DNA of 64,000 nucleotides from Verrucomicrobiota bacterium (GCA_022710935.1 JAKLFY010000014.1:31041-95040); one strand, 5' to 3'. Positions 1 through 64,000 are shown, counted from the first letter of the stretch. Translations and numbers: made by a program. Notes: a model not told the origin generated them from the sequence alone.

Positions 1-137
1 CAAACCACAGTTCAATCCGTATGGGCTGGGGCGATGATCTGGGGATGGACTTTGGGGGTGGACAGGCGTTCCGGAACGAGCCTAAGCTGGCCGCGTTGAC
101 ACCTTTAAGCCGCATATTTCACGCCCCTTCGGTGCAC

Positions 138-2630
138 ATGGCGGTCAGACCTCGCAGGATGGCTGCTATGCGGGGAAGAGGCGTCCGCGGCGGGCGGGGG
201 CGTTGGTTCTCGATCCTGGCGTTGGCCTGCGCCGCGCTGGTCGGCGAGGCGGCCCAACCGCCGGCGTCCGCGGTGCCGGATTCTCCCGAGCTGAAGGCGC
301 GGGTGATGCGGGGCGAGTTGGGATTCACGCGCCTGCTCCTGCTGCAGCGGCGTCCGATCACTCCGAGCCACGTCTACACATATCACTGCGAGGGGTTGCA
401 GCCGGGCGGGGGTTTGCTTGTTCTCGACCTGGGCACGGGCGCTCTGACCCGGCTGTTGGATTCGTCCCAGGGTGTGCTGCTGGACTGCGAACTGTCCTAC
501 GACGGACGCGAGATCGTGCTGAGCTGGATGGCGGACATGCAGCGGTTCCAGGTTTACCGGATGAACGTGGACGGGACGGGCCTGAAGCAGTTGACCGAGG
601 GCGACGCGTACAACTTCAACGCCTGCTGGCTGCCGGACGGCGGCATTGCCTTTCTCTCGACCCGGCGTTCGGCCTATGCCTATTGCTGGAGTTCTCCGGC
701 GGGCATCCTGCATCGGATGAACCGCGAGGGCGGGGAGGTCCGGCAGTTGTCGGCGAATTACCTGAATGATTTCACCCCGAGTGTGTTGCCTGACGGCAGG
801 ATCATCTACTCGCGCTGGGAATACGTGGATCGTCCGGCCATTCCCATCCAGAGCCTCTGGACGATCAACCCGGACGGGACCGGCCTGCGGATCTACTATG
901 GCAATCGCGTGCTGAGTCCGGCGACGTTTATGGAACCGCGCGCCATCCCGGGCAGCGTCAACATCCTGTGCCTGCTGACGGCCCACAACGGGCCGTGTCG
1001 AGGCGCGATTGGCGTGATCGACCGCCGGGAGGGCGTGAATGCGCAGGCGGCCATCCGGAACCTGACGCCGGAGGTGGGCATCGGCCGGGTCGAGGAGGGC
1101 GACGGTAATTTTGTCCATGGCCCGTACGAGAGCGCGCTGCCTCTCGACGACCGCTATTTTGTGGTTTCGCGGGACGGCGCATTGCTGATCCGCGACTACG
1201 CGGGCACGGAACAGGCGGTGGTGCTGGCGCGCGGAGACAGCCCGCTGGGGTCGTTCAACGCGCAACCGGTCCGCCCCCGTCCTCGCCCGGCGATCATCCA
1301 TCGAGACCTGGCGGTCGAGCGATCGAACGAGGTCTGGGCGACGCTCTACGTACAGGATGTCTATGCCGGGCTTGGGCCGGAGGTGGCGCGCGGCGAGATT
1401 GCGGAGATTCGGGTGGTCGAGGAAATCGCCAAGCCGGTGAGCGTGAGCCCCGACCGGCGGTTGTTTGGTTTCCAGTTCCCCGTGGTCTCGTGCGGGGCGA
1501 CGTACGCTCCCAAGAAGATCTGGGGATCGGCCCGAGTGGCGGCGGACGGATCGGCGGCTTTCCGGGTTCCGTCCGATGTGCCGCTGTACTTCATGGCGTT
1601 GGACGCCGAGGGGCGCGCGGTGCAGCGGATGCGCAGCTTCACTCACCTCAAGGCGGGTGAGGTCCAGGGGTGCGTGGGCTGTCATGAGGACCGGCGGATG
1701 GCTCAGGCGCGGGGGAGGCGGCCCGAGGCGCTTCGCCGGCCACCGCAGGAACTCGATCCGCCCGACTGGGGGGTCAAGGGTTTCAGCTACCTGGAAGTCG
1801 TGCAACCCGTCCTCGACCGGCATTGCGTCACCTGCCACAACGCGCGCGAGCATCCGCGCGGCGTCGACCTGAGCGGCGATCGGACGGACATTTTCAACGT
1901 TTCGTACGAGATTCTGGCCCGGAAAGGAACGCCGGCCGAGGACGCTCACCAAGGCGGTGCGGCGATGGCCGGTTTCCGCAATCCGTATACGAGCTGGATA
2001 CCGACCTACAACGGCACCGAGGAGAACATCCTGCAGATCCAGCCGCGCGCCTGGGGCTCGCCCGCGAGCAAATTGGCTCACCTGGTGCGCGCGGGTCATC
2101 CGGACGCGCAGGGCAAACCGCGGGTGGATCTGACGTCGGACGAGCGCTGTCGCATTTACGCCTGGATCGACTGCAACGTCCCATACTACCCGACGAGCGC
2201 GTCGCATGACCTCGAGATCCCGGGCTGCCGGCGGATCTATCCCCCCGAGTTGGACCGGGTGCTCGATGATGTTGCCCGCCGCCGCTGCGCCTCCTGCCAT
2301 CAGGAGGGGAAGATACCGCGCACGTTTTACACGCGAATCACGAATCCCCAGGCCAATGCGTTCCTCCTGGCGCCGCTCGCGAAGACGGCGGGGGGGACCG
2401 AGCGTTGCGGTCAGCCGACGTTCGCCTCGGCGGACGACCCGGACTACCGAGCGATCCTGAGGACTTTCGAGCCCGCGCTGCGCGCGCTCGAAGCGCGTCC
2501 CCGGCTGGACGTGGCCGAGGGCGAATCGGGCGGGGCGGAGGCGCGGCTGCAGCGGGAGACACCAGGGACGGTGCGGGGGATCGGGGAGGGTTGCGCCCGG
2601 GAACATCCTGGAGCGCCAACAAACGGCTGA
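138..2630 (+). CDS. Secreted TolB-like beta-propeller protein with three C-terminal CxxCH haem-c motifs (hydrazine-synthase-alpha-middle-domain-like / PVC cytochrome-c-domain family)
   Basis: Track ORF 21..2630. The ATG at 138 precedes an Arg-rich n-region and the hydrophobic FSILALACAALVGEAA signal-like segment. PD40-type blades are present (SYDGREIVLSW, MNVDGTGLKQLT, WLPDGGIAF, LPDGRIIYSRWEY, INPDGTGLRIYY). CVGCH, CVTCH and CASCH lie in the last 300 aa. Start is uncertain (138, 159 or 168). Confidence 0.75.
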   Translation: MAVRPRRMAAMRGRGVRGGRGRWFSILALACAALVGEAAQPPASAVPDSPELKARVMRGELGFTRLLLLQRRPITPSHVYTYHCEGLQPGGGLLVLDLGTGALTRLLDSSQGVLLDCELSYDGREIVLSWMADMQRFQVYRMNVDGTGLKQLTEGDAYNFNACWLPDGGIAFLSTRRSAYAYCWSSPAGILHRMNREGGEVRQLSANYLNDFTPSVLPDGRIIYSRWEYVDRPAIPIQSLWTINPDGTGLRIYYGNRVLSPATFMEPRAIPGSVNILCLLTAHNGPCRGAIGVIDRREGVNAQAAIRNLTPEVGIGRVEEGDGNFVHGPYESALPLDDRYFVVSRDGALLIRDYAGTEQAVVLARGDSPLGSFNAQPVRPRPRPAIIHRDLAVERSNEVWATLYVQDVYAGLGPEVARGEIAEIRVVEEIAKPVSVSPDRRLFGFQFPVVSCGATYAPKKIWGSARVAADGSAAFRVPSDVPLYFMALDAEGRAVQRMRSFTHLKAGEVQGCVGCHEDRRMAQARGRRPEALRRPPQELDPPDWGVKGFSYLEVVQPVLDRHCVTCHNAREHPRGVDLSGDRTDIFNVSYEILARKGTPAEDAHQGGAAMAGFRNPYTSWIPTYNGTEENILQIQPRAWGSPASKLAHLVRAGHPDAQGKPRVDLTSDERCRIYAWIDCNVPYYPTSASHDLEIPGCRRIYPPELDRVLDDVARRRCASCHQEGKIPRTFYTRITNPQANAFLLAPLAKTAGGTERCGQPTFASADDPDYRAILRTFEPALRALEARPRLDVAEGESGGAEARLQRETPGTVRGIGEGCAREHPGAPTNG

Positions 2631-2714
2631 AGGAATGGTCGAGGAGCAGAGGCGCGTCAAGCCGTCGGCCGCACGATCTGGTCGTGGGGCAAAAGGAAAC
2701 TGGGCCGCTGAGCC

Positions 2715-3515
2715 ATGACACCTCCGTTGCTTTCCTTCGCGTCGCCCGACCGCCATGCCGCGATTGCGGACATCATCCGAAGACGTTCGAGCAATCCGGC
2801 CGACATCCGGCGGATGGAATTCGCCGGTTTGGATTGGACGGCGATCTGCGAGGCGCTGGATCTCGGGTGCGGTTTCGGGTTGCCGGCGGGGCTTCTGGCC
2901 CGAGAGAGCGCTCCGGGCACCCGGATTGTGGGAGTCGATGCCTGCGCCGAGAACGGCGCCCCGTTCCTTGCGGCCGTCCGCGCCGCCGGGCGCCACGGGG
3001 CCTTCGAGTGTTTGCGGCTCGATCGGACGCTGCCCTGGCCGGATCGGCGGTTTGACCTCGTCGTGGCCGCCTACTCGCTGTATTACTTTGTTGACCTCTT
3101 GCCGGAGATCGCGCGCGTTTTGAGCCAAAGCGGGACCTTCGTGACGGTGACGCACAGCGAGACGACCTTCCGCGCTCTGTGCGAAGCCGCGGGGCTCGAC
3201 GCGTCTTCCAGTCCGCTGCGCAGGCTCCTGCGCGGATTCTGCGCCGAGAACGGGGCGGACCGGCTGGCGCCGTTCTTTGCGGACATCGAGCGCATCGAGT
3301 ACCCGAACACCTTGCGGTTCGAACCGGAGCACCTGTCGGAATTGCTGGACTACGCGGATTTCAAAATGCCCCTGTTGGCGGCCGAACGCGGCGTGTCCGA
3401 GGCGGTGCGCGCAGGCGTTCGGCAGCGTCTTGCCGCGCTGCTCAGGGGCGGGGGAGTCTTTGAGATGGACAAAAACGACGTTATTTTCAGGTGCCGCCGG
3501 CCCCACGCGCGATGA
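2715..3515 (+). CDS. Class I SAM-dependent methyltransferase
   Basis: ATG at 2715. Motif I ALDLGCGFG is followed by RIVGVDA and DLVVAAYSLYYF (motif II/III-like spacing). 266 aa. Confidence 0.8.
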   Translation: MTPPLLSFASPDRHAAIADIIRRRSSNPADIRRMEFAGLDWTAICEALDLGCGFGLPAGLLARESAPGTRIVGVDACAENGAPFLAAVRAAGRHGAFECLRLDRTLPWPDRRFDLVVAAYSLYYFVDLLPEIARVLSQSGTFVTVTHSETTFRALCEAAGLDASSSPLRRLLRGFCAENGADRLAPFFADIERIEYPNTLRFEPEHLSELLDYADFKMPLLAAERGVSEAVRAGVRQRLAALLRGGGVFEMDKNDVIFRCRRPHAR

Positions 3516-4531
3516 AGGCGCGCTACTGCAGCCAGTGCGGCCACGCGGTGACCACGCGCGAGGTGGCGGGACGCGCGCGCGAGGTGTGTGCGCAGTGCGG
3601 CACGGTCTTCTATCGGAATCCCCTGCCTGTGGCTGCATCGGTTGTGCTCGATCCGCGGCGCCGGGTGCTGCTGATTCAACGAAAGCACCCGCCGCGCCGC
3701 GGCCTCTGGTGCCTGCCGATGGGGTTCGCGGAGCTGGGGGAGACGATCGTCCACGCCGCCCGGCGCGAGCTGGCCGAGGAGGCGGGGATTCAAGGCCGCG
3801 CCACGCGCCTGCTCACCGCGGAGTCCGTGAAGATCAAGCCGTATGGCGATCTGTTGGTGATCAGCTTCGAGATCGAGAAGACGGGCGGGATCGAGGCGGC
3901 TGGCGATGACGCCCGGGATTGGGCGTATTTTCCGCTGGATGCGTTGCCGCGCATGGCCTTTGCCGCCAATCAGCGGGCCATTCGCCAATGCGTGCGGGCG
4001 CATCGGGAGCCGTGGGCGATTCAGGATTCGTTTCAGCACATGCAGCAGCAGACGCACGAGGCGATGCTGTCCGATTCCCTGGTCCGCCTGATCAGCCGGC
4101 ATGCGCGCGCGATCTGCGACGCCTGGCTGCGGGAAGTGCGGTCGCATCCGGCCACTCCGAGCTATGCGCGGGTGGCGCCGTCCTCTCTCCGGACGCGGGC
4201 AGTGCAGGCGCTGTCGCAGTTTTCGGGATGGCTCGCCAACGGCGAAGAGGGCGACGAGATCGGGCGCTTCTACCGGGCGCTCGGGGCCGAGCGCCGCCGG
4301 TTGGGTTTTGCGTTGAACGAGGTCCTTCGGTCGCTTGGGCTCCTGCGACGCCACATGTTGCGATACGCCCTGGACAGGGGCGTCTGGCATGGCGCTCTGG
4401 ATGCCTACACGGTCGTCGAACTCGATCACCGCATCATCGGGTTCTTCGACCAGGCCGTGTACCACGTTGCCTTGGGCTACGAAGAGGCCGAGAAAGACCG
4501 GGCTAGTCGGTCTCGAATGCGAACAGCGTGA
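3512..4531 (+). CDS. NUDIX hydrolase with N-terminal CxxC..CxxC zinc ribbon and a C-terminal helical sensor-like domain (RsbRD-N-like)
   Basis: The ATG at 3512 overlaps the upstream stop (ATGA). Zinc ribbon: CSQCG..CAQCG. Exact Nudix box: GFAELGETIVHAARRELAEEAGI (Gx5Ex7REUxEExGU). The last ~170 aa are all-helical (WLREV..GFALNEVLRSLGLLRRHML). Confidence 0.8.
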   Translation: MKARYCSQCGHAVTTREVAGRAREVCAQCGTVFYRNPLPVAASVVLDPRRRVLLIQRKHPPRRGLWCLPMGFAELGETIVHAARRELAEEAGIQGRATRLLTAESVKIKPYGDLLVISFEIEKTGGIEAAGDDARDWAYFPLDALPRMAFAANQRAIRQCVRAHREPWAIQDSFQHMQQQTHEAMLSDSLVRLISRHARAICDAWLREVRSHPATPSYARVAPSSLRTRAVQALSQFSGWLANGEEGDEIGRFYRALGAERRRLGFALNEVLRSLGLLRRHMLRYALDRGVWHGALDAYTVVELDHRIIGFFDQAVYHVALGYEEAEKDRASRSRMRTA

Positions 4532-6890
4532 TGCTGCAAGGCGCGAGCGTGATCTGTTCGCCCACTGATGGCACCTGCTGTTCCTCGATTACGACGCGTG
4601 GCGTTTGGTCGGGGTCGTTGAACGCCATCGGGTCCGCCCCGGCGATCTGCCAGCGCGTGCCGTGACCCTTGAGCCGGGCGCCCTGGATGCGGAGCGGGAC
4701 GGTTGCCGGTTCGAGGGTGGGATTGACCACGCCGAGCGTGAGCGTTTTACGGTCACGGCTCCAGGCCGCCTGGGCGTCGACCAGGCCGGTCGTTTGCGTG
4801 GCCACGGGCAGTTCGCCGAAGTGGTGCCGGTAGAGTTTGAGCACCAGGCCCGTGGTCTCGAACGCCGCGTTGCGGCGGCTTGTCTTGATTGCGCCGATGA
4901 CGTTGACCGTCTGCGCATAGAACGCGGAGCCCACGATGTCGCTTTGCCGGGCGTACTCGTGCACGCCCGCCGCGATGCCGAGGGCGTCCTTGAGAAAATA
5001 GCGCGTGCCCAACTCGCCGAAGACGTGGGGCCCGTACCAGTAGTTCCATTCGGTCATGGCGATGCGGATGTTCTTGCCCTTGAGTTCGGGCAGGTCCTGC
5101 CGCGCCTTCCGGTGCCACTCGGCTTTGCGCCGGATATTGTCCGGGATCTGGCGCACGTGGGCGGCCAGGCCGGGGCGCTCCTGACAGTAGAAATGCTCGG
5201 CGATGAAATCCATGTGGTCCGGGCTCGATTTCAGGAGGCCGGTGCTCCACGCGCCGATGTCGCCTGAGGCGATGCAGATGATTTTCGGATCGACCTCGCG
5301 CATCTTGTCGACGACCCAGTTTTGCTTGATCACGTAGTGGTCGAGGGCCATGTGTCCCAACTGCCAGGCTCCCCACATTTCGTTTCCGATGCCCCAGTAT
5401 TTCACTCCGAACGGTTCAGGCGCTCCGTTCTCGGCGCGACGGCGTCCCCAGTGGGTGTCGGGGGCCCCGTTGCAGTACTCGAGCTGGGCGGCTGCCGAGT
5501 AGGCGTCGCCGAAACCGGTGTTGACGGTGATCCAGGGCTCCGTGTCGATCAACCGGCAGAACCGGATGAACTCGTGCATGCCGAAGTCATTGTGCTCGAC
5601 GCCCGTCCAGGCCGGGTTGGTCCGGGGCGGACGCCGGTCGCGGTCGCCGATGCCGTCGCGCCAGTCGTAGCCGCTGACGAAATTGCCGCCCGGCCAGCGG
5701 TAGATGGGGGCTTTCAAATCCTTCAACAAGGCGAGTGTGTCGGCGCGCATTCCTTCGACGTTGTCGGCGGGCATGAGGGAGACCGTGCCGATCAGCGCCG
5801 CGCCTTCCTTGACGAGCAGTTCGAGCGTCGCCTTGTCGGTCGTCCCGCCAGCCGTGAAGGCGAATTCGAAGCGGCGGTAATCCGGGGCGTCGAGGGCCAC
5901 GGCTACCGTTCTCTTGGCCGCGGCGTCGTCCCCCCACGCGAGCGTGACATCGACCGACACACTCCGGCTGCCGTGGGGCTTGAGCCAAACGTAACCCGTG
6001 TAGCGTTTGCCCTGCGTCACCCCGAGGTCTTCCTGCCGGATGCCGGTGCCCGCCTTGACTTGGGGCGTGTGTCGTCCGGCAAACGGCTTTTCTCCGTTCA
6101 TGGAGACGCCGTCGGCCGCGCCAACGATGCGCCAGGGCGAGGCCCCGACCACCGGGAAGGCCGAATCGCGCAACGAGCGGTAGGGGCGATAGTCGGCGGT
6201 GATGGGGAAATAGAACTTCCTGTCTTCGAGCATTTCGGCCCAGATCCCCCCATAGATGCAGCGTCCCAGATGTTCGATGAACTGGCTGTAGATCTCGGGA
6301 GATAGCGGTTCCCGGACCTGGCCGGCATCGACGCTGATCTGGGGGGCGGGCGGATCCCGGCGGCTCAATTGGGCCAATTCGAGATCGTCATACCAGGCCT
6401 TGCCCGTGGCCTGGCCCCAGCCGCCCAGCAGACAGTTGATCTGGAGAAGGTGGTGGTCTTCGACGTCGAACTCGACCTCGACACGCGTCCAGTCCGTTGT
6501 TCCCGTCACGGCCTTCGTCGCCACGGTCTGAATCTCGTGCACGTTGAAGAGGGCGCCGCGTCCGCTCGCTGCCCGCACATTGTCCGTCTTGATCCAGCCC
6601 GAGAGGCGATAGCGGCTGAAGGGCTCAACCGGGACCGAAGCGCTCCAGGAGATGTCGGCTCCCGCGTCCGACGACAACATCACGCTGCGGTCGCCGGTGC
6701 GGGCTGCGTCCGCCACCCGAGCGGCTCCTTCGCCGCCCCAGACCTGCTGCCGCCAGCCCCTCGGACGCCCGCCCTGCATCTCCTCGAAGGAGTTGTTCGG
6801 GATCGGATTCCCCGCGGCCGCGAGCTGTGGATGCGCGAAGAGAAAGAGCAGAGCGGACCAGAGAAGACGGTTCAGTGCTTTCATGTTCAA
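4503..6890 (-). CDS. GH51-type alpha-L-arabinofuranosidase with N-terminal CBM4/9-like carbohydrate-binding module
   Basis: Signal peptide MNMKALNRLLWSALLFLFAHPQLAAA. CBM-like N-terminus (IPNNSFEE..GW..W). TIM-barrel core with YWGIGNEMWGAWQLGHM (GNE acid/base motif) and a C-terminal beta-sandwich. 795 aa. Confidence 0.85.
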   Translation of the reverse strand: MNMKALNRLLWSALLFLFAHPQLAAAGNPIPNNSFEEMQGGRPRGWRQQVWGGEGAARVADAARTGDRSVMLSSDAGADISWSASVPVEPFSRYRLSGWIKTDNVRAASGRGALFNVHEIQTVATKAVTGTTDWTRVEVEFDVEDHHLLQINCLLGGWGQATGKAWYDDLELAQLSRRDPPAPQISVDAGQVREPLSPEIYSQFIEHLGRCIYGGIWAEMLEDRKFYFPITADYRPYRSLRDSAFPVVGASPWRIVGAADGVSMNGEKPFAGRHTPQVKAGTGIRQEDLGVTQGKRYTGYVWLKPHGSRSVSVDVTLAWGDDAAAKRTVAVALDAPDYRRFEFAFTAGGTTDKATLELLVKEGAALIGTVSLMPADNVEGMRADTLALLKDLKAPIYRWPGGNFVSGYDWRDGIGDRDRRPPRTNPAWTGVEHNDFGMHEFIRFCRLIDTEPWITVNTGFGDAYSAAAQLEYCNGAPDTHWGRRRAENGAPEPFGVKYWGIGNEMWGAWQLGHMALDHYVIKQNWVVDKMREVDPKIICIASGDIGAWSTGLLKSSPDHMDFIAEHFYCQERPGLAAHVRQIPDNIRRKAEWHRKARQDLPELKGKNIRIAMTEWNYWYGPHVFGELGTRYFLKDALGIAAGVHEYARQSDIVGSAFYAQTVNVIGAIKTSRRNAAFETTGLVLKLYRHHFGELPVATQTTGLVDAQAAWSRDRKTLTLGVVNPTLEPATVPLRIQGARLKGHGTRWQIAGADPMAFNDPDQTPRVVIEEQQVPSVGEQITLAPCSITLFAFETD

Positions 6891-6976
6891 GTATTAGGCC
6901 TTGGGTGACGCGGTGTGTTTTTCCAAACAGTAGCTGGACTTCCCGACTGAGTTCAAGGCTGTCTAAGTCAAATCTC

Positions 6977-6994
6977 ATGTCGCGATCGCGACAT
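6977..6994. promoter_or_regulatory. Perfect 18-bp palindrome ATGTCGCGATCGCGACAT (candidate operator 1 upstream of the GH51 gene)
   Basis: Read directly from the sequence. Lies 87 nt upstream of the GH51 start (6890) in a 222-bp, comparatively AT-richer intergenic region. Confidence 0.5.
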
Positions 6995-7049
6995 AGAATC
7001 TGAACATCTCATCTGGCGATTCCATTCGGCCTCCCAGGTGTCACATTAC

Positions 7050-7066
7050 ATGTCGCGATCGCGACA
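7050..7066. promoter_or_regulatory. Second copy of the palindrome, ATGTCGCGATCGCGACA (candidate operator 2)
   Basis: 17 of 18 positions are identical to the copy at 6977..6994. Centre-to-centre spacing is 73 bp (about 7 helical turns). Confidence 0.5.
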
Positions 7067-7112
7067 CGAAATCCGGCGTTTGCTCTGGTCTTGGCCTGTC
7101 AACTGAGCCGGG

Positions 7113-8315
7113 TCATTGTCGCGGGAAGTTCCGCAGCAGGGCTGCCGTTGCGGCTGTCATGCCCTGGCCGTAGCGGGTGGGATCGAGGACCTTGAAGCGA
7201 CGCACTGTCTTCGAATCCGGTCCCGAGCCGCAACGGACCTCGGCGTTGTCGCTGATGCTCAAGTCGACATCCTCGAACGCGAAGAGAAGTCCGGAGGGCA
7301 ATGACTGGGCGGGCCGGGATGGAAGCTCGAGGAACCGGACGCCGGCATCAGGCTCGAAGGCCACGCCTTGTCCCGCGAGCGTGACGAACACGGCCGCGCA
7401 CCAGAGGTTGCGCTTCATGTCGAACAGTCTGTTTCGGCGGGCGGGGTCGGGTGACTGTTCGAGGAAGGCCAGCGGATCGGACGTCCCTTTTTCGAGCGCG
7501 TAGAGGAAGTACTGCACCAGGCCGTCCGGCGCATGGCCCAGCAGGTCGGCATGACTCGCCTGCCAGAACGATGCGCGCCCCTGGTTTTTCCATGGCCCGC
7601 CATCGAAACATGGCACCCAATCGATCGGCAGAGCGGATCGCATGAGTCCGATGAAGGCCTGGGGATCGAGTCCGACATTGTGCTCCCGGAAATCGGCCTT
7701 TGACGCTTCGCCAATGAAACACAAGACCCTGCTGATCTTCCGACTGCAGAGCGCGGGGTGTCGGTTGAATGCCGCCACGACGTCGCGCGCGCTGCCGACG
7801 GTTACGAGCGCGACCGGTTGGGGCGACGCTTCGAGGGTGTCGAGAATCAGCCGCACGCCCTCCTGCCCATCGGCGTCCTGATCCAGGGCCTTGTCGTCGG
7901 GCGATCTCAGCTTGTCCGGCAAACCGACCGCCACCGGGACGCGACGCCCGGTGAGCCGGTTGAGCTGAGACACGGGGATTCGCCCGGGCCGGTGCCTTTG
8001 CGTGGCGCCTTGATCGAGGACGATGCCCTTGAGATCAATGCCCGGGACCGCATAGAGCACGGCCAGGTCGAAGTGATCGTCCGGGTCGTCGTGCGGATGG
8101 AAGAGATCGGTCGAGTAAAGGACGGGTTGGGCGCCGCGACTCCAGAGAGGGAGCAGGACCATCGCCAGGACGACAGCCAGCCACCGCGCCACCGTTGCAG
8201 CGCCGCGGTCAGTGGCGGGGCGGCGTGTGGCGATCCACAGCCCCGCTCCGTCCTGTCGCATTCCCCTGGTCGAATCGGGGGAGACAGATCGCGATCGTGT
8301 CGGTCGCAGGTTCAT
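7113..8315 (-). CDS. Membrane-anchored or secreted nucleoside-hydrolase-fold (IUNH-like) protein
   Basis: ATG at 8315 (MNLRPT). Hydrophobic anchor WLAVVLAMVLLPLW. N-terminal acidic cluster STDLFHPHDDPDDHFDLAVL resembles the DxDxxxDD metal/ribose site of nucleoside hydrolases. The track ORF extends to 8561, but that extension is Arg/Pro-rich junk. Confidence 0.5.
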   Translation of the reverse strand: MNLRPTRSRSVSPDSTRGMRQDGAGLWIATRRPATDRGAATVARWLAVVLAMVLLPLWSRGAQPVLYSTDLFHPHDDPDDHFDLAVLYAVPGIDLKGIVLDQGATQRHRPGRIPVSQLNRLTGRRVPVAVGLPDKLRSPDDKALDQDADGQEGVRLILDTLEASPQPVALVTVGSARDVVAAFNRHPALCSRKISRVLCFIGEASKADFREHNVGLDPQAFIGLMRSALPIDWVPCFDGGPWKNQGRASFWQASHADLLGHAPDGLVQYFLYALEKGTSDPLAFLEQSPDPARRNRLFDMKRNLWCAAVFVTLAGQGVAFEPDAGVRFLELPSRPAQSLPSGLLFAFEDVDLSISDNAEVRCGSGPDSKTVRRFKVLDPTRYGQGMTAATAALLRNFPRQ

Positions 8316-8341
8316 AGGGCTTTCGTTGCGCTTGATCCGGC

Positions 8342-8845
8342 TCACGTCTCCGTGTCTTGGGTGGGGCGGTGATCGTCCTTTTCGTCCGGCGCGGCCTGTG
8401 GACACGCCGGGCCGATTTGTCTCACGAGGCGGGTGATGACATCCACGGCGGCGGAGACGCCGCGCTGGGCGGCGGGGGAGAGGGGATGTCCGAGTTCGAT
8501 GGTCTCGACCTGCACCTTGACCATCCACGCCGATGGGCTTGCGCCAAACACGGCCTGGCAAAGGGCGAGCAGCGACTCGGGATCTCCCAGATGCCCGAGG
8601 GGCTGTCGCAAATCCAGCGGCTGGCAGGGTGCGACCTCGACTTGTCCGGCCGGGCCGTCGAGGGCGGCATCGACGAAGATCGCGGCGGACGCTTGCGACA
8701 CGAGTTCCGCGAGTTCGGGGGTCAGTTGCGTGAGGGCGAGGACTTGTGTGTCCGGCAGGCGCAACTCGGCCAGAGCCCGGGCGACCAGGGGGCCGACGGC
8801 GTCGTCGCCGCGCAACTCATTGCCATAGCCGATCAGGAGGATCAT
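8342..8845 (-). CDS. Hydrogenase maturation endopeptidase family protein (HycI/HyaD/HybD-like), orphan
   Basis: MILLIGYGNELRGDDAVGPLVA matches the GNxxxGDDGxGP N-terminal motif. IFVDAALDGPAGQV and the later GHLGD supply the Asp and His metal ligands. The ATG at 8845 overlaps the upstream TGA (ATGA). 167 aa. Confidence 0.7.
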   Translation of the reverse strand: MILLIGYGNELRGDDAVGPLVARALAELRLPDTQVLALTQLTPELAELVSQASAAIFVDAALDGPAGQVEVAPCQPLDLRQPLGHLGDPESLLALCQAVFGASPSAWMVKVQVETIELGHPLSPAAQRGVSAAVDVITRLVRQIGPACPQAAPDEKDDHRPTQDTET

Positions 8846-11800
8846 GGATGGGGCGGTGCGTCCGGAGCGGGCGCGATGGCGGTTTGAGCTTTCGCCGTGA
8901 GGCTCTCGAGGTGGCGCACGAGGTCGGGCAGGGCATCGTAGCGGTCCAAGCGCACGCCGGCCGCGCCACCGCCCGGGTGCGCCTCGACGAACTCCGTCTC
9001 GGGCGCCAGGCCGAACCGCCGGTAGAACGCAAGGCGGATGAACTGCTTGACTTCCCGCACGTCCGCCTTCTCCCGGTCGACATGGACCTGGAAGAAATCG
9101 CCCTGTCCCGCGGCGTTGACGCGCACGGCGACGGCGTTTGCGCCGAACGCGCGTTTGAGCATGGCTTCGGCGAGGTCGATGAGCGCGAGCCCGCGAAAGA
9201 AGTTCGATCCTTCGAGCCTGTGGAACTGGGGCGGATCCGACGCCGCAAGCGCCGCATCGTCCAGTCCGCGGTTGAAATCGAAGGGCGTGGCGCCGAACCG
9301 GTCGAGCCAGAGATCGAGCAACGCGGGGCCGGCGGCGCCCGCTTCCCAGGGCAGTGAGGATTCCATCGCGTCGCGCGGCGGGAGGATTTGCGGAGCGATG
9401 TCGACGCACCGGTCGCCCCGTTGGGATGCGGTGACGCAGGCGATCCACTCGTCGGGGTGATGGATCAGGCGGAAGTTCTTGGCCGTCTCGCCGAAGAGAT
9501 ACGCCATCGTCGCCCGCAACGGCAGCCCCTCGTCCGCGACGATTTCGCCCGAGGCGGTCGTGCGGCGCAGCACGGGATCGCGCCATCCTGCGAGGAGCGA
9601 AGCCAGATGCGTCTGGAATCGGTCGCGTGCCGCGGGGGTGGGGACGCGCTCGACTCGGGCCAGTTCTTCGATGAACCAGGCGCGGCGTGTTTGGAGCTGC
9701 TCTTCGAGTTCCGTCTGTCGGATGTGCAGCGGGAGTTGAAGAAGAATCGAGGCGATCCAGCGCGCCCCATCCCGGCTCAGTGCGCCGTCCCGGACAAGCT
9801 CCTCCTGGACGAATTGGAAAAAGTCGCGGTCGAGAGGCAACCGCGTCCACAGGGCTGCGATTTCAGCGGCTTTGCCTGTCATCTTGCGCATTTCCTGCGC
9901 GGTGAGGCGGCCGGGGGCGGGGGCCTCGGCATAGGCGCCCCAGGCCCAGCGCCACGCCTCGCGGTCCCGGGCGACGCTCGATGGAAAGAGGATGTGGATG
10001 CGCTCGGTCGGCACGGGAAAGACGCCCAATGTGCGGTAATGATCGCGCGGATTGGACGAGATCAAGGTTCCCAAGCCGGCTTTGCCCGTCTGTTCGGTGG
10101 CCTGGTCGAGCGAGCCGGCCCTCACCCCGGTTCCGTACTCGGCCTGGCAGGCCAGACGGACCAGCGTCTCGGGAGCGAGGGCGAAGCCATAGAGCGCGTC
10201 GAGGGCGTTGAGTGTGGCCACCGTGAGGGCGGACGAACTCGAGAAACCTCCTTCCGGGATGCTGCCGGTCGAGGCGATGCGCAGACCCCGGAAGCCGGCT
10301 CGGCCCAGGCTGGCCTGAACCCGAGCGCCGGCCTCCTCGGTCCGCAGGGTGCGGAGGGAAGCGAGGGCGTTGGCGACAAGAGGCCAGGGGCGGCGCAGGT
10401 TGGCGCCGACCCACCGCGCGGCAGGCGGCACGGTCTGGCCGCGCGCGCGAAGCTGCTGCACTTCCCCATCGGTGAGATAGCCCTGCAATCGGAGCAGCGT
10501 CTCGCTCATGCGCGTCCCAAACGCCTCATAGGTGTTCGGATCGATCACATCCTGGCCCGGGTACATGGCATCGAGATCGGCCGCGACTGAATCGAGGCGT
10601 TCCCGATACCTCGATTCGATCGGATGGAGGCGAATGGACCCGTCGCTCGACCTCTGAACCAGCATGACGATCTGTTCCGAGCCCTCGGGGTGTCCGGCGC
10701 CCATGGGCATCTGCCACGCCGGCCCGAAGAACCGGGCCATGTCCGGATGCATGAAGGCAATGCGCAGCCGGCCGCCGGCGACTCCGATCGCCACCGGACG
10801 GTCCGGGGCGAACCCGAGATCTTCCCGGGCGGCGAAATCGAGAAGCGCCTCGAGTTGGCGCGCGATGGCGGCGGCCTGTGCGGGTGGGCGATCGGCGGTC
10901 AGCGCCCGCACTGCGTCTGGGCAACAGACCGACGCCGGGCGTGACGTGCGCCCGGCGCGATCGCCAAGGCGCACCGGCGCCGATTGTCCCGAGCCGGCGT
11001 TGAAACGTTCGACCTTCGCCAGCGCTTCCTCCAACCGTGCCAGGTCGGCAGGACGCGTCACATCCGCGCAGAGGACGTCGTACTCCGGTTCCGCGGGCGA
11101 TGCCGTGACGGTGCGGATGAGACCGCCGTCGCGGCTGATGGCCTCGACGATATCCGTGAGGTAGAACTGATGCTGGGCATTGGTGTTGGTCAGTCGCGAA
11201 AGGCAGCGATGGAAAGTGTCGGCCCGCGCGGCATACAGGGGGCAGTTCCCCTCGTCGAGACTGTCCAGGCGCCGCCGCGCCGCGGCGTCCGGGAGAGCGT
11301 CGATGTCGCGCTGTTCGACAATCCGTTGCACGCACCCGGTGCCGTCGCGCACAACCCGCCCCTTCCCGCGATTTCCCGGAGCCGTGTAGAGGGCGCTCAG
11401 AAACGTCAGGTCCGCCTCCCGCGGCGCGGCGCGGTGGGTTTCGACGAGCTTTCGGAAGACCGAGTCGGGCACGATGCGATCGCCCATCGTGATGACCAAC
11501 AGGGGATTGGACACCCTCAGTTCGGCGATGCTGAATGCCTCGAATGCCGCAAAAGCCGTCCCTCCCGTCGGGTTCTCGGAGCGCACATAGACAACGTCCT
11601 CGCCCAATGCGCGCGCGACGTCTTCATGCCGGTGCCCGACAAGACAGACGACCGAGGCCGGCCCGATTCGGCGGAAGGCCTCGATCGAGTGACGCGCCAG
11701 CGGCAGGCCGCGGACCGGTTGGATGCACTTGGGCTCGGTTCCGAACCGGGTGCCTTTGCCCGCCGCCAGGACGACAAGCACCGGGACATCCGCCGCGCAT

Positions 11801-12024
11801 GCGGCCAGGGCGTTCCTGAGAACGCTCGAGCAACCGCCACCCGCCGGTCGATTGTCGCCATCCGCGTCGATCCGTTGTTCGTCCGCGCATCGGGGACTCG
11901 CGCTTCCCGGCCAGCCCGACAGCGCCTGCGGGTTGAGCACTTTGTCCTGCGTCAGCCTCGCGGCCTGAGCAAGACAGAGGGCTGGGGGCGATGCTGGGGC
12001 CGGCTCCGGGCGCCTGGGCGTCAT
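8842..12024 (-). CDS. Bifunctional sugar-1-phosphate nucleotidylyltransferase / GHMP sugar kinase (Fkp-like architecture)
   Basis: N-terminal half: VLVVLAAGKGTRFG (NTP-transferase G-loop), VITMGDRIV, FYLTDIVE. C-terminal half: GHMP motif GSIPEGGFSSSSALTVATLNAL. Start is uncertain: the ATG at 12024 has a GGAGG 4 nt upstream, and the alternative is the ATG at 12051. The track ORF start at 12261 runs through the heptamer repeat and is rejected. Confidence 0.7.
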   Translation of the reverse strand: MTPRRPEPAPASPPALCLAQAARLTQDKVLNPQALSGWPGSASPRCADEQRIDADGDNRPAGGGCSSVLRNALAACAADVPVLVVLAAGKGTRFGTEPKCIQPVRGLPLARHSIEAFRRIGPASVVCLVGHRHEDVARALGEDVVYVRSENPTGGTAFAAFEAFSIAELRVSNPLLVITMGDRIVPDSVFRKLVETHRAAPREADLTFLSALYTAPGNRGKGRVVRDGTGCVQRIVEQRDIDALPDAAARRRLDSLDEGNCPLYAARADTFHRCLSRLTNTNAQHQFYLTDIVEAISRDGGLIRTVTASPAEPEYDVLCADVTRPADLARLEEALAKVERFNAGSGQSAPVRLGDRAGRTSRPASVCCPDAVRALTADRPPAQAAAIARQLEALLDFAAREDLGFAPDRPVAIGVAGGRLRIAFMHPDMARFFGPAWQMPMGAGHPEGSEQIVMLVQRSSDGSIRLHPIESRYRERLDSVAADLDAMYPGQDVIDPNTYEAFGTRMSETLLRLQGYLTDGEVQQLRARGQTVPPAARWVGANLRRPWPLVANALASLRTLRTEEAGARVQASLGRAGFRGLRIASTGSIPEGGFSSSSALTVATLNALDALYGFALAPETLVRLACQAEYGTGVRAGSLDQATEQTGKAGLGTLISSNPRDHYRTLGVFPVPTERIHILFPSSVARDREAWRWAWGAYAEAPAPGRLTAQEMRKMTGKAAEIAALWTRLPLDRDFFQFVQEELVRDGALSRDGARWIASILLQLPLHIRQTELEEQLQTRRAWFIEELARVERVPTPAARDRFQTHLASLLAGWRDPVLRRTTASGEIVADEGLPLRATMAYLFGETAKNFRLIHHPDEWIACVTASQRGDRCVDIAPQILPPRDAMESSLPWEAGAAGPALLDLWLDRFGATPFDFNRGLDDAALAASDPPQFHRLEGSNFFRGLALIDLAEAMLKRAFGANAVAVRVNAAGQGDFFQVHVDREKADVREVKQFIRLAFYRRFGLAPETEFVEAHPGGGAAGVRLDRYDALPDLVRHLESLTAKAQTAIAPAPDAPPHP

Positions 12025-12157
12025 GCGGCCTCCAGGGGAATGCAGATCCATTCGCGGTTTTGCTTTCCAGCTCGCGTTGGCGCACGTCTTGGAGTTTCCG
12101 GCTTCGCCGTGGTCACAACTCCATGAAACATGCGGGTTAGCCGTCGTCAAGAGCGGG

Positions 12158-12199
12158 GGAAGATGGAAGATGGGAGATCGGAGATGGGAGATGGGAGAT
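12158..12199. repeat. Six tandem copies of a 7-bp unit (GGAAGAT GGAAGAT GGGAGAT CGGAGAT GGGAGAT GGGAGAT)
   Basis: Read directly. Lies in the divergent region between the Fkp-like operon (-) and nuoB (+), 107 nt upstream of ATG 12051. Confidence 0.9.
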
Positions 12200-12278
12200 G
12201 GCTGCGGTGCATCTGATTGTTGTCGGTGTTCTGTGGCCCCGCGAGGGCACCGGGCCTGCAACGAATGGAGACTCCCGC

Positions 12279-12396
12279 TGTAGGCCGCGTGCTCCCACGC
12301 GGCGTAAGGACAGACATCGGTGCGGGCGCCGGGTCAGGGGACCCGGCCTACAAGGGACAGACACCGATGTTGTAGGCCGCGTGCCCCCACGCGGCG
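12279..12396. repeat. REP-like cluster of three GC-rich hairpins of one family, in alternating orientation
   Basis: Copy 1: TGTAGGCCGCGTGCTCCCACGCGGCG (12279-12304). Copy 2, inverted: CGCCGGGTCAGGGGACCCGGCCTACA (12325-12350). Copy 3: TGTAGGCCGCGTGCCCCCACGCGGCG (12371-12396). The first two copies are each followed by a (A)GGACAGACAYCGRTG spacer. Stems are 8 bp with 4-nt loops. Confidence 0.85.
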
Positions 12397-12523
12397 CAAA
12401 CTCGATTCCCACCGACAACCTCCAGGTGCACTGAGATGCTGGGGCGGCCGCGTTTCCATCTTGCGACTCGTGGATGCGGAGTCTAGCGTCCGTGAGCCGT
12501 GCGGCGGGGATCCGCCGATTTGA

Positions 12524-13033
12524 ATGAAAGGGAAGCGCGAGCTGAGCTATGACTCGAAGATCGAGGGCGACGTCGTCGTGACGCGACTCGAAGCCGCGAT
12601 CAATTGGTTTCGGAAGCACTCGATCTGGCCGATGCCGATGGGCCTGGCCTGTTGCGCGATCGAGTTGATGGGGGCTGGGGCCAGCCGCTATGACCTGGCC
12701 CGGTTCGGGATGGAAGTGATGCGCTTTTCGCCCCGGCAATCGGATGTGATGATTGTGGCGGGGACGGTAACGTACAAGATGGCGCTGGTGGTGAAAAGGT
12801 TGTACGAACAGATGACCGAACCCAAGTGGGTGATCGCCATGGGCGCCTGCGCCTCGACCGGGGGCATGTACCGCAGTTACTCGGTCTTGCAGGGCGTGGA
12901 TCGCATCCTGCCGGTTGACTTCTACGTGGCCGGCTGTCCGCCTCGTCCGGAGGCGCTCCTCGAAGCCTTGATGAAACTCCAGGACAAGGTCTCGAACGAA
13001 CGGGTGCTGGCCACTCTGAAACAAGCGGGCTGA
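12524..13033 (+). CDS. nuoB: NADH-quinone oxidoreductase subunit B
   Basis: [27 protein letters not shown] and [12 protein letters not shown] (the N2 [4Fe-4S] cysteine motifs). 169 aa. Confidence 0.95.
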
Positions 13034-13069
13034 AGCCGAAGCCGCGCGTATTGCCATCTTCATCAGAGC

Positions 13070-13648
13070 ATGACTCCCCGCGACCTCGCCAGCCAGTTGC
13101 AGGCCCATTGTGGGGATCTGGTGGGAAGCCTTGTCGAGTTTCGGGGCGAGGCCACATTGACCGTCCGTGAGGCCCGACGAATTCCCGAGGTGTGCGAGTA
13201 TGCCCGGACTGCGCTGGATTGCGATCTTCTCCTGGACATCAGCAGCATCGACAATTACGGCGAGGACCCGCGCTGGACGATCGTGTACGAACTCTACAGC
13301 CTCAAACACCGGGCGCATCTCCGCCTCAAGACCGGCGTGTCCGAGGAGCAATCCGAGTTGCCGACGCTGACGCGCGTCTGGCCGGCGGCCAACTGGCATG
13401 AGCGGGAAATCTACGACATGATGGGGATCCGGTTCTCCGGGCATCCGGATCTGCGCCGCATTCTGATGTGGGAAGGCTATCCTCACTTTCCCCTGCGCAA
13501 GGACTTTCCCCTGGCTGGGCGGACGACGGATTTGCCGGAGGTTGCGTTCACCGAACCGGCCCCGATGGAGGGCGGTCCGTTCGTGACGGCCCCGGGGCAG
13601 GCGGGTGCGGCGGAGCGCGAGCCGCGGGCCAGGACGAACCATCCATGA
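13070..13648 (+). CDS. nuoC: NADH-quinone oxidoreductase subunit C
   Basis: VWPAANWHEREIYDMMGIRFSGHPDLRRILM, a typical 30-kDa subunit signature. 192 aa. Confidence 0.9.
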   Translation: MTPRDLASQLQAHCGDLVGSLVEFRGEATLTVREARRIPEVCEYARTALDCDLLLDISSIDNYGEDPRWTIVYELYSLKHRAHLRLKTGVSEEQSELPTLTRVWPAANWHEREIYDMMGIRFSGHPDLRRILMWEGYPHFPLRKDFPLAGRTTDLPEVAFTEPAPMEGGPFVTAPGQAGAAEREPRARTNHP

Positions 13649-14925
13649 GCGGGACGGGGCACACGACTGAGTTTGGCGACGCGGGCGCCGGAGCCGAGGC
13701 GATGCCCCTGACGCCGGCGGTGGCGCCCGAGAGCGAGGATCTGCGCGACGTTCGAGGAGACACGATGGTCCTCAACATGGGGCCGTCGCATCCGTCCACG
13801 CACGGCGTCCTGCGGCTGGTGCTCGAGATCGATGGCGAGATGATCACGAAGGCGGCGCCTGAGATCGGTTATTTGCATCGCGGCGACGAGAAGATCGCTG
13901 AGAGCATGACCTACACCCAGTTCATCCCTTACACGGATCGGCTGGATTATCTCGCCCCGCTGGCCAACAACGTGGCCTACGCGCTGGCGGTCGAGAAGTT
14001 GCTGGGCATTGACCGGCAACTGCCTCTGCGCTGCCAGTACATCCGGGTGCTCTGCTGCGAGTTGGCGCGCATTTCCGCCCACCTGCTCGGTCTTGGCAGC
14101 TTTGCGATGGATCTGGGGGCGATGACGGTTTTTCTGCACACGTACACCGAGCGGGAGAAGATCTACAATTTGTGCGAGTCGCTGACCGGCGCGCGGTTCA
14201 CCACCAGCTATACGCGCATCGGCGGGCTGGCGCGCGATCTGCCCGCCGGTTGGACCGATCAGTGCCGTCAGTTCCTGCGCGAGCTGCCGGCCGCCATCCG
14301 GGACGTCGACCGATTGCTCACCCGCAACCGGATCTGGATCGATCGCACCAAGGACGTCGGGGTCATCTCCCGCAACGAGGCCATCGGGTACGGTCTGACG
14401 GGGCCGAACCTGCGCGGCAGCGGCGTCGAGCACGACCTGCGCAGGGGACACCCCTACCTCGTCTACGACAGGCTCACGTTCGATGTGCCGACTGGCTCGG
14501 TGGGGGACTGCTACGATCGGTACCTGGTGCGGATGGAGGAGATGCGGCAGAGCGCGCGGATTGCCCAACAATGCCTCGACCAGATGCCGGGCGGGCCGGT
14601 GAACGTCCAAGACGGCAAGGTCGTGCTGCCGCCCAAGGAGAAGGTCCTGACCCGGATGGAGGAGTTGATCCATCAGTTCATCCTGGTGACCCAGGGGGTG
14701 AATGCGCCGCCAGGTGAGATCTATTTCGGCGCGGAGAATCCGAAGGGGGAGTTGGGTTTCTATATCCACAGCCGGGGAGGCGGAACGCCGTACCGGCTCA
14801 AGATCCGATCCCCCTCCTTTGTCAGCCTGAGCATTCTGCCGCGCCTCCTTCCCGGCCATATGATCAGCGATGTCCCCGCGATTCTCGGGTCGCTCGATTT
14901 TGTCATGGGAGAATGCGATCGTTAG
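13645..14925 (+). CDS. nuoD: NADH-quinone oxidoreductase subunit D
   Basis: The ATG at 13645 overlaps the nuoC stop (ATGA). MVLNMGPSHPSTHGVLRLVLEIDGE, YLHRGDEKI and C-terminal LGSLDFVMGECDR. No NiFe-type Cys pairs are present. Confidence 0.95.
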   Translation: MSGTGHTTEFGDAGAGAEAMPLTPAVAPESEDLRDVRGDTMVLNMGPSHPSTHGVLRLVLEIDGEMITKAAPEIGYLHRGDEKIAESMTYTQFIPYTDRLDYLAPLANNVAYALAVEKLLGIDRQLPLRCQYIRVLCCELARISAHLLGLGSFAMDLGAMTVFLHTYTEREKIYNLCESLTGARFTTSYTRIGGLARDLPAGWTDQCRQFLRELPAAIRDVDRLLTRNRIWIDRTKDVGVISRNEAIGYGLTGPNLRGSGVEHDLRRGHPYLVYDRLTFDVPTGSVGDCYDRYLVRMEEMRQSARIAQQCLDQMPGGPVNVQDGKVVLPPKEKVLTRMEELIHQFILVTQGVNAPPGEIYFGAENPKGELGFYIHSRGGGTPYRLKIRSPSFVSLSILPRLLPGHMISDVPAILGSLDFVMGECDR

Positions 14926-14927
14926 CG

Positions 14928-15416
14928 ATGAATCTCACGCTTCCCGACACGCTCGTGGCCGAGATCGACCGGTTGGTGGCGCGTTACCCCCAGCCGCGCA
15001 GCGCCAGCGTCATGGTGTTGCATGCCCTCCAGGATCATCTTGGCTACCTTCCGCCGGACGCCATCGAATGGACAGCCGCGCGTCTGAATCTGCAGCCGAT
15101 CAACGTGCTCGAATTGGTCACGTTTTACCCGATGTTCCGGCGGGCGCCGATCGGGAGATTTCATCTCAAGATCTGCCGGACGCTGAGCTGCGCCCTGTGC
15201 GGTTCGCACGAGTTGCACCGGCACCTGTGCGGAAAGCTGGGGTTGGATCCGCATGCCCACGGGCCGCAGACGACCGCCGACGGACGATTCACAGTCGAAT
15301 TCGTCGAGTGCCTTGCGAGCTGCGGGACCGCGCCGGTGATGATGTGCAACGACAGGTTCTTCGAGAAGGTGACGCCTGAACAGGCGGACCAGATCATCGC
15401 CAAGACGCAGTCTTGA
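14928..15416 (+). CDS. nuoE: NADH-quinone oxidoreductase subunit E (24-kDa, [2Fe-2S])
   Basis: ATG 2 nt after the nuoD TAG. YPQPRSASVMVLHALQ. Cys ligands in ICRTLSCALCG and ECLASCGTAPVMM. Confidence 0.9.
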   Translation: MNLTLPDTLVAEIDRLVARYPQPRSASVMVLHALQDHLGYLPPDAIEWTAARLNLQPINVLELVTFYPMFRRAPIGRFHLKICRTLSCALCGSHELHRHLCGKLGLDPHAHGPQTTADGRFTVEFVECLASCGTAPVMMCNDRFFEKVTPEQADQIIAKTQS

Positions 15417-15483
15417 CACCGCCCCGATGCCGGTCCGCGCGGCTTCTCGTGGAAGACACCCGATCGAGAGGCCGGGCTTCAGA

Positions 15484-17904
15484 TCACCGTTCAGGGCGCC
15501 GTTTGAGGTTATTGTCGAGGAACTGGAACGTGCCGACGCCGTGGATGGTGTGGGGTCCGTTGAAGAAGTCGATGGCGGTGCGGTCGGCGATATCGAGGCG
15601 GACGTAAAGATAGCGCACTTTGGCGTATTCGTAGGCGACCCAAGAGTCGGGGGCCACGCCGTCGAAGTGGCCGCGTTCAACCATGAACGGGCGGGGGGCG
15701 ATGAGGGCAGCCATTTCGGCGTAGTTGAACGTGTTACCAAGGTTGAACTCCGGCATTTCGTATTCGCCGGTGTAAAGGTAGGAATAGGTCGAGTCGGTGG
15801 TGACGTTCTTCCGGATCCAATCGTTGAAATCAGCCGAGCAGATCGAGAGGGCGTACCGGTTGAGCACGGCGGGGACGCGCATGGCGGTCTTGCCGCCGTA
15901 ACTCAGGCCGTAGAAGCCGATGCGCTGGGGATCGACAAACGTCTGGTCGGTGAGCCAGTCGAGGATGCGGTCATGCTGGCCGATGATGACGGAAAAGAGA
16001 CTCAGCTTGAGGGGATTGGCTTTGCGCTGGAGCACGCGGAAACGGTCGCTGCCGCGATACGGATTGTGCGGCGCAAAGACGATGAAGCCGCGGTCGGCCA
16101 ACCGCGCGGCAAATGACTTGTAGGCCGGATAACCGGGTTCGGTGGGACCGCTCAAGGTGTCGGCGGGCAGCCCTTCGAGTCCGTGCTGGCAGACGACGAC
16201 GGGGCGGCGTTCGGCGGGTTGGAGGTTGTCTGGGAGCAGGAGATAGCCCCAGGCGAAAACTTCGGGCCAGACATCGAGGGTGACCTCGTAGACGGCAAAA
16301 TTGGGGCGAGCTTCGACCAGCCGGGAGCGGGGATTGATGCCCGCGGTGGCCATGGGGAGTTGGCCGATGATTTCCTGGTGAAAGTGTTTGCGGAAGGGTT
16401 CGCAGGCCTTGGCCCAGTCGTTGGTGGGGTTGGCCTTGAGTTGGCTCCAGAAAAACTCGTCCCGGACCTGATCGGAAACGCGCAGCAGTCGCTGGGTGTG
16501 ATCCACCAGGTCGGTGAGTTGACGGCGTTGCTGTTCATCGGCGTCGGTCGCCGGGCGCTGGGTCGCGGCCGGCGGAGCGGATGCCGAGAGCGTGGGGCGA
16601 TCTGCGCCGAGGGATTGAAGCAGCGCCCGCAGGGAGACATCGCAACCGGGGAGCACCGTCATGCCCTCGTTGCCATGGACCAGAAGCGGATCAAAGGGGA
16701 AGGACTCGGGAAAGAGGGCGCGGGCGCGGGCGAGTTCCGCCCGCACGTCGATGCACTCGGGGGTCTCGAGCCGTCCGGGGGCGGCACCGGAGCGGCCTTC
16801 GCTCGGGGCGGGCGGACCCTGAACGTTGGGGACTTGGGAATACTCGACGATGAGCTGCCGCGGGGCGATGAGGGTGGCAATCTCGGCGTCGCCGAACTCC
16901 CGGAGCAGGCCGAACACATTGCGGTAGATCGGTTCCTCCCAGAGGTTTTCGCGGGGGCCGAAGTAGCCGCTGACGAGCGTGCTGGCGAGGCGGGGATCGA
17001 GGGCGGCGGCGTAGAAGGCGAGCAGGCCGCCTTCGCCATACCCGGCGATGCCGGCTTCGAGGGGCGATTGGCCGGGGAGCGCATCGAGGTGTTCGAACCA
17101 ATCGACGAGGGCGAGGATTTTTTGAATTTCGTAGCCGATGATATGGCGGCCCATTTCGTAGGCTTGACGGTAGATCCACTCGCGGTGCGGTTGGTTGGTG
17201 AACCGGTTGAGCATGGGGTTGCCGGACCAATGATCGTCGCGGTTGATCAGCACGGGCACGACCACCAGACAACCGTTCTCCGCAAGGCGCCGGGCGAATT
17301 GCGCCTCCGGCGGCACGCCGGGCTTGAGTCCCACGAGCATCTCGGGGGTTTGATCGGCGTCGGGCACCGCCACCACGCGAGCGATCGGGGCGGTTTTGGG
17401 TTGCAGCAACAGGCCCTCCCCATAGACGTGATCGAACACGAGCCAGCGGACGGCATGGACGGTGTAACTCTCCGCCGCGGCGACGGTGGAATCGTGGTCG
17501 GTGGTGTGTTGAAACTCGAGCCCGGTGACGACGTGACGCAGGTCGACGGCGCCCAGTTGCCGGCGGAGGCGTTCGCGGTTGGGTTCGACGGATTTGGCAT
17601 AGCCGGCGGGCGATGTGAAATCCCGTTTCCAGAACCGGGCGCGTTCCGTCACCGACTCCTGGGTGGCTTTGGTGAAGAACCGGTCGATGCCTTCGACCAT
17701 GCGGGCGGAGCTATCGCCCGGCCAGTCGAACGGGGCGGTCCGCGGCAAGTTGGCGGGCGGTGACTGGGCCAGCAGGTCGAGGCCGGTCATGGCCAGGTTG
17801 AGCCAGACCGGGAGCAGTTGGCGGGCAAGGGGACGCTTGGCGGGTCGGGCGGGGAGAAGGGGGCGCGGCATAAAGATGGGCGATGGGTTAGCGTATCTTG
17901 GCAT
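15484..17904 (-). CDS. Tandem alpha/beta-hydrolase protein (dienelactone-hydrolase / acetyl-xylan-esterase-like), probably exported
   Basis: 806 aa. The first lobe has IAGYGEGGLLAFYAA, a degenerate nucleophile elbow with no Ser. The second lobe has IGFYGLSYGGKTAM (GxSxG) and a late ERGHFDG His. The N-terminus is signal-like (LLPVWLNLAMTGLDLLAQ). The alternative start at 17871 cannot be excluded. Confidence 0.65.
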   Translation of the reverse strand: MPRYANPSPIFMPRPLLPARPAKRPLARQLLPVWLNLAMTGLDLLAQSPPANLPRTAPFDWPGDSSARMVEGIDRFFTKATQESVTERARFWKRDFTSPAGYAKSVEPNRERLRRQLGAVDLRHVVTGLEFQHTTDHDSTVAAAESYTVHAVRWLVFDHVYGEGLLLQPKTAPIARVVAVPDADQTPEMLVGLKPGVPPEAQFARRLAENGCLVVVPVLINRDDHWSGNPMLNRFTNQPHREWIYRQAYEMGRHIIGYEIQKILALVDWFEHLDALPGQSPLEAGIAGYGEGGLLAFYAAALDPRLASTLVSGYFGPRENLWEEPIYRNVFGLLREFGDAEIATLIAPRQLIVEYSQVPNVQGPPAPSEGRSGAAPGRLETPECIDVRAELARARALFPESFPFDPLLVHGNEGMTVLPGCDVSLRALLQSLGADRPTLSASAPPAATQRPATDADEQQRRQLTDLVDHTQRLLRVSDQVRDEFFWSQLKANPTNDWAKACEPFRKHFHQEIIGQLPMATAGINPRSRLVEARPNFAVYEVTLDVWPEVFAWGYLLLPDNLQPAERRPVVVCQHGLEGLPADTLSGPTEPGYPAYKSFAARLADRGFIVFAPHNPYRGSDRFRVLQRKANPLKLSLFSVIIGQHDRILDWLTDQTFVDPQRIGFYGLSYGGKTAMRVPAVLNRYALSICSADFNDWIRKNVTTDSTYSYLYTGEYEMPEFNLGNTFNYAEMAALIAPRPFMVERGHFDGVAPDSWVAYEYAKVRYLYVRLDIADRTAIDFFNGPHTIHGVGTFQFLDNNLKRRPER

Positions 17905-18154
17905 CGGGCAGTTCCCGCTTGAGTCCTTGATCGATGAGCATGGGGTCGTGGTCGGGGGTCAGTCCGACCTGTTTCATGGCGCGGGTCAGTTCGCGCCGCC
18001 TTCGGTTCTTACGGGGAGTCGGAAGGCTCCCCGTTGAAAACCAGGAACAGCGGTGACGGCTTGGGCTGGTGGAACCGTGAGTCCGGTCCAACCCGCAAAA
18101 CACCCAAGGACCGGACGGACGGAGTCTCTGTTGCTGTGGAGCACGTGCCACAAC

Positions 18155-18334
18155 TTAGTGCGTCGGCTGCGCGATGACAAACTCCACCGTGCACGGTGTC
18201 CGGCGTTGGACCTGCAACCGCTGAACCGTCGCGGCCATCTCGACTGCGTAGCGTTCGCACAGCGCAAACGCCGCGTCGGGGGACACGCGAACCGAGCGGT
18301 CGTCCGCCGCTGGCCAATCGGGCAGGTCGAGCAT
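18155..18334 (-). CDS. Hypothetical small protein (59 aa)
   Basis: ATG at 18334, TAA at 18155. About 85-90% G/C at third codon positions, falling markedly upstream of the ATG. Balanced composition (MLDLPDWPAADDRSVRVSPDAAFALCERYAVEMAATVQRLQ..). No family recognised. Confidence 0.35.
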   Translation of the reverse strand: MLDLPDWPAADDRSVRVSPDAAFALCERYAVEMAATVQRLQVQRRTPCTVEFVIAQPTH

Positions 18335-18606
18335 TTCAGGTTGGTCCAAGGTGAATGGGGGGCGGGATCCAGAGCGCAGTCGTACGTTGCCGCGCGTGAT
18401 CGGATGTCCGGGCTGCGCCGGGCAGGGCCAACCCGCCTTTGCATCGACCGAGCGAAGGGCAAGCAGTCGATGCAAAGCCTGGTTGTCCTTCGCTCGGTCG
18501 ATCGGGACAGGCAGGGGCGTCTTCTGCTCTGGCGATGAGTCTGGCGATATGTTTGGCCTTGAAGATTTCCTGTGACAATCTTCCGCGGACCGGCCCTAGA
18601 AACACG

Positions 18607-21600
18607 ATGAATGCTGGCAAATCGAGTTCCGCACCAGATCCCGAACGCGGGCAGAAGCAAACCCCGCGTGTGGAGGCCGCGTCGGAGACGCTGGCCGACC
18701 TTGCCGGAATCCTTGACCTGTACCTGGCCGATCTTCAGGCGGGCCGAAATCCCGACCGCGCCCGGCTGCTCGAGAAACACCCCGGGCTCGCCACCCATCT
18801 GGCGCGAGCGCTCGATGGCCTGGAGTTCATCCATCGCAGCTCGGGGGGCCCCGCCACAGCGCCGGCACGGCTCGGGGATTTCCGCATTGTGCGCGAGGTG
18901 GGCCGGGGCGGCATGGGCGTGGTTTACGAGGCGGAGCAGGTCTCGCTGCGGCGGCGCGTCGCGGTGAAGGTGCTGCGCTTCGGAGCGGTGGCGGACGAGA
19001 TGGCGATGCAGCGTTTCCAGCGCGAGGCGGAAACCGTGGCCCTTCTGCACCACACGAACATCGTGCCGATCTTCGCCATCGGAGCGGAAGCGGGCGTGCA
19101 TTACTACGCGATGCAGTTCATCGAGGGTCGCGACCTGGCCGAGCTGGCGCGGCGCGACGGAGGGGCAGGCGGCGCGGAGAGTCCGCTCGAGCCGCGCCAG
19201 ATCGCGGACTGGGGTTTGCAGGCGGCGGAAGCGCTGGCGCACGCCCATCGGCGGGGCGTCATTCACCGTGACATCAAGCCGTCCAACCTGATCCTCGACC
19301 ACGACGGACGCATCTGGTTGACCGACTTCGGCCTCGCGCGGCGTGTGGACGACGTTGTCCTCAGCGTGGCCGGCGCGCTGATGGGCACGCCACGCTACAT
19401 GAGCCCCGAGCAGGCGCGCGCTTCGATGAACCCGGTGGATCATCGCACGGACATCTACAGCCTGGGGGCGACGCTCTATGAGCTGGCCACCGGGCGTCCG
19501 ATCTTCGACGCGAACACGGCCCACGAGGTTCTGTCGCAGATTCTCCACAACGAACCGCGCCCGCCGCGGCAATGCCGTCCGGACCTGCCGCGCGAGTTCG
19601 AGACGATCATTCTCAAGTGCCTGGCCAAGGAACCGGCGCAGCGCTATGCGACCGCGCAAGCGCTGGCAGACGACCTGCGCGCGTTCCTCGAGGGCCGGCC
19701 GATCTCCGCCCGCGCGCTCAGCCTGCCGCAGCGGGTCGGGCGCTGGGCCCGGAAGCACCGGCGCACCACCACCGTGGCCGGCGTCTCGGCCGGCGTCTCG
19801 CTTGTGCTGGCCGTCGGTGGCTACCTGGTCTGGCAGGATCGCCAGCAGGCCCGGCTCGCGCGGCTTTCCTTGAGCACCGACACCCCGAACCTGCTTGCCG
19901 AAATCGTCGATGCCCAGGGTCAGGGTCGCGCGCCGGCCTTTCCCGTGCCGTCGGCCGAACCCGTCACGGTCCCGGCGGGTGCGCTGCACCTGCGGCTCTC
20001 CGCCTCGGGCCTGCTCAGCGAGACCTGGCCCATCGAGATCGCGGCGCGGCGGGACCAGTCGCTCCATGTGCAGTTGCAGCCGCGCTGGCTGTGGCCGCCG
20101 GCAGAGGTGAACACCGCCGAGCATCCCGAGACCCGGGTTGTCACCCTGCGGGGGCATGCCGATCTCCTGGTCCAGGCCAGCACCCCGGACGAGAAGGGCG
20201 GCGCCGGCATCGTGCGGCGGGTCCGTTTGCTCGACGGCGCGACCGGCAAGCCCGCCTGGCGAGGCGATCTGGTCCTCGATACGAATTCCCTGCCCCCGGG
20301 CCGCAACCTGGAGGAATGGAAAGCACTGCTCGCTCCGGCCGGCCTTGTCTACCGCATCCGTGACACCGGGCTCGAGCAGCGGACGCACGACGTCGACGTC
20401 GACGGCATCGGCGATCTGGTCCTGCTCTCGCGCACCACGCCCTCGCTCGTCGCGATCTCCGGCGCCGACGGCCAAGTGCTGTGGTGGGCGCGCGCGCGGC
20501 CGGCGATCGAGACGGTGGCGCACGGTGGCGCTGAACCGCCGCGTCTCGAACATGCCGGACGCGGCTTTGTCGTGGGGGTGCCGGCGGTGGCCGACGTGGA
20601 TGGCGACGGCGCGCCGGATTTCCTGGCGTGTTTCCACTTCGATAGCGACACGTATGCGGGCACCGGCCAGTCCCCGTTGCGCACCGGCCCACAGAGCGGC
20701 CTGGCCGCGATCTCGGGCCGCACCGGCGCGATCCTGTGGCAAGCCCGCATCGCGGAGGACTGGAGTCAGTACCTCCATTCCTCCGGCCCGGCGGACAAGT
20801 ATCAGGCGCTCTGCCGCCCGGCCGTCGGGCAAGTCAACGGACGCCTCGCGGTCGGACTGGTGGAGAAGACGCGTCTGCTGGGCTTTGACGCGCAAACCGG
20901 CGACCCAGCCTGGCCGCCGCTGGAACTCGGTTTCGAGCCGCCCCGCGCTCCCGAGTTTGCCGATCTCGATGGCGATGGCGAGAGCGAGGCGCTGTTCCTG
21001 CGATGGCGCGAGGACGCGGCAACCGGTGGCGCGAGGCCGAGCGGTGTTTTTGCCGAGGAATCCTCGCTGGATCTGAATGCGGTGTCACTGCCAGAGGGCC
21101 GGTCGCGCTGGAACAAGCCGTTCAGTTTTGCGCCCAAATGGCAGGCCCATGAACTCAAGAAGGCCGACCGCCACCTCACCACACTCTCGGACCTGAACGG
21201 CGACGGACGCCCCGAAATCCTGCTCTCGGGCGGTTATCGGACCGTGAGCGCAGGCACCCGGTTGACGCTCGAGTTGGTGGATGGCGCGACCGGCACCAAC
21301 CGCTGGCACCGGTTGCTTTACGCGCGAGACCTCCTTGGCCCGGCGTGGAACGCGGATCAGTTTGTCGCCGGACCGGACCTCGACGGCGACGGCTGGCGTG
21401 AAGTCGTTTTGGCGTGGGACGGCTACGACGAGCCCAGTCGCAAGCACGGCCTGTTCGTGGCCGCGCTTTCCGGCGCGGATGGACGATGGTTGTGGCGCGT
21501 CCATCAGCCGGGTCTGGGTGAAGTCCGCGCCCTGGCCTGGTGGCATGCGGGCGCGGATGGCTGGCCGATGCTGCTGGTCTCCGCGCGGCGCGCCAGCGGC

Positions 21601-24009
21601 GCCCAGCATCTCACGCTGGCTCTGGGCACCGGCACCGGCCGCATCGAGCACATTCTGCCTGACGTGGCCGAACCGCATGTGGCGGATTTCGACGGCGACG
21701 GCATCGCCGACCTCTTCTACACCGTCTCGCCCCAGGGCGCCCCGCGCCATCTGGTGGTCCGAGGCGCGGTGCCGGAGGCCTGGAAACAACTTGGCGATTG
21801 GCGGGCGGCGGCGGATTTCAACCAGGATGGTTTCACGGACCTGGTGGGCATTGCGGACGCCGTTGTGACCGCGCGGTCGGGGGCGGATGGACGGATCATC
21901 TGGCAGGCGACCAAGGGGCCGCGCGACTCATCCATGGAAGCGCCGCGGTTGACGGGGGACTTCAACGGCGACGGCATCCCGGACGTGCTGGCGGTGGTGA
22001 ACGCGTGGCGGCAGGTGTCACCGCAGGGCTTCGGCTCGAAGCGCCTGCCCGCGGCGTTCTCGGGCAAGGACGGCCGCCAGCTCTGGATCGCCGACGATCT
22101 CGACATCCTCGGCAACCTCGCCGCGACCAGCGGCATGAACTGGTCCTGCCGATATCCGTCGTTCGAATCGGCGGATCTTGCGGGCGACGGCGCCGCGGAA
22201 CTGATCGCGCTGCATAGCGGCCCCGGCATGACGCCGAGGCTCTCCGTGGCCGAGGGCGGCGACGGCCGCGTGCGCTGGACCACGCGCATGACCCGCGGCG
22301 GATTCGGCCTGCGGCCATCACCCGCGGGACGTCCGCTGGCGGACTTCAACGGCGACCGCGTGCGGGACTTCGCCCTGTGGGTGCCGGAGCGCGACGACGA
22401 TTCCGATCACGGGCCGTTGCAGTTGAGCGTGCTGGACGGCAACACCGGACAGCGGTTGTGGACAAACTCGTCCGCGGTGACGGTGCATCACCCGGACCGG
22501 CTGATCTGGCCTGAGCCGGCCGTGGCCGATCTCAACGGTGACGGCGTGCCCGAAGTGCTGGTCAACCGCCACGGCGGCTTCAACCAACAAACCCTGAGCT
22601 ACCACTGCGAACTCGTCACGGTGGATGGGCGCGATGGCCGTCCGCGCTGGACCTGGGGGTGGCAAGGGGGCTACCCACTCATGTGGCCGCCGGTGATCCT
22701 CAGGCCAGTCGCGTCCGGCCCACCGACGATTTGCCTGATCGTGGCGACCAACGACGTGCCCACCCTGGTGGCGCTGGATGCCTACGGCCGCGAGAAGCTG
22801 CGCCGCCGCCTCAACCTGCCGGGGCCTCAGTTCGAATACGGGCGCCACGTCTGGCGCGCGGCGGATGTGGACGGCGATGGGCGGGAGGAATTGGTTTACC
22901 TCGATGACGGTCACCTGTGTGTGGCGGGGGGCGAAGAACTGGAGCTGCGCTGGCGCCATTCGCTGTCCAACGAAGCCGCGCGGCTCACCGAAGTGCACGC
23001 CTCCGCGCCGGGAATGCGCGCCACGTTGACGGTGTGGACCGGTTTGGACGCGTTCGGCCTGGACGGGGCCACCGGCCAGCCGCTTTGGCGTGCGCGCCCG
23101 GGAACGGAGTCGCATCCCGGCACCTGGGAGGACTCGCAAATTGTTCGCCTGAGGGCGCCAGGCACGGATTTGCCGCGGCTCCAGCACCTGTTGCCGGTCG
23201 ACACGGGCTATCGCGTCAAGTCGGTGGTGGCCCAGTCCTGGCCGGTGGCGCCTGGCGGCCAGTACGTTCCCCCGAAAGCGACTCCGCGCGCCTATCCGCC
23301 CGTGCCGGCCATGGATCTGCCGCAGCGGCGCCTGCCGTGGGCACAACGCGATGTGGCCGTTGTCCTCTCAGGCTCGGTTGCGATGCTGCTGGTCGGTCTC
23401 CCGGCGTTGCTGGTCGCCTGGGCGGTTCGGCGGCGGTCCTGGGTGCTGGGGCTGTTGCCGCTGGGCTGGGCCGGCATAAGCCTGCTTCTGCCGTGGCGCG
23501 CGGTCCTTCCAGGCACGATCCTCCTGGGCTACGCCCTCTGGCTGGTCATCTGGGCCAGTCGCGACCGCCGGTGGTCCGTGGCGGGCGTGGGTGTGGTCCA
23601 GACAGCTTTGGCCGCAGGGATTCTGTTGGGCAGCCTGCGGGTCGGGCCCCTGCCGGGGCAACCGGCATGGCGCGTGGGCCTGGAAATGGCGCTCCTGGGC
23701 CTGCCGGCACTGGCGTTTTGGGCGTCGTGCGGCCGGGCGGTCTGGCAGCGGCGCTGGCGAACAGTGCGCACGCTGTGGATCACGTGCGCGCTCGCGAGCC
23801 TCGTCGCCGGGACGTTGTTGCTTCTGACCGACCGCTCGCCCTACGAGGCGGACGAGAAGTACGCCTGGGGCGGCGCTTACCTGATCGTGTTGGTCGGGGC
23901 GAGCCTGACTGGGTTGGGGAGCCTGGCCGAGCTGGTGTGGCGGAAAGCAGCCGAAGGGATAGGTTGGTGGCGCGCTCGAAGGCGTCAAGCGGCCCATCCG
24001 GCCCAATAA
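18607..24009 (+). CDS. Giant transmembrane Ser/Thr protein kinase with FG-GAP/VCBS beta-propeller ectodomain and polytopic C-terminal membrane domain
   Basis: ATG at 18607 (MNAGK). Hanks kinase motifs: GRGGMGVVYEA, VAVKVL, HRDIKPSNLILD, DFGLAR, GTPRYMSPEQ. One TM segment (VAGVSAGVSLVLAVGGYLVW). At least 11 Dx[DN]xDGxxD Ca-loop motifs (DVDGDGAPD, DLDGDGESE, DLNGDGRPE, DFDGDGIAD ..). About 6-7 hydrophobic helices in the last 230 aa. 1800 aa. Confidence 0.9.
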   Translation: MNAGKSSSAPDPERGQKQTPRVEAASETLADLAGILDLYLADLQAGRNPDRARLLEKHPGLATHLARALDGLEFIHRSSGGPATAPARLGDFRIVREVGRGGMGVVYEAEQVSLRRRVAVKVLRFGAVADEMAMQRFQREAETVALLHHTNIVPIFAIGAEAGVHYYAMQFIEGRDLAELARRDGGAGGAESPLEPRQIADWGLQAAEALAHAHRRGVIHRDIKPSNLILDHDGRIWLTDFGLARRVDDVVLSVAGALMGTPRYMSPEQARASMNPVDHRTDIYSLGATLYELATGRPIFDANTAHEVLSQILHNEPRPPRQCRPDLPREFETIILKCLAKEPAQRYATAQALADDLRAFLEGRPISARALSLPQRVGRWARKHRRTTTVAGVSAGVSLVLAVGGYLVWQDRQQARLARLSLSTDTPNLLAEIVDAQGQGRAPAFPVPSAEPVTVPAGALHLRLSASGLLSETWPIEIAARRDQSLHVQLQPRWLWPPAEVNTAEHPETRVVTLRGHADLLVQASTPDEKGGAGIVRRVRLLDGATGKPAWRGDLVLDTNSLPPGRNLEEWKALLAPAGLVYRIRDTGLEQRTHDVDVDGIGDLVLLSRTTPSLVAISGADGQVLWWARARPAIETVAHGGAEPPRLEHAGRGFVVGVPAVADVDGDGAPDFLACFHFDSDTYAGTGQSPLRTGPQSGLAAISGRTGAILWQARIAEDWSQYLHSSGPADKYQALCRPAVGQVNGRLAVGLVEKTRLLGFDAQTGDPAWPPLELGFEPPRAPEFADLDGDGESEALFLRWREDAATGGARPSGVFAEESSLDLNAVSLPEGRSRWNKPFSFAPKWQAHELKKADRHLTTLSDLNGDGRPEILLSGGYRTVSAGTRLTLELVDGATGTNRWHRLLYARDLLGPAWNADQFVAGPDLDGDGWREVVLAWDGYDEPSRKHGLFVAALSGADGRWLWRVHQPGLGEVRALAWWHAGADGWPMLLVSARRASGAQHLTLALGTGTGRIEHILPDVAEPHVADFDGDGIADLFYTVSPQGAPRHLVVRGAVPEAWKQLGDWRAAADFNQDGFTDLVGIADAVVTARSGADGRIIWQATKGPRDSSMEAPRLTGDFNGDGIPDVLAVVNAWRQVSPQGFGSKRLPAAFSGKDGRQLWIADDLDILGNLAATSGMNWSCRYPSFESADLAGDGAAELIALHSGPGMTPRLSVAEGGDGRVRWTTRMTRGGFGLRPSPAGRPLADFNGDRVRDFALWVPERDDDSDHGPLQLSVLDGNTGQRLWTNSSAVTVHHPDRLIWPEPAVADLNGDGVPEVLVNRHGGFNQQTLSYHCELVTVDGRDGRPRWTWGWQGGYPLMWPPVILRPVASGPPTICLIVATNDVPTLVALDAYGREKLRRRLNLPGPQFEYGRHVWRAADVDGDGREELVYLDDGHLCVAGGEELELRWRHSLSNEAARLTEVHASAPGMRATLTVWTGLDAFGLDGATGQPLWRARPGTESHPGTWEDSQIVRLRAPGTDLPRLQHLLPVDTGYRVKSVVAQSWPVAPGGQYVPPKATPRAYPPVPAMDLPQRRLPWAQRDVAVVLSGSVAMLLVGLPALLVAWAVRRRSWVLGLLPLGWAGISLLLPWRAVLPGTILLGYALWLVIWASRDRRWSVAGVGVVQTALAAGILLGSLRVGPLPGQPAWRVGLEMALLGLPALAFWASCGRAVWQRRWRTVRTLWITCALASLVAGTLLLLTDRSPYEADEKYAWGGAYLIVLVGASLTGLGSLAELVWRKAAEGIGWWRARRRQAAHPAQ

Positions 24010-24015
24010 CCCAAC

Positions 24016-24648
24016 ATGTCATCCAACCCCACCGAGATCGGGCGTCTGATCGTGGCATTCCGCGCCGGCGATGTGGCCGCCGGCGACGTCTTGCTGCGAC
24101 GCTACCAGCCGTGGCTGAAGCTGCTGGCGCGCGTGCAACTCGAAAGCCGATTCCACGCGAAGCTCGATCCGGCCGACGTGGTCCAACAGGCCATGCTCGA
24201 GGCGGTGCGTGCCCTGCCGCAATTCCGCGGCGGTTCCGAAGGCGAATTCACCGCCTGGCTGCGTCAGATTCTCACCCACGCGCTGGCCCGTGAAATCCGC
24301 CGTTACGCCGGCACGGCCAAGCGCGACGTGGCGCGCGAGGCGCCGATCGAGCAGGAGCTCGCCCAGACCGCGCAACAGTTGGGTGACCGGCTCGCCGCCA
24401 CGGGCACCTCGCCAAGCCAGCGGATGATCAAACACGAACAGGCCGTTCTGCTGGCCGACGTGCTCGAGCGGTTGCCGGAGGACTTCCGCGAGGTGATCAT
24501 CCTGCGGAATCTCGAGGACCTGCCTCACGAAGAAATCGCCCGTCGCATGGGACGAAGTCCGGGCGCCGTGCGCATGCTCTGGGTGCGGGCGCTGGCCCGG
24601 CTTCGGGAGGAGCTTCAGTCTTCAACGTGCGGCATCCGGCGTGGATGA
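24016..24648 (+). CDS. ECF-type sigma-70 family RNA polymerase sigma factor (Ser/Thr-kinase-associated type)
   Basis: Starts 6 nt after the kinase stop. Region 2 (DVVQQAMLEAVRALPQFRG..FTAWLRQIL) and region 4 HTH (VIILRNLEDLPHEEIARRMGRSPGAVRMLWVRALARL). 210 aa. Confidence 0.85.
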   Translation: MSSNPTEIGRLIVAFRAGDVAAGDVLLRRYQPWLKLLARVQLESRFHAKLDPADVVQQAMLEAVRALPQFRGGSEGEFTAWLRQILTHALAREIRRYAGTAKRDVAREAPIEQELAQTAQQLGDRLAATGTSPSQRMIKHEQAVLLADVLERLPEDFREVIILRNLEDLPHEEIARRMGRSPGAVRMLWVRALARLREELQSSTCGIRRG

Positions 24649-24663
24649 GGCAGAATTCGCGGC

Positions 24664-24828
24664 ATGTCTTTGACCCATCCCACCGCGGCGCTCGTTTCGG
24701 AGACGAAGAGGTTCACCCTCAGCCTCGCCATCCTGCTCGGGTTGGCCACGTGCGGGGGCTTCCGCAGCCAGGCCAGTGACGCCGGGGAATTGGATCCGAC
24801 ATTCGCGCCGACTCGGAAGGAAATGTGA
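24664..24828 (+). pseudogene. Truncated remnant of a secreted repeat protein: signal peptide plus the first ~10 residues of a GELDPTF-type (delta-60/beta-propeller repeat) mature domain
   Basis: Own translation: MSLTHPTAALVSETKRFTLSLAILLGLATCGGFRSQASDAGELDPTFAPTRKEM*. It stops after 54 aa, immediately after the motif that normally opens a long repeat domain. Not in the track because it is under 60 aa. Confidence 0.45.
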
Positions 24829-24942
24829 CGCGCGGGAGAGAGGCCGGAATACACGCGGGCAGTCCGCGAAACTGAATGGGCCACGAGGCTGCGCCCAGGC
24901 AAATGACTCGAGTGAAGAACCCGCTCAGGCCTCTGAGTGGAA

Positions 24943-24968
24943 TCAACTGTATAGATGCGACCCCATTG
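24943..24968 (+). repeat. Conserved 26-nt motif, copy A: TCAACTGTATAGATGCGACCCCATTG
   Basis: Read directly. Lies 114 nt downstream of the stop of the 24664..24828 remnant on the same strand. Confidence 0.85.
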
Positions 24969-25261
24969 TCTTGCTGAAGCCGTCTTCCGCGGCCGGCGCG
25001 GGTTCGATGTGAACAACCACATGCTCGACGGCCAGTGAAGAGGACTTGAGTCGATCGCTGACCTGATGCCCGATCTCATGGCCGCGTCGCACCGTTGGAT
25101 CGCCAGCCATCTCGACCATGGCCGTAGGGGTGGTCCGGATCGGGGGGCAGTGACGCAACCTTGAGTCCCGTCCGGACGACCAGCGAACTGATGACGTCCG
25201 CGGCGGATTCGATGCCGTCACGCACTTGACTTGGAGGCGTGTCGGGAGGATGTTGCCCCAC
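24943..25261 (-). pseudogene. Cation diffusion facilitator (CDF) transporter wreck with a large internal deletion and a frameshift
   Basis: Two minus-strand frames carry CDF signatures. One is DGIESAADVISSLVVRTGLKVASLPPDPDHPYGHGR (TM2/loop). The other is VEMAGDPTVRRGHEIGHQVSDRLKSSSLAVEHVVVHIEP (C-terminal domain). They abut at about 25080-25100, and roughly 200 codons of the TM core are missing. Confidence 0.55.
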
Positions 25262-25353
25262 GCCAAGCCAGTCCCGACCAGAGCCATCGAGGAGCGTGGA
25301 GCGGTGGCGAGGTCGAGCTGATTGTCGCGGCGGGCAGCCGAGAGGACAAAGCC

Positions 25354-26169
25354 ATGAAGCGCGGGTTCGATCCTGGTTGTAGCGAGGAGCCGTTTCGGAG
25401 TCTGGCGCAGGAGTACCCCGGGGAGAGTGCGTATCCCCCTGACCAGTTCCGGGTCGAGTGGGGACCGATTTTCCACCGCGGGAGGTTGGACGGCTCGGCG
25501 CGGGTGCTGGTCATCGGCCAGGACCCGGCACAACACGAAGCGGTTGTTCGGCGCATTCTGGTGGGGGAAGCGGGGCGGCGGATCCAGGGATTCCTTGCCA
25601 AGCTGGGGATCACTCGCAGTTACGCGATGATCAACACGTTCCTTTACAGTGTCTACGGTTCCGTCAAGGCCGCCACGCGAAAGAACCCGGTGCTTGTCGC
25701 ATATCGCAACCGATGGATCGACGCGTTGATGGCCAGCGGGCGGATCGAGGCGGTCGTCGGGCTCGGGGTGTCCGCGCGGGAGGCGTGGGAGTTGTGGAAG
25801 GCGACGCCCGCGGGTCAGGCCTCGACTGTGGCTTTCGCTGCGATCACCCACCCGACGCAGCCGGAAAGCGCCTCCGGAAAGGATCGAGCCAAACTCGAAC
25901 AGGCGACCAAGACATTGCTGGCTAATTGGAACCTCGCCTTGAGTGCCTTGGCTCCGGCGATCACCCATCCGGATGTCCCGCGCCCCATCAAGCCGTACGG
26001 GACGGCCTGGGCCGATGGCGACCGGACCCCCGTGCCCGAGGGCGACATCCCCGCGGGATTGCCGGCGTGGATGCACGAGCAGGACGGTTGGGCAGCCCGC
26101 AAGGGCAAGGACGACCTCGCCAAACGCCGCAACATCACCATCACGGTTCCCAAAGGAGTGGTCGCATGA
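25354..26169 (+). CDS. Uracil-DNA-glycosylase-superfamily protein (divergent, cytoplasmic)
   Basis: ATG at 25354, with GAGAGGA upstream. Motif-A-like ARVLVIGQDPAQHEAVVRRILVGEAGRRIQGFLAKLGI. The conserved Asn is in YAMINTFLY. Motif-B-like AFAAITHPTQP. No signal peptide. 271 aa. The track ORF starts at a TTG (25231). Confidence 0.65.
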   Translation: MKRGFDPGCSEEPFRSLAQEYPGESAYPPDQFRVEWGPIFHRGRLDGSARVLVIGQDPAQHEAVVRRILVGEAGRRIQGFLAKLGITRSYAMINTFLYSVYGSVKAATRKNPVLVAYRNRWIDALMASGRIEAVVGLGVSAREAWELWKATPAGQASTVAFAAITHPTQPESASGKDRAKLEQATKTLLANWNLALSALAPAITHPDVPRPIKPYGTAWADGDRTPVPEGDIPAGLPAWMHEQDGWAARKGKDDLAKRRNITITVPKGVVA

Positions 26170-27935
26170 CTTACAAACGCTCGTGGTATCCCCTGATGGG
26201 GCCGATCACGGCCTCGCGCCGTGGGACGGCCGCCGGGCCAAAGAAGCAGCAACCGGTCGACCTTTTGACAGGGCCGAAGCTCGCCCTGGCAGGACGCGTC
26301 GTAACGATGGACGACACTTTCACGATCCGCACGAACGCTGTCGTGTACGTGGAAAAGGGCGTCATTGTGGCCATCCAGGACCGGGAGCAGCCCGCCCCGG
26401 ACGGCTTTGGCGAGGTGCCCGTGGTGAAGACCGGCGGGAGCATTTTTCCGGGGCTGATCGAACTCCACAATCACCTGAGTTACGACACCCTCCCGCTCTG
26501 GTCGCCGGTGCCCAAACGATTCAAGCATCGGGGGGAATGGCCCAACCACGAACAGTACCGTCCACTCGTTAGCGGGCCCATGACAGTGCTGGGCATGTAT
26601 CAGGATTCTTCGGGGCATTACCCGCTCCTGCCGGCACTGGTGCGTTATGTCGAGTGCAAGTGCCTGCTGGGGGGAGTCACCACCAGCCAGGGGATCCGGC
26701 TCGCCAGCAACGCCGGGATTCAGCGCTTTTACCGCGGCATCGTCCGCAACGTCGAGCAGACGGACGATCCAGATTTGCCCGAGGCCCAGTGCCGCATCCC
26801 GGATGTGCACGCGAAGGATGCCGCCAGGTTCCTGGCGCGCCTCAGGAAGGAGGATAGCTGCTTCCTCCTTCATCTCAGTGAGGGCCTCGCCGAGCAGGCG
26901 CAGCCGCCCTCCGCGGCGCGGAAGCACTTTCTGGCCCTCGAAGTGGCCCCAGGCCAATGGGCGCTCAACGAGATGTTTGCAGGCATTCACGCCGCGGGTC
27001 TGCTGCAGGAGGACTTCGACGTCCTGGCCAGCCACCGCAGTTCCATGGTCTGGTCGCCGCTCAGCAACCTCCTCCTGTATGGCGGCACCGCGCGCGTGGA
27101 CGCCGCCCGCAAGGCCGGCGTGACCATCGGCCTCGGCAGCGACTGGTCGCCCACGGGCAGCAAGAACCTGCTGGGAGAGCTGAAGGTGGCGTGGCTCTAC
27201 AGCCAACACCTTCTCGACGGACTGTTGACCGCCCGCGACCTCGTGGCCATGGCCACCCGGGATGCTGCCCGCATCTTGAAATGGGACCGTGCGGCAGGGA
27301 CACTCGAAGCCGGGCGGCGCGCCGACCTGGTGGTGATCGAGGGCACATCCGCCGACCCCTACGAGGCCCTGATCCGGGCGAAGGAGTTGGATCTCCGGTT
27401 GGTCATGATCAACGGCGTGGCCCGCTACGGCGTGCCCAGCTTGATGCGCCAGCTTGGTTCTGACGGCCAGTCCGTGTCTGTAGGGGGGCGCACCCGCCGG
27501 CTCTTCCTCGAACAGGCGACCGCCGATCCTGACGTGGCGCAGGTGCCCCTGAACGAGGCCGCCGCCACGCTCCGCCAGGCTCTGCAGAATATCGCGGAGC
27601 TGGCCAAGGAAATCGAAACGCCCAAGCCGGCGCCCGCGACCAGGCATCTGCTCGATGCCCATACAGCCCCGGTCTGGTCGCTCGCCCTGGATGAGATCGG
27701 TTCCTGCGGTGTCGAGTTGTGCCCGCGGCTGCCGTTCAACGGGCCGGACGATTTCACTGGACCCGACCGCGCCCCGCGCGCCCTGGCCATAGCCGCCCCT
27801 CCGCTTTCGACCATCCTGAAACCGATCCAACTCGATCCTCTGACCGTTGCCGACGACCCCGGATTCCTGGATCGCATCGCTGCGCAGCCAAATCTCCCTG
27901 CAGCGGTCAGGACCGGTCTGGCGGGGCTTTACTGA
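26166..27935 (+). CDS. Amidohydrolase-superfamily protein of the nucleobase/nucleoside-deaminase type (COG0402, TRZ/ATZ-like)
   Basis: The ATG at 26166 overlaps the upstream stop (ATGA). Motifs: FPGLIELHNHLSYD (HxH), FLLHLSEGLAE (HxxE), FAGIHAAGL, VWSPLSNLLLYGG, IGLGSDWSPTGSKN, GTLEAGRRADLVVIEG. 589 aa, no signal peptide. Confidence 0.75.
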   Translation: MTYKRSWYPLMGPITASRRGTAAGPKKQQPVDLLTGPKLALAGRVVTMDDTFTIRTNAVVYVEKGVIVAIQDREQPAPDGFGEVPVVKTGGSIFPGLIELHNHLSYDTLPLWSPVPKRFKHRGEWPNHEQYRPLVSGPMTVLGMYQDSSGHYPLLPALVRYVECKCLLGGVTTSQGIRLASNAGIQRFYRGIVRNVEQTDDPDLPEAQCRIPDVHAKDAARFLARLRKEDSCFLLHLSEGLAEQAQPPSAARKHFLALEVAPGQWALNEMFAGIHAAGLLQEDFDVLASHRSSMVWSPLSNLLLYGGTARVDAARKAGVTIGLGSDWSPTGSKNLLGELKVAWLYSQHLLDGLLTARDLVAMATRDAARILKWDRAAGTLEAGRRADLVVIEGTSADPYEALIRAKELDLRLVMINGVARYGVPSLMRQLGSDGQSVSVGGRTRRLFLEQATADPDVAQVPLNEAAATLRQALQNIAELAKEIETPKPAPATRHLLDAHTAPVWSLALDEIGSCGVELCPRLPFNGPDDFTGPDRAPRALAIAAPPLSTILKPIQLDPLTVADDPGFLDRIAAQPNLPAAVRTGLAGLY

Positions 27936-27981
27936 CGAATTCCCATTCAATCGAGACTCGAACCAACCAAACAGGAGGTTT

Positions 27982-29616
27982 ATGCGAAGCGTCAAACTCT
28001 GTGTGACCGTCATGCGTCACCTGAAGAAGAAGTACAATAAGAAAGCGCTGCAAGAGATCACGCGTGCTGTCAAGGACTGGATCGCCGCGGATGCTGCCCG
28101 AGGAATCCAGACCGTGGTTGTGGCGGTGGACGATGCCGCGTCCATGGGTGCCCACCGACTCAGGCCATTGACAGGCCGGATCACCGCCGTGAAGATCAAG
28201 CGCGCCATCGATGCCCTCTGGGGGCGGCTGCAGCCCGAGTATCTCGTTCTGCTGGGCGGCGCGGACATTGTCCCGATGTTTCTCGTGGCCAATCCCTCGT
28301 ACGACCCCAACGGCGACGACGACCAACTGGTGCCCACGGACAATCCCTATGCGTCTTCTTCCCCTTACCGCGCGTCGAACCGGGGCAGCTACCTGGTGCC
28401 GGATCGCGTGGCGGGGCGGATACCGGATATGGTTGCAGACAGCAGTTCGGCATGGCTGGTTGACGCCTTGGCCACCGCCACCACCTGGACCTCGCGGCCC
28501 GCGAGTTTCTACGGCGACCGCTATGCGGTCTGCTGCGCCGCGTGGCAGGGGGCCGGGGAAGACTGCGTCCAGCACATCGGTTCGCCTGTGTCGAGCCTGA
28601 TGATCTCACCGCCGATCACCGACGCCTCGGCGACCGCGCGCAGCCGGCTCTCGTTCAGGCTGCATATGATCAAGTGTCACGGCGCTCCGTTGAACCCGAA
28701 TTTCTACGGCCAGACGGGAAACTCCTTCCCGGTCGTGCTGGCGAGCGCCACCCTCAAACCGCGCGTGAAACCCGCCACCGTCGCAGCCGCGATGTGCTGT
28801 TACGGAGCGCAAATCTACTCGCCCAACGACCCCGCGGCCCAGAATCCCGGAGAATGGCCGATCGCAAGCACTTACTTGCGCCAGGGCGCACTCGGTCTCG
28901 CGGCGTCAACGGTGATCGCGTGGGTCGGTGTGGGCCAGATGATGTGCGCCGACTGGATTGTCGCTGGTTATTTGAAGGGGATCCTCGGCGGGGCTTCGCA
29001 GGGACGCGCGCTTCTCGAATCGAAGCAGGATTACGTCCGCTGGATCAACCAGCAAGGTCAGGCGCCCGACATCGCCGACGAGAAGACTCTGATCGAGTAT
29101 GTCCTGTTGGGCGATCCTTCGATCCAGCCGGTGGTTGCGCCTGCGCTCACTCCCGCCACAGGGGTCCGGGCCGCGACGGCAGGGCCCGCGTTCGCCCTTC
29201 TGGCCCAGGAGCGCCGGCAACGCCGGGTCGTCCGCGCGCAGTTGGCCGGACAGCTCCGCGGGCTGTTGCCCGCACGAACGGCCGCCGCGGGCGCCGCCCG
29301 CACCGGGGCCGGGAAGGTCTTTCGATCGGCACAGGCCGCGCTGGGAGCAACCCTGGCAAAGAGCATCAAGGAATTCCGCATCCGTCCAGCCGCCGTCCGG
29401 GTCGAAAAACTCGACACACCGCTCTCCTTCCCGGCGGAAGCAGCCGGTCGCGGACGAGTTCGCGCGATGGCGTCGGTGCCTCGAACCCGGCAGTCCATCG
29501 AGTACTACTGGAGCGGGCGGCAGGTGCATGACGGACACCGGAGGATCTGCCTCATGAAAGCGGAAACCGATCGCAAGGGCAACCTGCTCCGCGCGTCGTT
29601 GGTCCACAGCAGCTAG
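27982..29616 (+). CDS. Peptidase C25 (gingipain)-like clan-CD cysteine peptidase homologue, cytoplasmic
   Basis: AGGAGG at 27973-27978 precedes the ATG at 27982. C25-like block: EYLVLLGGADIVPMF..LVPTDNPYASS..YLVPDRVAGRIPD. Candidate His-Gly/Cys dyad after hydrophobic strands: RLHMIKCHGAP and VAAAMCCYGAQ. No signal peptide. 544 aa. Confidence 0.6.
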   Translation: MRSVKLCVTVMRHLKKKYNKKALQEITRAVKDWIAADAARGIQTVVVAVDDAASMGAHRLRPLTGRITAVKIKRAIDALWGRLQPEYLVLLGGADIVPMFLVANPSYDPNGDDDQLVPTDNPYASSSPYRASNRGSYLVPDRVAGRIPDMVADSSSAWLVDALATATTWTSRPASFYGDRYAVCCAAWQGAGEDCVQHIGSPVSSLMISPPITDASATARSRLSFRLHMIKCHGAPLNPNFYGQTGNSFPVVLASATLKPRVKPATVAAAMCCYGAQIYSPNDPAAQNPGEWPIASTYLRQGALGLAASTVIAWVGVGQMMCADWIVAGYLKGILGGASQGRALLESKQDYVRWINQQGQAPDIADEKTLIEYVLLGDPSIQPVVAPALTPATGVRAATAGPAFALLAQERRQRRVVRAQLAGQLRGLLPARTAAAGAARTGAGKVFRSAQAALGATLAKSIKEFRIRPAAVRVEKLDTPLSFPAEAAGRGRVRAMASVPRTRQSIEYYWSGRQVHDGHRRICLMKAETDRKGNLLRASLVHSS

Positions 29617-29621
29617 CCCGC

Positions 29622-29885
29622 ATGCCGATCAAGCGAGAACGCGAGATCTACAGGGGTCGGGCGCGGCTCGAAACCGTGCGGCGCGGAACCGGCAGCGAAC
29701 ACGTGGGCGTGGTGCTCGAGACGCCCGACGGCCAGCGGTTCAACCTGGTCCGGCTGGGGGGCAACCCGTTCGACGACGCGGAAACCCGCGAGCTTTCGGG
29801 ACACACCGTCGAGGTCGAGGGCTACCGCGTCGGATCGGATCTTCGCTACACCGTCGCCCGCGTGCACGATGGGGGCAAACATTGA
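29622..29885 (+). CDS. Hypothetical 87-aa protein, last gene of the cassette
   Basis: ATG 5 nt after the upstream stop. MPIKREREIYRGRARLETVRRGTGSEHVGVVLETPDGQRFNLVRLGG..VEVEGYRVGSDLRYTVARV. Pattern looks beta-rich. No family recognised. Confidence 0.5.
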   Translation: MPIKREREIYRGRARLETVRRGTGSEHVGVVLETPDGQRFNLVRLGGNPFDDAETRELSGHTVEVEGYRVGSDLRYTVARVHDGGKH

Positions 29886-29913
29886 CTGTTGACCTGATTG
29901 GCAGATATGCGGG

Positions 29914-30621
29914 CTAGAGCAGGCTCGCCCAGGCCCCGACGACGCTCTCTGCCAGAGCCCTCAGTGCCCGGAGGTGGCGTTCGCCCTCGGCGAGGATGCT
30001 CCGCGCATTGACGCCCGCTCCGCGAAGCTCGTCGGCGAATGTCCTCACCATTCCGGCGACGATTGTCTCGGTGACCTCGATGTGGAAGAGGATGCCCCAG
30101 GCGCCGCGCCCGCAGGCGAAGGCCTGGTGCCGGGTCAACTCGGACGAAGCCAGGGATACGGCGCCGGGGGGCAGTTCGAAGACGTCACCATGCCAGTGCA
30201 GAGGGGTGAACCGAGGCGGCATGCTGTCCCAGGGCGCCACCCGGCTCGCCTCGGGCGTCAGTGTCACGGGATACCATCCGATCTCCTTGCGCGGCCCCTT
30301 TGTGACCTCGGCGCCAAGTGCAGCGGCGAGCAATTGGCTTCCCAGGCAGACCCCGAGGACCGGTTTGCCCGCCTCGACCGCCCTTCGCAGCAATCGAATC
30401 TCGTCCTTGAGGAACGGATACGTGTCTTGCGCGTAAACCCCCATCGGTCCGCCCATCACGACCAGGCCGTCGAGCCCTTCGATCGACCCTGGGAGCGGTT
30501 CGTTGGCGAATACGCGAACGCCCTGGATGGCGATTCCTCGGGTTGACAGGACCTCGGCGATCAACCCCGGAGTTTCGCAACCTACGTGTTGGATGGCACA
30601 GACAGTTTTGGGAAGCATCAT
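29914..30621 (-). CDS. Class I glutamine amidotransferase-like protein
   Basis: GLVVMGGPMGVY. Nucleophile elbow PVLGVCLGSQLLA. HWHGD and the late FHIE (His-x-Glu). 235 aa. Confidence 0.85.
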   Translation of the reverse strand: MMLPKTVCAIQHVGCETPGLIAEVLSTRGIAIQGVRVFANEPLPGSIEGLDGLVVMGGPMGVYAQDTYPFLKDEIRLLRRAVEAGKPVLGVCLGSQLLAAALGAEVTKGPRKEIGWYPVTLTPEASRVAPWDSMPPRFTPLHWHGDVFELPPGAVSLASSELTRHQAFACGRGAWGILFHIEVTETIVAGMVRTFADELRGAGVNARSILAEGERHLRALRALAESVVGAWASLL

Positions 30622-30666
30622 GTCTATTGGAGACGGTAGAACGCATGGGGACGCTGACGACCTGGG

Positions 30667-31521
<855 letters not shown>

Positions 31522-31583
31522 GGCGACAACTTGGGGCAAGTCCGGCCTGATTTCAATCTTCGAGTCGCCGCGACGGTGGAGAA

Positions 31584-31609
31584 CAATGGGGTCGCATCTA
31601 AATAGTTGA
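31584..31609 (-). repeat. Conserved 26-nt motif, copy B (minus-strand reading TCAACTATTTAGATGCGACCCCATTG)
   Basis: Plus strand reads CAATGGGGTCGCATCTAAATAGTTGA. Lies 119 nt downstream of the nucleotidyltransferase stop (31729) and 62 nt upstream of the DUF1559 ATG, all on the minus strand. Confidence 0.85.
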
Positions 31610-31728
31610 CATATCGCTCTTGAGCATCCCGGCCAAGCGGGGCTCGGGGGCGGCGGCCAGCGTCCGCGCGAAACGTCAAGAAACACGGGATCAGGCGCCG
31701 CACGTCCTCCGGTTGGCCGGGCCGTCCG

Positions 31729-32244
31729 TCATCCTGCGCCCGGGATCTCACCGCGAGCCTCGAGTCGGCGGCGCTCCTCGAGCAACGCCTCCAGCTCCGC
31801 GATCGGTTCCAAGTCCTTGGGGCGGCCCGCCGCGCGCTTTAGGTGAATCAGGGTGATCAGATCGACGACGCGGAATCGGTGGCCAAAGGCCTCGACCTCC
31901 TCGCTCCTGGGCAGGAGATTCTCATAGCTGCCCCCACCAGGCACCTCGCCCAGCAAGTCGAGGTTCCCCAACTCGCTACTGAGCGTGAAGTTGAGCCCCA
32001 TGCGAACGGTTCGTTCGTCGAATGCAAACGGCAAACCCAGCGGCGCACCGCGAAGATAGGGTTTATGGGATCGCAGAGCGGCAACCAGAGCCCGGATGTT
32101 GTCATGCGACCGTGAATACACCAGATCCACATCCATCGTCGATCGTGCGGACCCGTGCAGCGCTGCGGCCCAGCCGCCGATCAAGATGAATCGAACGCCA
32201 CCGGGAACCAGAACCCCAACGACGCGCTCCAGATCCGCAGACAT
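31729..32244 (-). CDS. Nucleotidyltransferase-fold protein (minimal NTase; candidate toxin or partner of a two-gene module)
   Basis: FILIGGWAAALHGSARSTMDVDLV (GG..HG..R.T.D.D NTase motif). C-terminal LIHLKRAAGRPKDLEPIAELE. ATG at 32244; the track start at 32250 is a TTG. Confidence 0.65.
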   Translation of the reverse strand: MSADLERVVGVLVPGGVRFILIGGWAAALHGSARSTMDVDLVYSRSHDNIRALVAALRSHKPYLRGAPLGLPFAFDERTVRMGLNFTLSSELGNLDLLGEVPGGGSYENLLPRSEEVEAFGHRFRVVDLITLIHLKRAAGRPKDLEPIAELEALLEERRRLEARGEIPGAG

Positions 32245-32246
32245 GG

Positions 32247-32498
32247 TCAACGCGGTTCGGCCCCGGCCGAGCCCGCCCGCGCATTGCGCAACACCTGGCG
32301 CGCGCGGATGAACTCGCTCATGCGCCTCGCCCGCTGATCGAATGTCCGGCGCAGGTTTTGGACAAGCAGGGTTCGGTCCACGTCCTTTTTGAACAGGGCG
32401 ATGAGCGGATCGGTGTCGTCCTTGAAGGCTGGCTCAGCCAATTCCCGCCGGTGCAGGATGACATGCGCGTTGCCCAGAGTCTCGTCACGGTCACTCAC
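32247..32498 (-). CDS. Hypothetical 83-aa protein (candidate antitoxin/partner)
   Basis: The stop at 32247-32249 lies 2 nt before the NTase ATG. GTG start at 32498 with GGAG 13 nt upstream. Helical, charged sequence. No family recognised. Confidence 0.45.
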   Translation of the reverse strand: MSDRDETLGNAHVILHRRELAEPAFKDDTDPLIALFKKDVDRTLLVQNLRRTFDQRARRMSEFIRARQVLRNARAGSAGAEPR

Positions 32499-32691
32499 GA
32501 GCAGAAGCTACTCCATGGTTCAAGGGCAGGCTAGCCCGGATTTCTCGCCACCGGGAAGATGACAACGAAATCCGGGCTGTGGCAAAATCGGCGCAGGTTT
32601 CTGGGATGGATGCGGCTTGCGGAGGTGGTGCAGAGGCGGCGGGGGGAGGCGATGAGTGAACCGCGTCAACTCCGGCCGGTCTTCGGCGGGG

Positions 32692-33945
32692 TCAGTCGCT
32701 GCGCATGGCGGCGACGGGGTCGAGGCGGGCCGCGCGGATGGCGGGAACCAGGCCGGCGACCAACCCCACGAGGATGAGCACGGCGGTCGCCACCGCCAGG
32801 GCGCTGAACGACAGGCCGAGGTGAATGTCGCTCTGCCCGGAGGCATCCTCGAAGAGCGGTCCCAGCAGGGGGAGGGTGCCGATCAGATGGGTGAGACCAA
32901 CGGCTACCAGGATGCCCGCCAGCCCGCCGAGTCCGGTCAACGTCAATCCTTCAAGCAGAACCTGGCCGAGAATGTGGCGGCGGCGCGCCCCGAGCGCCTT
33001 GAGGACGCCGATTTCCCGGGTGCGTTCAGTGACAGCGACCAACATGATGTTCATCACGCCCACAGCCCCGATGCTCAGGGTGAGCGTGCCGATGACGGCG
33101 AGGAGCACGTTCAGGCCCAGACTCATGTTCGAGACCAGCACGCGGAACTCGTTCCAATCCAGGATGGTCACCGCGCGCTCGTCACGCGCGCCAAAATGGT
33201 GGGCGCGCGCCAGGGCGGCGCGCAACTCCGCGATCACGCGCGCCCGCGCGAAGCCCTGGGCGGGCAGGACGACGATGTTGTTCAGATAGCGGGTGTTGAC
33301 CATCGAGCCGAGGGTGGTGTGCGGCACGAAGGCCGAGATGTCGTCCGGCGCGGAGTAGTTGGTGATCTGGGTCTTCTTCTTCAACACGCCGATGACGGTG
33401 AAGCGGACGCCCTGGACTTTGATATCGGCGTCCAGGGCGGGCATCGCGCTGAAGAGCTCCTTCTTGAGATCGGCGCCAATCACCACCACCCGTCGGCGGT
33501 GCAACACGTCGTCGCCGGTGAGAAAACGTCCCTCAGCGACCTCGGTGTGCCGGATGCGCCCAAAGGGGGCGTCAACGCCGGCCACGGTATAGTTGCGGGT
33601 TCGGTAGCCGAAGTTCACGGGCAGAAACGCGCGAATCTCGGGCGAGATCGCTTCGATGGCCGGCACGCCTTCGACCAGGGCGTCAACGTCCCGCAATTCG
33701 AGCAGGATGCGGCGCCCGCTGCGTTCGCCGCCGGCCTGTTCGCTGGTCTGGCCGGGGAAGATGACGATCAGGTTGCGTCCGATCTGGTCGAACGCCCCGA
33801 CCAGCGCGCGTTCGAAGCCGTGGCCGTAGGAGAGCAGGAGCACCAGCGACGCGATGCCCCACGTGACGCTCAGCATCGTCAGCGCCGAGCGGAGCCGGTA
33901 GTGGCCGAGCGCCTCGAAGGCCTCGCTGATCAGGTGTCGGATCAT
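32692..33945 (-). CDS. ABC transporter permease, MacB/FtsX-like (second of two)
   Basis: MIRHLISEAFEALGHYRLRSALTMLSVTWGIASLV; periplasmic MacB-type domain; FtsX C-terminus VAVTERTREIGVLKALGARRRHIL. The ATG at 33945 overlaps the upstream TGA. Confidence 0.9.
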   Translation of the reverse strand: MIRHLISEAFEALGHYRLRSALTMLSVTWGIASLVLLLSYGHGFERALVGAFDQIGRNLIVIFPGQTSEQAGGERSGRRILLELRDVDALVEGVPAIEAISPEIRAFLPVNFGYRTRNYTVAGVDAPFGRIRHTEVAEGRFLTGDDVLHRRRVVVIGADLKKELFSAMPALDADIKVQGVRFTVIGVLKKKTQITNYSAPDDISAFVPHTTLGSMVNTRYLNNIVVLPAQGFARARVIAELRAALARAHHFGARDERAVTILDWNEFRVLVSNMSLGLNVLLAVIGTLTLSIGAVGVMNIMLVAVTERTREIGVLKALGARRRHILGQVLLEGLTLTGLGGLAGILVAVGLTHLIGTLPLLGPLFEDASGQSDIHLGLSFSALAVATAVLILVGLVAGLVPAIRAARLDPVAAMRSD

Positions 33946-35195
33946 TCGTAGCGCAGGGCGTCCACGGGCATAAGCTGCGAGGCGCGCCGGGCGGGGTAGA
34001 GCCCCGCCAGCAGGCCGACGGCTGCCAGCGTTCCGAAGGCCAGGGCGGCCGTGGTTCGGGTGATGGGCAGGCCGGCGAACATGGTCGGGAGAGGCAGTTG
34101 GCTGACCAGGTGGCTGGCCAGGCACGCGAAGGCAACGCCGACGAGGCCGCTGCCCAGTGTCAGCAACAGGGCTTCGAGGAAGAACTCGATGAGAATCCGC
34201 CCAGGGGGCGCGCCGACTGCCATCTTGATGCCGATCTCGCGGGTGCGCTCCGCCACCGCCACGAGCATGATGTTCATCACGCCCAGTCCGCCCAGGCCGA
34301 GCGTCACGAGCGCGACAAACGCGAGGAAGACCTGCATCGATTCGAACACGCCGTTCACCATCCGCGCGCTGCGCACGGTGTCCCACACCCAGAGCGCGCC
34401 TTCGTCGGTCGGGGAAAAGCCGTGGCGGCGTCCGAGGAGCGTCTTGACCTGGCGCAGGGCGGCCTCGTGGTCGTCGGCCGAGCGCGGCATGAGGATGATG
34501 TTGTCCACAGCCCCCACGCCGACATAGGGGCGAGGGTCGGGGAAATGCCGGGCCATCGTCGAGTAGGGGAGCAGGATCTTCTCGCCATCGAAGCCGTTGT
34601 AGGAGTTGTTCTGGTCCTTCTTCTTGAGTTCGCCGATGACGGTGAAGGGGATGTCCTCGAGGCGAATCTGCGCGCCCACCGCCGGGCGGCTGGCGAACAA
34701 CTGCTGGCGGACCTGTTCGCCGATGATGCAGACCGCGCGGCACGCGCGAAAGTCCTCGTCGCTCATCAGGCGCCCCTGGGCGAGGGTCATCGAGCGGATG
34801 TGTTGGTACACAGGCGCGACGCCGTGGACCGAGAAGCGCCCGGCATTGTGGGGGCTGCTGGCCCGGAGGTAGCGGTCCAGTTCGGGTGTGACATGCTGAA
34901 CCAGCGGGCATTCGCTGCGGATGGCCTCGGCGTCCGCGGAGGTCAAGCGGATGTAGCGTCCCGCCCGCTGGTCGCCCACCTGCTGGCTGGTGCGCCCGCC
35001 CCACAGGATGATGATGTCCGTCCCCATCACGTGGAGGCTCTGGCGGTAGCCGATCTTGAAGCCGTCGCCAATGGCCATCATGAAGATGATGGACGCGATG
35101 CCCCAGGCGATGCCAAACATCGTCAGGGCGCTCCGCAACTTGTGCGCCCAGACATTGCGCCACGTTTGCAGGATCAGGTCGTGAAGCCAACTCAT
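33942..35195 (-). CDS. ABC transporter permease, MacB/FtsX-like (first of two)
   Basis: WRNVWAHKLRSALTMFGIAWGIASIIFM. VAVAERTREIGIKMAVGAPPGRIL. 417 aa. The ATG at 35195 overlaps the MFP stop (ATGA). Confidence 0.9.
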   Translation of the reverse strand: MSWLHDLILQTWRNVWAHKLRSALTMFGIAWGIASIIFMMAIGDGFKIGYRQSLHVMGTDIIILWGGRTSQQVGDQRAGRYIRLTSADAEAIRSECPLVQHVTPELDRYLRASSPHNAGRFSVHGVAPVYQHIRSMTLAQGRLMSDEDFRACRAVCIIGEQVRQQLFASRPAVGAQIRLEDIPFTVIGELKKKDQNNSYNGFDGEKILLPYSTMARHFPDPRPYVGVGAVDNIILMPRSADDHEAALRQVKTLLGRRHGFSPTDEGALWVWDTVRSARMVNGVFESMQVFLAFVALVTLGLGGLGVMNIMLVAVAERTREIGIKMAVGAPPGRILIEFFLEALLLTLGSGLVGVAFACLASHLVSQLPLPTMFAGLPITRTTAALAFGTLAAVGLLAGLYPARRASQLMPVDALRYE

Positions 35196-36391
35196 GGCAG
35201 GACGAGTTCCGTCCCTTCGGCCACGCCCTCGAGAACCTCGGTCCGCTGACCGTTCGAGATCCCGGTCTTGACGGGGACTTTGCGGAAACCGCTCTTGGCC
35301 GAGGGGTCATGCCGCTGGACGGACGTCCCGCCGTCGCGGTCGCGCACGAGCGCGGCTTCGGCGATGAGCAGCGCGTTGGTGTGTTCCTCGAGCACGATTT
35401 CGGCATTGGCGCTCATGTTCGCGCGCAGCTTGCCGTCGGGATTCGCGATCGACACGCGGACGTCGAAGGTCGTGACATTGTCCTTCTCGACGCCCATCGG
35501 CGCGATCCGGGTCACCTTTCCCTCGAAGGTCTCGCCTGAAAAGGACTCGACGAGGTTGCGCACCGGCAGGCCAACCCGGATCTTGCCAATCTCGGCCTCA
35601 TCGACCTGGCCTTCGACATACACGTTGCTGATGTCGCCCAAGGTCATGATGAGCGTGGCCGCGCTGCCAAGATTCAGAATCGAAGAGACGGCGTCGCCCA
35701 CCTCACGATCACGGGTGAGCACGACGCCCCGGATGGGGGAGCGGATGGTGGCATGGCGCAGGTTTTCCTCGGCGCGGTCCAGCGCGGCCTGCGCCGCCGC
35801 AACCCGGGCCCGAGCCTGGACGACCAGCGCGCTGGCGCTGCGAGCCGCCGCCTCGAGCAACTGCTGCCGGTTGGCGCTCATGGCGTGCGCCTTCTGCGCC
35901 TCGTCCAGAGCCTGTTGGGACGCGACTTTCTCGGCGAAAAGGGCCTTGAGGCGTTCGAAGTCGCGCCGGGCGAATTCAAGTTCGGGGTTGGCGGCCTCGA
36001 TGCGCGCCTTGGCTTCGGCGGCGAGGGCCACCTCCAGGTTCGCGGCTTCGGCGTCCTTGGTCGCCCGCGCTTCCCGGACCTGCGCCTCGAGATTCTCCTT
36101 GTCGAGTTCGGCCAGGACCTGGTTCTCGTCGACGTGGTCCCCGACGTCCACCGTCAAGGCTTGGATGATGCCGTTGGCCTTGGACTTGACCTCGACCTTC
36201 GTGAGCGGGTGGATGCGCCCCACGGCAACCACCGAACGCGCGATCTGGCCCCGCTCGACCCGCGCGATCTTGTCGGGCGGCACCGGTTCGGGCTTCCGCA
36301 GCCAGGCAATCACCAGCCACACCGCGGCGAAGAGCAGCAAAAGCCCCCCACCCACGATCCACCCGCGCGCGCGACGCCGTTGTCCTGTCAT
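35192..36391 (-). CDS. Efflux transporter periplasmic adaptor (HlyD/MacA-type membrane fusion protein)
   Basis: TM anchor WIVGGGLLLLFAAVWLVIAW. Lipoyl-like IQALTVDVGDHVDENQVLAELD. Long coiled coil. IRSPIRGVVLTR. ATG at 36391; the track start at 36418 is a GTG. Confidence 0.9.
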   Translation of the reverse strand: MTGQRRRARGWIVGGGLLLLFAAVWLVIAWLRKPEPVPPDKIARVERGQIARSVVAVGRIHPLTKVEVKSKANGIIQALTVDVGDHVDENQVLAELDKENLEAQVREARATKDAEAANLEVALAAEAKARIEAANPELEFARRDFERLKALFAEKVASQQALDEAQKAHAMSANRQQLLEAAARSASALVVQARARVAAAQAALDRAEENLRHATIRSPIRGVVLTRDREVGDAVSSILNLGSAATLIMTLGDISNVYVEGQVDEAEIGKIRVGLPVRNLVESFSGETFEGKVTRIAPMGVEKDNVTTFDVRVSIANPDGKLRANMSANAEIVLEEHTNALLIAEAALVRDRDGGTSVQRHDPSAKSGFRKVPVKTGISNGQRTEVLEGVAEGTELVLP

Positions 36392-36669
36392 TGGTTCCAG
36401 CGGTTTCTCTATAGACACCCATCAGCCGTGTCGAGTTTCAACGATGAAGCCGCAACCTCGACTCGGGCGCGGGCCAATTCAGGAAGTGGAGCGGCGACGC
36501 CTGCCTGCCGGCGGGCCGGGCCCGTGGCCGACAAATGCTGTGCTCAATCAGGATGGCGGGGGACTCGCGCCCCACTCCGACCTTCTCGGCCGCAAGAACT
36601 GGCGCTGCGGCACGACTTCGTGCACGACAATCCGCTTGGTTATTTCGTGCCAAAGAATCAGGGTCACGC

Positions 36670-39600
36670 ATGCATACGACTCGCCTTCCGCGGCGCCCGA
36701 TCGCGCCTGGCCTGGTGGTGCTGGTGTTGGCCGGCCTGGTGGCCGGGCCCAGCGGCTGGACCCAGGCCTATCTCGACAATGAGACGCTCTACGCGAACCA
36801 GGACCCGGACACCGAGACCCGGCGGTCGGACCATTTCCGGCTCTGCTTCGGCCATTTCAACCGGGACACCGGGGCACCCATGACCGAGCAACTCGCCCAG
36901 GGCAACCTGCAGATGTTCGAGCAGATGTGGCATCGGTGGGTAATCGAAATGGGACTGCACGATCTCAACGAGTCGGCGACACGTCCCGACGGGCAGAAGT
37001 ACCGGGCCAACTTTAACTTTCTGATGACGTGGAACGACGGCGGTGGCGGCGGCGCCTACTCGAGCATGGACGCCAACGGGTTTTTCTACGCCATGGCCAA
37101 CACGGGCTATTGCCGCTACGACCCTCCCTCCGGAGCGACCCCGCACGAGTTCGGTCACGTCTGGGAAGGTTCGTGCGCCGGCTTTAACGGCAGCGACAGC
37201 TCCGGCGCCTGGTGGGAATGCACCGCCAACTGGCTGCAACTGCAGTTCCTCAACAGCTATCCGCAGGCCGGCGCCTACATCTACAACGGCATGTACTACC
37301 CCTGCCATGGAAGGAATTACTACGATGCCTTCGCGATCTGGGAAACCGCGCGCGAAGACCCGCGCTACGGCGCCGCCTGGATCAACCGTGTCTGGACGGA
37401 CGCCACACCCGACCAGCAGCAGCACGAGTTCATCATCGATCGCATGATTCGGTGCGACGCCTCGGGCTCGCCCGACCCGGCCGGCGCGGTGAAGGACCTC
37501 TGGGGCGACATGGCCAGCAAGCTGGTGACCTGGGATTTCGAGCGGCAACGGTGGCTCGCCACCGCCAATCGGCCCGACGACGGCAGCGACTGGGAGTTCT
37601 ACCAACGCTGCCGCACCCCGCTCGTCAAAGTGCCCGGCGCCAACGGCTGGTTCCGGCCCGCCCGCGCCCATCTGCCGATGGAGTTCGGTTTCAATATCAT
37701 CCCGCTCGCCGCCGCCCCCGACACCGCGGTCACCTGCAACTTCCAGCCCCAATGCGACCCCGTCCGGCAGTCGGACTGGCGGGCTCGTCTGGTCGCCGTG
37801 AACGCCGCCGGCGAAGCCAGCTACTCCTCCCTGTGGAACATCGGCGCCAACACGCTCACGCTGTCCGCCGACCAGACCCGACTCTACCTGGTCGTCATCG
37901 CCACGCCAAAACCCATGAAGATCGCCGAACCGGTCTGGCGCGCCTATCTGACGGACGCAGGTCTGCAGTTCCCTTACCAGGTGTCGTTCGTCGCCGCGGC
38001 GCCCCAGAGCGTGATCTTCCCGGTGCAGAGCCACACCGGCATGACCCAGCACCCCAACGGCGGCGGTTGGAAGGCGACGACTGCCACGGTCGACGCCACC
38101 GCCTACGTGGGCCCAAACACCCAGGTCCTCAACAACGCCCAGGTCCGTGGCAACGCGCGCGTCGAAGACTACGCCGTCGTCCGCGACAGCGCCCAGGTGC
38201 GGGACAATGCCGTTGTTTCCGGGCACGCGTTGGTCGAGGGTCATGCGCGCGTCTACGGCAACGCCAAGGTCCGCGACTGGGCGCGCGTCTTCGGCTACGC
38301 CGAAGTCTACGGCCACGCAAAGGTCATCGAGCACGCCAACTGCGGCGATGGCAATGCCGGCACGCATACCAAGGTCTTCGGCACTGCCGTCATCAAGGGA
38401 ACCACCTACGTGTACGACCCCTCGACGTTCGACGGCTGCCTGATCATGGAAGGCGACTCCGCCAACGGCAACGGCACCGCCCCCTCATCGAAGGGGGTTC
38501 ATTTCGGATGGGGTTGGGGGCAGGATGTCGCGCGGTTCAGCTCCCTGCCTGACAACGGTTACCTCTACGCCCAGCACACGTTCGAAAAGGACAACCCCGT
38601 GTTCGCCCTCGACGAGTTCGGCATCAACCACGGCTTCCTCGTGAACGGTTGCCGCGTCGCCAAGGACACCGCCGCACCCACCCGCGGGGGCCGGGTGCTC
38701 TCGTTGAACGGCACGACCGAGTACGTGGAACTCCACAACGCCCTCAATGATTTCAAGGAAATGACCATCGCCGTCTGGGCGAAATGGACCGCGAGCACGG
38801 CCGGTCAGCGGATCTGGTCGATGGGCGACGGCGCAAGTAAGGCGATGTGGTTGAGCCCGCGTGACGGCGACACCGAGGGGGTGCGGTTCTTGATCACGGA
38901 TGGCGTGACTACCGAAACGCTCGATGGCGGAGCGCTCCCGGTCAACGCCTGGACCCATCTGGCCCTCGGATTCTCTGGCACCAGCTGCACGCTCTACGTC
39001 AACGGCGCGGCCGTGGCCTCGAAGCCGGCCATAACCCTGTTCCCCGACCGCCTCAACGCACCGCTGATGGAGAACGCCAATTACCTGGGACGCGGCAATG
39101 CGGGCGGCTTCTTCCAGGGCTTCCTGGACGATTTTCGGGTTTACATGAAAGGGCTCACCGGGGCCGAGGTGTCAGCGGTCTACACCGCGGCCGCGCCGGG
39201 CCCCGTGACCGTCGCGGCGGACACGACGGCGCCGGAGCCCAATGCCGCGACCTGGCTGGCGCCCCCCGAGTCGGTCGGTGACCGTGCCGTCACGATGAGC
39301 GCCACGCCCGGCAGCGACGCGAGCGGGTGGGTCGAGTACTTCTTTGCCTGCACGGACGGGCCCGGTCACGACAGCGGTTGGGTGTCGTTCAACAAGTACA
39401 CCGACGTCGGGCTCACGCCCGGGGCGCCCGTGACGTATACAGTCAGGATGCGCGACCGGAACGGGAACACGACGGACGCCAGCACCCCCGGGACCGCGAC
39501 GTGCCTTGTGGTCGCCCTGCCCGCCGCCGCCTTCAGCTACGGTCCGATCGGCATCGCCAACGGCCAGATCACCATGACCGCCGCGAAACCCGCCAATGTT

Positions 39601-42030
39601 CCCGGCACGCTCGAGTTCAAGTTCGATCGCACCAGCCCGTCCGCTGCCTCGAGCGGCTGGCAATCCGCATCGACCTGGACCCAGACGGGGCTGAGCACCG
39701 GCGCCTCCTGCACGTACACCGTCACCATGCGCGACGGCTGGGGAAACCTCAGCGCTCCCTCCGCGCCCCTGAGCGCTGTCGCGCGCGACGACGCCCCGCC
39801 GCGGCTGCCAATCCCGGTGGCGCATTGGGAAATGCTCCCCTACGCCACCATCGACAACAAGGTGTCGATGACCGCCATGGCCCCGGTCGGCGCCGGCTTC
39901 GAATACCAGTTTCACTGCGTCAGCGGGGGCGGACCCGACAGCGGGTGGCAGAGCGTCCGCACGTTCGTCACGCCGCCCCTGCCGGACGGCGCTTACGTGT
40001 ACCAATACCGCGTCCGGGACACCTCGCAACAAAGCAACGCGTCGGAGTATTCGACGGTCTACGCCGCTCGCATCACGCCCACCACGGGCTACCACGCCTA
40101 CGCGCTCGCGCAGGTGCTGACCGTTCCCGACGATGACCTTGTGAGCTTTCCGGCGACCGTGCTGAAAGTCGGCGCCAACAGCTACTACGTCAAAGACCTC
40201 GCCTCGGGCGCGGGCATCAAGGTCCGGCCCGGCACGTCGAACCAGGTCACAGATCTCAGCCTGGCGTTGAAGAACGTCCTCGTGAAAGGCCACCGCTACA
40301 CGTTCGGCGGCGTGCCTGAAGTCACGTTCGCGACCGTGACCGCGACCGGCAACCCGACCTTCGCAACCATCTCCGGACGGGTCACCAATAGTGTCGGGGC
40401 CGGCGTGGCCGGGGCCACGGTATGGTTGGCGGATGTGCCCAACGCGTCCGCAAATGCCATCGTCACCGCAACCTCCGACGCAAGCGGTTACTACAGCAAA
40501 GGCGTTCCAGCCGGGACCTGGTATGTCGCGGCAGGCGCCAGCGCCTACAACGCCTCCCCTGACCGGGTGGTCAACGTAGCCGAGGCGCCCGTCACGGGCG
40601 TCGATTTCGGTTTGGTCCCCAACGCCCAGGTCTCCGGCCAGGTCACGCGCCGCAGCGACGGCGCCCCTGCGGCCGGAGCGCTGGTGTACTTCTCCCGCTC
40701 GCCCGGACCGGCCGGCAGCCCGGCCTTCACGGCCACGGTCGACGCCACGGGCGGCTTCCGCCAACTGCTCCAGGACGGCCTGTGGTACGTCGGGGCGGGC
40801 GGCCCCGGCTTCTATACGTCACCGGACAAGGTGATCACCGTCACGGGCCGCGACGTTGGCGGGATCGACTTCGCCCTCCAGAGCAACGCCCGGAACGTCC
40901 CTCGCACGGGCGACCTGTGGTTCTCGGCCGTGACCGACAGCCTGACGGCCAGTGGCGACACGGGGCCATGGCCCACGTACCTGCCCGCGGGCCAGACGCT
41001 CTCGACCATCGGCTCACCCACCGTCGCGTTGCTCGACGGCGTGAAATGGGTGAAGAACGACTACGCCGACGGTGACGGTTTCAACCAGGGCCGTTACGCG
41101 GCGCCGGTCGCGGTCAACGGCGTGACGATCGTGGCGGCGGTGCGCCCAACGTATGTGTCGGTCGGCGGCGAGCCGCGCGGCGAGATCGTCGATATCTTCT
41201 ACGACTGGCTGGCACTGGCTGTCAGTCACGGGGATGGACGCCTCATGGTGGCTCGTAATTTCTGGAATGACTGGGGCCCGGCGATCCCCGATGGGCAGAA
41301 GACCATTGTGAGTCTCGTGGTCCAGGTCAACGGCTCGTACAAGGTCTATGCCAACGGGACGCAGGTCATGACCGGTGGCGCCAACGGCAACTGGGCGTCC
41401 ATCAACCCCGACCACACCGCCAATTGGGGGAACGATCCCGACTTCACCCACTACGTCTCGGTGGGGCGCAATGCGCCCGACGGCTGGTCCACCTTCAATG
41501 GCCATCTGGGCGATGTGTTCGTCTACAAGGTCGCCTTGAGCGACAGCGAGCGGCAGCAGCTCGAAGCCGACCTGACCGCCAAGTTCCAGTCGGTCGATTG
41601 CACGGTGACCGCCACCGCCGGGGCCGGAGGCACAGTCAACCCGAGCGGCGCGGTCTTCATCAACCCCGGCGGTGCGCAGACCTTCACCGTCACACCGCTG
41701 CCCGGCTACACGGTGACCGACGTTGTGGTCGACGGGATCTCCCGCGGCCCGGTCGGTTCTTGGCGGTTCGCTAATGTGACCGCCAACCACACCCTGAACG
41801 CGGTCTTCGGCCCGCTGGCGCCCCCGACCCTGTCCATCACCCAGCCCGACTCGGGCGACGTCCAGATTGCCTGGCCCGACACGCACAGCGGCCTGTTGCT
41901 CTGGTCCGGCTCGCTCGACCCGGCAGCGGAGTGGCTGCCGGTCGACGTGCAGCCGGTGCACGGAGGCGGCTTGTACACGGTCACGGTGACGGCGGGGCCC
42001 GATCCGACCTTCTTCCGATTGCGCGACTGA
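36670..42030 (+). CDS. Giant secreted multidomain protein: HExxH (HEFGH) N-terminal domain, left-handed beta-helix, two LamG-like domains, CarboxypepD_reg-like domains, InlB-B-repeat-like domain and an FYRL-type C-terminal domain
   Basis: ATG at 36670 with a signal peptide (PGLVVLVLAGLVAGPSGWTQA). PPSGATPHEFGHVWE. Hexapeptide run (AQVRGNARVEDYAVVRDSAQVRDNAVVSGHALVEGHARVYGNAKV..). LamG signatures (FKEMTIAVWAKW..LDDFRVY, and GHLGDVFVYKVALS). ISGRVTNSVGAGVAGATVWL. Ends TFFRLRD. 1786 aa. Confidence 0.85.
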   Translation: MHTTRLPRRPIAPGLVVLVLAGLVAGPSGWTQAYLDNETLYANQDPDTETRRSDHFRLCFGHFNRDTGAPMTEQLAQGNLQMFEQMWHRWVIEMGLHDLNESATRPDGQKYRANFNFLMTWNDGGGGGAYSSMDANGFFYAMANTGYCRYDPPSGATPHEFGHVWEGSCAGFNGSDSSGAWWECTANWLQLQFLNSYPQAGAYIYNGMYYPCHGRNYYDAFAIWETAREDPRYGAAWINRVWTDATPDQQQHEFIIDRMIRCDASGSPDPAGAVKDLWGDMASKLVTWDFERQRWLATANRPDDGSDWEFYQRCRTPLVKVPGANGWFRPARAHLPMEFGFNIIPLAAAPDTAVTCNFQPQCDPVRQSDWRARLVAVNAAGEASYSSLWNIGANTLTLSADQTRLYLVVIATPKPMKIAEPVWRAYLTDAGLQFPYQVSFVAAAPQSVIFPVQSHTGMTQHPNGGGWKATTATVDATAYVGPNTQVLNNAQVRGNARVEDYAVVRDSAQVRDNAVVSGHALVEGHARVYGNAKVRDWARVFGYAEVYGHAKVIEHANCGDGNAGTHTKVFGTAVIKGTTYVYDPSTFDGCLIMEGDSANGNGTAPSSKGVHFGWGWGQDVARFSSLPDNGYLYAQHTFEKDNPVFALDEFGINHGFLVNGCRVAKDTAAPTRGGRVLSLNGTTEYVELHNALNDFKEMTIAVWAKWTASTAGQRIWSMGDGASKAMWLSPRDGDTEGVRFLITDGVTTETLDGGALPVNAWTHLALGFSGTSCTLYVNGAAVASKPAITLFPDRLNAPLMENANYLGRGNAGGFFQGFLDDFRVYMKGLTGAEVSAVYTAAAPGPVTVAADTTAPEPNAATWLAPPESVGDRAVTMSATPGSDASGWVEYFFACTDGPGHDSGWVSFNKYTDVGLTPGAPVTYTVRMRDRNGNTTDASTPGTATCLVVALPAAAFSYGPIGIANGQITMTAAKPANVPGTLEFKFDRTSPSAASSGWQSASTWTQTGLSTGASCTYTVTMRDGWGNLSAPSAPLSAVARDDAPPRLPIPVAHWEMLPYATIDNKVSMTAMAPVGAGFEYQFHCVSGGGPDSGWQSVRTFVTPPLPDGAYVYQYRVRDTSQQSNASEYSTVYAARITPTTGYHAYALAQVLTVPDDDLVSFPATVLKVGANSYYVKDLASGAGIKVRPGTSNQVTDLSLALKNVLVKGHRYTFGGVPEVTFATVTATGNPTFATISGRVTNSVGAGVAGATVWLADVPNASANAIVTATSDASGYYSKGVPAGTWYVAAGASAYNASPDRVVNVAEAPVTGVDFGLVPNAQVSGQVTRRSDGAPAAGALVYFSRSPGPAGSPAFTATVDATGGFRQLLQDGLWYVGAGGPGFYTSPDKVITVTGRDVGGIDFALQSNARNVPRTGDLWFSAVTDSLTASGDTGPWPTYLPAGQTLSTIGSPTVALLDGVKWVKNDYADGDGFNQGRYAAPVAVNGVTIVAAVRPTYVSVGGEPRGEIVDIFYDWLALAVSHGDGRLMVARNFWNDWGPAIPDGQKTIVSLVVQVNGSYKVYANGTQVMTGGANGNWASINPDHTANWGNDPDFTHYVSVGRNAPDGWSTFNGHLGDVFVYKVALSDSERQQLEADLTAKFQSVDCTVTATAGAGGTVNPSGAVFINPGGAQTFTVTPLPGYTVTDVVVDGISRGPVGSWRFANVTANHTLNAVFGPLAPPTLSITQPDSGDVQIAWPDTHSGLLLWSGSLDPAAEWLPVDVQPVHGGGLYTVTVTAGPDPTFFRLRD

Positions 42031-42218
42031 GGAGACCCTGGAATGGACGCCAACGGGTGCCTGGGACGGAGACCGGACTGGGATCGCCGGCATCCCTGGC
42101 GGCGCGGGAGAAGACCACGCGTGCGGGCAGGGATGCCGGCCCTCCCAGTGTCGTCCAAGCCGCGGACTCCCCAGCCGGTGGCCGGGCCGTCTCTCATCCT
42201 CCGCCCGGAGGAAGAGCG

Positions 42219-42244
42219 CAGTGGGGTCGCATCTAAATAGTTGA
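42219..42244 (-). repeat. Conserved 26-nt motif, copy C (minus-strand reading TCAACTATTTAGATGCGACCCCACTG)
   Basis: Plus strand reads CAGTGGGGTCGCATCTAAATAGTTGA. Lies 73 nt downstream of the GH36 stop (42318) on the same (minus) strand, in a convergent intergenic region. Confidence 0.85.
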
Positions 42245-42317
42245 CAAACCCAGGCCAATGACATGAGTCGGACCAACGAGGCCTTTGATCTCGGCATCCG
42301 ATTTCAACAATCGCGAA

Positions 42318-44420
42318 TCATGGCGCCTCTTGCCGGTAGATGAGCACAATCGCTCCGGGGCTCTGACGCATACGCGCGGGCAGGCCACGCGTCATGAGTT
42401 CCTGGCCGGTGAAGGTCCGCGGTCCCTCAGGCGAATCGACATCCGTGATCCGATACTGGGCGTCAGGCTTTAATCCCCGGAGCGGGAAGCGCGCCGTCTC
42501 GTAGGGGCTCTCTTCGCGGCGAAAGGCCTGGACCATCCCCTCGTTGTTTTCGGGCAGGTCAAACTGCCAGGCCAACCACACGTCGCGGGCCTTCGAGTAG
42601 GACGTGAGCGGGTAGTAGTCGCCCAGGAAATAGCGCTGCAGCTCGCGGCACTGCGCCAATGCCGCCTTGGCCCGTGCGAATGGAAAATCGGATCGTGGGG
42701 GGCCGCCCTGGGGCGCATCGCCATTGCCGAACAGGCCGAAGGCCAGCGTGATCGAGAGGCTGCTCCGCAGGGCATAATCAGTGTCGTGGGCGGGGTTGAC
42801 GGCTCCGGTTCCGTTGAGCGGCACCCAGAACGAGAGACCGTAGGTGTGGCATTGCTTGCCGAGCGGATCGCCTGGGAAGTCGGTGCGCCACAGGGGCACG
42901 CTCCGCGACATGGTCTCGAGGTCGATGCGGCGTCCGCCACTGGCGCAGTTGTCAATGAGCAGGTGCGGATGGCGGCGGAGCAACTCATCCCAGAACGCGT
43001 ACAGCCCCTCGACCCAGCGAATCTCGGTGAGGCCCTGGCGATCCGGCGCATCGGCCGCCCGCCAGAACTCGAGCGGCGCGATATTGGCGTCATGCCGGAA
43101 GCAGTCCAGACCCCACACCCGAATCCGCTCAGAGATAAAGTCCGTGAGGAATCCGCGGGCTTCGGGGTTCCCCAGGTCGAAAAGGCGGTCGTTCTCCTTG
43201 ATCTGGTTGCGCAGGCTCTCGGATTTCACCCAATCGGGAAAGGTCTGCTTCTCCCACCGATAGACGCGGCGCTCCGGCGGGACCGCCAGCAGCCAGCGCC
43301 CGAATTCCCGGTCCCAACGCGTGCCTTCGCAGACGCGTTCCGGCTCGAACCAGAGCAGCAGTCTGCGGCCGGAGGCATGCAGGGCGTCGCTCAACGGCTT
43401 GAAGCCGTCGGGGTAAAGCCGCGGCTTGGCCTCCCAGTTGCCAGGATTGACAAACCACGGTCCCTCGCCGAACCACTCGGCATCGATCCAATAGAAGTCC
43501 ACGGGCAAATCGTGAAAGGCAAGAGCCTGGATGTTGGCCAGGTGATTGTCGGCGCTCGTCCCGCCCCAGTTCGCATTGAACAGTGGTAGCTCGACGGGCC
43601 GGCCATCGATCGTCGGCCGGTGGTGGTCCAGCACGAACCGCCGCCAGAGATTCTGTCCGCGCAGCCAGTCGCCTTCGTACCACAGAAGCGCGATGCGCGG
43701 TGTGCGGATCGCCTCACCCGGTCGCAGCGTCAACCGAGTTAGGGCCTGCCCGATTGCGGCACGGGTCTCCCCGGACGCCTCGGTGTGGAATGCCGCCGCC
43801 CACTCACCGGACCAACCGATCCCGAGGATCAGACCGCCCGAACCGCGGTCGAGGTTGAAGAACGGCAGATAGTCGCTCGACGAGCGCCCACCCCCGGCCT
43901 GCACCTCGACCCGCGTGCCGGGTTCGAGCGTTTCGGTGAGAGGCTGGAAATCGTCGAACGAGCACGTCGCCCCGCGGGCGTAACGCAATGTCAGCGCGCT
44001 CGTGCTTGCAGGCAGACGGATGTCCAAGGCCCGGATCGCTTCCAGGAGCGACGTGTCCCGCGAGCCCCGGTTCTCGAAGTGGAGCACCCACTCCAACGCG
44101 GCGTGCCCCACGAACTCCGTGATCTCGCAGCGGCCTCGAAGGCCGGTTGCCGGGTCACGGAAGGTCAGCGTCGATTGCGCACGCCCGGCCCCGGCGGTTT
44201 GACCGGTGCGCTCGCACGTCCATGTGGGCAGGAACTCGGATGAAGGCCGCTGATCGTAGACGAAAGAGAACGGCCACGCGGCAGCATTGGTGCTCAAACT
44301 CTGTCCGAGCCACGCGGCCTTCACGTCATGCTCCCGCGCGGTCGCTTGGACCGCGTGAGACCGGACGGCAAACAGGAGTGCGGGCAGCAGCAACCAACTC
44401 ACCAGGATGCGCGTTTTCAT
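42318..44420 (-). CDS. GH36-family alpha-galactosidase-like glycoside hydrolase
   Basis: ATG at 44420 with signal peptide MKTRILVSWLLLPALLFAVRSHA. FYWIDAEWFGEG..YPDGFKPLSDALHASGRRLLLWFEPERV. CFRHDAN. LLIDNCASGGRRIDLE (CxxGGxR). Confidence 0.8.
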   Translation of the reverse strand: MKTRILVSWLLLPALLFAVRSHAVQATAREHDVKAAWLGQSLSTNAAAWPFSFVYDQRPSSEFLPTWTCERTGQTAGAGRAQSTLTFRDPATGLRGRCEITEFVGHAALEWVLHFENRGSRDTSLLEAIRALDIRLPASTSALTLRYARGATCSFDDFQPLTETLEPGTRVEVQAGGGRSSSDYLPFFNLDRGSGGLILGIGWSGEWAAAFHTEASGETRAAIGQALTRLTLRPGEAIRTPRIALLWYEGDWLRGQNLWRRFVLDHHRPTIDGRPVELPLFNANWGGTSADNHLANIQALAFHDLPVDFYWIDAEWFGEGPWFVNPGNWEAKPRLYPDGFKPLSDALHASGRRLLLWFEPERVCEGTRWDREFGRWLLAVPPERRVYRWEKQTFPDWVKSESLRNQIKENDRLFDLGNPEARGFLTDFISERIRVWGLDCFRHDANIAPLEFWRAADAPDRQGLTEIRWVEGLYAFWDELLRRHPHLLIDNCASGGRRIDLETMSRSVPLWRTDFPGDPLGKQCHTYGLSFWVPLNGTGAVNPAHDTDYALRSSLSITLAFGLFGNGDAPQGGPPRSDFPFARAKAALAQCRELQRYFLGDYYPLTSYSKARDVWLAWQFDLPENNEGMVQAFRREESPYETARFPLRGLKPDAQYRITDVDSPEGPRTFTGQELMTRGLPARMRQSPGAIVLIYRQEAP

Positions 44421-44808
44421 CGAAGGCTGCGACAGTTGTACCCGCCAGACCCTCGCCTGAACAGTGCGCAGTGTGCGCGGTGTCGGGACGTAGTACATCC
44501 ATTTGTGTGGACATGGTCGAATCGGTTCACTCGGCGTCTCGCGCAGACGTTCGCCATTGACCCGGAACGCAGGCGCTTTGTTGCGGAGATCGGGAGTGAA
44601 GTGTCAAGTCAAGTGAAAGCCATAGACCTGCTCCGCGATTCCGTCGTTGACCTCCACAGTCACGGTCGCTTTCGGGACTGAATCGCACCCTGGGCGGATA
44701 TTTGCTTGTGCTCGGGTAGCCGATCCCCGCATCATCCCCACGCTCCGGATGCCGACGTCGCGAGGTTGCTCGACGCCTCGATCCTTTCCGACCCGGTGCA
44801 AATCGCCC

Positions 44809-47800
44809 ATGACGCGAGGTACGTTCATTCGCTTGGCGGGTCTGGGGCTCGCCCTGACCTTGCCTGTCCGCGCCGCGGTCCTGGTCCCCACCGCCGCCAC
44901 CTGGCGCTGGCGCCCGGGCACCAACGAAGCCTCGACACCCCTCCACCTCTGGCGAGAGGCGGGCTTCGCCGACACCCAGTTCACCACCGCGCCGGCGCCG
45001 TTTTGGTACGGCGACGTGCTGGCGGGTGGCACGCAGATCACCGGAATGCGCAACGTCTATCGCTGTATTTTCCTCCGGAAGACCTTCGTGGTGACCAATC
45101 GCGCCGAGATTGGCGGCCTGCGCCTGGCATCCGTGGTGGACGATGGGTTTGTCGCCTGGATCAACGGCACCGAGGTGTTGAGGATCCGCATGCCCGGGAC
45201 AACCGGCACTGAGGTCACGACGACGACGACTCTGGCCGACAACGCCCCCGAACCGGTCTCCTTCCAAACTGACAACCTCCCCGGCCCGCACTCCTATCTC
45301 ATGACCGGCACCAACGTCCTGGCGGTGCAAGTGTTTCAAAGCGCCCTCGCCAGCAGCGACCTGGGCTTCGATTGTTCGCTTGAATCGATCGTTCGCGAGA
45401 CGGTTCCGCCCGCGGTCCTGAGCGTCGTCCCGGCGCCGGGCACCGTCACGCAACTGAGGCAGATCACCGTGACGTTTAGCGAGCCGGTGACGGGCGTGGC
45501 CGCAGCGCACCTGTTGGTGAACGGGATCGGTGCCTCGAGCCTGAACGCCAGCGACAGCGCCACGTACACCTTCGGCTTTGTGCAGCCGCCTTATGGCGAC
45601 GTGGCCATCACCTGGAACGCGAACCACAACATCTACGACCAGGCCGTGCCACCCAATCGCTTCCTGGATGCGGCGCCCGGCGCGGCCTGGACCTACGTGT
45701 TGGTGGACCGAACCGCGCCAACCGTGGCTGCTCTGACCCCCGCCCCCGGGGCGACCGTGCGCGCGTTCACCAGCCTCACGGTCCTCTTCGACGAGCCGGT
45801 GACCGGCGTGGATGCCGCCGACCTCCTGATCAATGGAAATGCGGTGGCCGAGGTGACCCCCGTGGCCGCCGCCCAGTACATCTTCGGCTTCCCGCAGCCG
45901 CCCACCGGCACGGTCCAGGTCGCTTGGGCCCCCGGCCATGCCATTGCCGATCTGGCGGCACCCCCGAACGCGTTCGGCGGGGGCAACTGGACCTATCGCC
46001 TTGACCCGAATGCCGCCGATCCCGCCCCCTACATCAGCGAGTTCATGGCCTCGAACACGCGCGGCGTGACCGACGAGGATGGCGCCTCCGCGGACTGGAT
46101 CGAGCTCTACAATCCCAGCCGTGTCGCCGTGAGCCTCGACGGCTGGTCACTCACCGACGATGCCGATGACCTGACCCAGTGGCGGTTCCCCGCCACCAAC
46201 CTTGCCGGCGGGGCGTTCCTGATCGTGTTCGCCTCGGGCAAGGATCGGCGTGCGGCCGGGGCGCCGTTGCACACCGGTTTTCGGCTCGACGCGGGCGGTG
46301 AATACCTCGCGCTGGTCAGGCCGGACGGCGTCACGATCGCCAGCGCGTTCTCCGCGGAGTTCCCCCAGCAAGTGCCTGATGTGTCGCACGGTTTCGCTCA
46401 GTCAGGTTCGCCTCCCGACTACACGACCAGCGCTGCCCCAGTCTACTTCACCGTGCCGACACCCGGCACGGTCAACCTGGGTGGCACCGCCGTGCCCGGC
46501 CCCATTATCGACGCGGTCAACCACACGCCCAACGTGCCGTTGGATCACCAAGATCTCTGGGTGACCGCCCGTGTGCTGCCATCCTTTCGCGCCGTGGGCG
46601 ACGTCACGTTGCGTTACCACATCATGTTCGGCAACGAGGCGGTCGCACCCATGCGGGACGACGGTGACCACAGTGACGGCGCGGCGGGCGACGGAATCTA
46701 CGGCGCGGCCATTCCCGCGAACCTCTCGACCAACGGCCAGATGATTCGCTATTACGTCACGGCGACGGACATCAATTCCTTCTCCTCGCGCTGGCCGTTG
46801 TTCACCCACCCCACGACCACCGAGGAATGCCTCGGCACCATCGTCGATCCCACCAACCTCACCAGCCGGCTGCCGATCTTTCACCTATTCGTCGCCCCGG
46901 ACCAGATGAGCCGGATCGACACCGAGAGCGGGGGACGGCTTGCCTTCTTCTACGACGGCGAGTTCTACGACAACATCTACATGGAACTGCGCGGCAACAC
47001 CTCCGCCGGCCTGCCCAAGAAGGCGCATCGCCTCGAGTTCAACCGCGGCCATGAACTGCGCCATGCCGGCCCCGGCGGCCGCTCCCGGCGATCGTCGCTC
47101 TTGGGGGAGCATCTGGACCCGGCCTATCTGCGGCAGCACCTCTGTTTCTGGTTTCTGGATCGCATCGGCGTGCCCGCGCCGTACAACTACCCGGTCCGCG
47201 TCCAGATGAACGGGGCATTTTACCAATTGGCCTTTCACAGCGATGTCATCGGCAAGGAACAGATCGAGCGGATGGGATATGAGCCGACCGGCGCGCTCTA
47301 CAAAGCGGTTGGGAACCTCGTTCCCAACTTCAGTAGCACGGGCGTCTTTCAGAAGCTCGAGCCGGAGGACGATCCGAGCCGAAAGGACTACCTGGAGTTG
47401 GCGAACGGGATCAACGAGGCGTCATCGCTTGCCGTGCGGCGCGCGGCGGTCTTCGATCTCCTGGACATCCCTCAGGCGATCAACCATCTCGCCGGCTCGC
47501 GCTGGTGCGCCGAGAACGACGATGTCTGGGCCAACATGAGCCTTTACCGGGATACCTATGGCGACGGACTGTGGCGCTGTATTCCCTTCGACATGAACGC
47601 CTCCTGGGGCCAGCTCTACGGCGGCAGCAACCCGCTCGAGGCCACCGCCGACTGGTCCAAGAGCCACCCTCTCTACGGCGGTTCGAGCACCGGCGGCAAT
47701 TTCAACCGGCTCTACGACGTCATCGTCACGCTGCCGGAAACCCGTCAGATGCTCCTGCGCCGCGAGCGCTCGATCCTGGACCGAATGGTGCAACCGCCCG

Positions 47801-50139
47801 GCACCCCCGCCGAAGCGCTGGTCCTCGAAAACTACATCCGCTCGATGAGCAACCTCATCTCGATCGAGGCCAATCTCGATCGAGCCAAGTGGGGCGCCTC
47901 GCCCTGGGCGCCGGGCAAGACCTTCGCCCAGGGAATCAGCGACCTGCTCAACCAATTCGTCGGCCCGCGCCGTCAGCATTGGTGCGTCACCCACTGCGTC
48001 ACGAACACCTCCAAGCCCATCGGCACCGGTAACGCCCAGAACGCCGGCATCCCGCTCTCTCAGCCAACCAACCTTTCCCTGGCGGTCGTCGGTGTGGATT
48101 TCAACCCCGCGGGCGGCAACCAGGAGCAGGAATACGTCTGCCTCAGCAACACCGCCCCGCTCGCCGTGGACCTCACCGGCTGGAAGCTCACCGGCGGCAT
48201 CGAGTTCACCTTCGCTCCAGGCACGGTGTTGCCGTCGAACGGCGTCGCTTACGTCTCGCCGAACACGCGGGCCTTCAAAGCGCGCGACGCCGGCCCGCGC
48301 GGCGGCCAGGGCCTGTTCGTGCTCGGCCCTTACCAGGGCCAACTCTCCGCGCGGGGCGAGACAGTCCAGGTGCGAGATGCTTTGGGCGCGATGGCGGGAA
48401 CGTACAGTTACACCGGAGCACCCAGCGCAGCCCAACAGTTCCTGCGCATTACGGAAATCATGTTCCATCCCGCCGCCACGTTGGGCAGTCCACTCGACCC
48501 GGACGCTTTCGAGTACCTCGAACTCGCGAACATTTCCGAGACCGTCACGCTCGACCTCACCGGCGTGCGCCTGGTCAACGGAATCGAGTTCGATTTCACT
48601 GGGAGCGCCGTCAGCAGCCTCGTTCCCGGGGCGCGCGTTCTGGTGGTCAAGAACGCCGCCGCCTTCGTCGCCCGCTACGGCACAGGCCGGCCGGTCGCCG
48701 GCCAGTTCACCGGCAACCTCAACAACGCCGGCGAACGCATTCAGCTCCTCGATGCCAGCAACGAGGAGATACTGGACTTCTCATACGATGATGACTGGCA
48801 CCCGCTGGTTGATGGGCTCGGGTTTTCGCTCGTCTTGGCGGACCCGACTGCCCCGCCCGAGGCCTGGAACGGCTCGAGCCAGTGGCGCCCGAGCAGCGCG
48901 CCCTCCGGCTCGCCCGGTCTCGCCGATCCGCCGCCCCCCGTGATCGCCGGCGTCCTGATCACTGAGGCTCTCACGCGCAACGACGCGCCCCCGCCCCCCG
49001 ACACCATCGAATTGCACAACCCCACCGAACAACCTGCCGAGGTCGGCGGCTGGTGGTTGACGGACGACTTCAACACCCCCGCCAAGTTTCGCATCCCGAA
49101 CGGAACGTCCATCGCCCCCTTGGATTACCTCACTTTTGACGCCACCCAATTCGGGGCCGGCGACGCCGGTTTCGGCCTGGGCGCGGACGGCGACGAGGTC
49201 TGGCTGTTCAGCGCGGACGCGGCGGGCCAACTTACCGGCTATGTTCACGGGCACCGGTTCGGCGCGGCGGACGACGGCGTCTCGTTCGGGCTCCACGTGA
49301 CCAGCGACGGTCAGGAACACTTCGTCGCACAGTCCGCCCCCACGCTGGGCACCGCCAATGCCGGCCCGCAAGTCGGCCCGGTCGTCATCAGCGAGATCAT
49401 GTACCATCCGTCCGGCGGCGACGACGGAACCGACTGCAGCGGGGACGAATACATCGAGATCGTGAACATCTCGGCTGAGGTGGTGCCACTGTTCGCCGCC
49501 GATCGCCCGACCAACACCTGGCGCGTGCGCGGCGGCGTCGATTTCGATTTCCCCACCGACCTGACCCTCGCCGGCGGCGAATACATCTTGCTCGTCAATT
49601 TCAACCCGACGAACACCGCCTTGACCGCCGCCTATCGCTCGAAGTACACGGTTGACGCCAGCGTTCGCCTCTTCGGTCCGTTCTCCGGCAAGCTCGACAA
49701 CTCCGGCGAGACGATCGGGCTGCTGAAGCCCGCTGTCTCAGGAGCTGACGTTGTCGCTCACGTCCTGACAGACCGGATCGATTACGGCGACGCCGCGCCG
49801 TGGCCGGGCGGAGCGGACGGTTCCGGTCAGTCGCTCCAGCGCGTCGATTTGGGCGCTTTCGGCAACGAACCGGCAAACTGGATCGCCGCCTCGCCCTCCG
49901 CCGCCCGCCGCCTCATCCCCACGCTGGTTATCCAGATGCAGCCCTCGATCCTTCTGATGGCCTGGGAAGACTCGCCAGTGGCGTGGGTCCTCGAAGAGGC
50001 GGCCGAAATCACGGGTCCCGCGGACTGGCAATCGTCTGCCGTGCAGCCCGTGTTGAGCGGCGGCTACTGGCGCGTGACTGTGCCTCGAACCGCCACGACG
50101 AGCGCCTTCTACCGGCTCCGATTGAACGTCGAGCATTGA
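44809..50139 (+). CDS. Giant secreted CotH-kinase-family protein with about five lamin-tail domains and an FYRL-type C-terminal domain
   Basis: ATG at 44809 with a signal peptide (FIRLAGLGLALTLPVRAA). Lamin-tail-domain signatures: ISEFMASN..DWIELYNPS..LDGWSLTDD; EYVCLSNTA..LTGWKLTGGIEFTF; FEYLELANIS..LTGVRLVNGIEFDF; TIELHNPT..VGGWWLTDD; EYIEIVNIS. CotH core: DPAYLRQHLCFWFLDRIGVPAPYNYPVRVQMNGAFYQL. Ends SAFYRLRLNVEH. 1776 aa. Confidence 0.85.
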   Translation: MTRGTFIRLAGLGLALTLPVRAAVLVPTAATWRWRPGTNEASTPLHLWREAGFADTQFTTAPAPFWYGDVLAGGTQITGMRNVYRCIFLRKTFVVTNRAEIGGLRLASVVDDGFVAWINGTEVLRIRMPGTTGTEVTTTTTLADNAPEPVSFQTDNLPGPHSYLMTGTNVLAVQVFQSALASSDLGFDCSLESIVRETVPPAVLSVVPAPGTVTQLRQITVTFSEPVTGVAAAHLLVNGIGASSLNASDSATYTFGFVQPPYGDVAITWNANHNIYDQAVPPNRFLDAAPGAAWTYVLVDRTAPTVAALTPAPGATVRAFTSLTVLFDEPVTGVDAADLLINGNAVAEVTPVAAAQYIFGFPQPPTGTVQVAWAPGHAIADLAAPPNAFGGGNWTYRLDPNAADPAPYISEFMASNTRGVTDEDGASADWIELYNPSRVAVSLDGWSLTDDADDLTQWRFPATNLAGGAFLIVFASGKDRRAAGAPLHTGFRLDAGGEYLALVRPDGVTIASAFSAEFPQQVPDVSHGFAQSGSPPDYTTSAAPVYFTVPTPGTVNLGGTAVPGPIIDAVNHTPNVPLDHQDLWVTARVLPSFRAVGDVTLRYHIMFGNEAVAPMRDDGDHSDGAAGDGIYGAAIPANLSTNGQMIRYYVTATDINSFSSRWPLFTHPTTTEECLGTIVDPTNLTSRLPIFHLFVAPDQMSRIDTESGGRLAFFYDGEFYDNIYMELRGNTSAGLPKKAHRLEFNRGHELRHAGPGGRSRRSSLLGEHLDPAYLRQHLCFWFLDRIGVPAPYNYPVRVQMNGAFYQLAFHSDVIGKEQIERMGYEPTGALYKAVGNLVPNFSSTGVFQKLEPEDDPSRKDYLELANGINEASSLAVRRAAVFDLLDIPQAINHLAGSRWCAENDDVWANMSLYRDTYGDGLWRCIPFDMNASWGQLYGGSNPLEATADWSKSHPLYGGSSTGGNFNRLYDVIVTLPETRQMLLRRERSILDRMVQPPGTPAEALVLENYIRSMSNLISIEANLDRAKWGASPWAPGKTFAQGISDLLNQFVGPRRQHWCVTHCVTNTSKPIGTGNAQNAGIPLSQPTNLSLAVVGVDFNPAGGNQEQEYVCLSNTAPLAVDLTGWKLTGGIEFTFAPGTVLPSNGVAYVSPNTRAFKARDAGPRGGQGLFVLGPYQGQLSARGETVQVRDALGAMAGTYSYTGAPSAAQQFLRITEIMFHPAATLGSPLDPDAFEYLELANISETVTLDLTGVRLVNGIEFDFTGSAVSSLVPGARVLVVKNAAAFVARYGTGRPVAGQFTGNLNNAGERIQLLDASNEEILDFSYDDDWHPLVDGLGFSLVLADPTAPPEAWNGSSQWRPSSAPSGSPGLADPPPPVIAGVLITEALTRNDAPPPPDTIELHNPTEQPAEVGGWWLTDDFNTPAKFRIPNGTSIAPLDYLTFDATQFGAGDAGFGLGADGDEVWLFSADAAGQLTGYVHGHRFGAADDGVSFGLHVTSDGQEHFVAQSAPTLGTANAGPQVGPVVISEIMYHPSGGDDGTDCSGDEYIEIVNISAEVVPLFAADRPTNTWRVRGGVDFDFPTDLTLAGGEYILLVNFNPTNTALTAAYRSKYTVDASVRLFGPFSGKLDNSGETIGLLKPAVSGADVVAHVLTDRIDYGDAAPWPGGADGSGQSLQRVDLGAFGNEPANWIAASPSAARRLIPTLVIQMQPSILLMAWEDSPVAWVLEEAAEITGPADWQSSAVQPVLSGGYWRVTVPRTATTSAFYRLRLNVEH

Positions 50140-50154
50140 GCGTCGCCGCGCCCT

Positions 50155-50343
50155 CCATTGCCCCCGGTACTCGGCCACGTACGGTAATTGCTCCCCCACC
50201 ATCGTCGCGCTCTTCAGATAGTGGTGTTGGATGATCAGTCGGTCCCACTCCGCGACCTCCTCCGGTCGAACCAGGCGCACCACGATTTCATTCACCACCG
50301 CGGCCTCGGCGGGGTCCGTCAGTACCAATCGCGTCCTCTTCAT
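50155..50343 (-). pseudogene. N-terminal fragment of a DUF4338-family gene (the domain found in Druantia DruA and in transposon-linked ORFs), truncated
   Basis: MKRTRLVLTDPAEAAVVNEIVVRLVRPEEVAEWDRLIIQHHYLKSATMVGEQLPYVAEYRGQW. This is the typical V(R)PV..E...W..L..HHYLG...VGE.L.YVAE..GQW opening. The similarity ends abruptly about 15 nt from the CotH gene stop, and the rest of the ORF is antisense junk. Confidence 0.55.
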
Positions 50344-50762
50344 CCGGCCCGGCAAAACGGAAGGGCCGAGGAACGTTCCGCAAATTCGTTAAGTCCCTAT
50401 TCCTCAATCACCCCCTCCCAGCTCAGAACCGCCCTGTTGCCTCAGGAGCACCTCTTCAGCCAAAATTCGGAATCCAGGCGAGGATGGGCATGCCTTCGCC
50501 AGGGGGATGGCGTCCGTGCGGCGCAGGGTTGCGGCGGGAATGACCGGACTTTGCTTCTGGTCCATTGTCGTGCCGACGCGGCCGGGCCTTGCCGGGCTTT
50601 GCCGTTGTGATATGGATGGCGGTGTGATAGAGGGGGCGCATGTTCATGCAACCTCATGCGGTCGGGATGGACCGATTGGATCAGGGAAGCGCGCCGCGGG
50701 CCACGCGGCCACGCGGGACGGGACGATCGCATGGGTGGATCCACTGCGGTTGTTGGGCGGCG

Positions 50763-51896
50763 ATGGGGACTCTGGTGGTTATCGTCCGGCGGGGCCTGCT
50801 GCTGGCCTGTGTCACCGGATCCGTTCTGGCACAAAGCCCGCCGCAGATGTTCCTGCGCATCGCGGGGCCCGCGCCGTCCCGCATCGAGAGCGAGAGCCTC
50901 CACACCGGTCTGCTGGTTTGTTCCAACGCCGTCGCCGGTCTGGCCTACCGCATTCAGTCGCGCACGGACCTGGGATCTGGAGGGGCGTGGGGCAATGTCC
51001 GGGTTTACCACGCCACGGCGCTTCGCGTGGCGGTTGATCTTCTTGCGATGGACAGTGCTTTGACGACGACCCGGGTGCCCGCGGGCGCCTTTCAGATGGG
51101 GGACAGCCTGGGTGATGGCTTCGCCAACGAGAACCCGGCGCACACAGTGAGTCTGGGGGCGCTGGAGGCGGATCGTTTTGAAGTGTATGGAGCCCTGTGG
51201 TCTGAGGTCCGCGCCTGGGCGCTGTCGCGGGGCTATGACTTCGACGGACCCGGTTTGGCGGTGGACCCTCTCGCGCCCGTGACGGCGGTGTCGTGGTACG
51301 ACTGTGTGAAGTGGTGCAATGCGCGGAGCGAGAAGAACGGGTTGGTCCCCGCGTACTATCTGGAGGCAGGTCGGACCAACGTGTACAGATCCGGCCGCGT
51401 GGATCTCACCTCTGACTGCGTGGCGTGGGAGAGCGTCGGCTATCGTCTGCCGACGGAGGCCGAGTGGGAGCGACTCGCGCGCGGCGGGGCGGACGGTTTT
51501 CGATTTCCCTGGACGAACGTCCTCACGATCGCGCACACCCAGGCCAATTACGTGAGCCGGACCAACGAGGCCTATGATCTTGGTCCCACCCGCGGCTATC
51601 ACCCGGCCTTTCAGGGCAAGCCGGCGCCGGTGGGCACATTCCCCCCCAACGGCTACGGTCTCTATGACGCCGCCGGAAACGTCTGGGAATGGTGCTGGGA
51701 CTGGTTCTCGCATACCTACTATGCGTCCTCGCCGGACGACAATCCTCGAGGCCCCGCCGCGGGCTCAGCCCGAGTGGCCCGCGGGAATAGCTACTACAAC
51801 GTCGGTTTCTACGCCCGCTGCGCTTACCGGAACTTCTGGGCCCCCACCAATCGCTTCGAGGATTTCGGCTTCCGCTGTGTCCGCACACAGCCCTGA
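50763..51896 (+). CDS. Formylglycine-generating-enzyme (SUMF1/FGE-sulfatase) family protein
   Basis: ATG at 50763 with a signal peptide. VPAGAFQMGD, NENPAHTVSL, VSWYDCVKWCNARSEKNGL, GYRLPTEAEWE, NGYGLYDAAGNVWEWCWDW, RVARGNSY, FGFRCV. Confidence 0.85.
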   Translation: MGTLVVIVRRGLLLACVTGSVLAQSPPQMFLRIAGPAPSRIESESLHTGLLVCSNAVAGLAYRIQSRTDLGSGGAWGNVRVYHATALRVAVDLLAMDSALTTTRVPAGAFQMGDSLGDGFANENPAHTVSLGALEADRFEVYGALWSEVRAWALSRGYDFDGPGLAVDPLAPVTAVSWYDCVKWCNARSEKNGLVPAYYLEAGRTNVYRSGRVDLTSDCVAWESVGYRLPTEAEWERLARGGADGFRFPWTNVLTIAHTQANYVSRTNEAYDLGPTRGYHPAFQGKPAPVGTFPPNGYGLYDAAGNVWEWCWDWFSHTYYASSPDDNPRGPAAGSARVARGNSYYNVGFYARCAYRNFWAPTNRFEDFGFRCVRTQP

Positions 51897-51977
51897 ACAA
51901 CCGCAGCCCGGGAATCTGTGTCCTCGATCCAGCGCGTTCCGGCTTGTTTTTGGAGGTTTCGTGGGATAGCAGGACGC

Positions 51978-54887
51978 ATGCTCAATCGGATGCTTCAGGT
52001 CGGGGTTGCCATCTCTCTGCTCATGGCAGCAGTGTCGTGTTTCCCCGTCTCCTCCGCGCATGCAGCCACGAAGGTCTGGACCGGCGGCAACAGCACATGG
52101 TCGAATCCGGACGGCTGGACTCCCGCCGGCGTGCCGGAAGCCGCGGACGAAATCCAAATCGAGAGCGGCTCGATCCACCTGGACATGCAAGTGACGATCG
52201 GCGTCCGGCTGACCTGGAGCGGCGGTTCACTTCACAGCGGCTCGGTTTTGGTCGCCCCGGGCGCCCTGGCCGAACTGGTCAGCGAAAGTGACAAGGACAT
52301 CCAGAATGCCACGCTCGTGAACGAAGGCACACTGCGGATTGCCGCCGGCCGGCTCGTGTGCCGGTTCACCGGCTGGAGCCAGTCCATGCGGATCACAAAC
52401 CAGGCCACCGGCCTGTTCGAGTTGGCCGACACCGCCCAGGTGGTCCAAGTGAACCCCGGGAGTTGGCCCCCGGCGGCCCTCCTTTTTGCCAACGAGGGCG
52501 TGATCCGCAAGACCGGCGCCGGGAGCGGCGCCCTGGCGCTGATGCCGTTAGCCAACCGGGGCCGCGTCGAGGTCGTCGGCGGCCGCCTCGAGTGGACGGG
52601 CGGTGGCACTTCGCCGGGCACGTTCGAGGTATTGGCCGGGTGTGGAATGGACCTGCATACAGGCACGTTCGATCTGGGCGGGTCGCGCTGGGACGGCCCC
52701 GGGCCCATCCGGATCCGGAACAGTGCCACGGTGCAGGGGACTTTCCAGGCCGAGAACTTCGGCATCGCTGGCGGCGACATCACCGGCAACTTCGAGGTCA
52801 GTGGCGGATTCGAGTGGACAGGGGGAAACCTGGTGAGTGCTGCCCTCCGGCTGGGCGAGGGCCAGCACCGGATCGCCGGAGAGGATGTTAAGGAACTGCT
52901 CAATGCCAGCTTCGCCAATGCCGGCCACCTTCTGATCTCCGGCGCAACGGTGGGCCTCCGGTTCAACGGATACGGCCAGTCCGCCACTCTGACCAACGAG
53001 GCGACGGGCGTCATCGAGTTGCAGGCGGACAGTTGGATCAGGCAGGTCAACAGCGGTGGCTGGTCTCCTGCCCTCCTGGCCTGGGTGAACCAGGGCCAGC
53101 TCATCAGCAGCGCCACGGGCACCAACTGGATCGAGTCCATTCCACTCCACAACGAGGGCAGCATCGACGTCGCTGAAGGCCTTCTGCGACATACCGGCGG
53201 CGGGGTTTCCCCGGGTCAGGTCCGGATTGCCCCCGAGGCTCGCATCCAGATCGGCGGGGGAACCTACAACCTGGGCGGCAGCCTCTGGACCGGCGCGGGC
53301 GAGGCGCGGATTGTGTCGAGCACTCGATTGGTGGGCGCCTTCGAGGCCGAGAACTTCGGCCTGGCCGGCGGCGATTTGGAGGGCGAATTCGACGTTTCGG
53401 GAGGGTTCGAATGGACTGCTGGCCGAGTGGTGGGTGCTCAGGCACGGCTGGGTCCGGGCGCGCACTCGATTCGGGGCGAGGCCGACAAGGTGCTCCACAA
53501 CGCCACAGTTGCGAATGCGGGGCACTTGCGAATCGACAACTCGAGCCTGGCCTTGCTCTTCACGGGCTACAGCCAGACCGCGCTCCTGACCAACGAGGTG
53601 GGCGGCATTCTCGAATGGATTGGGACCGCTGCTCTCGAACAGCGCAACACGGGCGGTTGGACGCCCGCCGCGATTGGCCTCGTCAACGAAGGCACTGTGC
53701 GCGCCTCCGGCCCAGGACTCAAGTCCATCGCTGCCGTCCCGCTTCACAACCGCGGCTTGGTGGACGTTTTAGAGGGCACGCTTCTGCAGACCGGAGGCGG
53801 GACGTCTGCCGGCACGTTCCGTGTCGCGGCTGCGGGCCGATTCGAGTTTTCGAATGGCACCTATCAATACGAAGGCAGCCGGTGGTTTGGGCCCGGGCCG
53901 TCGGCGATGGTCGAGGCCGCGACCGTCCAGGGGACCTTCGAAGCCGACAACTTCCGACTCGAACGGGGCGACCTCTCGGGCACGTGCACGATCGGGGGCG
54001 GCTTCCATTGGATCGGCGGCGGGCTCGTCGGCGCCCAGTTGCGCCTGGGGCCCGGCGAGCACCGGATCTCCGGGCCAGATTCCAAAGTCCTTTTGGCTTC
54101 GTCCCTCGCCAACGCTGGGCACTTGGTTTTCGAGGAGGCGACTGTCGGTTTGCTTTTCACCGGTTACAGCCAGATGGCGTTTTTCACCAACGAGGCGGGC
54201 GGTCAAATGGATCTCGATGGAAGCGCCCGAATCGAACAACGCAACGGAGGAGGATGGTCGCCCGCCAAGATCGGCGTGTTCAGCGAAGGCACACTGCGGA
54301 AAGTCGGCGGAGGTGTCGCCGTGCTGGCCGGGGTTCCGTTGGTCAACCAAGGTGTTTGCGAGGTGATCGACGGGATTCTGCGCGTCGAGGGCAATGCCAC
54401 CTTCGAATCCAGCGGCCAGTTGACCGTCCGTTTGGGATCCGAACCCTCGCTCCAAGTGACCGGCACGGCGACTCTCGGCGGAGCTTTGGAGGCTGCAACG
54501 CCGCCCGGCTTCGAGGTGACATCCGGCGCGGCGTTCACACCGATGAGCGCTGGGACTATCAGCGGTCGATTCGCAAACGACATCGCGCTGAACCCAGGCC
54601 ACGTTTACGAGTATCTGGCCAGCTACTCCGGGAATGTCCTCACCCTGACGTCGCAGAGCGGCCTCGAACAGCCGCTGCAGTTGTCCGAGCCGACGCTCCT
54701 CGGGGGCCTCGCCGCGTTCGACATCTCGGGCCGGTCCGGGCTCCTTTACCTGATCGAGTCCTCGACCAACCTGATCGCCTGGCAGCTCGATTTCACCACG
54801 AACGCCCCGGCTGACACGCTGACGTTCGTGGATCCCCGGACCCCGCTGGATTCAGCTCGGTTTTACCGTGTCGGTGTGTTGCCATGA
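51978..54887 (+). CDS. Secreted beta-helix-like repeat protein (4 tandem ~200-aa units) with FYRV-type C-terminal domain
   Basis: ATG at 51978 with signal peptide VGVAISLLMAAVSCFPVSSAHAA. Opening TKVWTGGNSTWSNPDGW is typical of autotransporter-associated beta-strand-repeat proteins. Repeat anchors are LTWSGG, FEWTGG, FEWTAG and FHWIGG. Ends ARFYRVGVLP. Confidence 0.8.
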   Translation: MLNRMLQVGVAISLLMAAVSCFPVSSAHAATKVWTGGNSTWSNPDGWTPAGVPEAADEIQIESGSIHLDMQVTIGVRLTWSGGSLHSGSVLVAPGALAELVSESDKDIQNATLVNEGTLRIAAGRLVCRFTGWSQSMRITNQATGLFELADTAQVVQVNPGSWPPAALLFANEGVIRKTGAGSGALALMPLANRGRVEVVGGRLEWTGGGTSPGTFEVLAGCGMDLHTGTFDLGGSRWDGPGPIRIRNSATVQGTFQAENFGIAGGDITGNFEVSGGFEWTGGNLVSAALRLGEGQHRIAGEDVKELLNASFANAGHLLISGATVGLRFNGYGQSATLTNEATGVIELQADSWIRQVNSGGWSPALLAWVNQGQLISSATGTNWIESIPLHNEGSIDVAEGLLRHTGGGVSPGQVRIAPEARIQIGGGTYNLGGSLWTGAGEARIVSSTRLVGAFEAENFGLAGGDLEGEFDVSGGFEWTAGRVVGAQARLGPGAHSIRGEADKVLHNATVANAGHLRIDNSSLALLFTGYSQTALLTNEVGGILEWIGTAALEQRNTGGWTPAAIGLVNEGTVRASGPGLKSIAAVPLHNRGLVDVLEGTLLQTGGGTSAGTFRVAAAGRFEFSNGTYQYEGSRWFGPGPSAMVEAATVQGTFEADNFRLERGDLSGTCTIGGGFHWIGGGLVGAQLRLGPGEHRISGPDSKVLLASSLANAGHLVFEEATVGLLFTGYSQMAFFTNEAGGQMDLDGSARIEQRNGGGWSPAKIGVFSEGTLRKVGGGVAVLAGVPLVNQGVCEVIDGILRVEGNATFESSGQLTVRLGSEPSLQVTGTATLGGALEAATPPGFEVTSGAAFTPMSAGTISGRFANDIALNPGHVYEYLASYSGNVLTLTSQSGLEQPLQLSEPTLLGGLAAFDISGRSGLLYLIESSTNLIAWQLDFTTNAPADTLTFVDPRTPLDSARFYRVGVLP

Positions 54888-54903
54888 CTTCTGTGAGACC
54901 ACG

Positions 54904-55992
54904 ATGAAACGGACGCACCTGCCGGCGGTCTTGCTTGCGGTGACGGCGGTGGTGTCGGCCGGGACGCTGGCCGAGGGCGCCTCACCCGTCACGCGCGATA
55001 TCACCTTCTTCGTCCTCTCAGACGTGCATATCGGGGCGGAGAACCCGAAGGCTCAACCGCCCGTGACCCGGCAGGATACCTTCGTCCGCGCCCAGGCCAA
55101 TCTCGAGGCCTTGCGCGCGCGGGTGGGCCGCCCTTACCCGGACACGGCCGCGTTTGCTCCCCTGCGCCTCGGCGCGGTGGCCGTGCCGCGCGGGCTGTTT
55201 ATCCTGGGCGACATCACCGATGGTCACAAGGATCCCACGCAGCAGGAGGAACAATGGCGCTGCTTCGACACGCTCTTTCCCGCGCTCGGACTCGAGTTCA
55301 GCGGCCAGAAGGTGCCGGTGTTCGCGATGGCGGGGAACCACGATGGGGACGTCGCGGGCCCTCAGCGCCAGGGCCTGGTCCGGCGGAACCGCGCTCTCGA
55401 GAGCGCGGGCGCACTCGCCGCCATTTCAACAAACGGCGTCCATGTCGCTCTCAACTGGGAGGGGGTGCATCTGGTCTGCCTGAACCTGTGCCCCGCCGAT
55501 AGCACGGACGCTGAGACGCCGTTCAAGTACGGGCGGCCGGGTCCGGGGAGCTGGAACGATCCGCAGGGGGCTTACACCTTCCTGCGCGACTATCTGGTCC
55601 GCCACGTCGGGAGTTCGCAGGCGCCGGTTTTCATCCTTCAGCACTACGGATTTGACGGGTTCTCGCTCAACGATTGGAACTGGTGGACGCCCCAGCAACG
55701 CCGCGCGCTGTACCAACTGCTCGAAGACTATAACATCGCGGCGTTCTTTCATGGCCACAATCACCATGCCGAACACTACCGCTGGCCCGATCCCCAAAGG
55801 CACGCGGCGGATCTCGAGTCTCTGTTCGAGGGCCAAACACCTCCCGATCACCGCCAGTATGACGTGCTGTCCTGGGGCGGCCTGGCTTGGGTCATCCGCA
55901 TCCGCGGCGACACGCTCATCGCCGCTCACCTCAGCGGACCGGATTGGACTGAAGACCCGGCCCGGCTTTGGGTGAAGTCGCTCAAGCGGTGA
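54904..55992 (+). CDS. Calcineurin-like metallophosphoesterase (exported)
   Basis: ATG at 54904 with a signal peptide. FVLSDVHIG, ILGDITDGH, MAGNHDG and FFHGHNHH (the four canonical metal-ligand motifs). Confidence 0.85.
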   Translation: MKRTHLPAVLLAVTAVVSAGTLAEGASPVTRDITFFVLSDVHIGAENPKAQPPVTRQDTFVRAQANLEALRARVGRPYPDTAAFAPLRLGAVAVPRGLFILGDITDGHKDPTQQEEQWRCFDTLFPALGLEFSGQKVPVFAMAGNHDGDVAGPQRQGLVRRNRALESAGALAAISTNGVHVALNWEGVHLVCLNLCPADSTDAETPFKYGRPGPGSWNDPQGAYTFLRDYLVRHVGSSQAPVFILQHYGFDGFSLNDWNWWTPQQRRALYQLLEDYNIAAFFHGHNHHAEHYRWPDPQRHAADLESLFEGQTPPDHRQYDVLSWGGLAWVIRIRGDTLIAAHLSGPDWTEDPARLWVKSLKR

Positions 55993-57271
55993 TCTCTTCC
56001 TTGACGGCGTCCCACCGCACGGTCCGCTGTCGGTGATACGACTCGACGGACATCAGGTAGGTGGCGGTTTCGACAAAGGCCTCGTGCGTCGAGCACTTGG
56101 GGGTGCCGCGGCTGCGAACGCAGTTGAAGAAATCGACGATGTGGTTCGGCTGGTTGGGCGTTTTGCCGCGCTCGTACCCGGCGGGCAGGTCCTTGCGGCC
56201 GGCGTAGCCTTCCGGATGAATCGTGAAGCTGTTGACATCGTGGGCGATGCCGTCGAACCGCAGGGTGGCTTCCTTGCCGCAGACCTCGACCGGCTGGCCC
56301 GCGTTGGTGTTCATGCTGCCGGTGAAGGTCACCGTGCGGCCCAGGGTCTCGAACTGATAGGTCGCCACCCAGGTGTCCGGCACTTCGCGGTCGTCCTTGA
56401 GCAGCGCGTTGAGGCCGGCGCATTGGCAGGTGTCAGGAATGCCGTGACCGAGGAGGTACTGGACGAAATCCAGCTCGTGCGAGAGCAGATCGCCCGCCTG
56501 GCCCGTGCCGTAGGCCCAGTAACAGCGCCAGTGCCAGAAATGCCGTTCGTTCCACGGAATCCTCGGGGCCGGACCCAGCCAGAGGTCCCAGTTGACCTCC
56601 TTCACCACCTGGGCGGGGTCGGGTCGCTGCCACTGCGAGTAGTATCCGTACCACCGCCACATCGGATGCTCCGGCGCGCTGCTCATGAAGCGTCCGGTCC
56701 GCACCAGCGTAACCGGGCCGAGCAGGCCCTGCGCGATCAGTTCCCGGGCTTGCAGCGCGGCGGTGCTTTGACGCGCCTGGTGACCCAACTGGAAAACCAC
56801 CTTGCTCTGTTGCAGCGCGTCACGCATCCGCTTCGCTTCCGGCAGCGTGCGCGCGAATCCTTTCTCGCAGTAGATGTCCTTCCCAGCTTTGACGGCGTCG
56901 AGCACCATCGGACAATGCCAGTGGTCCGGGGCGCCGATCACCACCGCGTCGACGTTTGGGTCAGCGAGCAGTTCACGGTAGTCGACGTAGGCCTTGACCG
57001 CCGGGTTTTGGCTGCGGTCGATCCCCTTCTGCCGGTGCGGGCCATAGACGTCGCACACGGCCACCACCTTCACGCCCGGCAAGGGCGCGACGGCGCTCAG
57101 GAGATCGCCGCCGCGCGTGCCCAGGCCGATGCAGCCGACGCCGATGGTGTCGTTGGGCGACTGCGCCGAGAGCAGGACTGGCGAGAGGGCGGACGCGGCC
57201 GCGAGTGTCGTGGTGGCGGTGCCAGTGTGGCGGAGGAATTGACGACGGGTAAGCTGAGGTGAGTTGCGCAT
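55982..57271 (-). CDS. Gfo/Idh/MocA-family oxidoreductase with twin-arginine (Tat) signal
   Basis: ATG at 57271. TRRQFLRHTGTATTTLAAASA. Rossmann IGVGCIGLGTRGG. DAVVIGAPDHWH. IYCEKG. Convergent 11-nt overlap with the phosphoesterase gene. Confidence 0.85.
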   Translation of the reverse strand: MRNSPQLTRRQFLRHTGTATTTLAAASALSPVLLSAQSPNDTIGVGCIGLGTRGGDLLSAVAPLPGVKVVAVCDVYGPHRQKGIDRSQNPAVKAYVDYRELLADPNVDAVVIGAPDHWHCPMVLDAVKAGKDIYCEKGFARTLPEAKRMRDALQQSKVVFQLGHQARQSTAALQARELIAQGLLGPVTLVRTGRFMSSAPEHPMWRWYGYYSQWQRPDPAQVVKEVNWDLWLGPAPRIPWNERHFWHWRCYWAYGTGQAGDLLSHELDFVQYLLGHGIPDTCQCAGLNALLKDDREVPDTWVATYQFETLGRTVTFTGSMNTNAGQPVEVCGKEATLRFDGIAHDVNSFTIHPEGYAGRKDLPAGYERGKTPNQPNHIVDFFNCVRSRGTPKCSTHEAFVETATYLMSVESYHRQRTVRWDAVKEEITA

Positions 57272-57526
57272 GGCGGGAGGATCTTCCAAGCCGGATGCCG
57301 ATCAAGCCTAAACCCGAGGCTAAACCCGGGGCCGTGAAAAACAGGGGGCGGCTCCTGCAACTGACAATGGTGCGGCCGTCTGTTCGGGCCTGAATCGGAT
57401 TGCCGCTCCATCCCGTCGGGCCCAATTCGTCTTGAATGGCCTCTCCCGGGCGGGCACCCTTCGTCCGCGTCAAATCAGGTCACGGCCTGGCGCGGCGCTC
57501 TGACTCGACAGCCTGTGGCGCGGCTT

Positions 57527-57856
57527 ATGAAATGCCCCAAGTGTGAGGACCAACAACTGGCTGGCGCGGCGGTGCGCGGCATCGAGGTGGATCGCTGCCC
57601 GCGCTGTGGCGGCATTTGGTTTGACGTGAAGGAACTCGGCGCGCTCATGGCCTCGCATCCCAGCGACCTCAAGCCTCTGGCCCGCGGCAAGAACGACGAT
57701 TCCACGGATGCCCGGGCTGGCCTTTGTCCCCGCGACCAGTCGCGGATGATCCGCGTCCGCAGCGCCCGCAAGCCGACTGTGATCGTCGAGACCTGCCCCA
57801 CCTGCCGCGGCCTCTGGCTCGACGGAGGCGAATTGGGCGAATTGCTGCTGCCGTGA
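57527..57856 (+). CDS. TFIIB-type zinc-ribbon protein (two CxxC..CxxC ribbons)
   Basis: MKCPKCE..CPRCGGIWFDVKELGAL, and CPRD..CPTCRGLWLDGGELGELL. ATG at 57527; the track start at 57515 is a GTG. Confidence 0.7.
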   Translation: MKCPKCEDQQLAGAAVRGIEVDRCPRCGGIWFDVKELGALMASHPSDLKPLARGKNDDSTDARAGLCPRDQSRMIRVRSARKPTVIVETCPTCRGLWLDGGELGELLLP

Positions 57857-57937
57857 CGCTCCGGATCAAGTCACGCGAGTGTGGTTTTGATGTCCATCTG
57901 TAATGGCGCGACTGGCTCAGCGTGGTACAGTGGGCCC

Positions 57938-58081
57938 ATGGTGCGGTCGATTCTCAACCTGGTGGTTGCTCTGGCGAGCGCGGTCATCAACCTCGCCGCC
58001 GCCGCCCTGAGCCTGTTGATCCTCATCATCCTCTACGCCCTGGTCCAGGACGTCATGGCCCTCACGCGCAGCGAGGAATGA
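57938..58081 (+). CDS. Possible 47-aa hydrophobic peptide
   Basis: MVRSILNLVVALASAVINLAAAALSLLILIILYALVQDVMALTRSEE. One or two TM helices. The only support is the ORF and its hydrophobicity. Confidence 0.25.
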   Translation: MVRSILNLVVALASAVINLAAAALSLLILIILYALVQDVMALTRSEE

Positions 58082-58202
58082 TCTGTAAGACAGCATTGGA
58101 TCCCCTCATCGCCGCTTCTTCGTGCTCTTCGGTGCTTCGTGGTGAATTCCAGCCCTGCGGCGCCGCAGGCATCGGAGAGCCGCGTCAGTTCATTATTGTT
58201 GC

Positions 58203-58231
58203 TTGACATCACCATGAAATAATCGTATGCA
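58203..58231 (+). promoter_or_regulatory. Candidate sigma-70-type promoter TTGACA-17 nt-TATGCA upstream of the PEP-CTERM gene
   Basis: TTGACA at 58203-58208 and TATGCA at 58226-58231, in an AT-richer stretch 65 nt upstream of the ATG at 58296. Pattern match only. Confidence 0.3.
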
Positions 58232-58295
58232 TCCGGACGTATAGTGATTGAACCGTTTAGAACACACTTCAGAAAACTCCATCGTACTTTCTTCT

Positions 58296-59138
58296 ATGAA
58301 TACCATGAAAACTCCAACTAGCCCGGATCAGGGTCAGCGGAGGGCCATTTCTCAATCCGTGCTCCGCTCTCTGAGTCGGCTTGGCGTGCTCGTCGGAATC
58401 CTGGTTGCACCGATTGCGCAGGCGGCGGTCTTCGACGTGGTCGTGTACGGGAGCGACGCGATCTTTCTGGCGGGCCGCACGGATGTTGCGATACCCACAG
58501 CCGATCAGCCATGGACGGGGCCGGGCACGCACCTGATCCGCCACGGCGGTGCCACGCCCGAGGAGATTCGCGAGACAGTTCCGCCTTTTGTGAGTGTCAC
58601 TGGCGGTGACGTTGTGAAGGTCGCCGACCCCGCAGTAGGCGGGGTGAGCTTCTTCAACGGCTACGGGGCCCCGCTCTTCGGGCCAGGGGGCAACGGGCTT
58701 TCCGGCAGCAGCCTGACTTCCCTGGACGGCATCAGCGGGTATCTCGGTCCGCAAGGCCCACTGGCGGGGGTTTTTCTCGATGACAGCATTCCAAGTTCAG
58801 GTCCGGCGCCTGCCACTCTTGACTTCACTTTGGGCGGTCTGGGGATTGACTTTCTCAGTCTCGCTCCCGCGTTGAGACAGGTTTTCTACATTGGGGATGG
58901 CGTCACCAGCGGAAACGTGTTCCAGCAGTTCGTTGCGCCCGCAGGAGCAACGCGTCTGTTCCTTGGCATTCCCGATGGATTCGGCTTCGGCGGCGCGCCC
59001 GGTGCTTACGACGACAACGATGGCTCGTACCGGGTGCGGATCGGGATCAACCAGGACCCGACCATTCCCGAACCGGCGTCGATGGGCGTCCTCGCGCTCG
59101 GGTTGCTGGGATGGACCTTTTTTCGCCGCCGCGCCTAA
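58296..59138 (+). CDS. PEP-CTERM sorting-domain protein
   Basis: Signal/anchor LGVLVGILVAPIAQAA. C-terminal IPEPASMGVLALGLLGWTFFRRRA (PEP motif, TM helix, basic tail). Start could be 58296 or 58305. Confidence 0.85.
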   Translation: MNTMKTPTSPDQGQRRAISQSVLRSLSRLGVLVGILVAPIAQAAVFDVVVYGSDAIFLAGRTDVAIPTADQPWTGPGTHLIRHGGATPEEIRETVPPFVSVTGGDVVKVADPAVGGVSFFNGYGAPLFGPGGNGLSGSSLTSLDGISGYLGPQGPLAGVFLDDSIPSSGPAPATLDFTLGGLGIDFLSLAPALRQVFYIGDGVTSGNVFQQFVAPAGATRLFLGIPDGFGFGGAPGAYDDNDGSYRVRIGINQDPTIPEPASMGVLALGLLGWTFFRRRA

Positions 59139-59304
59139 CCCGCATCGCAGATCTCTCTCAAGAAGTCTGGCTCCCCTGTGTGCACTGCCGGGGTGTCAAT
59201 GTGCGGGTTAGAAGCCTCTTCGGGTGTCGAAAAGCAGGCGTAAGCTCGATTTCCAGATCCCAATCTGTTCCATCTGGTTCCGCCGGAGGGTGTTGTCGTG
59301 GTGA

Positions 59305-59332
59305 GACCAGATGGTCCAGACCAGATGGTCCA
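59305..59332. repeat. Tandem duplication of the 14-mer GACCAGATGGTCCA, each containing the inverted repeat GACC-AGAT-GGTC
   Basis: Read directly. Lies 285 nt upstream of the GH38 start. Confidence 0.8.
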
Positions 59333-59616
59333 TTGGTAAGCGCTTGCCCGGCGGGGGCAGCGACTGGATAATCAGGGCATGTCAACCATGCCGGGTCGCT
59401 TGTGACGGTGAAAGACCGCGGCGCGGTAGAGCAGCAACAAATGGTCGGAGGGCCAATCCCTTTGTTGCGGGAGTGGCCTTGGCCCGAGACAACTGGCGTT
59501 ATGGATCAGGCCCTCCTGAAACTCGGCCCTCCGAGTTGCGGGGTCGGTTTGCCGGATGTTGGGTCATTGCAGAGCAAAGAGAGATCGATGAGAGAAGCCC
59601 AGTAACCAGCACTACG

Positions 59617-62600
59617 ATGAAAATGACAACGATGAATCGGGCGCTTCGAGTGATCATTCAGACGCTCGCCGTGCTGCTTGTCTCGATCCCGGCGCATGCG
59701 GGCGAGCCAGGTTTGACGCAACTTTGGGAGATTGGCCGGACGGATCGGGGCAATGCCGAGTTCGCCCTCGCGCCCGCAGGCTACGGGCGCTACGGCGAGG
59801 ACGGGTTCTTTGTCGTGGGAGCTTCGGAACCGCAACGCGATTGGCCGTATGTGCATCCGGGTCCGGCCGACAATTGGGCGGGGAGCCGGCGGCACACGTT
59901 CCTGGTTGTGTTCGGCTTGAGCGCCGTGCCTGCCGAGGGCAACTGCCGGCTGCGGTTCAACCTTCTGGACACCCAGAGCGGTGTGCCGCCGGCATGGCGG
60001 GTCGAGATCAACGGCACCGCCTTCGAACGCGCCTGGCCGGCCGGCGCGGGCGACGCCTCTGTGTTCGGACGTCCGGAAGAGGGAAAGCCGGTCGATTGGG
60101 AGATTGTCTTTCCGGCGTCGGTGTTGCGGCGGGGCGACAACGAAATCGCCATCACATCGCAGTCGGGGAGTTGGGCGCTTTACGACGCGCTCACTCTCGA
60201 GACACCGGCGGGCGCTGCACTCGGGAAGGTCGAGCAAGGCATGCGAATCACCGGGATCGACGCGCCTCCAGTCTGGGTGAAGGCGAAAGGCGAAGCCCGG
60301 CAGCCGGTGAGTGTGAGCCTGCGGTCGAGGGGCGAACTTGGGGATGTGGGCTTTGTGTTTGAAGGAAAGGAAGTAGGGCGGGCGGCTGTGCGCGCAGGAG
60401 TACAGACAGTCGAGTTGACGCTGCCTGCGGTCAACGCAACAACGAGCGGGCGGCTCGAAGTGAGGCAGGGCGACCAGGTTGTGGCGGCGCGGGATGTAAC
60501 GTTGCGTCCGCCGCGGTTGCGCGAGCTGTGGCTGCTGCCGCATTCGCATGTCGACATTGGATACACCCATGTCCAGGACGAGGTGATCGGCATCCAGATC
60601 ACGAATTTGCTCAAAGGAATGGAACTCGCCCGGGCCAGCGCGGGGAATCCGGACGGGATGCGGTTCAAGTGGAATCCGGAGGCGGTGTGGGTGCTCGAGC
60701 ACTTCCTCGAGCGCGTGACGCCGGCGCAGCGCGTTGAGTTCGTCGAGGCGGTGCGGCGGGGGGACGTCGGGGTGGACGGTCTTTTCGCGAACATGCTGAC
60801 GGGGTTGTGCAGGCCGGAGGAGCTGGCGCAGTGCCTGAGGTACGGGGCGCGCGTGGTCGACGTGACAGGTGTGCCGGTCGAGACGGCTGCGATCTGCGAC
60901 GTGCCGGGTTGGACGTGGGGATTGACGACCATGATGGGGCAGGCGGGCGTCAAGTACTTCATGATCGGGCCCAATTATTCGGCGCGGATCGGCACGATTC
61001 ACCAGTGGGCCAACCGTCCGTTCTATTGGCGGTCGCCTTCGGGGCGCGAGAAGGTGCTCTGCTACGTGGTCGACAACTACCATTTCCTGGGCGATCTCGA
61101 GTCGAATGTGCGGCAGCACAGCGAACGGCTCGAACGCGCCGACTATGCCTACGATTTGGCCCCGATGTTCTGGGTGGGGACCTGGCCAGGCGGCGGTGTC
61201 GATAATGCGCCGCCCGACGAGGGGACGGTGGCGAAGGTGCAGGCTTGGAACGAGAAATATGCCGCGCCGCGGGTGATCATCAGCCTGGCGAGCGAGTTCT
61301 TCCGCGAGTTCGAACGCCGGCATGGCCCGGCACTCGAAGAGCACGCCGGCGACCTGACGCCCTACTGGGAGGATGGCGCCGGGTCAACCTCGCTCGAGAC
61401 GGCGATGAACCGCGCATCGGCGGAGCGGTTGGTCCAGGCCGAGATGCTGCAGGCGCTGCTTGCGCCCAAGGAGCGCAATGCCGGAGAAGTGGAGGCGGCG
61501 TGGAAGAATGTGCTGCTCTACAGCGAGCACACCTGGGGCGCGCACAACAGCATCTCCGAGCCGGATGCCCCGTTTGTGACCGCCCAATGGAAGGTGAAGC
61601 AGGCGTTTGCGCTCGATGCAGACCGTCAATCGCGCGCCCTGCTCGAGGCGGCGCTCGAGTCGCATCGCGCGCCCGCGGACGGCGCCGGGGATAAGACGAT
61701 CGATGTCTTCAACACCACGCAATGGACGCGCACGGACCTGGTGGTTCTTGCGGCGGCGACTGGCGCAGGTTTCGATGGCGTGGCAACTGAACGCGGCCGG
61801 GCGGTGCCGGCCCAGCGGCTGGGTTCGGGCGAATTGGCTTTCCTGGCAGAGGATGTGCCCGCGTTTGGCGCGCGGCGGTTCCACCTGGTGAGACAAGCCG
61901 TTTCAACGCGCGGAAAGGCGCGCGTGGAAGGCCTGACGTTGCGGACCGGCACGCTCGAAGTCGAGATGGACGGTGTGACGGGCGCGATCAGCGGTCTGCG
62001 GCGCAAGGGGGTCGGGGGCGATTTCGTGGATGGGCGGTCGCCTGTCGGGCTGAACGATTACCGGTACGTGCTGGGCGCCGACGCGGCGGGTGCGCGCGTC
62101 AACGGCCCGGTCAGTTGGCAGGTGCTCGACGCCGGCCCGCTGGTCGCCACCGTGCGGTTCGAAGCGGAGGCGCCCGGTTGTCGGCGTCTGGTGCGCGAGG
62201 TCCGGGTGATCGACGGGCTGGATCGGATCGAGTTGGTCAATCATGTCGACCGGCTGGCGGTGCGCGAGAAGGACAGCGTCCACTTCGGGTTTGGATTCGA
62301 CGTCCCGGGCGGCACGGTGCGGATGGAGACCCCGTGGGCCGTGGTGCGTCCGAATGCGGACCAGTTGCCGGGGGCGTGTCGAAACTGGTTTACCGTGCAA
62401 CGCTGGGTCGATGTGTCCAACGGCGAACGCGGGATCACGCTGGCTCCGTTGGATGCGCCGTTGCTCCAGGTGGGCGGGATCACGGCGAACCTGCTCGGTC
62501 CGGTGGCGCGCGAAGAGTGGCTTGCCGAGGCGATCGAGTCGACGACGCTCTATTCCTGGGCGCAGAACAACCATTGGTTTACGAACTACAAGGCCGATCA

Positions 62601-62997
62601 ACCGGGCGTCACCACGTTCCGCTACTACTTGCAGCCGCACGAGGGCGGTTACCGGGCGATGGGGGCGGCCCGATTCGGGATCGAGACATCGCGTCCGCTG
62701 ATTGCGGTGCCTGCCGATCCCGTGCGCGCCGTTCCGGAGCCGCTGCTTGCCGTTGATTCGCCGGATGTGCTGGTCGAAACCGTAAAGGTTAGCGAGGACG
62801 GCAAGGGGCTGGTGCTTCGGCTCTTCGGGGTGTCGGGGCGGACGACCAGCGTGCGGATCGACTGGAAGGGCGTGCGCCCGACGGCGGTCTACCTCACCGA
62901 TCTGCGGGAACAGGTGTTGGGCCGGTGTGATGGCAAGGTCGAGGTGCCGGGCTGCGGCGTTGCGATGGTGCGGGCGGACTTTCGCACAGAGCGATAG
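59617..62997 (+). CDS. GH38-family alpha-mannosidase-like glycoside hydrolase with a ~300-aa N-terminal beta-sandwich extension
   Basis: ATG at 59617 (alternatives 59623 or 59632) with a signal peptide (ALRVIIQTLAVLLVSIPAHA). LWLLPHSHVDIGYTH (GH38 HxHxD metal site). FKWNPEAVW. Later YSEHTWGA. Confidence 0.75.
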   Translation: MKMTTMNRALRVIIQTLAVLLVSIPAHAGEPGLTQLWEIGRTDRGNAEFALAPAGYGRYGEDGFFVVGASEPQRDWPYVHPGPADNWAGSRRHTFLVVFGLSAVPAEGNCRLRFNLLDTQSGVPPAWRVEINGTAFERAWPAGAGDASVFGRPEEGKPVDWEIVFPASVLRRGDNEIAITSQSGSWALYDALTLETPAGAALGKVEQGMRITGIDAPPVWVKAKGEARQPVSVSLRSRGELGDVGFVFEGKEVGRAAVRAGVQTVELTLPAVNATTSGRLEVRQGDQVVAARDVTLRPPRLRELWLLPHSHVDIGYTHVQDEVIGIQITNLLKGMELARASAGNPDGMRFKWNPEAVWVLEHFLERVTPAQRVEFVEAVRRGDVGVDGLFANMLTGLCRPEELAQCLRYGARVVDVTGVPVETAAICDVPGWTWGLTTMMGQAGVKYFMIGPNYSARIGTIHQWANRPFYWRSPSGREKVLCYVVDNYHFLGDLESNVRQHSERLERADYAYDLAPMFWVGTWPGGGVDNAPPDEGTVAKVQAWNEKYAAPRVIISLASEFFREFERRHGPALEEHAGDLTPYWEDGAGSTSLETAMNRASAERLVQAEMLQALLAPKERNAGEVEAAWKNVLLYSEHTWGAHNSISEPDAPFVTAQWKVKQAFALDADRQSRALLEAALESHRAPADGAGDKTIDVFNTTQWTRTDLVVLAAATGAGFDGVATERGRAVPAQRLGSGELAFLAEDVPAFGARRFHLVRQAVSTRGKARVEGLTLRTGTLEVEMDGVTGAISGLRRKGVGGDFVDGRSPVGLNDYRYVLGADAAGARVNGPVSWQVLDAGPLVATVRFEAEAPGCRRLVREVRVIDGLDRIELVNHVDRLAVREKDSVHFGFGFDVPGGTVRMETPWAVVRPNADQLPGACRNWFTVQRWVDVSNGERGITLAPLDAPLLQVGGITANLLGPVAREEWLAEAIESTTLYSWAQNNHWFTNYKADQPGVTTFRYYLQPHEGGYRAMGAARFGIETSRPLIAVPADPVRAVPEPLLAVDSPDVLVETVKVSEDGKGLVLRLFGVSGRTTSVRIDWKGVRPTAVYLTDLREQVLGRCDGKVEVPGCGVAMVRADFRTER

Positions 62998-63142
62998 CAA
63001 TGATACAGCGCCGGGTCAGGGGACCGTGCCCACAAGCCTGTTCGCCACTTGCCCTGCCTGGGTCGCAAAGCGCAGCGGCGCGGCAGGCAGGGCCTCACCC
63101 GGCGGGACTTCAGACGCCGTGTCCGGCGAGGCTGGATGAAGC

Positions 63143-63170
63143 AACAGGCACAGGTGGCCCTGTGCCTGTT
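63143..63170 (+). terminator. Perfect 12-bp stem / 4-nt loop hairpin (AACAGGCACAGG-TGGC-CCTGTGCCTGTT)
   Basis: Lies 146 nt downstream of the GH38 stop. No canonical U-tract follows directly (CTGTATCAAGGCCTTTTCG), so a terminator role is tentative. Confidence 0.3.
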
Positions 63171-63610
63171 CTGTATCAAGGCCTTTTCGCTCTTGCGTCG
63201 CGATGAGACCTGGCCCCGCTGCGCGCATGCGCGTCAACCTTAGGTCGGCTGAAATGCGGACCTTGCACGGAAGCTGCCCGGGCACGAGCGTGTTCGATAG
63301 CGCGGAGCCCCGCGGCCGCGGGAGAGTGCGTGTGCCTCAGCACCGCTTTGGAATGGGAACGTACGGAGGACGGTCCTCGGAAAGCGGCGGTCAACCGCCG
63401 CACTCCAGACGCTTCGCGACCTCGGAGCCGAACTGAGCAGAGGCGAATGCCACAACGAAGACCGGCCCAAGGAGTTAGACACCCTCGACAGCGTTGCTCC
63501 GAGAAGCCACTCGGCGGCTTTGCTTAGGTTGACGCGTATGCGCTGCGCGGGACCTCGAGCAGGGGGCGACAACACGTTGTCGTCCCCACGGTACATCAAG
63601 CGTGTGTTCC

Positions 63611-64000
63611 TTATCTGGCCCGGGACCGCCGGCAGCCCGCAAAGGCAGCCAAGCCCAAACCGGCGATGAGTGCGTAGGTTGCCGGTTCCGGCGTTGTGAT
63701 GACGAAGGCCATGTCGAGGGGACCTTGATATCTCGGATCCCACAAAGGTTCCCACGCACCGCCAGGCAAGTCAGCCCAGGTTGCGGCATCGTTCCAGTGG
63801 TCGGCTGAGGTCTTCCATCCCCAGTAAAACCCCTCAGGAAGTTCCGTGGTCTGCACAGACAACCAGTAGACTGTTCCTGGTTGCTGCCTGAAGTAGTCCT
63901 GCGGGGCCAACAGGAAATTGTACTGCCAGACCTGCTTCTCGGCTGAGAGAGGTAATACCCCGTTAGGGTCATAGAACATCTCGCCCTCCGAGATTCCCCA
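63611..64000 (-). CDS. PEP-CTERM sorting-domain protein (3' part; the gene runs off the window edge)
   Basis: C-terminus TTPEPATYALIAGLGLAAFAGCRRSRAR. The reading frame stays open to position 64000 (..WGISEGEMFYDPNG..). G+C is lower than in the neighbouring genes. Confidence 0.75.
   Translation of the reverse strand, partial: WGISEGEMFYDPNGVLPLSAEKQVWQYNFLLAPQDYFRQQPGTVYWLSVQTTELPEGFYWGWKTSADHWNDAATWADLPGGAWEPLWDPRYQGPLDMAFVITTPEPATYALIAGLGLAAFAGCRRSRAR

Follow-up and report, generated by a model that had tools for sequence, protein, structure and literature searches.

A predicted BdiUng-type uracil-DNA glycosylase and its near-constant amidohydrolase partner in a two-module locus of a Verrucomicrobiota bacterium

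Organization of the Locus

A stretch of 64,000 nucleotides from a Verrucomicrobiota bacterium (GCA_022710935.1, JAKLFY010000014.1:31041-95040), hereafter the window, carries at positions 25354 to 29885 four closely packed genes on the same strand. An initial annotation read them as a candidate undescribed, defence-like cassette that joins a uracil-DNA glycosylase (UDG) superfamily protein, a deaminase-type amidohydrolase, a peptidase-like protein and a small protein. Do these four genes form a unit, and which of their products work together? The features of the locus are as follows.

25354..26169, plus strand: gene 1 ORF, 271 aa, predicted BdiUng/Blr0248-family glycosylase
26166..26169, plus strand: ATGA stop/start overlap of genes 1 and 2, read from the sequence
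26166..27935, plus strand: gene 2 ORF, 589 aa, COG0402-type amidohydrolase, deaminase branch
27973..27978, plus strand: AGGAGG ribosome-binding site of gene 3, 3 nt 5' of the ATG at 27982
27982..29616, plus strand: gene 3 ORF, 544 aa, clan-CD (gingipain/C25-like) cysteine peptidase-like protein
29622..29885, plus strand: gene 4 ORF, 87 aa, small DUF5818-like protein
24562-25225, minus strand: neighbouring gene wreck, cation-efflux gene fragments

With hundreds to thousands of homologues each, the four ORFs are real genes and not chance ORFs. The start of gene 1 at 25354 was preferred over an upstream TTG, as the 271-aa homologues begin at the same residue. The ATGA overlap couples the translation of proteins 1 and 2 (module A, 25354-27935), and the identical 4-nt overlap was found in other loci (L001-L006, L021 and others). 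Gene 3 lies 46 nt after gene 2 and has its own ribosome-binding site, so genes 3 and 4 (module B, 27982-29885) start translation independently; the TAG of gene 3 (29614-29616) is followed after a 5-nt gap by the ATG of gene 4 at 29622. All sequence-level statements of the initial annotation on ORFs, junctions and domains hold. Of the two gene wrecks and the repeated motif that it had placed nearby, one wreck, the cation-efflux fragments, was recovered, while no repeat of at least 14 nt was found in 24500-25400.

Protein 1 Is a Predicted BdiUng Orthologue

Protein 1 scored 30.5 bits against the Pfam family UDG (gathering cut-off 24.3), and a PDB sequence search aligned its residues 4-270 with residues 4-271 of 5gn2_A (E = 9.1e-99). 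Its identity with BdiUng is about 65% over the full length (271 vs 272 aa). Among 16 homologues from several phyla, G55-Q56-D57-P58-A59, N94 and H166-P167-T168 are invariant, which bears out the UDG layout first read from the sequence. Motif A (GQDPA, reported for BdiUng; PMC5449639) holds the catalytic Asp and an Ala replacing the family-1 Tyr, and both N94 and HPT align with BdiUng. As in BdiUng, protein 1 has the Asn and His that contact uracil, an extended protrusion in place of the classical motif B and a C-terminal dimerisation extension. No cysteine is invariant in the 16-homologue alignment, since the sole Cys9 varies, and protein 1 lacks the 4Fe-4S cysteines despite a family-4-like fold. 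Judged by sequence, protein 1 is a full-length BdiUng/Blr0248 orthologue and a member of the BdiUng-type UDG family, which includes archaeal, PVC and Nitrospirota representatives. Its orthologues are basic (median pI near 9), and more distant UDG-domain relatives are fused to helix-hairpin-helix DNA-binding modules.

The initial annotation knew of no described system of this kind, a view that needs amending in that the family of protein 1 has already been crystallised and assayed (PMC5449639). BdiUng excises U, 5-hmU and xanthine, which arise by deamination of C, 5-hmC and G, respectively; it prefers ssDNA and does not excise inosine or T (PMC5449639). Its minimal substrate is the oligonucleotide pNUNN, and its crystal structure has a narrow ssDNA groove (PMC5449639). 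Activity of the enzyme alone is very weak (32 pmol of enzyme per 0.1 pmol of substrate) and E. coli ung is not complemented. [quoted passage not shown] By homology, protein 1 would likewise excise U, 5-hmU and xanthine from ssDNA.

Protein 2 Forms Its Own Family of Deaminase-Type Amidohydrolases

Protein 2 matched Pfam Amidohydro_1 with 64.4 bits (cut-off 25, E = 1.4e-17). The ligand set of the deaminase branch noticed in the initial annotation (H101/H103, H236/E239, H275 and D326) proved invariant in an alignment of 34 sequences, with HxH placed after strand 1, HxxE on strand 5, His on strand 6 and Asp on strand 8. Alignments with AtzA and PA3170-type deaminases cover the HxH and strands 6-8. 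The best NCBIfam matches were guanine deaminase, 8-oxoguanine deaminase and TRZ/ATZ, but none reached its curated cut-off (74.4 vs 375, 73.5 vs 532 and 71.8 vs 540 bits). Profile matches in the PDB were AtzA, MTA/adenosine deaminase and 8-oxoG deaminase. By these searches, the closest relatives are base and nucleoside deaminases and s-triazine dealkylaminases or dechlorinases. Three further features mark protein 2: a W-x-P-L tail conserved at the N-terminus, an insert specific to the family (approximately residues 104-232) and some 160 aa of additional C-terminal sequence. Residues 104-232, the substrate-binding half, aligned to nothing known, and the AF2 model had a pLDDT of 51, too low to place a DNA-binding groove; the core is not basic (pI 6.9). 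On these scores and motifs, protein 2 is best placed in a family of its own within the COG0402-type mononuclear-metal amidohydrolases, as a member of no named deaminase family.

Glycosylase and Amidohydrolase Are a Conserved Pair

We surveyed the neighbourhood of the best species hits to protein 1 in 80 species genomes, which span about 12 phyla and include two archaea. A protein 2 orthologue was encoded directly downstream and co-directionally in 65 of them and divergently adjacent in three, for a total of 68/80. Another 11 had a protein 2 paralogue (31-36% identity) within about 3.5 kb that retained the family-specific insert, and only one had neither orthologue nor paralogue nearby. Pairwise divergences of proteins 1 and 2 were correlated over 1830 species pairs (r = 0.90). 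Furthermore, the two proteins are fused in at least seven protein clusters, in both orders and with distinct linkers: six are UDG-amidohydrolase fusions (P0361, P0364, P0365, P0367, P0374, P0382), and P0449 has the reverse order. The P0361 cluster alone comprises 15 members, seen on more than 20 contigs that come from four archives. Orthologues of the two proteins remain 60-75% identical across phyla and domains, with conservation extending over the whole surface.

The pair is thus a conserved functional unit that is widespread, tightly linked and sometimes fused, and protein 2 is almost always the dedicated genomic partner of protein 1 across bacteria and archaea. Adjacency, translational coupling, co-divergence and fusions in both orders strongly support that the two proteins work together, as the initial annotation had supposed for a deaminase-type enzyme and a UDG, and they most likely form a complex. 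Distribution of the pair is patchy and marked by horizontal transfer, without conserved synteny, and its flanks are mostly metabolic or housekeeping genes. No nucleobase transporter, salvage gene or other pathway gene recurred beside it, and no SOS, FNR, NsrR or Fur box was found upstream in 79 loci. Nitrifiers (Nitrospira, Nitrosomonas, Nitrososphaeraceae) accounted for 16 of the 80 best species hits, and denitrifiers were also present.

The amidohydrolase partner is mentioned neither in the BdiUng paper (PMC5449639) nor in any searchable paper. The enzyme family of protein 1 was already known, and its partnership with an amidohydrolase is the new information. The weak activity of BdiUng had been puzzling and its dimerisation unexplained. 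Since the gene of a BdiUng-type enzyme is nearly always accompanied by that of an amidohydrolase, and the two are at times fused, the two-protein unit is probably the physiological enzyme.

A Separable Peptidase Module and the Question of Defence

Protein 3 matched Pfam Peptidase_C25 with 46.5 bits (cut-off 23, E = 4e-12), and H233-G234, C272-C273, TDNPY and DRxxGR are invariant in its homologues; the peptidase identity and His-Gly/Cys dyad suggested by the initial annotation were thus upheld. Its AF2 model (pLDDT 86, pTM 0.89) retrieved gingipain K (4rbm, E = 3.3e-12) as the top Foldseek match, followed by separase and Craspase CHAT. The protein is strongly basic (pI 9.9) and ends in a helix and beta domain; no Pfam family was found in its C-terminal 150 aa. 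Residues 3-9 are a core beta-strand in the model and the N-terminus has no hydrophobic leader, in keeping with the earlier reading that the four proteins lack signal peptides, which fits their sequences. According to this model, protein 3 would be a cytoplasmic clan-CD peptidase-like protein with a gingipain-like fold. Protein 4 matched Pfam DUF5818 with 22.9 bits (E = 6.4e-5), under the gathering cut-off of 27, and its homologues scored 13-19 bits. In 49 of the 57 informative loci, the gene directly after that of a protein 3 homologue encodes a protein 4 homologue, and the same order is seen in L019, L021, L092 and L093.

The initial annotation had joined all four genes in a system that would deaminate, excise and proteolyse, with the 87-aa protein as inhibitor or adaptor in abortive infection or defence. 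The quartet is kept in close kin of the window (L008-L012), in metagenomic contigs and in a Planctomycetota MAG (L019, 62-70% identity), and in Nitrospira the pair has behind it a divergent version of proteins 3 and 4 (35% and 29% identity). A defence role would also suit the patchy, horizontally transferred distribution of the pair, the CHAT and S41 peptidases that adjoin some pairs, a single caspase-UDG fusion (P0388), a TIR-pYEATS gene beside proteins 2-3-4 at one locus and sporadic defence-model matches among neighbours. However, only 4/80 species loci of the pair also encode proteins 3 and 4, the pair lies beside protein 3 in only 7/53 informative metagenomic loci anchored on protein 3, and each module commonly stands alone. 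None of the four proteins matched a family of PADLOC-DB v2, RADAR included (E ≤ 0.1), and no protein 1 homologue was found on 72,556 plasmids or in 50,697 phages. The flanks are mostly metabolic, the 60-75% identity across phyla and domains is unusually high and atypical of arms-race genes, and gene 3 starts from its own ribosome-binding site after the 46-nt gap. Taken together, we consider a four-gene defence system quite improbable; the idea was attractive but unsupported and is corrected here.

The quartet as one conserved unit was rejected, its conservation being limited to one sub-clade and the divergent Nitrospira version. The locus consists of two separable two-gene modules, and module B is an independent peptidase and its small DUF5818-like partner, which have come to lie 3' of module A in the lineage of the window. 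The link between UDG and clan-CD peptidase that the initial annotation had seen recurs occasionally, as a C25-like gene downstream of the pair in PVC and Nitrospira lineages and as the caspase-UDG fusion, but it is not constant. Such recurrent peptidase neighbours, together with the fusion, are a hint that the independence of module B is perhaps not complete. The analysis also delineates module B as a further module yet to be characterised, formed by a C25-like peptidase predicted to be cytoplasmic and its small partner.

What Could the Pair Do?

We tentatively favour, at somewhat less than an even chance, a reading of module A as a coupled device that converts an amino base into an oxo base and then excises it, with module B independent. 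The amidohydrolase would hydrolytically swap an exocyclic (or N-substituted) amino group for oxygen on a cytosine- or guanine-type base that is damaged or non-canonical, yielding a uracil- or xanthine-type base. The glycosylase, which would take bases with an imide face (U, 5-hmU, xanthine) but none of the normal ones, would then flip the product out of ssDNA and cleave the glycosidic bond, leaving an abasic site to ordinary base-excision repair. This order is suggested by chemistry: U, hmU and X have no exocyclic amine, so that the deaminase could act only before excision. The weakness of BdiUng and its failure to complement ung are the outcome expected if the partner is missing. Module A would then be a chromosomal, horizontally mobile device for DNA cleansing or stress protection, not phage defence. 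We infer the reaction order, DNA as the context of the amidohydrolase substrate and the physiological role from these observations. Some points speak against such a mechanism. A cell would be harmed by deaminating ordinary C or G in its own DNA, and a non-canonical base would have to be the target. To our knowledge, no amidohydrolase-fold deaminase acts on a base within a polynucleotide, and we know of no characterised COG0402 relative whose substrates are other than free bases, nucleosides or nucleotides. The core of protein 2 is not basic, the SOS, FNR, NsrR and Fur boxes are absent upstream in the 79 loci, and a few pair loci do lie among mobile or defence genes.

The small-molecule chemistry of these relatives, whose best matches include guanine, 8-oxoguanine, cytosine/triazine-type and MTA/adenosine deaminases, points to a different division of labour, which we regard as rather unlikely. 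The amidohydrolase would act on free bases, nucleosides or nucleotides and the glycosylase on the matching oxo-forms in DNA, as parallel arms of one protective function; candidate substrates would be amino-base analogues that are toxic or mutagenic and would be destroyed (such as 8-oxoguanine, 8-azaguanine, 5-azacytosine or N-hydroxylated bases), or the base after excision. The chromosomal, housekeeping-like context of the pair agrees with this, as does its very high conservation, expected of precise small-molecule chemistry. Nitrifiers and denitrifiers, present among the hits, encounter nitrite, NO and hydroxylamine, and these compounds give rise to U, X and N-hydroxy bases. However, the known products of the glycosylase (U, hmU, X) are not deaminase substrates, nucleobase transporter and salvage genes are not recurrent near the pair, and the fusions in either order, the 4-nt overlaps and the conservation across the surface point to a coupling tighter than mere co-regulation. 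The pair could also serve a metabolism outside DNA, in which protein 2 deaminates a nucleotide-like small molecule or oligonucleotide before protein 1 acts on it as an N-glycosidase, uracil-DNA activity being a side reaction. Deaminase-then-glycosidase is an established metabolic logic, as aminofutalosine deaminase acts before futalosine hydrolase, and many loci have a metabolic context. The weak DNA activity of BdiUng and its lack of ung rescue would fit as well, but the enzyme needs at least pNUNN and has a narrow ssDNA groove (PMC5449639). Together with the basic protein 1 orthologues, the helix-hairpin-helix fusions of distant relatives and the lack of recurrent pathway genes beside the pair, this makes a purely metabolic role very unlikely.

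A bolder form of the convert-then-excise reading, which we hold to be quite unlikely, would make protein 2 the first amidohydrolase-fold enzyme to remove, by hydrolysis, exocyclic amino or N-substituted amino groups of bases in ssDNA. It would do so while permanently complexed with the BdiUng glycosylase and with facultative peptidases acting upstream, as a hitherto unknown route for adduct or crosslink repair. Its targets might be N4- or N2-adducts, N-hydroxy bases or peptide remnants of DNA-protein crosslinks; C-type bases would become U and G-type bases xanthine, to be excised by the BdiUng-type glycosylase, and the C25-like protein with its DUF5818 partner, S41, CHAT and the caspase-UDG fusion would provide upstream proteolysis. 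If the amidohydrolase does act on DNA-embedded bases, it would represent a new fold of nucleic-acid deaminase of biotechnological interest, and an ssDNA-acting protein 2 would be a new enzyme class that might be put to use for G-to-X and C-to-U base editing. Were free bases its substrates instead, the amidohydrolase would open a new sanitation route that may tie to nitrosative or hydroxylamine stress in nitrifiers.

Comparison With Known Systems

The nearest known system is BdiUng/Blr0248 of Bradyrhizobium diazoefficiens (PDB 5GN2, 5GN3, 5GNW, 5GRK; Chembazhi et al., NAR 2017, PMC5449639), of the same family as protein 1. In that work the enzyme was studied alone; what is added here is the partner gene, the fusions of the pair and the spread over archaea, PVC, Nitrospirota and other lineages. 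Protein 2 shares with the COG0402 deaminase branch (guanine deaminase, 8-oxoguanine deaminase, MTA/SAH deaminase, AtzA/TrzN) the HxH/HxxE/H/D set and the beta-sandwich plus TIM-barrel layout, and its N-terminal segment and barrel strands 5-8 align with this branch. It differs by scores 5- to 7-fold under every curated family cut-off, by residues 104-232, the W-x-P-L tail and the 160-aa C-terminal extension, and by its linkage to a UDG. In the model, protein 3 has the His-Gly and Cys dyad and the fold of gingipains (Peptidase C25), clan-CD separase, Craspase CHAT and caspases, but its identity with gingipain Kgp is only 15%. Gingipains proper carry a secretion signal and Ig-like and T9SS C-terminal domains; from sequence and model, protein 3 appears to lack these, and it is predicted to be cytoplasmic, strongly basic and accompanied by a DUF5818-like partner of about 85 aa. 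RADAR, composed of the RdrA ATPase and the amidohydrolase-fold adenosine deaminase RdrB, also places an amidohydrolase-fold deaminase in a compact cassette. In our locus, however, an RdrA-like ATPase is absent and PADLOC matched neither RdrB nor any other family; the amidohydrolase is partnered by a glycosylase, in surroundings that are not a defence island. The closest analogy in logic would be AID/APOBEC with UNG, in antibody diversification and retroviral restriction: AID/APOBEC deaminates a base in ssDNA and UNG then excises the product, the same order of amino base to oxo base and UDG-superfamily excision that we propose. The deaminases themselves are unrelated, with a CDA fold in AID/APOBEC and an amidohydrolase TIM barrel in protein 2, whose action on DNA is our proposal, and in the pair described here genetic coupling or fusion joins the two activities.

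Organization of the four-gene cassette

The four genes that the initial annotation proposed as a cassette were present on the forward strand exactly as described, with fragments of another gene on the opposite strand:

24562-24648 and 24979-25225, - strand: fragments of a cation-diffusion-facilitator gene, matched to the intact gene in the close relative L008
25354-26169, + strand: protein 1, UDG superfamily
26166-27935, + strand: protein 2, deaminase-type amidohydrolase
27982-29616, + strand: protein 3, C25/clan-CD peptidase-like
29622-29885, + strand: protein 4, 87 aa, DUF5818-like

Genes 1 and 2 overlap in the ATGA at 26166-26169, where one stops and the other starts; AGGAGG (27973-27978) precedes the gene 3 ATG with a spacing of 3 nt, and 5 nt separate the gene 3 TAG from the start of gene 4. 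By Pfam scan, UDG, Amidohydro_1/_3 and Peptidase_C25 all exceeded their gathering scores, as expected by that annotation, and the DUF5818 match of protein 4 fell slightly under its own. The motifs first quoted for proteins 1, 2 and 3 were invariant in the alignments of their homologues.

The nearest relative is a Verrucomicrobiota MAG, with protein 1 97% identical. The G+C content is ~66% across the whole window, with no compositional break at the cassette. The reverse-strand fragments match residues 38-75, 249-294 and 303-331 of a 331-aa cation-diffusion-facilitator, the gene of which is intact in L008, where it precedes the same cassette. Since the middle of this gene is missing in the window, the remnant is a deletion-bearing pseudogene. 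The repeated motif also reported beside the cassette was not found in 24500-25400. Other neighbours in the window are a Ser/Thr kinase with FG-GAP repeats, an ECF sigma factor, a GATase, a DUF1559 pilin-like protein, a MacB/HlyD efflux system and a DUF2204 nucleotidyltransferase. The latter (173 aa) has a 4-nt overlap with an upstream 83-aa ORF, and the two (31729-32498, - strand), ~2 kb from the cassette, look like a toxin-antitoxin-type pair.

Genomic coupling of proteins 1 and 2

Proteins 1 and 2 each have thousands of homologues, ~70% identical and constant in length (271 and about 589 aa, respectively). On seven of seven contigs with a protein 1 homologue, the amidohydrolase gene came next with a 4-nt overlap, and all other neighbours differed. 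Scanning one genome per GTDB species, we found 392 species with a relative of protein 1 and examined the best 80 (59-97% identity to protein 1). These included Verrucomicrobiota, Planctomycetota, Acidobacteriota, Nitrospirota, Alpha-, Beta-, Gamma- and Deltaproteobacteria, Gemmatimonadota, Bacteroidota, Myxococcota, Thermodesulfobacteriota and Actinomycetota, as well as two archaea (one Nitrososphaeraceae and one Bathyarchaeota).

Relatives of protein 2 at the best 80 protein 1 loci
65/80 loci: orthologue (50-96% identity), co-directional and immediately downstream
3/80 loci: orthologue, divergently adjacent (Actinomycetota)
11/80 loci: paralogue (31-36% identical), at most about 3.5 kb away (Acidobacteria, Binatia and both archaea)
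1/80 loci: no protein 2 relative on the contig

The family-specific middle region of protein 2 is also present in the 31-36% identical paralogue. Among 61 species, the pairwise identities of proteins 1 and 2 (means of 67% and 63%) were correlated with r = 0.90; the two genes have therefore moved together, by inheritance and by transfer. Identity this high between bacterial phyla and archaea implies horizontal spread under strong purifying selection. All-against-all clustering of the ORFs from the 80 loci revealed no recurrent third gene around the pair beyond lineage-restricted ones, namely ABC-F (12 loci), S41 (8 loci) and C25-like (4 loci). In the region preceding protein 1 in 79 loci, a search for LexA, FNR/DNR, NsrR-like and Fur boxes gave only one LexA-type palindrome, a chance-level result, and neither an SOS nor a nitrosative-stress operator was evident.

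Nitrifiers accounted for 16 of the best 80 species (11 Nitrospira or Nitrospirota, 4 Nitrosomonas and 1 Nitrososphaeraceae), a count without baseline statistics, and denitrifiers (Aromatoleum) were also among them. With such hosts, the pair may be tied to base damage by nitrite, NO or hydroxylamine. A variant arrangement was observed in Acidobacteria and Binatia (L024, 3466-7777, and eight loci like it: L025, L029, L037, L057, L058, L062, L063 and L069). There, the UDG gene is convergent to an operon of the protein 2 paralogue (31-36%) and a 627-aa Peptidase_S41 with a 4-nt overlap, and the paralogue reads HCAEG where protein 2 has HLSEG.

When 1.84 billion cluster representatives were searched exhaustively with HMMER, we found proteins of 772-866 aa of which the N-terminal 270 residues match protein 1. 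By Pfam, UDG is followed by Amidohydro_1/_3 in P0361, P0364, P0365, P0367, P0374 and P0382, and P0449 has the reverse order, amidohydrolase before UDG. The fusion proteins are joined by distinct linkers and retain intact catalytic motifs. In the P0361 cluster there are 15 members, present on >20 contigs from JGI, NCBI, ENA and Logan, and P0374 comes from a Phycisphaerales MAG. The fusions are genuine genes and not read-through artefacts; P0363, unlike the others, looks frameshifted. A helix-hairpin-helix suggested by eye in the P0449 linker received no support from Pfam even at E <= 5. That the two are translationally coupled and fused in either order is classical evidence of joint action by proteins 1 and 2, probably in contact.

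Protein 1 and the BdiUng family

Searching PDB sequences with protein 1 retrieved Blr0248 of Bradyrhizobium diazoefficiens, or BdiUng (5GN2, 5GN3, 5GNW, 5GRK), over the full length (E 9e-99), and D57, A59, N94 and H166 are retained in protein 1. Described in 2017, BdiUng is a dimer without an Fe-S cluster; its fold resembles family 4 and its catalytic residues (GQDPA) resemble family 1 (PMC5449639). It favours ssDNA, with pNUNN as minimum substrate, and removes uracil, 5-hydroxymethyluracil and xanthine, not inosine or thymine; neither Ugi nor AP-DNA inhibits it (PMC5449639). Its activity is weak (32 pmol of enzyme for 0.1 pmol of substrate in 30 min), and it does not complement E. coli ung (PMC5449639). 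The words amidohydrolase, deaminase, operon, neighbour and downstream are absent from that paper (PMC5449639). More distant UDG-domain relatives (31-39% identity) comprise P0420, with two UDG-like repeats and apparently secreted, P0444, with a UDG-like and a Lamin-tail domain, and P0469 and P0486, with a UDG-like domain and helix-hairpin-helix modules; these are separate sub-families.

Identity of protein 2

Residues H101, H103, H236, E239, H275 and D326 of protein 2 are invariant and constitute the full mononuclear ligand set of the deaminase branch. The top curated models were guanine deaminase, 8-oxoguanine deaminase and TRZ/ATZ hydrolase, at 72-74 bits versus cut-offs of 375-540. Its PDB matches (AtzA, PA3170-type adenosine/MTA deaminase, 8-oxoG deaminase, guanine deaminase and TrzN) aligned only over the HxH-bearing N-terminal sandwich and barrel strands 5/6-8. 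Three regions are family-specific and without a Pfam match: residues 104-232, the counterpart of which binds substrate in relatives, an N-terminal tail with an invariant W7-x-P9-L10, and an acidic C-terminal extension of 160 aa. An AF2 model from a 34-sequence alignment reached a pLDDT of 51 and was left out of the fold search; the homologues are too alike to deepen the alignment. In the tail (residues 1-38, 26166-26280), the invariant motif lies amid variable, basic sequence, and it is degenerate or missing in the UDG-amidohydrolase fusions. This tail may be a tether to protein 1.

Proteins 3 and 4

The AF2 model of protein 3, a confident one (pLDDT 86, pTM 0.89), was nearest to gingipain K (E 3e-12), followed by separase and the Craspase CHAT protease. 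The His/Cys dyad that had been proposed for it was borne out by H233-G234 and C272-C273, invariant in homologues. Strong basicity is shared across the whole protein 3 family (median pI 9.6, median net charge +21 in its alignment; pI 9.9 for protein 3 itself), which is unusual in a cytoplasmic peptidase and compatible with nucleic-acid binding. With protein 3 as the anchor, we examined 80 metagenomic loci. Directly downstream, 49 of 57 informative loci had a protein 4 homologue; upstream, a protein 2 orthologue occurred in only 7 of 53, all seven in a sub-clade with 59% or more identity to protein 3. Protein 3-4 pairs stand alone in Beta- and Deltaproteobacteria. Proteins 3 and 4 form a module separate from the pair, and the idea of a conserved four-gene unit did not hold: the quartet was seen in close kin of the window, in the Planctomycetota MAG L019 and on one metagenomic contig, with divergent versions in Nitrospira (L021 and L047, 35% and 29% identity).

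Two further candidates were discarded. The C-terminal domain of protein 3 gave no BLASTP alignment with protein 4. A Ser/Thr kinase upstream of protein 3 homologues at 18 loci reflected the synteny of one acidobacterial lineage, these kinases being 78-97% identical. In L099, L102, L110, L115, L123, L140 and others, this kinase, a protein of ~950 aa that also has TPR, immediately precedes the 3-4 module.

Peptidases were also observed near UDG or protein 2 relatives elsewhere. P0388 (523 aa, one JGI contig) fuses a caspase (Peptidase_C14, SGHG and DCCYGG, His/Cys dyad intact) to a BdiUng-like domain in which motif A is GQAP and the catalytic Asp is gone; this domain could serve as a lesion-binding sensor joined to the protease. 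A CHAT protein adjoins the pair in a Verrucomicrobiae MAG, and an S41 peptidase is co-operonic with the acidobacterial protein 2 paralogue. In L095 (3779-8893), proteins 2-3-4 are kept and protein 1 is missing, with a TIR_2 plus prokaryotic-YEATS (TIR-pYEATS) gene just upstream, then ~600 bp of non-coding sequence; on another contig, a 37%-identical UDG replaces protein 1. These cases hint that the peptidase link to the pair is not pure chance. They are few and partly lineage-bound, and we treat the link as facultative.

Possible roles of the pair and the cassette

The pair joins a BdiUng orthologue with intact active-site residues to a partner with an intact deaminase-type site, in obligate genomic coupling and in fusion. 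Deamination of C, 5-hmC and G gives precisely the oxo bases that BdiUng accepts; none of these has an amine, so a deaminase-type enzyme could only work ahead of the glycosylase. For this reason, we tentatively favour a convert-then-excise reading with a non-canonical base as the target: protein 2 would turn an amino or N-substituted non-canonical base into its oxo form, and protein 1 would then excise the oxo base from ssDNA. The weak activity of BdiUng alone and its failure to replace ung fit a missing partner, and other explanations exist. The main rival, possible but rather unlikely, is a sanitation arm in which protein 2 acts on free bases or nucleotides. A metabolic pair not acting on DNA at all appears very improbable to us.

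The four-gene defence model is improbable as well. It would draw on the peptidase associations, and PADLOC matched none of the four proteins. Homologues of protein 1 were absent from plasmid and phage collections. Mostly metabolic genes flank the pair: among 107 of them in 19 diverse loci, no Pfam family recurred more than two times. PADLOC gave sporadic single matches among these 107 genes (IetA, subtilase, AbiEii, mad3/8, SduA and caspase-like), counted with no control set, and no recurring defence system. Nothing marks the cassette as an immune system; it is an accessory, horizontally mobile chromosomal module.

Comparison with known systems

No searchable paper described a UDG-amidohydrolase unit, coupled or fused, and no literature on blr0249 or DUF5818 turned up, subscription-only papers being outside the search. 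Relative to characterized enzymes, protein 1 belongs to a family already known, protein 2 is a new family within a known superfamily, and proteins 3 and 4 are an undescribed module with a clan CD member.
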